Of a stretch of 34,059 bases of DNA, positions 1 to 34,059 are shown piece by piece. The DNA comes from Pelomyxa schiedti (Eukaryota > Protista > Evosea), in contig JAHLWZ010000980.1 of the NCBI GenBank assembly GCA_020536535.1, positions 1 through 34,059 of the forward strand, read 5' to 3'. Within the stretch, counting starts at the first letter, position 1, and every line of letters starts with the position of its first letter. The notes below the pieces were generated by a model. That model had not been told where the DNA came from. It saw only the letters and a program-made list of their open reading frames with translations, and ran no database searches. Both the position numbers and the translations under genes were made by a program.

Positions 1-3000
1 GGGGTGCATTGATTGAATTTTGTGGTTGTTGTGGGTGAGAGAAAACATACCGGAGGGTTCTGGTACGGCAGAACCGTCGGGCGCGGGTGATATGGAACCG
101 GATACATGGAATGACAAACGGAGGGCTGGGCAGTGTCCCTCCCCGTGGCCGATTCCTTCCCCGGCGTTGTTCACTATTGTCCGGATGTATTCAAAGTCGT
201 GTGAGAACCACGAGTATTGTTCCATGGAACGGATTCCCCAGTGGAAGTACACGCACTGGACGCGGCCGCTTGATCCCGGAATGTTGTCGCCGTTGGCATC
301 TATCACTCCAAAGATATCCCTGTTCGAATGTGTGAGTGTCGTGCGATTGACCGGTGTGAAATACACACCTCATTATGCTCATCATTGGAGTGACTCCAAT
401 TCCGCCGGCAATGAGAACTACGATTGGGTAGGTCTTCATTTGCACTTGGAGGCACCCATAAGGTCCGTCAGCTCTCACCCACAAGTTCTTGAGAGTGGAT
501 GCGCGTTTAAGTAGAGTTGCGGTGTGATTACCAAGGGACTTGATGTTTACTTCACACTGCCTTTCCCGCGGGGCTGATGAGAGTGTGAACGGATGCCACT
601 CAAACAAGTCTAACTGCGGGAAATTTAGGAAGATGTACTGTGCGGCATTATAGCGGCGGAGTGGGTGCTTAGGCCACCGGACTCGCATCACACCTTTTGT
701 TTCGGTAAGAAAAAGCTAATATAATAATTAATAGTGTTCCTTACCATCTGGAAGAGAAACTACTTCCGTTGCTTTTCTGGGGATTGTTCCCCATACTACT
801 CTGAAAATTCTATCCAAGCCATAAATTGCAGCAGCGGCGTATGCAAATGGTAAGAATGCTTCATTGTGGAGACCCGCAAAGACGAAAAATGGGCCAATGA
901 AAAACAGGTGCGTGTAGTAGAAGAAGTTGAAGACCTTCCTCCTCAATATATCAAGGCTGAATATATTCAGACCCAAACAGCTCAATAATCCTACAGCCCC
1001 AAACACCTGTGAGATTACAAGGGCTCCTGAACTCCATATTACATCGATTCCCCGAGAACCAAGGAAGAGTCCCACATGAGAAAGAAGCAAGAACAATGTC
1101 CATCTTCCCAGCCATCGATGAAAAGCGACGGTCCGTTCAAAGCTTTCCCCCAGCAGAACAACAAGCAAGGAATTACGGGTTGCAGGTAGCACAGCTATAA
1201 GCATATTGGCTGAGACCATGTGTCCCAAGACTCGGGCTGCACTCTCCAGCAATTCTGCCGGTTTCGATTCCCAGTCTGTTGGCCAAGCCCACACCCAGAA
1301 AACACCCCAGGCAATATTCAACAGAGCGTAGAGTACACACACAATAATCCCCCCAAGTGACCACATTCCATACACTCTCTTGTTGCAGAATCCACCACCA
1401 CTACAGCAGCCACTCCCTGCATCCTCCACAGATGGTGCCTTCTTCTTTTTCTTCTTGTCCTTCTTACTAGCTCCAACTGCTTCCATCTCCACATCCTTGC
1501 TGGCCTTGAGAGTTTCAGGAGCAACAGCTTTGTGTGGAACTCCGGCACCAACCCCCTTCTTCAGCCAGAAAACAAGTGAACAGAGCACAATGAATAATGC
1601 AAGAGTCGCAGCAAGGCCTTGTCCTGGGTTCTGTATAACAGGGAACAAGAATAGTGCACTTGATGGAGGTTGCTGAGAGCAAGAGAATAGATTTATCTGA
1701 GTGCCGCCGTAGCTTGTTCCACTGCTCATCCCGTGTGTGGCATAGTTGGTTGGACTTATTCCATCACTGGATGACCACGCCCAAAGGAGCCAAATTACTG
1801 TATTTGTCAGTGTGAAGTCGTGACTATCACCAGTATCCAGAAGGCGAGTGAAGCTGATCACAGTGTGGGTGGAATTCTCATATCCATTCACTATCCGATT
1901 AAAAGATGTGAGTAATTTTTTTTTTTGGAGCGCTTTACCCACCATTTAAACAGTCATCAGTGCCCCCAAGGCTGGTATCCTCATCTGGGATGTTCCTTCC
2001 CTTGCATGAGGCGTCGAGGAGCGTAACTACACCGCTTTGCACCCACCTTGGAATGGATTTGATTAGAGTTGAAAAGCAAAGAGGGAGATATGTACCCGAC
2101 ATATTTATCTGCCCTATCCATTGCATATCTAGTGTTGAATCCCACACTGATCCAGCCCAAGGTCTTCCCAATCATAGTGAACCGCATCGCGGTGCTATCG
2201 TTTGTCATTGCCCATATCAAAGTAAACATTCCGTTGGAGGCCTCCCACATCCCATTTGCTGTGGATATGTCACAGGCAGCTGATGATGACTGAATGACCG
2301 CTGAGGATACTTGTTGTGGCTCTGAAGCTGGCGAGGAATAGGAGATTGATGTACAATCAGAGAGGAAGTTGATTTGCGTGCACCCGTAGCCACCGCTTGA
2401 CTGTGATCCATGCATGGAATAGTCAGTTGGACTATTCCCATCGGCAGTCCCCACAGCCCACATTACTGAAAGAATAGAGTCCGTTATGTCTACATCGTAG
2501 GAATCACCCGTGATGAGGTTTCGGGTCCATGTGAGCGTTGTGTGAGTGGTATTTTGAGTTCCAGACGTTGCAGTAATGTCGGATGTCCCTCCCATCGAGG
2601 TATCCAGTGGAGGAACAGTGTAACCAGTAGAGTAAGCATCCATAATCGTGAGAGCACCTCCGGAATCTACCCATCTGATTACATTTGTTAGAAATGGATT
2701 GGTTTTGTGGGATAGGTATAATTACCCAACAACTTTATCCGCGGAAGTCATACTACACTGAGAATTCAGTCCCATACTGACCCATCCAGTGGTACGACCA
2801 GTCATGGAAAAAGTGATGCTCAGCTTGTCCGGTGAGACCACCCAGGATAGAATAAAGGCTTGGTTTGGTGACATCCATGATCCGATACCTGAAGATGTAC
2901 AAGGTACAGATACTGCCTGTGACGTGGATGTGAGTAATGATGTTGATGTAGATGTAGATGTCGATGGGGCGGCACCGCTGCATCCAAGGAAATTCACAGT

Positions 3001-5129
3001 CTGGCATCCATACCCTTTTGTGCTATGCTGGGAATAGGATGTTGGTGAAGTGCCGTCACTTGTTCCAACAGCCCACATTAGTGAGTACCAGTGATCATAG
3101 AGCTTATAGTCTTTTGCATCACCAGTGTCCAGCAGCCTAGTCCATCTGATGTGGGTGTGGGTTGAATTCTCTGTCCCAGTTGCTGATTGGATGTCATTTG
3201 TCCCGCCGGCCGATGTGTCAACTGAAGGAACAGTGTACCCTGTGGCCCATGTATCAAGAATTGTAAGAGCACCACCAGATACCCAGCTGAAAAAGGGTCA
3301 GTGATGGAATTCATAAAAGTTTTAGAAGACCCACCCAGTTACTTTGTCTGCACTCCCCATTGAGCATATTTCATTTATGCCAAAGCTTACCCAGCCAGTA
3401 GTTTTTGCAACCATATCAAATACCATTGATGTATTGTCTGCAGATAGTGCCCACGAAAGAATGTATGACCCATCTGAGTTTGAGTATGAGCCATGGCCCC
3501 GGCCTCCAGTACAGTTTGAAGCCGGAGGTAGGTCCTCATCAAGAAAACGCACTCCACCACCACCATAGTACTGGTGTTCATCATAGGAGGGTTCATTGCC
3601 GGGGTTCCACTCCATGGTTCCACCGTTTTCACCTAATGCCCACAGCAGACTCACGGTCTGGTTTGTGACATCGTGGTCATAGCGATCATTTGTGACTAGT
3701 TTTCGCTTGAATGAGATGATGGTATGTGTGGAGTTAGCGGAGAATGTGGCCCCTCTGTTCATGGATGAGTTAAAAGAAAGGTGATCGGGGAAGAACTTAC
3801 GTTGTATCAAGTGTTCCCCCAAGGCTCTGATCATCAGAAGGGGTGTCATGTCCTCGTGAATATGAGTCTATCAAAACGCCGGTGCCTCCTGTGTACCACC
3901 CGGTGTACTTGTCACATCCACGCATGGAATATGATGTTGGGTTCCACCCAAAACTGACCCAGCCGCGAGTTTTACCCGTCATTACAAACTGTATGGTTTC
4001 ACCATCTGGTTGAACCTTGCTTGCGTTAGTAGATAGGGTTTCTTACAATTTGGCTACCTCCCAATCCAGCCGGAATTTAGTAGGAGTTCCAGAAATCCAG
4101 GTTCCCTTGCCGGTAGGAATTTTCTTCGCAACAGGAGAAGCAGCTACAATGGGGGCAACAGAGGGGCTTGTCTTTGAGTGACCTTGTCCTGTGGTACAAT
4201 GCTGGTATTTGAAGAAATTGATCCCAGAGGAGTGCACGCTCATCGAGGTTGGTCTCATTCCACCCCTATTGCTGTGTGTTGGTTCTTCTCTGTAGGCCCA
4301 AAGCACTTCATAATCCCGGTCAGTAAGGGCTACATCCTTTTGGTCACCAGTGAACAAATTTCTGGGAGCATGTGAATTCCCTCTCCTTATGTTTTGTTTT
4401 TACACAAACCTTCTAAAGTGAGCTCCAAAATCCTTCCCACCTAAAAAATCACTAAGTGCGGGACTCTAGAATCAGAGAAAAAAATACCATTAGACTGCCA
4501 AATTTTGGCGTCAGGTAGAACATCCTGACTTTCATCCTCCCGTATCTTCATCATAGAGAAATGGCAGTCAACAACTCTCCCAGGAGTCTTCAAGGTAATA
4601 GTCAAAATGAAACCCGAAACAGAAAGAATCAGGCAAGGAAACACACCGATTCGGTCTGGTTTGGTGGATGGATGACCCAGAGGTCATCAGGGCCTCCAGT
4701 GAATATACCAGCATCGGGATCTCCTGCTCCAACAGCAAGGTACCCATTGATAGGTGCCTGGTTATTCTCCAATGTAGCAGACACCTCCAATTCCTGCAAA
4801 CATGTTTCATTTAGGTTATTGCCACAAACAGTACAACTGAAAAGCATTTTTGGTTATTCAAAAACTCGGTACTGTAAATTTACTAAAATGTTGCTTTCCA
4901 AAAAGAAAAATATCTTTCAAAGCGTTAGGAGAAAGTGTACCTTTTTGTCAATGTCAATGTACCACATTAATGTAATGAGTGGTTCTTGAGGATTCAGTGT
5001 GACACAACATGGCTCATTGTATGTACAGGCACCAACTTGGGTGTTGGCGGCCGGGGTCCCACAAGTCACAACTGCAGCGAACAAAACTAGGCTCGCTAAG
5101 CCAATGAATGACGTGGATGCGCAGGGCAT
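1..5129 (-). CDS. Multi-exon gene: signal peptide + five DOMON domains + ferric reductase-like transmembrane domain + FAD- and NAD(P)H-binding domains (FRE/NOX family); 3' end runs off the window
   Basis: Hydrophobic leader MPCASTSFIGLASLVLFAAVV at 5129. Repeated DOMON motifs G(K/R)TxGW(V/I)SxG..xMxxxD, TxLDTGD and LLWA (ORFs 3797-3982, 3322-3849, 2722-3078, 1981-2643, 728-1945). TM segment carries the heme His motifs FHRWLG, LSHVG, YTHLFF and GLHN. FAD motif HPFTLSS and NAD motifs GPYG and AGGIGVTP (191-691). Removing intron 320-368 gives MSIMRDIFG...VYFHWGIRS. Confidence 0.85.
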
Positions 5130-5574
5130 TTATTGGTTTGCTATTCTACAAAACGACTACGACGTGAGTCTCTGTTGGTTGTTTTCTTTTTGTTTTGTAT
5201 TTTTTTCTTCTGGTGCTGCTTGTGGTCGAACATTCTTTGTTTCGTTTCGCGTGTTTGGTTTTCGTTGTTGCTTCTTCGCACTCTCAAGATCACCGATTAG
5301 ATTATTCAGCCCCGATTAGTGGAAGGCCAATCGAGATTGGTCGGGCTCTGAGCCACTAATGGCCAGGCCATACCAAGGGCTTTGGACGTGAGGAAATTGT
5401 AGAGTCTACTACTCGTGGAGGGAGTGTCTCTGAACAGGGCATCGGTTCTGACATTCCATTCACCTTGATTTGTACATCAAAGCCGGGGAAACCCAATTTC
5501 ATTTTCCCGTTTCAACACCAACGCACAAAGTGCGACACCGCACTCTACACGAAGAAAAAAATAAACAAATAAAA
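5130..5574. promoter_or_regulatory. Probable bidirectional promoter between divergent genes, with an inverted CCAAT pair (ccaatcgagattgg, 5327-5340)
   Basis: Lies between divergent start codons at 5129(-) and 5575(+). Contains CCAAT/ATTGG and two copies of ccgattag. Function is inferred from position only. Confidence 0.35.
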
Positions 5575-8500
5575 ATGCCACGAGTGCGAGTCGTTGTTAG
5601 ACTCACTGATTTGAACCAAGGTTCTTCGCGCTTTTGTTTTTTTTTTCCCCCGTTTTTTTTCCGCTATTTTCCCAATCCTTTCGTTTTTGTGACGTTGTTT
5701 TTTGTGTGTTTTGCACACAACAGAATGCGAACAAAGAACCAAGGACTTGTCTGAAAAACCAAGGGGGGACGGTGGTGGTGGTGGGCCCACTGTGGAACTT
5801 GTGAGTGATACTGCTCTGTCTGTTGTTGGCGAGGAAAGTGAAGGTGGCGCTGGAAGAGTGGTGTATACGTTTGATAAGGTGGTGGGAATCTCCCCCTGTA
5901 GAACAAATGTACAAAAAACCGGTGCTGGCGTGGTCAGTTCCACGGCAGCATTTATGGGAGAACTTCTTCCCAGTATTGTGGACAGAGCCTTTGAAGTAAT
6001 TATGCTCTCTTTCCAACCACCACAAACCTGGTTTTTGTTGATAACTCCTCCAGGGTGAAACATCAGTTGTGGCGTGCTGGGGATCACATTGCAGCCTCCT
6101 GAACACACACGATTTTAATCCCTTTGCAGTGCCACAGAATGACGATGATGACAGCATTGGCAGTGGGAGTGGTGCGGCGGATGAGGGTGAAGATCATAAG
6201 GCAAAGGAGCCTGCACCTCATTCTGCTTACAACACTATTCAAGGAGATGGGGCTTTTGTTCCCATGCTCATTCGCGAAATATTTAAGAGTATGCCCTTAC
6301 TTAGAAAAATTTGCCCTAAGGGAAGAAGGGCTTTCATCTGTTTCCAGGTTTGAAGTCAGGATGGTTTGTGTAAGACTCCACGGAAACTCTGTTGTAGATC
6401 TGCTCTCTGATTGCGTTTCTCATTCTGTATACATTCCNNNNNNNNNNNNNNNNNNNNNNNNNNNNNNNNNNNNNNNNNNNNNNNNNNNNNNNNNNNNNNN
6501 NNNNNNNNNNNNNNNNNNNNNNNNNNNNNNNNNNNNNTAAGGGAAGAAGGGCTTTCATCTGTTTCCAGGTTTGAAGTCAGGATGGTTTGTGTAAGACTCC
6601 ACGGAAACTCTGTTGTAGATCTGCTCTCTGATTGCGTTTCTCATTCTGTATACATTCCTTTCTTTCCTTTCAATGTGACAAATATGCAATAGGGACGCAG
6701 CCCAGTGAGCATAGAACAGACAGATGGTGTAACCCACTTGCGTGGCACTGTAGAAGCTTTACTGACGCAACCGTACCATGTGTTTGATGTTCTGGCTAAA
6801 GCACACTCTGCTGATGCCTTGCAACGTGTCTCTGGAAATACAGCGGCTTCTTCATCATTACGCTCAAGCAGGGGTTTGAACATTCCCCGCAGTGATGAAA
6901 TTGCACCCAACGACGGAGACACTGCTGTTCAAGTAATTTTAAGTGAGATCGGGCGAGGAGAAGTAGCAAGCATCTTTCTCATTGCTCTGAACCCTGGTGG
7001 TGATTGCTTGACGACTGCTGCTAACACTGCCTCCAAAGATATAGTCCAGGGTCTCATTACATTGCCAATTTCTATACCAACAACCAAACTCACTTCCCAG
7101 CTGATAAACCATAGGTTTCTATCCCTCCTTCCTAATACCAACAAATCAATCTCTCTCAAAGGATTTCTGAAGATTCTGTAATTTGTGTACTGTCAAATAT
7201 TTCCTGCAGTAAGACGAAACTCAAACTTAGTAAAGAGATTTTACAGATTCTTTCAACAAGATGTGCAAATGTATTTTGTTCCCCTCCCTCCTTTTTTATT
7301 TGTTAACAACAGCTAGGAACCTTTGTATGGCTCTATTGCTTTTGATTAATTCCTGTTCTGATTCCTCTTAGAGTGCCGTTAAGAACTCCTGCACACTCAA
7401 AAAAAGTGTGGTGGGCAGCAGATGAAAGAAATGAACCACCCACGTTGGACGAAGAATCTGCAACTGAAACTACGGAATTTGAGGAAATTCCTCCACTTAC
7501 TGTTGAAGACCTGCAACAAAAGTTGGACGAGATGGTTCACATAAACATATTTCCTTAAGAGAATAACAAAATCCAGACAGAACATCATCACAACTTATTT
7601 GACTCCCTTCTGCTTAAAGAGAAAGAACTTGAATCTGCTTGTGCAGCAAGGCAAGAATTGCAGCAGCAATTAGACACTGCCAATAGCCTCCTCAACCAAA
7701 ACAGTACTGATCTTGCATCAGCAGTTGCCTCTGCAGAGACAGCGGCGCTCTCTCGCAGCCAACTACAAAAAGACTTGGATAAAGCAAATGATGCTTTAGT
7801 GGTCAACTTCCTTTTACTCCCAAAATAATATTAAGTTTGCCATAGGAATCCATTTCTGAAAGAGGAAAACTTGAAGCATCGATAGCATCTCTCAATGCCA
7901 AGCTCGAAGCTGCTCAACACGCTTTGAAATCAGGTGTTCAACCAGAAGTGGTATCCAACCTCAACGCTCAGCTCAGTAAATACAAGAGTAAGGCTCAAGC
8001 AACAAAGCAATGTCTAACAGCTAAAAGGCAAAGCTATGAATCTGCAGCATCAGCTCTCTGTTGTTCAAGATACTGCCACACACACTACATCAGATGTCCT
8101 TTCCCTTAGAGTGCAACTTAGAACGGCAACGCAATCCGAGTCTTTGCTGAGACTCCAACTGGGTGCTGCCAATACACGATCCAGTTTAATGGAGCGAGAC
8201 ATGGCACAGCTGAAGGAAGAGGTCTCATCTCTTAGATCCAAATTAGATCTGGCAGCACGTACTACCTCTGAGCTGAATTCACTGTATGCATGATATAGGT
8301 TCTTTTCGTTGTAATGCAAAACAGGAAAGAACAACATCGCAGTGTCTGTAAAATGGTGCTAGCAATGGCCTCAGACCTTATTCCATGCAGCCAAAGTTTG
8401 TTAAAAGCCCTTTTTTTGTTTCCCTGACGCCCAGTAGGTGAAACGTCCGCAGATACGGACAGCACAAGGTGCATTACCACTCTTCAAACAGCTGTGCAGA

Positions 8501-9808
8501 ATACCAACAGGACTGTCTCTTCCTTAAATGAAGAACTTGAACAAATAAAAGGCCTCAAAAAGTCAGAAGATGCTGCCCAAGCAAAGTTGATGGTACCAAG
8601 AATACTTTTGGTGTGGCATTAAAGTTTTCGTAGGAATCAGAAATGAAAATCAAGCTTCTTGAAGGGAAATTCAAATCCCTGGAGCAGAAAATTCTTCAAT
8701 CGAATGAAATGCACAAGTAAGGTAAAAAATCATATTCCTTTCTAATGTATGTTAGCAATGTTTTGGAGAAGAAAAACGCCGAGATAACAGCTTTGAAATT
8801 AGAGGTTGTTATCCTAGAAAGCTTACCATGCAACCACTAAAACGCTGTAGGTATTTAAACTAAAGCAGCAATTGGTGGCACCTACCCCACTTAGTGGGTC
8901 ATCTGCGGAGCTTGATGCCCTCCGGGCTCAACTAGTATAACTACTGCAACTGACTGGCATTTTTAACAAAAACAAGAAATCAACAAGCTTGTTATTGAAC
9001 GCAGAAAAACGTGAGAAGCAAGTATACGTTGATTCTAGTTTGTGCTCAGATAATGTCCAAATTATTCGATTGCAAGCGCAGATTGAGTGTACGTACTTTT
9101 CACCTCCCACATACCCGCCACTTATGACATACAGCGCTGAAGTCCGAAAAAAGGGAAATTGGATTCAAGCTTGCGGAACAACAGATAATTTCCACGAAAT
9201 ACGCCGACAAGTACTTTTTTTTTCCCCCTTCAAATCGGCTCACAAATCCGCCACAGAATTAAACAACTTGAAATGGAGAGCACACAACCCGTTTCTTCCA
9301 GTACATCACTTGCAAGCCTTCCTACACCAATCAAACAGGCCATCACTGCCAGCACATTTAACAGCACAAAAGCCGCATCACCACCGCTATCAAACACCCG
9401 GTCTCCCCCCACATCACCCACGAAATTCCGGCTCTATCAGCGAACTCCGTCATCAACCAAAATCACACAACCGCCACTCCCGCAAACCCAAACTCAAACT
9501 CAACCACAACTACCACAATCCCGCTCACAGTCACAACTACAATCACAATCACAATCGCAATCACGATCTCAATCTCAATCGCGATCACACTCGCCGGACC
9601 TACCACCCCAAGCTGTAACAAGAGTTGTAAAGGAAAACCATCTGTAAGCATAGGTATGTGTCCCCTACAATCCCATCACAAACTAACATGTTACACACCT
9701 AGAACCAGGGAAGGTGCACCGATGTACACCCTCAACCATAATTTACGCTCGTGGCGGGAATCGAACACCCGCTTCGGAGTGAGGAACGAAGAATTTGTTT
9801 ATTTTTAG
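5575..9808 (+). CDS. Multi-exon kinesin-like protein with a degenerate (probably inactive) motor domain, long coiled coil and S/Q/P-rich tail
   Basis: MPRVRVVVRL at the start (kinesin beta1). VYTFDKV; GETSVVACWG in place of GYNxTIFAYG; FVPMLIREIF; VVDLL; SSR; VILSEIGRGE in place of LVDLAGSE; TTKLTSQL. Heptad-rich exons at 7373-8900 and a QSQS-rich exon at 9273-9647. The 3' end is uncertain (9647 unspliced, or 9808 if the gtaagc donor is used). The gene spans an assembly gap. Confidence 0.6.
6317..6658. other. Scaffold gap (100 N, 6438-6537) flanked by an exact 121-bp duplication; unmerged contig overlap
   Basis: 6317-6437 is identical to 6538-6658. Confidence 0.9.
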
Positions 9809-10002
9809 AGCCTGTCAATTCACAACTTGCCTGTATTTGACACCAATTCACACAAAGGGTAATTCAGAGATCCAGGAAACCGAAACTACAACAACAAGAC
9901 GTGCGTCCGGAGGTGCCGCTGAGTGTACGATATTGTCGAAGACTTGAGATCCACTAGGCAGTTACAAAGACACAAACAACACTTTTACTTTGTTTTGAGT
10001 TG

Positions 10003-11076
10003 ATGGCGGCGCATGCAAGTCCGTCGTCGGCTGCGGTGTCTCCGGCTATCGCGGCAGCAACAACGAGAGCTATTACAAACCAACTAAAAGGTACTTAATT
10101 ATCGAGCGGGGAGTTCTAGTTCTTTGGGTTTTCCTTGTTTTTTTGCTTTTGCATAGAGCACACGCAACATGTACACTAACTCTTCTGTTTTTTCTCCTCA
10201 ATAAAGCACTTCAAACCGACCCTGTTGAGGGTGTGTATGTAGAAACCAATGGCGATAATCTTTACGAATGGAATATTTGGATTGAAGGCTCTGCTGGAAC
10301 CCCTTAGTACGGTTTTTCTTTGTACTTCTGGTTTTTGACGAAACGAAACTGTAGTGCGGGTGGAATTTTCAAGCTTTCCATGGTATTTCCGCCCGATTTT
10401 CCTATGAGACCACCTTCACTTCGCTTTATTGACAACTTTTGGCATCCTAACGGTTCGATATACTTTTCTTCAAATGTATGTATTATTTACACCCAAATAA
10501 TCTGCACGCAGTGTATGCTGATGGCAAAGTATGCATCTCGATCCTTCATCCTCCCGGTGAAGACGAAATGAGTGGAGAGCGAGCGTCTGAGAGGTGGCTT
10601 CCTACACAAACTGTAACAAGTGTCATGTTAAGTGTACTGTCACTCCTGGCGGATCCCAACACCTCGTCTCCCGCTAATGTTGATGCTAGTGTATGTTACG
10701 CGATTATTACACTTTTAGAAACACTCCAACTTACCAATCCAAACAAAACTAATTCAATCCTCTAGGTTGAGTGGATGCGGAAGCGGGATTCGTTTGATGC
10801 TAGAGTAAAGGCTCTCGCTGCGAAATCAAGATCACGTGTCCCACCCAATGTGGTCATACCGCACCCCGATTCCAACCCGCGAGAGCACGCAGCTCAAGTA
10901 GAGAAGATAAAGTCAGCATCCCGAGGCGGTGATGAAGACTTTGTATGTGCACTCACAATCTGACCCTATCTTCAACTCACAATCACAAATAGCTCGTGTA
11001 CAGTGACCCTGATGAAGACGACTCAGAGGATGACATCTACGACTTTGATGGTGAGGAAGGGGGAGACGATGAGTAA
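10003..11076 (+). CDS. CDC34: Ubiquitin-conjugating enzyme E2, Cdc34/UBE2R type (multi-exon)
   Basis: Spliced product contains [20 protein letters not shown], and [32 protein letters not shown] (catalytic Cys plus acidic-loop insertion), followed by PANVDAS. It ends in an acidic tail [23 protein letters not shown]. Confidence 0.88.
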
Positions 11077-11138
11077 ACTAGTCTGTCTATGTTATAAAAT
11101 TAAAGTCATTTCCATCCACTTCATCGTTGTTTCTGGGA

Positions 11139-14106
11139 TCAAAAGTTCCCCACGACGTGTAACAGCTTATCAAATAGAGACTTGGAGGTGCCGGAAGTGA
11201 TTGGTGTAGTAGTGCTTGTGATGGGAGGGGGAGGGTGTTGTGCAGTTGCACCTTGGTCATTTCCCAGTACATACCTGGCCTTGTCTATGGTGTCCTGTAT
11301 ACTTTGTCTTATTGCAGTTTTTTGTATGGTATCTTGTACGTGACGGGTAGCTGCTGCCTGTATGTCTTGCAGATACATAGCAATGTCCTGCCCATAGAGG
11401 GTTATCATAAGGTATTGCCTGGCTTTCAGTGTGTCAGTCAGGGTCAGAATTCCAGATTCACCGATGCTGGTACCAAATAGTCCATTGCGTCGGACCAGGA
11501 GTTCAAAATCTGCAGCGGGTGTTGTTATGATTCGGGACATGGTCTGGAGAAACTCCTTTTTCTGGTCTGCAGTAAGCTGCGCAAATATAAGGTTCCTTGT
11601 TGCCCCGTTTGCAATGCTGATGTCCTTGGAATTCCTCAAGTTCTTATCACGCTCAATATTTGTGGTGTCTCTGAAAGAGAATGCTTCACCAGTGTCTATT
11701 TTCACAAAGTCGGCATAGTCAGTGCCGTTTTCGCTGCGGATTATATATCCGGCATTTTTGCCTGTTCCTCCAAGAAAGTCAGTGTCAGCAACAAATTTAG
11801 TAATGGCTGCAGCTCGCATAAATCCACGCAATGGGACTTGTTTTGTGCCTGAACATACGGTTGTGGGATTTGGTACAGATCCAGATGTTATTATAATATC
11901 AACAAATGCTTGTCCAATGTCATTATAACCATCCATCCACTTGGACATCAGGAATGTGGACTTGAAGCTGGGATCACCATTCGCAATACTTTTTGCCCAC
12001 TCATCATTTTTAGTAAACGGGTTCAGTACTGGAAGAGAGGCAAGTCGTGCCTTTGGGCCACAGACACCAAAGAACTGTAGCATATCTGACGAGATTTTTT
12101 CGTAAACTGCGTAGCGATGGCGATTCGAGACTTTCCCAAGCCAAAGTTTTCCTGTGAGGCAATTAATTTGGTTCTGTACAGTTTGATACCCTTATGATTC
12201 TTTGAACAGGTTGGAGTCTTCTCGAACATTGCCCCCGCAGAGGTTCCCCCTGGTTTTTTACCAACAGGCCGATACACTGGGGCTACATGCTTGCCTTGCC
12301 ACACATTATTAAGTAAGCTCAGAGGTGCAGGTACAGATTTAGAAATGAAGATTCCTGTTGTTGTTTGTACACTGGGAAAAACGAAGTGTTGGTAACCTGT
12401 TTGCATAGCACTATCACAAACATCTTTCAATATCCGGGCACACTCAATGTGGACAGAGACTGAAGTTTCAAGAGCTATCCGAAGTGCTTTATTTTCTAGC
12501 ATTAGTTTCGCGTTGTCCACCTCACTTGGATTGTTGTGTTGAGGGACTGTGACTTGAACTGCACTTTCCACACGAGTGAGTGTTGGAGTTAGTTCTGAAA
12601 CAAATACTTGATTAATTTTGAAATTACTGAAAATGAAAGAAATTCAGTACCAATTTTTTCCATTAAAACAGCTGGAACGTAGCCTTGCTTGTCTCTAAGA
12701 GTTACAAGTGCCCAACCCTTTGTGCTTGGTTTCAAGATTGTGACTTCGTCCCCCATGGCAAGGGACAGTTCACATGGCCTTCGGGCATTGTATGGGCATT
12801 TTGCTCTTCCCTTGTAAGGATACTAAAACTAATTAGAAGAAATCCTGAGTTTTTCCAGTATTACGGTAACAGTTTCAGTGTTCTTGGAGCCACCATGTTC
12901 AGAGGCATGCCCAACTGAATTCAAAGTGGAACCAAAAGTAGTACCTGTCTGGGATAGTGTTGTTGGTTGGTTTTGTGCTTCTGTTGTAGTACCACTGGCG
13001 GTTGCTGCATGTGAGGAAACGGGGGTTGTTGGGGGATCCTCAACTCTTTTGACATATGTAGATGGTATTCTTCCAATCTTGGATCCCAGCTGTGCTAACC
13101 ACCACCCATTACGAAGTGTATCATCCAAAATGTCAATCTCGTCATCTTTGCTAAATGACAATTCGTGGAGTCTTTCCGTTATGTAAGCATACGTAGCAAT
13201 GGCTCTGATTAGTAACTTTAGTGTAGGTGAACTAGTGGAAGTTGACGCACTTGAACTTCGAATTTTCAATGAAAGCAAGTATGTTGCGGGGTACAAGTCC
13301 ATTTCTGGTGAGATTGTAAAAGTACTCGCATGGCATTGCGAACCTACTTTCCAGAAGAAGATTGAGCCCTAGCCCAGCCATTGGGGAGTTGCTCCTGTAC
13401 TAGAATAATCTCTCCTTGTCTAAGGTAGAGGTTTGCTCTGATGAATAAGAAAAGGCACCAAAGTTAGGCACTGGGAAAAAGAGACAAACACTCACGGGTT
13501 CCTGCTGAGAAAGTCTTTGATAACCATTGCCCTCACAATTCCAGAAGGTAGCACTGAAACAGCTGGATTAGTTGTAGATGTGTCAATGGGATACGTGGAA
13601 GTCACCGCACCAGGAGTAGTGGCTGCTGGCTGTGATGTGGATGAGGGTGTAGGTGTAGGTGTAGGTGTAGGTGTAGGTGTAGGTGTAGGTGTAGGTGTAG
13701 GTGTAGGTGTAGGTGTAGGTGTAGGTGTAGGTGTAGGTGTAGGTTGCGATGTGGCTGCTGGAGCCTGTTCACAAGGGGCAGACTGAGGGGTGACAAAGGA
13801 TGCAGATAGAGGAACATAAATAGCGGTGGGGCTAGCAGGCTCCTGGATTCCTTGAGTAGTCACTTGTCGCTTTATCTCCTCCACATAAGTGGAGGGAAAC
13901 CAGCCCGATTTTCCAGTGTTGTTTTTACCAATTGACCACCCATCTAGGAAGTGCGACACCTACAATGGGGTTAGCCAAGCAAAGAATTAACCCAAAAGAG
14001 AAAGGAGTACCTCAATAATGTCACCTGGAACCAAAGGCAATGCTCCCTCGTCCGACGTGTCCCATCGATGTAACACTCTGGCTCTCAAAATCGGTGCTGT
14101 CGCCAT
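11139..14106 (-). CDS. Four SH3 domains + (PT)n linker + C-terminal atypical kinase-like domain (PI3/4-kinase/HipA-like fold)
   Basis: SH3-1: [14 protein letters not shown]|..[15 protein letters not shown]3-2: [24 protein letters not shown]3-3: [33 protein letters not shown]3-4: [30 protein letters not shown]. Canonical introns 12595-12650 and 12152-12189 join these in frame to [17 protein letters not shown], FGVxxPKARL, [20 protein letters not shown] and VKIDTGEAF. Confidence 0.75.
13646..13744. repeat. Perfect hexanucleotide microsatellite (GGTGTA)16 encoding a Pro-Thr repeat on the minus strand
   Basis: Sixteen uninterrupted GGTGTA units plus GGT. Lies in the exon between SH3-1 and SH3-2. 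Confidence 0.95.
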
Positions 14107-14151
14107 CTTCTCGAACTTCTAGTTTTGGCGGAACTTGGAATTTTTTTTTGA

Positions 14152-17100
14152 TTAGGATTTCTTTGGGGATGAGCTGAACGAGAAAGTGGGTGTTTTTGGT
14201 TGAGGGGGTGGTGACGGCGACACAGAGAGCGTCGGGGTGGTTGACAGTGACGTGGGCGTGGTGGAGTGTGGTGAATATGAATGTTGTTGTGGGTGCATCA
14301 CTGCAGAACCCGAATGAGGAGAGGGGCGTATTGGGATGGGAACTGTGGGGGCTTTGGCTGGTGAGCTGGGTTGTTGTGGTGTTGGTTTGTGTGCAACTGG
14401 TGTGTTTGTTGTTGTTATTGATGGTGCCGTTGTTGCTGTAGTGGGGGTGATGTGATGCCTTTCTATTGGCGAAGCGGCAACAACGCCGCTTGAGGGGGGA
14501 GGGAGTGCTACTTCGGGTAATTGTGGGAGGGGTATTGCGTGTTGCTTGAGTGTTGTTTCAAGAACCTTGATTTGGTCCATGAGATTGGTTACTTCTTGTC
14601 CAAGGGTCTCAATGTTTGTATCTTGGGTGGAGTAAGTTCCTTCTTTGTTTCCGGATTTTGGAGACACACGCAATTGGAAGTTCTTGAGTAGAGTGTCCTC
14701 AAGACAGGCCTGCATCTTCGGCATGAGGTCCTCGGGAACACTGCTTGTGTTGGGAGGAGCTGCCGCACCAGTGGCCGCAACGCCACCGCGGAAAAGCATT
14801 CCCATTAGGCCGCTCTATATATTTGTATTGAGGATAGGTTGCAAGGTACTGGAATGTACCTTCTTTGCTCGGGCAATCCGCTCAGCTTCCATTGTAGCAG
14901 AACTGCACTCACTTGGTCTGTGTGAGGTAACATATTTATGAACCTTGTTTGTTAATGAGTGCCCTGAGTATTGTGGAGACATAAACGTACAGCATCTGTC
15001 TTCCAGTCTTTGAGTTCTTTTCGGAGGCTTACTAACTCAAGGTCCAATTTTTTACACTAGTGATAACTCAGAAATAACATAATAAAGGTTTTCACGAACC
15101 TTGACTTCGAGCATCGTCCTTTCCTCCTGCAACTGCCCAATTTGCATTCCCATGATGTCAATATCAGACTGCAGGGCAACATTCTCTGTCTTCGCAAGTG
15201 TTGGTTCGCGGCATTTGCATTTTCAATCATACCTTTTCAGAGTATAGCATGGACGGAGGTAATGGGGGTGTATTTACGGGGGCAGAGGATGTAAGAGGTG
15301 GACCAGATTGGCGAAGACTTGGGCTTGTACCTACAGAGTTTTAGAAGATCCATTAACATTACATCGTACCTGGCTTAACAGGTGGTGACGCTTGGCTTCT
15401 CAACTTGGCACACTCTGCTTTTAACTCCCGAATCTGTGATAATGTAAATACTTGAAAAGCAATATCCAGTAACTTACTGCTTGCTTTTCGCCCTTGCTTT
15501 GGACATCAAAATTGACTGTCATCTCTGTAATCTGTTGGTTGAGCTCTTCTTGTTTTGTTTCAAGGTCTTTCACCTTAAGTTCGTACGTGTTTGCGCCCTC
15601 TTTCTAAACAAAGGGTACTTATGGAGGCTAAGGTAGTGAGGTCGCACATACCAATTCCTCAATTTGTGAAAGTAGATCTTTCTTATCCGAGTTGAGGGTG
15701 TCAATCTGTGAATTGAGTGAGCTGATCTGAGATGCCTGCTGATCATTGGTGTCCTTTGAAGATTGTAAGTCCTTTTCATTTTGGGCCACTTGGTTATGCA
15801 GGTCAGCAATTTCCGCTTCCTAAAAAAAAATTATTTGGAAAACACAAAGAAACAAAATATAACTTGAGCAGAACACTTCTCAGTGAGTGCCGAAAAATCT
15901 GATTGAAGCTGAACAGTAAATAAGCGAATTGCGGTTGAAATAATCAACTACCTTCTCGAGAGTTTGGACAGTATCTTGGTGCTGCTGTTGTATAAGAAAG
16001 TAGTCTTTTTGCAGGTGATCAAATGTATCTATGGCAAATCAATACACAGTTGCATAGACCAGAAAATATTTACCCTTTGAGTCACTGTTTAATTTCTGCA
16101 GGGCAGTGGTGTCACGTTTGTATCGGGCAATTTCTGCATCACATATCTTCACACACTCCCGCTCAGTGGCAAGCTCTTGGGTAAGTGCAGAGTTAGATGA
16201 AGTGAGACTTGTATTTGCAGATGAAAGTTCTGTATTGGTTTGGTGTGCTTCTTCCAGTTCTTTGAGCACGTTTGTCAGATTATCACGGACGGTGTTCATT
16301 TGCTCAATCTTTGCATGTTATCAAAACACCCAATCAATTCAGGAATAAACCTTGGAAGTGAGGGTCTCCTGCAAGGAGGCAAGATGCTCTGCATTCTGTT
16401 TGTTTGTCAAGGTAAGTTGCTCATTTATTGCTTTTGCAGCTTGAAGTTTTTCTCCGAGGGATGTATTTTGTTGTTTCATTTGTTCCCTGAATGTGTATTA
16501 CAACAGTAAATTTTCATTTCGTACCTTTCTTTGTTATTTTCTTCTAGTGTGTGTTCCAGTGACTTTCTGTATTTATCAACAAGAACTTTCTCTGCATTGA
16601 TTTTTTCTTTTAGCTTTTCAATTTCGGTTTCTTTTGCTCTTTGTTGAGTAAGAAGGGTGCGTGCACAGAAACTAAACATACATAAGCTTTGATGACAATG
16701 CATCATACTGAGCTTTTCTTTCTTCGGCATCAGTCTACAATTTATTGAATTACTAGAGCCGACTTGTGCTTATACCTTGAAAGATTGTACTTGACTTTTC
16801 ATTCGTTCAATTTGAGAATTCAATTCAGTTTCCTTTTCAGAAGTGGGTTTGGATGTAGAAGACAAACCACTGTACTTTATTTTTAAAATCTTCTTGGAGC
16901 TTAACAATCTGACTTTGTTTGGCACGAATTTTTTCCTTCGATAATTAAGGAACACACATTGGGAATACTTTCTTACCTCCCCCGCAGCAAGTTTTGTGGT
17001 CATCTGTTCTATTGATTTGCTGTATGCTGTTTCACTTTCTTTGATTTCATTTTGCAAAGTAGAATTCTGTGAGGTAGTCAGCAGATCCAAGTTAAAGTAG

Positions 17101-18705
17101 GAGAAAAGGATCACTGATTTCTTCAGCTCAGTAAGTTCTTCACGTAAACTTTGCTGCAGCCACTCGTCTGAGGTTGTGGGTGTACTGGATTCTTTCTATT
17201 AGGGATGATTAAGCCATAAACTATACTATGTGTTTCATAGGTACCGGCTGGCTGGTAACTGTTATTTCTATGATGTGTCACCAAAAGAGGGGAAAAAAGA
17301 GGGGTACTAGTTAAACTGCTTGATACTGTTTCGGTGACCGTCTGTAGTTTCTTCTTATGGGCCTGCATTTCATTTTGGAATCACTTAAAGTAAATGCCAT
17401 ATGATTACCTCCAGCATTTCTTTGAGCTGAGTTTTTATTTCGTTCATTGGGGAGCCTAAAAGACCTCAATTAAGATGATAGGCAAAGGCCACTACCTGCA
17501 GAGCTGGTGGAGCTGGGTTCCGTATGGGAGGTGGAGTCAATTGATGCCCCAGAAACTGTTGATTCTTGGGGGACGGATGAGTCAGGGGGAGTTGGCAATC
17601 CAGGAAGAGATGGTTCAGGTACTTCAGGTAGTGAAAGTGGAACTTGGGCAGTAACTTCATGTTGAGGAGGTGCTGTTTGAGTCGTGTTTGCTGGAGTGGT
17701 ATCTGACGGTGGGGAGGTAGATTGCGTGGTATTAGTCTGTGAGTCCATTGATGGAAAAAGCAGCTTTTCCACATCCAAAAACAGGAGATCAATTTGCCTT
17801 GGATACTGTGAAAAGGGGCTATTGAATTTGGCATCTTACTCTGAAATAGAGCTGACAACAGACTCTAGTTGGGAGAATTAAATTGAGGAATTAATTTGTT
17901 TGTTTTTTTTCAAGAAAAAACCTTGTGATCCTTCCTTTTCTGGGGTGGGTTCAACTAGTTTCGGTTCTACAGGTTTTTCTGCAGAGGTTTGGTGTTGTAG
18001 CTGTTGTTGTTGTTGCTGAAGTTGTTGCTGTTGCTGTTCTAATAATTTCTTGAGTCTTTTTAATTCGTCATCTAATTGTGCATTTGACTCATAGAGAGAT
18101 TTCGCGTTCTGCTTCATGGCTTCTTGCTTTTTTGTTTTTTGTGGGAAGTACTGAAGATCGTGAGAAAAGTATATACCTGTGCCTGGTGTTCCTCCATTGC
18201 CTGAGCTAAGTTTCGCTGCAGCTGTTCATGCTCCTGTTGGAGTTGTGCATATGCAGCGTCATCGTGAGAGTGCTGTGGTTGTTGTTTGGATTTCAGAAGT
18301 CCTCCAAACGAGGAGAGTGATGGTACAGCTGAAGCAGCCTTTATAAATGAGTGATATGAGATGGATTTTCCAAACCCTACTTTTGTGGCTGCTTCCTTTG
18401 CTCTTTTCAGCTCGTTTGTGAGATTCACCTCATTATCTCTTAATTTCTAAACATAAAATCAAAACTGTTAGTAGAATCCAGCAAGCAAAGTGGTGTACTC
18501 ACAGTAAGCTCTTTTGTTACCAAGCAAGAAAGAAGAAAAATATGAAACCTGGTCAGTCCCAAAAAGGAAAAAAGAATGACAAGGTAGTACCCTTTATGTT
18601 TCGTTTTTCTCTTTCTTCAGACTCATACTTGAACCTCTTAAGCTCAATCAACTCCGTGTTTAGCCGCACAAATTCAGCGGCACTGATGCCCTCCCCGTCC
18701 GTCAT
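14152..18705 (-). CDS. GRIPAP1: GRIP1-associated protein 1 (GRASP-1)-like long coiled-coil protein with a Pro/Thr-rich tail (many exons)
   Basis: N-terminus ISAAEFVRLNTELIELKRFKY resembles GRIPAP1 LSEEEFQRMQAQLLELRTNNY. C-terminal MPKMQACLEDTLLKNFQLR..NIETLGQEVTNL resembles NKKLQNMLEEQLTKNMHL..DMEVLSQEIVRL (both compared from memory). Heptad-rich exons lie in between. Confidence 0.7.
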
Positions 18706-18985
18706 TATGGGTCTTGTTCCTCACTCGATGTCCCACAATGTTGCGCGCGTGACAGTGGTGTTGCGGCTCCTCGTCGGCGAAAAACGCTCAGATTTGATTG
18801 TGAGAGAGTTCCACTTGTTTTTCACTTTTTTCACAACTTGCTTTCTCTCCAAATTCCACCCTTGTTGCCTCAGTTGTAACACTGTGCACCGCTATGACAA
18901 TAATAAGCGAGTAACGAACAAGGAGGCTATCAATGAAGCCCAGGTTCACGGAACACTTTTAGAGATAGAATAGAGAGTAAGTAAC

Positions 18986-19879
18986 ATGGGGTGTTGCTCT
19001 AGCAGCCAAGACGAACAGCGCCCGCTCCTCGTCGGCGAAGAAGCTGAAAAGCCAAAAGCGAAACCAACCCAGGCCACTACACCTTCCTCTGCATCGTCGG
19101 ACGAGCCACGCTCTAGATCACCCGAACGCGACGCCGCCGCTACCGCTGCTGCAAGTGCAACAAACGCCGCGTCGTCGCCGTCCTCGCGTGGTGGGGAGAT
19201 CTCGTCCGATGGCGCCGCCACCGGAAACGACGCCAACAACGCGGCGGGGGCCGCCGAGGCCGGCGCGGGGGAGAGCGATGGGCGCGGGGGCAAGGGCGAC
19301 GTGAGCGGGGGAGGGGGGATTATGGGAGCACTGCAGGGGGTTGGCGTGTGCGGGGCCGGTGCATCGGGGAACGACGGGGGAAACGCGGACGACGGTGGGG
19401 CCGCGCAGGAGGCCCTAGAGAAGATCGTCGAGACGACCGAGAACCAGTTTGTGAACGCAGCACACTCGAAACAGCACATTATTTCTGGCAGGGAGTCAGA
19501 GTACAGGTCAAATGTATGATTGTAGCTTATGGGTTGGTTGCGCCCGGGGCTTTCCTTTTCGGTTGTTCTTGTTGCTTGTGCTTTTTTTTTTAAATCCTAT
19601 TTGTTTTCATCCCAAACAAAACTAATTATTATCATATGCGGCTAGAAATATGCTAGTGTTGTGGCACGGCATACTCTGCCGGCATCGATATTGTATGACT
19701 TGGGGCTTGCTGCGCCCACGATGACATCAACCGGGCTCACGCAGTCATCCCTTGCACAAATTCTTGAACCCAAACCTGATGCGGAAACACTCAACGCCAT
19801 CACCCGTGACTTGGAGATCAGCATCCGCAATTGCGGCCCGTTGGTCTGCACACTTACTCCATCAGTCTGTGATAGCTAA
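18986..19879 (+). CDS. LAMTOR1: Ragulator subunit LAMTOR1/p18-like (2 exons; intron 19514-19645)
   Basis: MGCC myristoylation/palmitoylation start and an acidic dileucine motif DEQRPLL. Central ALEKIVETTENQFVN..EY helix and C-terminal LEISIRNCGPLVCTL match the LAMTOR1 layout. Confidence 0.72.
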
Positions 19880-20105
19880 GTATCCATCCTGGTGTTTGTA
19901 TAATAGTTCCACAACCACAGAACCCCCCAATCCCCATCACCCATCAATCAATATCAAAAAACCTGTTTTCTTGAAAGAGAATCGCCCTGATTTTGACCCG
20001 GCACGAGTGTGATGTGACCTAGACCCAACCACCCCTTTATGATCAACCAAACCAATGCCCCCAAGTGGAACCCCCCAAAAAACCTAAGAGCCGACCACGT
20101 CACCG

Positions 20106-23100
20106 ATGTCAACACAGAGTAGCATCGTCGCGTCGCCGTGCGCAACCACAGCCGCCGCCGCACCAGCAGCCGTCTTTGATGTGGCTGCTCAGCCCGTCGA
20201 CATGGAGTGCCCGGTGTGCTGGTGCCTCCTGGACCAACCCGTCACCTTCGTGTCCCCTAGTGCAACCACCCCCGCTACAACCACAACCACCAGCACCAGC
20301 AGCAGCGAGGTCGGTGACTGCGGGGAGGGGGGAACAGTGGGATCATCATCATCATCGCCATCGTCGACATGCGGGCACAGCGTGTGTCGGAGGGATGCGG
20401 AGCGGCTGTGGGCATCGGCGAGGGCGTGGGCCCGCGCCCCTGTGGGTGCTGTGCGTGATGTCCCGCCCCTGGACGAGGTAACTCACACTCCATGCAACAA
20501 GGCGATGTAATTAATAACCAGGGACAAATCGGCCAGAGTGCTGCTGCTTTAAAACCCGGTGGTAACGTGATATATGTGAAGTGCCCTGCTTGCGGTATTG
20601 CGAATCAAGTGTGCAATGGTGGGGATGAAACCGAAATCACGCTTCCCTTCAAGGTTCACTCCTGCACTCCCATAACTTCGGTGATCTGATTCCAACGCAG
20701 GTAAATGAGCCCCTGTTGAAGCCCATCAGTGTTCTTCGTGATCAGGCTCTTACTCCGGCCGAATGCCATGCATGCAAAGACAAGGCCACGTGGCGATGCA
20801 ATTGCGCAGCTCACACCAATCAACAAAATGCATGGTTTGTCTGTGATGACTGCATTGTATCCTCCAAGAAGATACATATGAAGGTGCTCAATATGAAAGC
20901 TGAACTGGGGAAACTTTGTGAGGAGGCCTGTGTTGATTCTGAGTGCCCAAAATCTGAGGCCGGCTGCACAGCGATTTTCCCATCTGGTGAACAGGTTCCA
21001 ACATCCTCTCCCTCGTCCGTACATACTATGCTGCTGATGAGGGACAACAATATGTGCTTGGTTCACAGTGAGCCTTTAAAGTGGTATTGTGTTGATTGTC
21101 AGGAATCAGTCTGCTGTTCATGCTTGTGTTATGGTATTTTTGTTCTCTTCCCGTTTTTGGTTCGTACTCAAGACATCCAGGACCTCACAAAAGCTCACCA
21201 AGTGGGCAGCAGCACAAGAACGTGCCAGTTGAAGATTCGGCACATGAGAAAGTGAAAGAGCTGCAGTCTCTTTCAGAGAGATTGGAATCACAAGTCCTTC
21301 TTTCCAAGTCAACAATCGATGTAGTCCAGAAATCTGAAGTTATCCTCTATACGGTACGAGTATCTATATTTCTGTATTACTAAATCCACTCATAGAGTGC
21401 GAAGCAAGCTATCTCAGAAATCGCTGGCACCCGAGAGAAGGCCATTTATCTTATCAATCAACACTCTGAATATCTCATAAATAAGGTCACGGAGGCTTCT
21501 CTCTCAAAGGGTTGGCATCATTCTTCATTTTAGTATCTAAATATTTTTGTAAAAAGGTAGTCAACTTGAGAAGCAGAAAACATTACTGGGGTGTCACCTT
21601 CAAGCCCTCGAGGAGGAGCAAAAAAATCTAGGGAGGATTCTCAAATCATCAGATAACCTCAAGGTCCTGAGACTCTTTCAAAGGTTGAGGTCAACGGCGC
21701 TTGACCTGCTAAGTTCACCAATTGTTGTTGCGGAGCCCTGCCTGGTTCCCGCGGTTGAATTTGTGCCAAATCTCCCTGAGCAGTTCTTCATCCTGTGCAA
21801 TAACTTTGGTTACATCCTTCCTGGTTTGCCTTGTTCTATTTGATGTTATTGATTAACTACCGCTAGTGGTACCGACTGATTTCCACTGGAAGCTTGGTAA
21901 TTCCAGTGAGGACAATGTGGCTGAAATAAACTCCAGACTCATAAAGCTCCCTATCTCTGTGTCATTGTTGAAGAACCCAAAGTGCACTCCAGACCTGGGA
22001 GTTTCTGGGAAACCCGCGCCGACTGCCGAATTACCCAGAGGAACTATCGCAACAAGCAAACCGTTCACCAAGCAAGAAGAGGAGACATCCACACCAATGA
22101 CAGTCGAAGTATGGGAGGAACATCTAAGAGGAACAAGAGTTCTCGCAACATCACAATATCCAGAAAACTGCCATGACTTATGTGAGGTTTCCTGCTGTTT
22201 GGACGACTGCAAGGGAAATGTCGACACGGTTGCAAAGAGGTGGAATTTGGAGCTTACTCCCAAGAAAGTAGGAGATTTCTGGATGAACATTCTGTATGGA
22301 AACAAACCAGTCAACAGTAAACCAATTAGACTTTCAATTTCTGAAGGTATCTTTCCTCCTGCATTACGTAAAAACCAACACAAAAAGTCCCTCCCCCACC
22401 CCGCAACCTTAGGATTGAAAAAGTTACACCCAAGGGATTTAGTTTTACCTGTGACATTCAGCAGTCATCAGCCCCGCTTTTGATCTCTGTCGAAATGGCC
22501 GGGCATACAGAAGATACCTCTGCTCCGCACTGGAAAGAAGTGCACCGCGGTGCCGGAATCACGTCTTCAATTGGTTCCGATGATGCTCAAGCCCCACTAT
22601 TGTTGTACCCAAACACCAAATACATGGTCAGGTGCTGTGTTTACGACCAACTTGGCCACAGTGACTGGGTGCTTGCTCCTTCACCTATCTGTGTTCCACT
22701 AGGTTAAGTCCCTGAACCTAATTCCATAAAAAAAAATCACTAAATCCACAAAAGCCCGGCTCACATGGGACCCTGCCTCATGCTTTCAGGTGGTTCTGAG
22801 TGACAGCAACTGCACCGCCACTTCAACTGATGCATTTACAGTGTGGACATCGCAGGAGATTACCACCGGCTCATTGGCCGTTGTCAACCTGAGGGTTATG
22901 TCCCGAAAGTCAACTTGCACTTCACCCTGTATTGGTGTGGCTGGGAAAAGCCTCACCGGCAAGGGCAAACCAACTGATTTCGTCTACAAGAGTGTAGGGT
23001 TCTGGGGATTCAACCTGGCTGTAGTTTTACCTGATAAGACCCGGCACAATGGGAAAGGGCAGCCACAAGACCCAAGGTACGGCTATGAAAACACACCCAC

Positions 23101-23269
23101 TGGGGCACTTGTTACAATGATAGTGGACATGACACAGAGCGCACAGTGCGGCACAATGAGGGTACTAGTTAATGGCTTGGACAGAGGCGTGTGTTGCACT
23201 GGCCTACCATCACCACTCAGGGTGGCCTTCACTGCTTGCTGCGGTGGCCACAGCATCAAGCTGGAGTAA
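20106..23269 (+). CDS. TRIM/RBCC-like E3 ligase: RING, two B-boxes, coiled coil, filamin-like repeat, FN3, SPRY/B30.2-like (multi-exon)
   Basis: RING: CPVC..CGHSVCRRD..CPAC, with insertions. B-box 1: CHAC..C.C..VCDDC..H. B-box 2: CLVH..YCVDCQESVCCSC..H..H. Helical exons at 21250-21800. Filamin-like end TPKKVGDFWMNILYGNKPVNSKPIRL. FN3: LYPNTKYMVRCCVYDQLGHSDW. SPRY-like: VTMIVDM..GTMRVLVNGLDRG..LPSPLR. Confidence 0.78.
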
Positions 23270-26200
23270 GTAATATAGATTATGGAGTATTTCTTTTCTC
23301 TTCCAGTGAGATTTTCTTTTCCGCGTGCTTCCAGTAGCCGGTGCCATACCTTTTCTTCACTTAGAAAATGCACGGGGCCTAAATGTGGGGCATACAAATT
23401 GTCAGCGTCAGGGAACTTCCGCCGGAATCCTGGGCCACAGTCTTTTCCGAGTGTGCATACCACTAGTCCATTGAGAATAACACTGTGATCCGGAGCCTGT
23501 TGGATGTTAGGAGACGGAATAAAAGGAATGATGGGTTAGGTACCTGTGCTCCACCATCTAAGACGAAATTGTAAAGCACGAAAGAAGCTAACCCATTAGA
23601 GTTTATTTCCACAGGATCAACCACGTCAGAGCTCCTTTCCCACTTCTTGTTGATCAGGACAGGGTGTCCTGTGGTGAGCCCAACGCCATTCAAAAATACC
23701 AGGCTAGGTGTTGATAAGTTGGTTGTTATATATGTTGCAGAAATTTAATTATATATGAAATTGAAGAAACCGGAATGGCCTTTCAATTTTCTGGGTGCGT
23801 ATCTCTTTTACGGATCTCGGTTTTAATAGTTCCGTCATGACAGAATCTCTTATTCTGATCTCAGAGACCTTCCTTTTGGTTGTTTATAGATGAGAAATAA
23901 GGAAATACTAAGGAGCTAACTTTGTTGTCAAATCAGCCATTAACACATTTGCGTCTCCAAGAAAGCATTCACAGCGGGTTGATGGCAACTACGAAAAGGT
24001 AAGAGCACACAAAGTCAGGGAGGATTCATTTCGAACCTGGAATATCGGCGGTTTGTATTTGAGAACTGTTGGTGTAGGGTTTATCCATAACAGTCGGGTA
24101 CCGGTAACTGAAAGGGTGTGAGAGAGGGTGAAAACAAAGGAAGAAACTTTTCTGCCTCAGATCCGTTATTGTCGGGCCACATTCAGGGAGAAATTTTCTC
24201 CACAAATCGTCTGTCTCACAAATAGTCCGGAAATCACGACATACCTTCAGAGATGGTTAAGGTTGCTTGATGAAAAGAAGAAATACATGGCTAATGCTGA
24301 GTAAATCTTCCATAGCCAAAAGAGAGAATATTGTGAGCCACACCGTGACAGGTAGAGCGGAAGAAGGGGCTATCATTCTTAAAAGAATGTATCCATCTCC
24401 AAGAATTCCCCCCTGTTCAGAACGCTGAACACCACAAGCTACAATTACAGACTTGGCTGTTGATATAACTGTGTGGAACTAGAAACGGAAACTAAATTTA
24501 TTATACAAAAAGTTCGGGAAGGATAACCTCGCGAGCAACAATAGGAACGGAGAGGGAAATCTGAACCCAGGTAAAGGTTCTCATATCCAACCTAGTGTCA
24601 ATAAACAATCACTATTGTACCCATTTACCTGGAGATTTCACAGTGGGGATTCTGGTTGGAGGAACCTACGAGAAGGAAACAGTTCTCTGCCTCCCAAAAG
24701 CAGCCTACATGTCCCCGCTGTGGTGTAGGCTGGGTTCCTGAGGTACTAATTTTCCTCCATTGGCATTGAATAAGTTCCAAACAAGTGGATGCTGTGGTTG
24801 TTGACAGCTTGGAGGGGGGCATGAGTGAATCTGTTGGTTCGATGGACCACAAGTCGCCCAGCTTCGAGTTCCCTTGTCCAAGTCCTCCATATACATACAC
24901 AACTCTATAACAATGGCTCAGTGAGGAATTAAAAATATTCAAAGCGTACAACCTCCCATCAGTAAAGGCATTATGATGGAACCTAGGAGGAGGAACGTTT
25001 GATGCAGTGGTCCCGAGGTTCCCCCATTCGCAGGTTTCAAGTGAAAATACTTTGGATGGAGGTAAGCCACTCGAAGTTGGGGGAAATACACACCAAGAAA
25101 TTGTGAAGATGGTCCCTCAGTGCTGCATCCACCAAATAAATAGAGGCGACCATGAAGACTGGAGGATTGCTCAGAAAATATGAGATCAGAGAAGTGGGGA
25201 AACCGTACTGCAGAAGAGATGCCCCATAGCATGCCAATGGGTAATTATCAGTAGCGTCATCTGTATGTTCAGAAAGAGTTCTCCAAGACTTCTCAGCCAT
25301 GTTAAACGCCACAAGTCGATTTGTGTGAACGCTGGAAGAGGAACCTCCAAATAAGAATGCCACAGATTTGTCATCGCTTGTGCAGGTAGCTGGGAACGAT
25401 CCGACAAATATAGACTTACTTCCAGGATCGCAGGAGGATGTGTGGTTGATGTGCCGGGGGTTTGGTGTTGAAGTTGAAGGTGCTGGGCTTTTTTCCAGTT
25501 CATTTGCTAAAGGGGGTGAACATGACTTAGTGTCACTTTCGTTTGGAATCCACTGAGCAGTTATTAAGTCCAGGGTATGGAAGGGAGACTTTCGTAGTAA
25601 TTTATCAGGTCCAACACCCCCAAAGAAAGTCAGTGTGTCGTTTTTCAGTATGCAGGAGTGACCATAACTCACGAATAAGCCTCAAAATTCAGAAATTCTA
25701 GGAGTAGTGCTTACCTGGTAAATTCAGGGGTGCCACAAAGGCCTCCAAATATCTGCCTTACATTCATGGCTGCGCCCGGGGACCCTAGCTCTCTCCCTTC
25801 ACCACCGGTCCGCGCCGAGCCCCCAGGGAAGCTCACATGCGAGGCTGTCCCTGTGGGAGGGGGTGTCCTGCTCTGAACTTGGGGTTAGGGTTAGGGAGCC
25901 TGATCCCTTACAGGTGGAAACCTTTTTCCCGAACATCCTGGTCCATATTCCCCCACTGGTGTCTGAAGGGAGTAAATGTATGTGCAATAGGGATTGTTTA
26001 CCTTTGCTATGCGTCACGGGTTGGGAGCTTTTCTGTTCTTCCAAAATGTCACACACGAGGTTGAGCAATTGTTGGGTGCCATGCCCTTAATTCATTTGGT
26101 TGGCTTAGTTCCAGAAAGTTGAATCTCCCAAAAAAATACCAGTGGCAGAACTGACCTGAATTGCTGCATGTAGTCCCATTTTGGAGCATGCCTATAGGGA

Positions 26201-26872
26201 TTATTTGGGCAAAATGGAGGAATGGTACTTCTTTCACTTCCTTCTGGGAAATTAACTTGAACTTAGGGGAACCTTTCCTGTCCTCTCGGATTCCAGTTAT
26301 AAGTATATCTGATTTCAGGCCAACAAGGATCATGGGAGTGCCTTCACGGGGCAATACCATGCGTGCCTCAGGATAGAACTAGTGGGGCAGCTGGTGACAT
26401 TTAAAAAAAAAATAGTTAAAACATGGTTCAAAATCTGGGAGAGAGAATCCGGGATATCCAGGGAAAAGCAGAATACAAATATGCTAGACATTTTGTAAGG
26501 AAGGTATCTGAGACGATAGCCTTCATAATCATGCGTGGTGTCTGTATCTACAAGCACATAATTAGTCCATTTATAAGTACATAATGTAATAGCCACTCAC
26601 TCAGTAGTTGGAAAATGTACTTGGCACCTAAAGTAATAAATCAGGCTCTCCAAAACCAAAATGCAAGCCAAACCATTTAGGGTGCTCCTTCCCTCAGCCA
26701 CCCTTACACCTCCTTCCTCAAATAATCTTCCCCTCCTCGTAGAAAGGAATTCCACCAACGTACGCTTTTCAACGTAATTAGAACCCCAATTCATTCAACA
26801 CCGGTCCCATAATCCACGTACCTTGCCCACACCACTTGCCCCAATAATCGCAACACACTTCATAGTCTCCAT
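23083..26872 (-). CDS. Multi-exon fusion: Rho-like (pseudo)GTPase + Kelch repeats + F-box + C-terminal Vint-type Hint domain
   Basis: GTPase: MKCVAIIGASGVGK, FVFCFSLDIPDSL, FYPEARM..TPMILVGLKSD, VSSATGHG. Kelch repeats with YGHS..FFGG, FLFGG, LYLFGG, PPPRFHH..YVYGG, RGH and AREFHT. F-box: LPVTVWLTIFSLLAMEDLLSISHVCRDFRTICETDDLW. Hint: CFLGDANVLMAD..LTTGHPV..YNFVLDGG..HSVILNGLVVCTLG. One GTPase-Kelch junction needs a GAG acceptor. The 3' end is uncertain; the first unspliced in-frame stop is at 23083. Confidence 0.72.
23446..23967 (-). other. Hint (Hedgehog/intein) domain, Vint-like, interrupted by three spliceosomal introns (23873-23920, 23704-23770, 23497-23543)
   Basis: Cys1 codon at 23965-23967 in CFLGDANV. 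Block-B TTGH. C-terminal YNFVLD..HSVILNGLVVCTLG. The three canonical GT-AG introns keep the frame open. Confidence 0.85.
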
Positions 26873-26939
26873 TCAACGGCCGTTGAATGAATTTTGATTT
26901 CTTTCTTTGCTTCCGGGAATCCCAAAGACTTTTGATGTG
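26873..26939. promoter_or_regulatory. Very short (~67 bp) head-to-head intergenic region; presumed shared promoter
   Basis: ATG at 26872(-) and probable ATG at 26940(+). Function inferred from position only. Confidence 0.35.
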
Positions 26940-28357
26940 ATGCGCCGCGCAGAGGTAGCGCTTCGCGTGTCGCTTTCATCGCACCAGGCCGCTCGTGAGC
27001 AGCTTCTGGCGCTGGCCATGTCGTCTCACCCGCGGTGCGGGGGCCGCAGCCCCGCACGGGCCTTCATGTCGCTGCCGCCGGTGGCCACGGCGCCCCTGTG
27101 GGAGTGGTGCCTGCGCGGGTCCGAGGTGGTCTTGGGCCTGTGCGCGTGGGTCCCGCGGTGCCGGCCAAACTCGGTGTGCTACTTCACGGTCGGGGTGTCG
27201 GCGGCCCTGCTGGGCGTCACAAGGGACCTGAGGCCGACTTACGTCGGTAATTTCGACGCGACTCTGGTGACTAGGTTGGTGCCCATTGNNNNNNNNNNNN
27301 NNNNNNNNNNNNNNNNNNNNNNNNNNNNNNNNNNNNNNNNNNNNNNNNNNNNNNNNNNNNNNNNNNNNNNNNNNNNNNNNNNNNNNNNAACTCGGTGTGC
27401 TACTTCACGGTCGGGGTGTCGGCGGCCCTGCTGGGCGTCACAAGGGACCTGAGGCCGACTTACGTCGGTAATTTCGACGCGACTCTGGTGACTAGGTTGG
27501 TGCCCATTGATCCTGGCCGCGTGGTAGTCACTGAGCCCAGGCTATCCCTTCTCAGGATGTTGTTGGTTGTACTTGGAAGGAAGCCGGTGGAGCTTGCCAC
27601 TGCTCCGCGTGCCCAGCAGTTCTGTGCGCATTATGGGAATGAGAGATGGTGGGTGCACTGTGACTACACTTATCTGACAATTGCCAACCTTGTGATTCGT
27701 GGTAGCAATCCCACAATTACAAAGGTCGTGTGCCGGGATGCCTTTCCTAAGACTGAGCCTCCTATGGTTTGCACCTCTATTTTCCTCAGCAACCGAACGA
27801 ATCTTGATGAAGCAGTGCTTGTTCTGTTTGACTCTTACAGAAGGAACCATTTCCTTCTTGTTATTGATCTCAAACAGACATACACCACTGGTGCCGTTAC
27901 TGTTCTGAGCCTCACAAAGTGCTTTGGGCCACCAGGCCTTTTTTCCGGTAGCCTCAGCATGATTAAATCAACTGGCCAGCGTGCTTTGTTTGTGAGAACC
28001 AGAGTTACAGAATGTGAGTCTGTTTGGGAAGCCGAAGAGTCCTCTGGCACCATGACGCCAATTTCCAGTGACATCAGTGGATTGTCGCAGCTGAGCCATT
28101 ACCTGTTTTGTATCTCCAAGAAAGATGGCTCTGCTGAGGTATGGGACTGCAACAACACTGCCGCACCACTGAGAGTCATTCCAGCCAAACCTAATTCCAG
28201 CTTGGCGGTTATGGGGATGTTCCCCAGTTTGGTGCTACGCAAATTCCAGGGCAAGACTACTATTGAAATAGAAGAAGATTCTGGTTGCCAGGTTGCCACT
28301 GTTTCACTTCCCCGTGAGTTTTCAAACTTTGATTTTACTGTTACTTCCTTCTTGTGA
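26940..28357 (+). CDS. Intronless orphan-family protein (~398 aa after removing the assembly duplication); N-terminal AREQLLAL..HPRCGGRSPAR motif, beta-rich C-terminus
   Basis: ORFs 26907-27452 and 27395-28357 join in frame once the gap plus one 121-bp copy (221 nt) is removed, giving 1197 nt = 399 codons. Confidence 0.75.
27168..27509. other. Scaffold gap (100 N, 27289-27388) flanked by an exact 121-bp duplication; unmerged contig overlap
   Basis: 27168-27288 is identical to 27389-27509, the same geometry as the gap at 6438. Confidence 0.9.
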
Positions 28358-28408
28358 TCACTCAATGTGAAGTCAAAACATGCAAATCATGTTATTTGCA
28401 ACATTAAT

Positions 28409-29752
28409 TTAGTAGCGGGATTGGCCCAGTAACTTTGCATTCTTAGTCCAGTACTCAAGGGACTTGTTGCGGCCACCAATGACACACTGGCATTCTGAAA
28501 TGATGGTTCCAGTCTTGCACCCCTTGATGAATTCAATCACATTGTCCTTGCACCTCAAGTTCTGTAGGACCTCACAGTAATTTGGAGCCCACTTTCTCAC
28601 AGGGAGAATTCGACGGGCCACGGTTTGTCTGCTGACCCTCATCGCCAGCTCCCTGCACGTGGTCACATGTGCCAGTGAAACCACTGGTTCTCCTGTTTTT
28701 GGGCTGCTGGTTGCTTCTGGTGGCGCGGAACTGGTGAAATGTGAGTGGTTTGGGACAGTTTTCTAAAGGAAATACACACCTTCCAGGGATGAAAGCTCGC
28801 ACAGAGGACTCTTTCACAACATCCAACCACACAGGATCATCCAGAGCAGCTTCTCTCCAGCTGAAGAATATATTGTAAAGTGTTAGCAGGTTGGAATTTT
28901 GAATATTAAGTCAGAATCACCTCTTGCACACTGTTGACAGAGAAAGCAAAGTCCTCGTGGCTTCAAGGATCTCCGCATAAGACTTTGGTGTTCGTGATTT
29001 TATCGGAAGGTAGTGTTCCGGCCGAAGCTCAATTTCATGCAATCCCCTCTTCATTCTTGAAATCCGAATGTCAAACGACGTTCGGTTGACACAGTCGTAG
29101 TATGCTTGCGAATAATGCTGCTCCCAAATGAGAATCACACGTTTGAATATCCATCCCAGCAAGTCCTTCCCCAGGCTTGGCAGAGTGGTAGAAGCTCCGG
29201 TAGGTCCCGAGGAACAAGCTGGGCTCTAAAAATTATATCAGTTTTCTTCCAGGATCATAGAAACATACCACCACAGGATTTAAAGTGTCGCCAGAAGAAC
29301 TGGTGCCAGTGGTAGCAAGTGAGAGTGCTGCAGTCATTTCCTTTGCTCTCTTGGCCCTCGCCCAAGGAATTACAGAATCCAACCAGGAGTCACAGTTGCC
29401 CATGCACTCGTTGCACAAGTACCGCTCTCCTTTTGGCCGTCGTGGCTTTCTGGAGTCATCAGACATCCTTCTCATGTAACCCCTGTCGCTATTCTTGACG
29501 TGCACCGCACATGAGCTGGGCGCCTAGAAAAAAAGGTTTTTTGATTTCGAAAAAAGGCCATAAAAGAGTGCGTACGTTACGGCATTCGGGGGGGAACCCG
29601 TCGAGCTCCATGGCCAGTACGTCCGTGGCTACTGAATTACGGACCGGCATCTCCCCACCCCTCACGGCGTCGACTGGTTTTTCAGTCCACATCACGAAAT
29701 ATGATGTTGACGACGAGTTGGACACAAACCCACCCCAATTCACCTTCACCAT
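28409..29752 (-). CDS. Tandem family paralogue C (5 exons): GFVSNSSS motif, Cys/His cluster, split F-box-like domain, conserved C-terminal domain
   Basis: Spliced MVKVNWGGFVSNSSSTSYF..ECRN|APSSCAVH..YLCNECMGNCDSW..|..LPSLGKDLLGWIFKRV..TLLSLSTVCK|SWREAALDDPVW..|..CRELAMRVSRQTVARRILPVRKW..KLLGQSRY*. Confidence 0.8.
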
Positions 29753-29967
29753 TTTCCCTTTCGGTTTGTTGTCACCGATGTTCCCTGAAAAAAACAAACA
29801 GGATACTGAGTGATGTTTCTTTGGCAACACAGTCGATTAGATTTGGAGAACGAAGGAAATGAACGTCCAGGGACCCCACTGCGGGGCCTTTGATGATGTT
29901 CGAGATCTCGAAATATGTGTCAGCACAGTACCAGTGTTGTGTGCCTTTCACCAGTCAACACAAAACC

Positions 29968-31251
29968 TTACAGCAGCCGGAAAGAAAGTATTTCCACTGG
30001 GTGTCTCCCCTCATGCCAAGTGAGTGTGAGAAAACTAAGGCCAGTTGTGGAATCAACAAATTCCATTTCTGTTGTGGTCAACGGAAAGCTACCAACAACA
30101 CCCTGTTTGTAGTTGATATGCACCACAATGTCGGGATGCACCAACTGCACCAATGATGTGGAGCCATGCATATCTCCCACTCCACCACACCGATGCACAC
30201 AACAAGGTTTTCCGTCGGTACTGCGTGAGTCATACACGAGCAAATCATTGGTCGCATTGGCAACACTCACAGTTCCCCCAGCCACTGTGCCGTAGGGGAA
30301 CTCAGCCAAGTCCACCTCACCAGTGCCAAGGTGCATCAAGTAACAGAAGGGGGGCGTGTCACATGGAGTATCCAGGTCAGATGCTGTGGTGTTGAACACA
30401 ACAGCAGGGCCTTGTGGTGTGTGCAGGAACCTCTCACCAACAACGAGAGTATTGCCAGGCCAGTTGATATTGCACCTGAGTTCCCTGACAACAACGCAGG
30501 TACGTTTTGTGAAAGAGGCATCCAGGTCGACAGTGACGGCATTCCACTGAGAAAACACCACCGTGAACTCATCTTCACCACCCTTGCACACCAGACCAGT
30601 GAAGTCAACAGCCATGATGGCGTTGTCTCTACCGTTCGGTTCCAGCATGAACTGGGCTGGGTCCCCTTGCAGGAACTTGGCGGCAGGCCACACAAGCAGC
30701 CACAGGGAGCAGCCCTGCTCTGCCAGATTGCTCACCATCACAGCCCACTTGTCGTTGATGCGGATGTGGTGAACCCACGTCGCCGGCGTGAAAGATGCCC
30801 AATCCTCCCTCCCCTTTGTCTGGTCAGAGCCACCAACAAAGTCCACCCTATAGAAGCAGCGGCCCAGGTAGGTGCTGGGCCACGTAATGACCATCGAAGC
30901 CAAGGGCAGGCAGCCAGGCAGCCACCCGCACCCAAAGCACCCCGGCGACGAAAACACCACGGCGGGGGGACGCACCATGCCGAGCGTGGGAGACACGGAG
31001 AACACGACCGTGTCGTAGTTGCTGTTCATGAAATCCACGCGGCGCTTGGCGCAGAAGGTGACGAGGGCTGACTCGTGGAGGACCCAGGAGCGGCCGACGT
31101 TGCCCACGCACGAGGGAGACAGGCACCGCGCGGGGCTGCGCGACGAGCACCGCGGGCCAATGGCCCCGCAACAAAGTGCGACGAACTGGTCCCGTGCATC
31201 AGCCAAACTGTTTACCAAAAACATGTTGTTTAGGCGAAGTGTGGCGCACAT
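29968..31251 (-). CDS. Intronless orphan-family protein (~427 aa from the first ATG); N-terminal ARDQFVAL..GPRCSSRSPAR motif, beta-rich C-terminus
   Basis: Single long ORF 29968-31290 with its first ATG at 31251. Shares the N-terminal motif with the gene at 26940-28357. Confidence 0.75.
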   Translation of the reverse strand: MCATLRLNNMFLVNSLADARDQFVALCCGAIGPRCSSRSPARCLSPSCVGNVGRSWVLHESALVTFCAKRRVDFMNSNYDTVVFSVSPTLGMVRPPAVVFSSPGCFGCGWLPGCLPLASMVITWPSTYLGRCFYRVDFVGGSDQTKGREDWASFTPATWVHHIRINDKWAVMVSNLAEQGCSLWLLVWPAAKFLQGDPAQFMLEPNGRDNAIMAVDFTGLVCKGGEDEFTVVFSQWNAVTVDLDASFTKRTCVVVRELRCNINWPGNTLVVGERFLHTPQGPAVVFNTTASDLDTPCDTPPFCYLMHLGTGEVDLAEFPYGTVAGGTVSVANATNDLLVYDSRSTDGKPCCVHRCGGVGDMHGSTSLVQLVHPDIVVHINYKQGVVGSFPLTTTEMEFVDSTTGLSFLTLTWHEGRHPVEILSFRLL

Positions 31252-31362
31252 AGGCTGGACAACTTCGACGCTGAGGAAAGACTGAACCAAAGTTTATCAA
31301 CGGTAGAGTGTATTTGTTCTCTTCAATGAGAATTCAATTGGAATAAAAAACTCTGTTGTATT

Positions 31363-32668
31363 TCAGGACCTGCCAAGTAATTTAGAGTGTTTCTGCCAGT
31401 ACTCAAGGGACTTGTTGCGGCCACCAATGACACAGCTGCTTTCTGCAATGATGGTTCCAGTCTTGCACTCCTTGATGAATTCAAACACATCATCTTTGTA
31501 CCTCAAATATGGAAGAACTTGATAGTAATTTGGAGCCCACTTTCTCACAGGGAGAATTCCACAAGCAACGGTTTGTCTGCTGACCCTCATTGCCAGCTCC
31601 CTGCACGTTGTCACATGTGCCAGTGAAACGGATTCTTCTGTTATGTTGGTGCTGGTTGCCGCCCTTGGTGTGGAACTGGTGAAATGTGATTTGGGTGAGA
31701 TAGTTTGAGAAAGGAAGTACATATTTCTGGGTATGAATGCTCGCACAGAGGAGTCCTTCAATACGTCAAGCCACACAGGTTCGTCCATAGCAGCTTCTCT
31801 CCAGCTGAATCATTATTTAAGCTTGTAAAGCCAATTAAAGAGAAACGAAATCACCTCTTGCATACTGTTGACAGAGAAAGCAAAGTTACAGTGGCATTGA
31901 GTACCTCTTCGGGAGAATGAGGTGCACGTGCCTGTTTTGGAAGGAGGTGTTCAGGACGAAGCTCAATCTCATGTAATCCCTTTTGAAGTCTGGCAATCCT
32001 AATGTCAAACGACGTTGCGTTCACGCATTTGTAGTAAGCCCGCGAAAACTTCTGCTCCCAGATGAGAATGACATGTTTGAATATCCATCCCAGCAAATCC
32101 TTGCCAAGAACAGGCTGGCAGGCATTCAAGAAAAGTTAGAGGAGCCGACAGAACTCAGTTTGCAGTCTGCAAAGGGGAACATACCACTGAAGGAATTGGG
32201 GTATCAGAGGCTCCAGGTGAGGATCTTACAGTAGGTGCCTTTGCCCTCTTAGCCCGCACCCAAGGAATCACAGAATCCAGCCAAGATTCACACCTTCTCA
32301 TGCACTCGTTGCATATGTATTGTTCTCCATCTGGCCTTTGTGGCCTTGGTACTGCACCCCTCCTCAAGCCAAATATGGAACTGTCGTCACCATCCCTCCT
32401 GGAATGTTCAGCACATCCAATTGGTGCCTGCACCAAACCAAAGGTTTCACCCCAAATGCCATTCATTCATAAAAGCAAGAGACAAGCTCACTTTGCGGCA
32501 CTCCTGTGGAAGGCCTTCGAGCTCATCAGCGAGGATGCTTGTAGCAACGCAATTACGGGCCGGTATTTCAGCACCCCTCACAGCGTCGACTGGTTTTTCA
32601 GTCCACATCACGAAATACGATGTTGACGACGAGTTGGACACAAACCCACCCCAATTCACCTTCACCAT
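31363..32668 (-). CDS. Tandem family paralogue B (5 exons), same architecture as 28409-29752
   Basis: MVKVNWGGFVSNSSSTSYF..ECRK|APIGCAEH..YICNECMRRCESW..|PVLGKDLLGWIFKHV..TLLSLSTVCK|SWREAAMDEPVW..KLLGRS*. Intron positions match paralogue C. Confidence 0.8.
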
Positions 32669-32731
32669 TAATTTATTTTTGTTTTTGAAATATCAAACAG
32701 TTCTCAGAACCATCTTCTCCCAGCCACAGGG

Positions 32732-34059
32732 TTAGAGTTGGGCGATCAATTTTGCATTTCTCCTCCAGTAATCGAGGGAGGGGTTGCCTCCACCAATGAC
32801 ACACTGGCCTTCTGATATTATGGTTCCAGTCTTGCACCCTTTGATGAAATCGAACACATCGTTGCCACAGGGGAGGTGCTGCAGCACCAGGCTGTAATTT
32901 GGAGCCCACTTTCTCACAGGGAGAACTCCACGAGCAACGGTGTGTCTGCTGACCCTCATCGCCAGCTCCCTGCACGTGGTCACATGTGCCAGTGGAATCA
33001 CTGGTTCTCCTGTTTTTGTGCTGCCGGTAGTAGTCGTCGTTGCTGCCGGTGAACTGCACAAAAATGTGAGTGCATTACCGCAGACAATGTAGAATATTCA
33101 AGGACAAACGGGTTGCAGATGAGAGCACAAACCTTCCGGGGATGTATGCTCGCACCAAGGATTCCTTCACAACATCCAACCACACAGGATCATCCAGAGC
33201 AGCTTCTCTCCAGCTGAAGAATATATTAGCAGGTTGAACGCGTGAATATTAGTTCGGAAGAATCACCTCTTGCACACTGTTGACAGAGAAAGCAATGTTC
33301 TAGTGGCTTCAAGGACCTCTTCTGCGGAATTCGGCGTTCGCGATTGTATTGGAAGGTAGTGTTCCGGCCGAAGCTCAATCTCCGGCAAACCCTTGTCCAT
33401 TCGAGCAATCTGAACTTCATAGGGTGTTGAGTTGACACAGTCGTAGTATGCTTGCGAATAATGTTGCTCCCAAATGAGAATTACACGTTTAAATATACAT
33501 CCAAGCAAGTCCTTCCCCAGAACAAAGGTGTTTGTCGTACTCACGGTAGGTTTAGAGGAACCAATTGCACTCTGGAATTATGTTGGATTTGGTTTCTTTC
33601 ACAAGGAGGGTAGATATACCAGGAAGGATTTTACAAACTTGGGAGCTTTGGGAGCCCCACGTGAGTGCCCAGAAGGTGACGGTGCACCAGTCACCTTTGC
33701 TCTCTGAACCCTCACCCACGGAGTCACACGTTCAAGCCAAGAATTGCACCTTGTCGTGCACTCCTTGCACACGTATAGCTCTCCTTCCGGCCGGGGTGGC
33801 CTTGCGGGTATTCTACGGAACATAGACATCATGGCCTCGTCTGCGGTAATGGAATGTTCCGCACATCCACTCGGCCCCTACATTACAACCCAATTTGTCA
33901 TCGTGGGATAACTGAGATGTTACTGCCTTCACGGGTACTGATTGAATCATACACACTTTGCGACACTCAGGAGGGAGACCGTCGAGCTCGTCAGCAAGGG
34001 CACTCGTCGACGCGCAGTTCTCGGCCCCTGGCGTCCCATTCTTTACGGTATCGATCGGT
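32732..34059 (-). CDS. Tandem family paralogue A (5' end outside the window)
   Basis: ..LADELDGLPPECRK|GPSGCAEH..YVCKECTTRCNSW..VLGKDLLGCIFKRV..TLLSLSTVCK|SWREAALDDPVW..CRELAMRVSRHTVARGVLPVRKW..KLIAQL*. Confidence 0.78.

Follow-up and report, generated by a model that had tools for sequence, protein, structure and literature searches.

A Rho-like/Kelch/F-box protein of Pelomyxa schiedti with a C-terminal Vint-type Hint domain

Results

Gene structure and transcript evidence

The window, the 34,059-nt stretch of DNA analyzed here, is one whole contig (GCA_020536535.1 JAHLWZ010000980.1:1-34059) of Pelomyxa schiedti (Archamoebae), a little-studied anaerobic amoeba whose genome and RNA data were derived from single cells. 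It holds a real, expressed gene for a predicted cytosolic protein of 866 amino acids, in which a Rho-like domain, a Kelch propeller, an F-box, a linker, and a Vint-type Hint domain follow one another (Table 1).

Table 1. Features of the P. schiedti gene, with positions counted from the first nucleotide of the window.
Feature	Position	Strand	Remarks
Whole coding region	23280..26872	minus	22 exons, 866 aa, introns 37–67 nt
Exons 1–6	26822-26872, 26674-26764, 26601-26627, 26423-26547, 26229-26378, 26140-26191	minus	
Exons 7–12	26002-26085, 25922-25962, 25715-25872, 25209-25667, 25094-25158, 24953-25049	minus	
Exons 13–18	24629-24904, 24528-24591, 24287-24478, 24148-24244, 24037-24107, 23921-23988	minus	
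Exons 19–22	23771-23872, 23544-23703, 23396-23496, 23280-23349	minus	
RNA-confirmed GT..AG introns	24592-24628, 24479-24527, 24245-24286, 24108-24147, 23989-24036	minus	
RNA-confirmed GT..AG introns, Hint-coding	23873-23920, 23704-23770, 23497-23543, 23350-23395	minus	
Rho-like small-GTPase domain, aa 1–190	26012..26872	minus	PDB sequence matches; paralogue alignment
Two linker exons, GTPase to Kelch, aa 194–260	25715..25962	minus	Exons per GenBank P0030
Kelch beta-propeller, aa 247–612	24383..25755	minus	Pfam
F-box, aa 621–667	24176..24358	minus	ALPVTVWLTIFSLL...DDLWRKFLPECG; split by intron 24245-24286
F-box-to-Hint linker, 40 aa, aa 668–707	23968..24175	minus	Ends ...LPSTRCE
40-nt intron, alternatively retained	24108..24147	minus	RNA contigs
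Putative scissile bond, codons Glu707/Cys708 (Cys1)	23965..23970	minus	Prediction
Hint core (Vint-type), aa 708–830	23437..23967	minus	Introns 23873-23920, 23704-23770, 23497-23543 inside
Block-B motif T767...H770 in GLTTGHP	23664..23675	minus	Relatives' alignment
Helical C-terminal tail, aa 831–866	23283..23436	minus	Split by intron 23350-23395
Stop codon	23280-23282	minus	

Logan contigs from three single-cell RNA-seq runs (X1, X2, and X3) served as transcript evidence. They back 13 splice junctions of the gene, namely those listed in Table 1 and a further four upstream of 24628. The X2 contig (record 6, 1331 nt) runs in frame from the Kelch exon at 25417 through the F-box to the Hint exon at 23771, so that Kelch, F-box, and Hint lie on one spliced mRNA; the initial annotation had raised the question of a single transcript. 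All Hint exons are covered by X1 record 1, which is fused with a convergent plus-strand gene, and by X3 record 8. The Kelch, F-box, linker, and Hint sequences that the initial annotation had spliced from exons between 24620 and 23440 are present and RNA-backed. The end of the protein was misplaced at 23083 instead of 23280, because the last intron, marked by the RNA joint 23344/23391, had been missed; the Hint coding region contains four introns by the RNA joints, and not three.

The remaining eight upstream introns are predictions (GT..AG, 39–57 nt, open frame). Five of the eight agree with the GenBank model KAH3743561.1 (P0030; 98.8% identity over 749 aa), and for six the exon plan of the paralogue P0004 shows an equivalent. 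Which exon is taken to encode the P-loop decides the first two, the first of which falls where P0030 reads the DNA differently. Among the RNA contigs listed, none joined the Rho-like exons (26002–26872) to the Kelch exons. We accepted this join because the frame is open through typical introns, the GenBank model P0030 agrees, and the paralogues have the same exon plan. A separate start for a Kelch–F-box–Hint gene at an ATG near 25766 would be compatible with the RNA but is unlikely, as the fused paralogues disfavor it.

Two other models of this region were discarded. A pseudogene had been considered on account of two apparent frameshifts in the Rho-like region (after ...SNY and after ...PNEL), where introns of 53 and 54 nt restore the frame; this reading was dropped because P0004 shares the 27- and 125-nt exons at the first site and P0030 reads across the second. 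A single 232-nt intron between the GTPase and Kelch parts, used in the first model, gave way to the two small exons of the GenBank model, since the motif that they encode is conserved in the paralogues. The GenBank model ends inside the Hint domain, most of which is therefore absent from the public model. Searches of Rfam gave no match over the whole window, nor over 25650–26050 at E up to 1.

Rho-like and Kelch parts

The top PDB sequence matches of the Rho-like domain were Rho1, RhoA, TC10, and Rac1 (E about 1e-8), and Pfam Ras scored 20.6 bits on the GenBank model, slightly below the cut-off of 21.6. The protein has no signal peptide, and its N-terminus is the β1/P-loop of the G-domain. Alignment of the paralogues gave G1 GASGVGKR, G3 DTTH, G4 LKSD, and G5 SSAT; none of the canonical motifs compared (G1 GxxxxGK[ST], G3 DxxG, and G4 [NT]KxD) is present, and the paralogue P0111 has the near-canonical GKT, DPAG, and TKLD. 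The closest sequence relatives of the domain called Rho-like in the initial annotation are Rho proteins. A working GTPase switch is unlikely in the copy studied because G1, G3, and G4 are degenerate; the domain is probably a pseudo-GTPase. Within this region, RNA confirms the intron 26192–26228 only.

The two linker exons, which none of the RNA contigs listed spanned, encode a paralogue-conserved G-I-W-x-x-M-F-G-K-K motif and a Pro/Gly-rich stretch. In regards to the Kelch propeller, Pfam Kelch_KLHDC2_KLHL20_DRC7 (PF24681) scored 127.5 bits, and Kelch_1, 3, 4, and 6 each exceeded the cut-off. RNA contigs span 24629–25663 of this part and confirm four introns.

F-box, linker, and an alternatively retained intron

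The F-box scored 42.8–45.9 bits with Pfam F-box-like (cut-off 24.3) and 27.9–30.6 bits with Pfam F-box (cut-off 20.5) with both the GenBank model and the translated RNA contig as queries; the RNA splice gave 44.7 bits with F-box-like. The order of Kelch and then F-box is opposite to that of classical F-box/Kelch receptors, which makes the geometry of SCF assembly uncertain. The linker that follows bears a conserved W-x-N-[PS]-[TSF]-P...KY motif. In the AF2 model, the pLDDT was 61–66 over the 30 residues preceding Cys1, which suggests that this stretch is flexible.

Two contigs differ at the 40-nt intron within the linker: the one from X2 (depth 10.4) has it spliced out, giving the Hint domain in frame, and L001 from X1 (depth 24.2) keeps it, with all other introns removed. 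Retention shifts the frame and brings in a stop 7 codons past the start of the next exon (...ADIPVAINPL*), and the resulting mRNA encodes a Kelch/F-box protein without the Hint domain. As one of the two RNA contigs has this intron, some of the transcripts do not code for the Hint domain.

Vint-type Hint domain

The spliced product reads ...FQLPSTRCE/CFLGDAN..., with GLTTGHP, YNFVLDGG, and DHSVILNGLVVCTLGKDCG further on, and the protein ends ...DADNL/YGTGYWKHAEKKISLEEKRNTP; the RNA-contig protein P0001 ends ...NTP. Single exons gave weak Pfam matches only (Vint E 0.0035), and the result became decisive once the spliced sequence of the RNA contig was used: Pfam Vint scored 58.3 bits (E 1e-15, cut-off 27; L001:652-1218) and, on P0001, 47.7 bits. 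With Pfam Hint PF01079 (cut-off 29.7), the score was 12.4 bits. A profile search against the PDB found 8r2c, the crystal structure of a Tetrahymena Vint domain, at E 3.5e-23. The AF2 model of the domain (pLDDT 90.2, pTM 0.80) had 8r2c as the best Foldseek match (E 8e-8, TM 0.53/0.59, rmsd 2.2, 127 columns), followed by BIL2 and then by inteins and Hedgehog HhC. These results confirm the proposed Hint fold with a Vint domain as the closest structure. The term Vint-like, used initially, understates the similarity, as the score of the domain passes the Pfam threshold for Vint itself.

Cys1 (C708) was conserved in 76 of 76 and in 68 of 68 aligned relatives and the −1 residue was variable, which matches the expectation for Hint domains. 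Thr767 was kept in 67 and His770 in all of the 68 relatives, a second His (H814) in 61, and a second Cys (C830), near the end of the fold, in 52. Cys1 and the block-B Thr and His, pointed out in the initial annotation, are therefore invariant or nearly so. The near-invariant Gly of the G-D motif (97% conserved) is Arg (R761) in the copy studied, and one family-conserved Pro is Ser.

The fold ends in ...VVCTLGKDCG, and a conserved 36-aa tail precedes the stop. The spliced sequence has no terminal His-Asn, as had been noted, and no C-extein, and no VWA or Vwaint match was found around the Hint domain at E up to 10, nor over the whole model at 0.001. Positions 118–166 of the Pfam Vint profile are unmatched; in their place stands a helical tail with the motif P..D..YG.GYW, conserved across the subfamily. 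The tail helices lie at model residues 155–187 (pLDDT above 90), and the 8r2c match falls short of the tail, as do most AFDB matches, which stop near model residue 150.

Paralogues and relatives

The gene is no single oddity: at least 16 paralogues in P. schiedti, this one among them, have the same order of the four domains and the same exon plan. Their Vint domains form a single clade (support 99/98). Intron positions in the Hint domain are common to the paralogues P0004 and P0005, and since the paralogues are just 48–54% identical, the shared positions indicate that the Hint is an old resident domain and no mobile intein, in line with the long-standing domestication argued for initially.

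Searches for this architecture in other organisms gave only generic Kelch proteins with at most 28% identity. In about 70 of the 76 relatives, the Hint closes the protein, with 115–195 residues from Cys1 to the end, and one of the 76 had VWA and Vwaint. Vint-type Hint domains of Archamoebae carry as cargoes Kelch/F-box, F-box alone, WWE, WD40, PAF, and Fic. In the literature searched, we found no paper on an F-box–Hint fusion, and the P. schiedti genome paper makes no mention of Rho-like/Kelch/F-box/Hint genes; the layout is undescribed in that literature.

Discussion

Predicted processing and its alternatives

The leading explanation, which we consider reasonably probable, is self-cleavage by the Hint domain at E707/C708 to release a Kelch/F-box adaptor for an SCF ubiquitin ligase. 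The domain would work a single time and in cis: Cys708, aided by Thr767 and His770, would attack the carbonyl of Glu707 (N-to-S acyl shift), and water or a thiol would resolve the thioester to give a 77-kDa Kelch/F-box adaptor and an 18-kDa Hint fragment. The freed adaptor could join the SCF complex via its F-box, and the precursor form together with the retained-intron mRNA could set the amount of mature adaptor. We infer that cleavage occurs, where it occurs, what becomes of the thioester, and that the protein belongs to an SCF ligase. The C-terminal position of the Hint domain in most relatives fits a module that releases its N-terminal part, and Vint proteins were predicted to undergo intracellular processing (Burglin 2008, PMC2362128). 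We found no report of cleavage by any Vint domain in the literature searched. This last point would favor the view that the Hint does not cleave and stays on as a binding, dimerization, or autoinhibitory module, its conserved Cys and His serving elsewhere, e.g., in metal or redox sensing. The Gly-to-Arg change at R761 and the motifs past A and B, which deviate from their intein and Hog counterparts (PMC2362128), point the same way. We nevertheless judge this view improbable, given that the invariant Cys is the exact first residue of the fold after a variable −1 residue, that TxxH is (nearly) invariant in 68 relatives with unrelated N-terminal parts, and that the domain is nearly always last in the protein, features that together mark a catalytic module for N-terminal cleavage.

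Covalent transfer shares the first step with self-cleavage and would differ in its outcome: the Glu707 thioester would pass to a lipid or sterol, a small molecule, or a Lys or Cys of a partner, so that the adaptor would be anchored or cross-linked without enzymes. By analogy with the sterol-recognition region (SRR) of Hedgehog, the P..D..YG.GYW tail would recruit the nucleophile. The conserved helical tail of ~36 aa past the Hint core lies outside the 8r2c match, and C830 recalls Hedgehog C143, which bears a branched thioester (PMC12054796). Second among the structural matches comes BIL2 from the BUBL locus of Tetrahymena, and relatives of this Vint subfamily are joined to other ubiquitin-system or ADP-ribose-linked modules (F-box alone and WWE; for the classic family, U-box). 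Against this, the protein is cytosolic and has no recognizable adduct-binding domain, the tail is half as long as the SRR and has no similarity to it, and the sequence points to no nucleophile, the case being analogy throughout. Transfer is accordingly a rather unlikely outcome. A broader form is likewise doubtful: the Vint domain would turn the C-terminus of the adaptor into a thioester, which a defined nucleophile would then take over, be it a membrane lipid, a metabolite, or a residue of Skp1, of cullin, or of a substrate, and the ligase receptor would be tethered or armed through a covalent bond that needs no E1, E2, or transferase; the same chemistry would be spread over the Archamoebae cargoes (Kelch/F-box, WWE, WD40, and Fic), and the 40-nt intron would switch between self-processing and plain forms.

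An artefact or decay, i.e., Hint exons from another transcript, a pseudogene locus, or a mobile intein, is very improbable. KAH3743561.1 ends within the Hint domain, one RNA contig keeps a frame-breaking intron, and Logan contigs can fuse adjacent transcripts, as X1 record 1 did; however, the frame of 866 codons is open over 21 introns, in the X2 contig the frame runs on from the spliced F-box exon into the Hint exons, and 16 paralogues have an identical order and exon plan. An intein is excluded by the lack of a C-extein, His-Asn, and endonuclease and by the four spliceosomal introns in the domain.

Comparison with known systems

The initial annotation regarded the gene as a candidate new system, which goes too far: the Vint domain is known and structurally solved, and VWA-Vwaint-Vint proteins (Vint, Pfam PF14623), some with an N-terminal U-box, were reported previously (Burglin 2008, PMC2362128). 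The P. schiedti protein belongs to the same Hint subfamily by Pfam, profile search, and fold (8R2C). Both are intracellular and have a C-terminal Hint with Cys1 and TxxH and without His-Asn, and some VWA-Vwaint-Vint members also carry a ubiquitin-ligase domain on the same chain. Unlike these, the P. schiedti protein has no VWA/Vwaint and a Rho-like/Kelch/F-box adaptor as its cargo; its tail is helical with YG.GYW in place of Vint profile positions 118–166; and its architecture was found in one amoeba only, as a 16-gene expansion.

Hedgehog/Hog proteins share the Hint fold, Cys1 and TxxH, the position C-terminal to a cargo that is released (in P. schiedti by prediction), a short region past the Hint core, and a second conserved Cys near the fold end. 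The P. schiedti Hint scores only 12 bits with PF01079, and Foldseek ranks HhC 37th to 41st. As the protein has neither a signal peptide nor an SRR, it is predicted to be cytosolic and not secreted. BIL domains (Tetrahymena BUBL; 6TMM and 6Y75) are the second structural match and are Hint domains that process a ubiquitin-system protein without enzymes. They flank ubiquitin-like domains, whereas the cargo here is an E3 adaptor; 6TMM has a C-terminal Asn (N143), which the P. schiedti Hint lacks; and the sequence similarity is weak (E 3e-6 vs 3.5e-23 for Vint in the profile search). Inteins share the Hint fold and blocks A and B and are numerous among the Foldseek matches, but the P. schiedti Hint has no C-extein, terminal His-Asn/+1 nucleophile, or homing endonuclease and does have spliceosomal introns.

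The nematode Hog families (warthog, groundhog, and quahog) are likewise a lineage-specific radiation of one Hint type with varied N-terminal cargoes. Theirs are secreted cysteine-rich cargoes on a Hog-type Hint, whereas in the Archamoebae family a Vint-type Hint carries intracellular signaling and ubiquitin-system domains. F-box/Kelch SCF substrate receptors include the plant FBK proteins and human FBXO42. As in these, an F-box and a Kelch propeller lie on one chain, both above the Pfam thresholds here; in the P. schiedti protein, Kelch precedes the F-box, and a GTPase-like N-terminus and a C-terminal Hint are added.

Significance

The finding is based on sequence and predicted structure in one amoeba. 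Because the public gene model lacks most of the Hint domain, fusions such as Kelch/F-box/Hint can slip past surveys of domain architecture. A crystal structure is available for the Vint family, and we found no published activity for it in the literature searched; the gene supplies a concrete cargo and a putative site, E707/C708. To our knowledge, Hint domains are the sole protein modules that self-activate a peptide bond as a thioester, and in eukaryotes we know of their use to date in the addition of cholesterol to Hedgehog, in inteins, and at the ciliate BIL/ubiquitin-like loci. A Hint domain on an SCF substrate receptor, in at least 16 copies, would add a new use, and would imply that E3 adaptors may be produced as self-cleaving or self-attaching precursors.

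Gene structure and transcripts

Pelomyxa schiedti belongs to the Archamoebae and is a free-living, anaerobic amoeba; its genome, obtained by single-cell sequencing, has a mean of 7.4 introns per gene (PMC8887013). The GenBank protein KAH3743561.1 (P0030, "hypothetical protein Pelo_15044") maps to the contig studied here, which is complete at 34,059 bp. We aligned Logan contigs from three single-cell RNA-seq runs (X1–X3) and one run of unrecorded type (X4) to positions 22300–27300. Thirteen minus-strand introns (GT..AG, 37–67 nt) were seen in the RNA contigs and were checked base by base. One RNA contig (X2 record 6) extends from 25417 in the Kelch exon across the F-box exons as far as the Hint exon at 23771, which bears out the single transcript for Kelch, F-box and Hint that the initial annotation had proposed, and all Hint exons were spliced together in X1 record 1 (L001) and X3 record 8. 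Given eight more predicted introns (39–57 nt) in the 5' third, the open frame comprises 866 codons, from 26872 to a stop at 23280–23282. These eight introns were placed from the open frame; the GenBank model agrees for five, and the exon plan is matched in two paralogues. The exon lengths are 27, 125, ..., 65, 97, 276, 64, 192, 97, 71, 68, 102, 160 and 101 in the gene studied here and 27, 125, ..., 65, 91, 237, 64, 198, 97, 71, 71, 102, 175 and 101 in the paralogue P0004, mapped on its own contig. Because none of the RNA contigs shown bridges 25663 to 26178, we infer, rather than observe, the join between the Rho-like domain and Kelch.

The RNA-based C-terminus reads ...DADNL followed by YGTGYWKHAEKKISLEEKRNTP and ends at 23280. 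The conserved YG.GYW motif of the subfamily was recovered once the last intron (23350–23395) was spliced. The initial annotation, which had missed this intron and carried the tail ORF down to 23083, had also counted three introns within the Hint, the coding region of which is interrupted by four; its sequence features were confirmed and its gene end was corrected to 23280. The public model begins at an ATG within intron 1 and is therefore missing the P-loop exon (affected region 26765–26872). Its donor near 26228 (26192–26237) is placed 9 nt upstream of the one seen in RNA. Moreover, it continues past the second Hint exon into intronic sequence (23704–23770), ending ...ERPFRFLQFHI, and therefore keeps just the first third of the Hint, so that most of the Vint is absent from the public protein.

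A 40-nt intron (24108–24147) had been spliced out of one RNA contig but was present in a second contig of that sample, which had lost every other intron. Its retention shifts the frame and stops the protein just before the Hint, giving a Kelch/F-box protein without it; this may reflect either incomplete splicing or a genuine switch. Single-base differences between RNA contigs and genome were observed at 23953 (synonymous, Asp712), 24445 (Ile to Val, last Kelch blade), 25268 and 23576. A 2-nt deletion is seen in one RNA contig at 26464, within a Rho-like exon, and the contig of X4, a run that covers 0.97 of the stretch, carries several substitutions and small deletions in the 5' UTR region (26873–26987); these two differences may be allelic, cell-to-cell or polishing differences. 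A 75-nt GC-rich stretch within the minus-strand linker exon (25776–25851) has 90–95% matches in extremely abundant RNA contigs (summed depth 2–6 × 10^5), the flanks of which differ from the window. It resembles a fragment of some highly abundant RNA, possibly rRNA or spacer; Rfam gave no match for this stretch. CCCTAA repeats lie in the adjoining intron (about 25880–25895).

A convergent plus-strand gene at 22495–23269 has a GT..AG intron (22701–22752), a 5' end marked by a template-switch adaptor at 22495, and a 248-aa product without a Pfam match. Only about 10 nt separate its stop (23269) from that of the Hint gene (23280), and each 3' UTR therefore overlaps coding exons of the other gene. 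In L001 the RNA assembler merged both convergent transcripts.

Domains of the predicted product

Domains and conserved residues of the 866-aa product
Feature	Position	Observation
Rho-like domain	aa 1–190	best solved-structure matches Rho1, RhoA, TC10, Rac1
Kelch propeller	aa 247–612	far over Pfam thresholds
F-box	aa 621–667	over Pfam threshold on GenBank model and RNA-contig translation
F-box-to-Hint linker	40 aa	paralogue-conserved W-x-N-[PS]-[TSF]-P...KY motif; C-terminal end ...STRCE
Residue preceding Cys1	E707	variable among relatives
Cys1	C708	68/68 relatives; 76/76 in full-length set
Block-B Thr	T767	67/68 relatives
Block-B His	H770	68/68 relatives
Second His	H814	61/68 relatives
Late Cys	C830	52/68 relatives

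In the paralogue alignment, the Rho-like domain of this copy reads GK-R in the P-loop, DTTH in G3 and LKSD in G4, so it is probably non-functional as a switch; near-canonical G motifs are found in the paralogue P0111. The linker between F-box and Hint is predicted by modelling to be flexible.

A Pfam search from Cys708 gave Vint at 58.3 bits (E 1e-15, cut-off 27), with the homing-endonuclease Hint and Hedgehog Hint models at 22 and 12 bits on the same domain. A profile of 68 relatives matched the Tetrahymena Vint crystal structure (8r2c) at E 3.5e-23, with PI-SceI, BIL and Sonic hedgehog far behind. The AlphaFold2 model from this alignment had a mean pLDDT of 90.2 and a pTM of 0.80; Foldseek ranked 8r2c top, followed by the Tetrahymena Hint domain BIL2 (BUBL1 locus), numerous inteins and Hedgehog HhC, and the matching AlphaFold DB clusters include ones named Vint, U-box and VWFA proteins. 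These results uphold the earlier assignment to the Hint fold. Of 76 relatives, about 70 end 115–195 residues beyond Cys1. At two conserved positions outside the catalytic set, the copy studied here differs from consensus: Gly is replaced by Arg in the G-D motif, and Pro by Ser.

Proposed processing

As first described, Cys1 and TxxH are kept and the terminal His-Asn is absent; the spliced Hint product has no C-extein candidate either. This pattern is unlike that of a splicing intein and matches that of modules which form a thioester at the preceding residue and release the N-terminal part. By established Hint-domain chemistry, Cys708, aided by Thr767 and His770, would attack the Glu707 carbonyl, and the resulting thioester would be resolved, by default through plain hydrolysis or thiolysis. 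The products, a 77.4-kDa Rho-like/Kelch/F-box fragment ending ...LPSTRCE and a 17.7-kDa Vint fragment beginning CFLGDANVLMADLTTK, would then separate.

Alternatively, the Glu707 thioester could be transferred to a specific nucleophile, which we consider unlikely. A conserved helical tail follows the Hint core, the late conserved Cys invites comparison with C143 of Hedgehog, the site of a branched thioester (PMC12054796), and the Hint is structurally near BIL2; all three features would be compatible with transfer. Self-processing of the protein is, on sequence grounds, a plausible interpretation.

U-box-VWA-Vint proteins have been reported and their intracellular processing predicted (Burglin, PMC2362128), and the occurrence of Vint alongside ubiquitin-ligase parts is thus already known. 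In the literature searched, neither an activity of Vint nor a fusion of F-box and Hint was described.

Gene family and relatives

An exhaustive phmmer search of the spliced Hint against 1.84 billion representatives gave 95 matches, the top ones being P. schiedti proteins of 700–1075 aa with the order Ras/Rho-like, Kelch, F-box and Vint. Combined with a second search, this gave at least 16 P. schiedti genes of this order including the one studied here, plus one fragmentary model; one of these genes has an added Fic domain (P0113, 1075 aa, Fic+Ras+Kelch+F-box). When 101 Vint domains were placed in a tree, those of the Rho-like/Kelch/F-box genes formed one clade (support 99/98), joined only by two truncated rows of the fragmentary gene, which suggests that a single fusion arose and was then duplicated. 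The same architecture was not found outside P. schiedti in a full-length shared-word search with the best-preserved paralogue, in which the 8000 best candidates were scored.

The classic VWA/Vwaint context occurs in only 1 of 76 relatives, and the more distant Vint proteins belong to Trimastix and Arcella or derive from metagenomes. Further Vint proteins from P. schiedti, Pelomyxa sp. JSP and Mastigella eilhardi, all Archamoebae, have a WWE, WD40 or PAF (PCNA-associated-factor) domain or an F-box alone as cargo; proteins with such varied cargoes include P0113, P0010/P0011/P0018, P0021, P0020 and P0012. The Rho-like/Kelch/F-box/Vint order is a domain architecture that is new, and the genes that share it make up a lineage-specific family based on a known Hint subfamily; a single Hint type is distributed over many intracellular cargoes in the Archamoebae.

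Follow-up and report, generated by a model that had tools for sequence, protein, structure and literature searches.

A phage-type N-terminal head on tandemly repeated F-box genes of the anaerobic amoeba Pelomyxa schiedti

Two genes of a tandem family in Pelomyxa schiedti, paralogues B and C, begin on the minus strand with MVKVNWGGFVSNSSSTSYFVMW (ATG at 32668 in B and at 29752 in C), a start that resembles that of phage proteins and here precedes an F-box-like motif. The locus raises the question of whether a phage-type head has been joined to a eukaryotic F-box protein and, if so, what such a head would do there. We addressed this in the window, by which we mean the whole stretch of 34,059 nucleotides analyzed, and by comparison with viral and prokaryote collections.

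Gene structure and family membership

The window contains three spliced, tandem, minus-strand paralogues, A, B, and C, which correspond to NCBI Pelo_15048, Pelo_15047, and Pelo_15046. Paralogue C (P0010, 379 aa) is divided among five exons. Exon 1 (29576..29752) carries the start codon, the phage-type head (codons 1–27), which aligns with phage profiles, and the first Cys of a Cys/His cluster, and exon 2 (29269..29523) supplies the remaining C-x2-H and the C-x2-C-x3-C of that cluster. A conserved middle region and the first part of the F-box-like motif follow in exon 3 (28921..29225; PF12937 is precomputed on P0010), the second part of the motif (W-R-E-A-A...V-W) in exon 4 (28780..28860), and a conserved C-terminal domain with the stop codon in exon 5 (28409..28730). 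This C-terminal domain gave no match in Pfam, PHROG, and PDB scans. RNA contigs confirmed the introns at 29226-29268, 28861-28920, and 28731-28779, and an alternative acceptor was seen at 28690.

In paralogue B (P0012), exon 1 with the head lies at 32492..32668, and the NCBI model begins only at an internal Met, at 32608. Exons 2–5 occupy 31363..32427 (32427-32185, 32114-31855, 31804-about 31722, and about 31675-31363), with the introns at 32115-32184 and 31805-31854 confirmed by an RNA contig. Paralogue A (P0013; 32732..34059) comprises an exon 1 remnant (34059-33957), truncated by the contig end, and exons 2–5 at 33877-33620, 33571-33267, 33213-33133, and 33053-32732, of which the introns at 33214-33266 and 33054-33132 were confirmed by RNA contigs. 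DNA contigs from the source sample run beyond 34059 into a copy of 32598-32674, which indicates that paralogue A has the same start and that at least one further copy lies upstream. These structures amend the public annotation for two of the three genes in the window.

Paralogues A, B, and C are genuine nuclear genes of P. schiedti, spliced and duplicated in tandem, since introns 2–4 are GT..AG introns supported by single-cell RNA contigs, the dispersed paralogues have ordinary eukaryotic genes on their flanks, and NCBI lists the proteins under this species. The sequence-only reading of the locus had described a eukaryotic, intron-containing, tandemly amplified family, and this is borne out. 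Its N-terminal motif in B and C was likewise seen, as was the Cys/His cluster in all three paralogues; from the exons and annotated proteins, the C-x6-C-x2-H straddles the exon 1/2 junction, and the C-x2-C-x3-C lies within exon 2, in three of three copies.

Across the species, the family has at least seven annotated members on five contigs, all built in the same order: a 20–27 residue N-terminal head, the Cys/His cluster, a conserved middle region ending in the F-box-like motif, and a conserved C-terminal domain of ~100 aa. The head consensus is M-V-K-x(2-3)-G-F-V-S-N-S-S-S-x-S-Y-[FY]-[VL]-x-W-T-[ED]-x-[PT]. We consider the head to be coding sequence because it is retained from the same ATG among paralogues only 39–54% identical overall, because its 15 motif codons show six synonymous against one to two conservative changes, and because the DNA upstream of it is unrelated. 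The paralogues share the position of the intron that follows exon 1, and the 50-nt 5′ coding stretch of B and C is present at exactly two places in the window, where 0 would be expected.

The F-box proposed earlier also held up. PF12937 (F-box-like; gathering score 24.3 bits) was passed by P0001 (28.8 bits), P0002 (26.2 bits), and P0005 (34.1 bits), and it is precomputed for P0010 and P0013, with the match limited to model positions 18–45 of 47. Scans of single exons missed it because the motif spans an intron, and single-exon scans against Pfam, NCBIfam, PADLOC, and PDB sequences gave nothing usable. A ClpX-type C4 zinc finger (PF06689) was rejected at 18.3 bits (E 0.002), below its gathering score of 27; it covered only the second Cys pair of B exon 2 and was absent from scans of P0001, P0002, and P0005. 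A match of a single exon to AbGHMP (E 0.2) was also dismissed. The AF2 model of Pelo_15046, made from seven sequences, had a pLDDT of 39 and was unusable.

Headed phage proteins and their neighboring enzyme

For comparison, we set up an operational group of "NSSS-headed" phage proteins. In viral sequences, 97 distinct ORFs begin with MK-x-R-x-[GD]-F-[VI]-[ST]-N-S-S-S-[ST]-S-[FY], part of them being PHROG 7397, and a degenerate DNA pattern for F-[IV]-[ST]-N-S-S-S-[ST]-S-[FY] found 25 viral loci, with the motif six residues past a start codon in ~20. The exact 10-residue pattern is essentially restricted to viral contigs, where it belongs to headed ORFs; across 596 Gb of prokaryote genomes, most matches to it are wrong-frame noise. 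A family of this kind, described earlier as MK(I/V)RxxFV(S/T)NSSS(S/T)SF and attributed to anaerobic bacteria as well as phages, therefore exists, and some of its members do bear Cys/His pairs; its center lies in phages, T4-like phages of enterobacteria among them, and not in anaerobic bacteria. In the literature library searched, neither the motif strings nor phage SPASM systems brought up anything relevant.

Headed phage genes occur in arrays of two to six copies in which the heads are identical and the tails unrelated. ORFs neighboring these arrays matched PHROG 7293 in 9 of 80 cases, and those ORFs carry Pfam Radical_SAM and SPASM. With an enzyme HMM, a radical SAM/SPASM enzyme (PHROG 7293, 340–360 aa) was placed within ~1.1 kb of the array in ~15 loci, one of them in a Methanospirillum MAG, and within ~320 nt in 12. 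Head and enzyme also co-vary: heads with G-F-V-S-N pair with the enzyme subtype "E-I-S..C...C-Y-K" and heads with D-F-V-T-N pair with "G-[VI]-M-G-H-C...C-Y-Q". In T4-like phages, the headed gene and the enzyme are in the same genomes, ~20 kb apart, and around half of the phage loci had no enzyme within the short flanks fetched. Adjacency and co-variation could partly stem from the shared ancestry of related phages. The motif CX7CX2C is frequent in the enzyme family, T4-like phages included, and the closest NCBIfam models are maturases of peptides, proteins, or cofactors (MftC, PqqE, WgkB, and GeoRSP), all scoring below their cut-offs. The arrays with identical heads and unrelated tails, the enzyme adjacency, and the co-variation of head with enzyme subtype are new here.

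The arrangement shares its logic with the substrates of known radical SAM/SPASM maturases, namely RiPP precursors (MftA/MftC, PqqA/PqqE, and SCIFF) and sulfatases matured by anSME: paralogous genes, one conserved short N-terminal segment, variable remainders, and an adjoining SPASM-class enzyme. It differs in that the headed products are not short peptides (60–190 aa in phages and ~350 aa in the amoeba), that the phage enzyme falls under every curated NCBIfam cut-off, and that the enzyme is not adjacent in Pelomyxa. Our best explanation, which we put forward tentatively, is that the head serves the neighboring radical SAM/SPASM enzyme as a tag for docking or modification and that it was captured by an amoebal F-box scaffold.

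A somewhat unlikely alternative is that the head is structural or ligand-binding only, either by supplying a small fold with its first strand and a Ser-rich loop for binding anions or metals, or by binding to the radical SAM enzyme or some other partner as a peptide that stays unmodified; in Pelomyxa, it would then be part of a Zn-containing N-terminal domain. The AF2 model of a phage member (pLDDT 86.8) speaks to both views. Its invariant residues 1–10 are the sole low-confidence part (pLDDT 49), which fits an exposed tag, whereas residues 13–20 form a buried strand, such that the conservation of the head may be partly structural. This strand sits in a sheet with strands 135–142 and 163–167 (pLDDT 90–96), and the conserved D143, E153, and H169 could make a site with the Ser loop. 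In many phage tails there is a further "strand + acidic loop" element, and the C-terminal exon of the Pelomyxa genes contains K-T-G-T-I-I-x-E. A purely structural role is, however, hard to square with identical heads on tails of clearly unrelated sequence or with K2, R4, and G6 being invariant though they lie in the poorly modeled tail, and it leaves the tight enzyme adjacency and the co-variation unexplained. Nor does the fold offer a ligand, as it has no known PDB relative: the model had no meaningful match in the PDB (Foldseek, VIA wide) or BFVD, and its ESM Atlas matches were to its own viral family only. A match of the phage profile to class C acid phosphatases among PDB sequences (E 0.07) was not trusted.

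Comparison of the amoebal and phage heads

The Pelomyxa proteins have the operational head pattern, [KR]-x(1-4)-[FY]-[IVM]-[ST]-N-S-S-S, at their extreme N-terminus. Aligned with hhalign, Pelomyxa and phage heads matched at a probability of 95.7% (E 9.5e-9) over 20 columns and of 95.3% (E 2e-8) over 27 columns, and profile-profile comparisons overall gave 95–97%, with E of about 1e-8 to 1e-10, over the first 20–27 residues. The local score of 58.8 exceeded the maximum of 100 full shuffles (22.2) and of 100 shuffles that kept the Ser run in place (40.5), which argues that the similarity is no Ser-rich coincidence.

Plain searches were silent on this relationship. An exhaustive phmmer search with exon 1 against 1.84 billion representatives returned three true matches, all from Pelomyxa, and six false ones to repeat proteins (five of a bacterial-type Y-L-V-V-W...T-R-G and one long and Ser/Pro-rich). 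For exon 1 by tblastn, 50,697 phage records yielded noise only (E 6–7), a search in which the Ser run was probably masked by low-complexity filtering. No relatives were confirmed when viral and prokaryote collections were scanned with back-translated 8-mers, and a word-indexed homology search with the ORF around exon 1 gave one candidate and no hit. The possibility raised earlier, that no significant prokaryotic or phage matches exist, is thus true of plain searches, which find none outside Pelomyxa, and not of profile-profile comparison.

The shared part is short. A common module of ~130 aa had been envisaged, and only about 27 residues are held in common. True PHROG 7397 members match profile positions 1–170 at E 1e-11 to 1e-15, whereas Pelomyxa residues 7–34 align with profile positions 5–32 at E 0.03–0.04 and no Pelomyxa protein matches the 170-position profile at full length; in hhalign with the full-length profile, only columns 1–28 align. 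Compared with PHROG 7397 (function unknown, ~170 aa; e.g., GAP161_111 of Cronobacter phage vB_CsaM_GAP161), the Pelomyxa proteins are alike in the head, its place, and the next hydrophobic strand and Pro. They lack the rest of the profile, including S-D-N-D-G ... E-H-G ... H (the C-terminal motifs F-x-Y-S-D-N-D-G, E-H-G, and terminal His), and have instead the Cys/His cluster, the F-box, and introns. Downstream of the 20–27 residue head, we found no amoeba-phage alignment, and when the Cys/His part was compared with the phage Zn-type subgroup by hhalign, the alignment past the head was of low confidence. We also discounted a weak second-domain match of the Pelomyxa profile on a Methanospirillum ORF (4.7 bits).

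We consider it quite improbable that the head arose within the Pelomyxa lineage, perhaps as a degron or as a patch for phosphorylation or glycosylation, and came to resemble the phage head by convergence or chance. The common stretch is indeed short, with half of the score coming from the Ser run, HMMER bit scores are just 10–18, no relatives were found outside the species, and the Met-to-motif spacing is off by one to two residues. Yet the non-Ser positions agree too (K, G, F, V, N, the aromatic, V, and a later P), 0 of 100 flank shuffles reached the observed score, the motif is at the extreme N-terminus in amoeba and phage groups alike, and the exact pattern is all but limited to headed ORFs of viral contigs. 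The sequence comparisons therefore favor, as part of our tentative explanation, the Pelomyxa head and the nearly invariant N-terminus of the small phage proteins (PHROG 7397 and several groups with unrelated tails) being one and the same element, and a horizontal origin of the head is plausible. Highly improbable is its absence from the mature product, through a downstream start of translation or transcription or through removal: the NCBI model of Pelo_15047 starts at internal Met 21, no RNA contigs cover exon 1 of B or C, and only 63 nt separate the A stop from the B ATG, but the sparse RNA data reach only 8–10 of 30 bins, five loci with unrelated upstream DNA retain ATG and head with synonymous changes, and the NCBI models of Pelo_15046, 17071, 12738, 5881, and 14380 begin at the head.

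A proposed role for the head in Pelomyxa

The sequence-only reading had suggested a catalytic or substrate-binding head delivered to SCF; the phage gene neighborhood speaks rather for a tag that serves a radical SAM/SPASM enzyme. With the head as such a tag, it would be exposed as the docking and modification site of this oxygen-sensitive enzyme, most likely by a RiPP-like or sulfatase-maturase-like mechanism, and the tail of each headed protein would carry its own activity. In this strictly anaerobic amoeba, the head was probably taken from a phage or prokaryote gene onto an F-box scaffold, and this would link an N-terminus recognized or modified by a radical SAM enzyme with a presumably Skp1-binding adaptor of an SCF-type ubiquitin ligase. 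The proteins resemble F-box proteins that serve as SCF substrate adaptors (PF12937) in having an F-box-like motif followed by a conserved C-terminal domain, the usual place of substrate-binding domains, but their F-box lies ~200 residues from the N-terminus, behind the phage-type head and the Cys/His cluster. In the Pelomyxa array, with three copies in the window and at least one past its end, the copies also share their tails, unlike those of the phage arrays.

No radical SAM gene was found in the window or within 4–10 kb at five Pelomyxa loci examined, and a 329-aa gene beside Pelo_12738 was ruled out as a radical SAM enzyme. A bolder and rather unlikely extension is that Pelomyxa took over both partners of a phage substrate-maturase pair, with a phage-type CX7CX2C radical SAM/SPASM enzyme covalently modifying the heads of the F-box adaptors.

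In phages, the head marks a large orphan class of early-region proteins without fold relatives, and linking it to the enzyme turns a "function unknown" class into a directly testable one. If the bolder extension is true, the same chemistry would account for hundreds of orphan headed phage proteins, and with the Pelomyxa family, proteins matured by a radical SAM enzyme would for the first time be tied into a eukaryotic ubiquitin ligase. The head on an expanded F-box family of an anaerobic amoeba would be a rare eukaryotic co-option of phage protein-modification logic.

Tandem F-box paralogues and their shared head

The 34,059-base window spans one entire contig of Pelomyxa schiedti assembly GCA_020536535.1 and encodes NCBI proteins Pelo_15046, Pelo_15047, and Pelo_15048. 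The corresponding genes are minus-strand paralogues at 28409-34059, named from high to low coordinates A (Pelo_15048), B (Pelo_15047), and C (Pelo_15046), with exon DNA identities of 61–92%. Exon coordinates were obtained by mapping the annotated proteins back onto the window; exons were searched singly, and full-length analyses were run on database proteins only. As the sequence-only reading had described, all three paralogues bear introns, B and C open with the same NSSS-containing peptide, MVKVNWGGFVSNSSSTSYFVMW, and a Cys/His cluster is common to all. In each, the C-x6-C-x2-H element of this cluster spans the exon 1/2 junction, and the C-x2-C-x3-C element lies within exon 2. We refer to the N-terminal peptide of 20–27 residues as the head, and to ORFs or proteins starting with one as headed. 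Exon 1 of A is truncated by the contig end. Beyond 34059, DNA contigs from the source sample carry a copy of 32598-32674 followed by a copy of a paralogue 3′ end, so A has the same start and the array holds at least four members.

Single-cell RNA contigs confirmed seven GT..AG introns across A, B, and C; exon 1 of all three was without any RNA contig, such contigs being present in just 8–10 of 30 bins. Two NCBI models look incorrect at their 5′ ends: that of B begins at internal Met 21 (32608-32668) and so skips the head, and in that of A the break of the contig within exon 1 has left ~53 N-terminal residues misframed (33620-34059). Intron 4 of C showed two acceptors in RNA contigs (28690/28730 to 28780), with 49 or 89 nt skipped; the longer skip drops 40 coding nt, which would cause a frameshift. 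Only 63 nt (32669-32731) separate the A stop codon from the B ATG, and an RNA contig of A extends to 32702, so either the B promoter overlaps the A 3′ end or A and B are co-transcribed.

The annotated family has seven members, all from P. schiedti (Pelo_15046, 15047, 15048, 17071, 12738, 14380, and 5881), spread over five contigs among ordinary eukaryotic genes (LRR, ankyrin, gelsolin/villin, MORN, and metacaspase). Full-length annotated proteins scored above the PF12937 gathering score, over model positions 18–45 only. Pfam scans of single exons gave no F-box match, as the motif spans an intron, and language-model look-alikes of the family were weak F-box clusters too. We read these proteins as an amplified F-box-like family with putative Skp1 binding.

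The head is retained from the same ATG in paralogues with only 39–54% overall identity, and its 15 core codons show 6 synonymous vs 1–2 conservative replacements. The paralogues share the position of their first intron, and their DNA 5′ of the ATG shows no relation. This combination indicates purifying selection on the head at the protein level. B, C, and Pelo_17071, the closest copies, are near-identical over their first 32 codons, synonymous sites included; between B and C this stretch has 2 synonymous differences, compared with 21 differences over the 27 codons that follow. Two segments of near-identical coding DNA stand out from paralogues that otherwise differ by 15–40%: the first 96 nt of exon 1 (32573-32668 and 29657-29752) and ~105 nt of the last exon (about 28590-28700, 31540-31650, and 32910-33020), which codes for L-A-H-V-T-T-C-R-E-L...K-W-A-P-N-Y. 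Gene conversion or nucleotide-level constraint could account for both.

A 440-aa minus-strand ORF unrelated to the paralogues lies between B and C (29968-31290), and a plus-strand gene converges on C from lower coordinates (26907-28357); neither has a Pfam or PHROG match. Each contains a short Pro/Arg/Cys-rich stretch, G-x-R-C-x-x-R-S-P-A-R, with no overall similarity between the two by BLASTP (E about 1). Inside the plus-strand gene, the segment 27168-27509 consists of an N run between 121-nt direct repeats of 100% identity (27168-27288 = 27389-27509) and looks like an assembly gap artefact.

A phage family with a similar head

The motif family that the sequence-only reading had placed in anaerobic bacteria and phages does exist. 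Viral sequences yielded 25 loci matching a degenerate DNA pattern for the ten-residue motif, and in ~20 of these the motif starts exactly six residues past the start codon, M-K-[IVT]-[RK]-x-[GD]-F-[VI]-[ST]-N-S-S-S-[ST]-S-[FY]. Run on 596 Gb of prokaryote genomes, this pattern returned 23 loci, of which ~20 were wrong-frame or low-complexity noise and only three were genuine, in MAGs of a Desulfobacterales bacterium, a gammaproteobacterium (four copies), and Methanospirillum; the family is therefore centred on phages. Across the fetched loci, 97 distinct headed ORFs were found, in tandem arrays of 2–6 genes whose heads are the same but whose tails are unrelated, the latter comprising the PHROG 7397 type, an E-G-G-Y ending, RING-like or zinc-ribbon-like Cys/His types, and others. 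In one subgroup (L010:369-752:-, L020:823-1188:-, L053:3001-3570:+, and relatives), RING-H2-like or zinc-ribbon-like spacing follows right after the head, C-x2-C ... C-x3-H-x2-[HC]-x2-C ... C-P-x-C, with Pfam RING models reaching only E 0.02–0.6.

PHROG 7397 is the full-length 170-aa headed type; T4-like Straboviridae that infect Cronobacter, Enterobacter, Klebsiella, and Citrobacter encode it, GAP161_111 being one example. Almost no variation is seen in its first 20 residues, and the remainder is ~30% identical. An AlphaFold model of a PHROG 7397-type protein (30 sequences) was confident (pLDDT 86.8), with residues 1–10 the sole poorly defined part (pLDDT 49) and a strand at residues 13–20. 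Searches of the PDB (Foldseek, E at least 0.6; VIA, Z at most 3.8) and of BFVD returned no relative for the modelled fold, which in the ESM Atlas matched its own viral clusters only.

Plain searches did not connect the amoebal head to this family. A word search, tblastn, and two pattern scans found no relative outside Pelomyxa, exhaustive phmmer over 1.84 billion representatives returned Pelomyxa proteins and repeat-protein false positives only, and PHROG 7397 matched the amoebal sequence with E 0.03 at best. Profile–profile comparison, however, gave probabilities of 95.7% over 20 columns and 95.3% over 27 columns, from Met to a shared Pro. The observed score was 58.8, against a maximum of 22.2 in 100 column shuffles, and a maximum of 40.5 (median 28.3) in 100 shuffles with the Ser run fixed. 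About half of the signal is thus the Ser run, and the other half comes from flanking K, G, F, V, N, aromatic, V, and P positions. Past ~residue 28 there was no confident amoeba–phage alignment, including between the Cys/His part and the phage zinc-type subgroup. The profiles thus support a relationship of the head only: of the proposed ~130-residue acquired module on a tandemly amplified F-box family, the F-box and the tandem copies hold, but the phage-like part shrinks to ~27 residues. A horizontal origin of the amoebal head is plausible, since the family occurs in one species only, the head is abundant in phages, and the genome has many prokaryote-type genes.

A radical SAM/SPASM neighbour and a possible role for the head

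Among 80 ORFs neighbouring the phage arrays, one family recurred, PHROG 7293, with 9 members containing radical SAM and SPASM domains by Pfam. The nearest curated models (MftC, PqqE, WgkB, GeoRSP, NirJ, and a tungsten-enzyme maturase), all far below cut-offs, are peptide, protein, or cofactor maturases. An HMM of the enzyme matched in ~15 loci, an archaeal MAG among them, at ≤~1.1 kb from the array and in 12 cases with a gap of ≤~320 nt, many other loci having flanks too short for judging. In T4-like phages, the headed gene and the enzyme gene occur in the same genomes, ~20 kb apart. A CX7CX2C motif is common in the enzyme family (loci L007, L016, L020, and L025), including the T4-like phage gene GuL6_166. 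The two partners also co-vary: G-F-[VI]-S-N heads pair with E-I-S-x-x-C...C-Y-K enzymes, and D-F-V-T-N heads with G-[VI]-M-G-H-C...C-Y-Q enzymes, an association that kinship of related phages could inflate.

In viral locus L070 (222-1923:+), the radical SAM/SPASM gene is seemingly interrupted at the Cys motif; the initial stretch of the downstream ORF ends in V-H-N, followed by C-Y-K-G-N, and looks like an intein end. A DHH/DHHA1 phosphoesterase gene (L009:1153-2196:-) separates a radical SAM/SPASM gene from two headed genes. The arrays sit in replication and nucleotide-metabolism regions of phage genomes, judging by the repeated presence nearby of genes for metal-dependent phosphohydrolases, thymidylate synthases, and helicases.

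SPASM-class radical SAM enzymes are mostly peptide or protein maturases that recognise a conserved substrate segment. Given an invariant, exposed N-terminus, variable remainders, and an adjacent, co-varying enzyme, we infer from these sequence patterns that the phage head may be the docking and modification site of the PHROG 7293 enzyme. The Pelomyxa head is of the G-F-V-S-N type. The amoeba lives strictly anaerobically, under conditions in which oxygen-labile radical SAM enzymes can function. The amoebal head would then be recognised or modified by a radical SAM enzyme and coupled to SCF through the F-box, a proposal we hold tentatively and rate somewhat short of an even chance. None of the five Pelomyxa family loci has a radical SAM gene nearby. 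The leading alternative is that the head serves only in structure or binding. For the headed phage family, the PHROG 7293 neighbour, new in this analysis, offers a functional handle.
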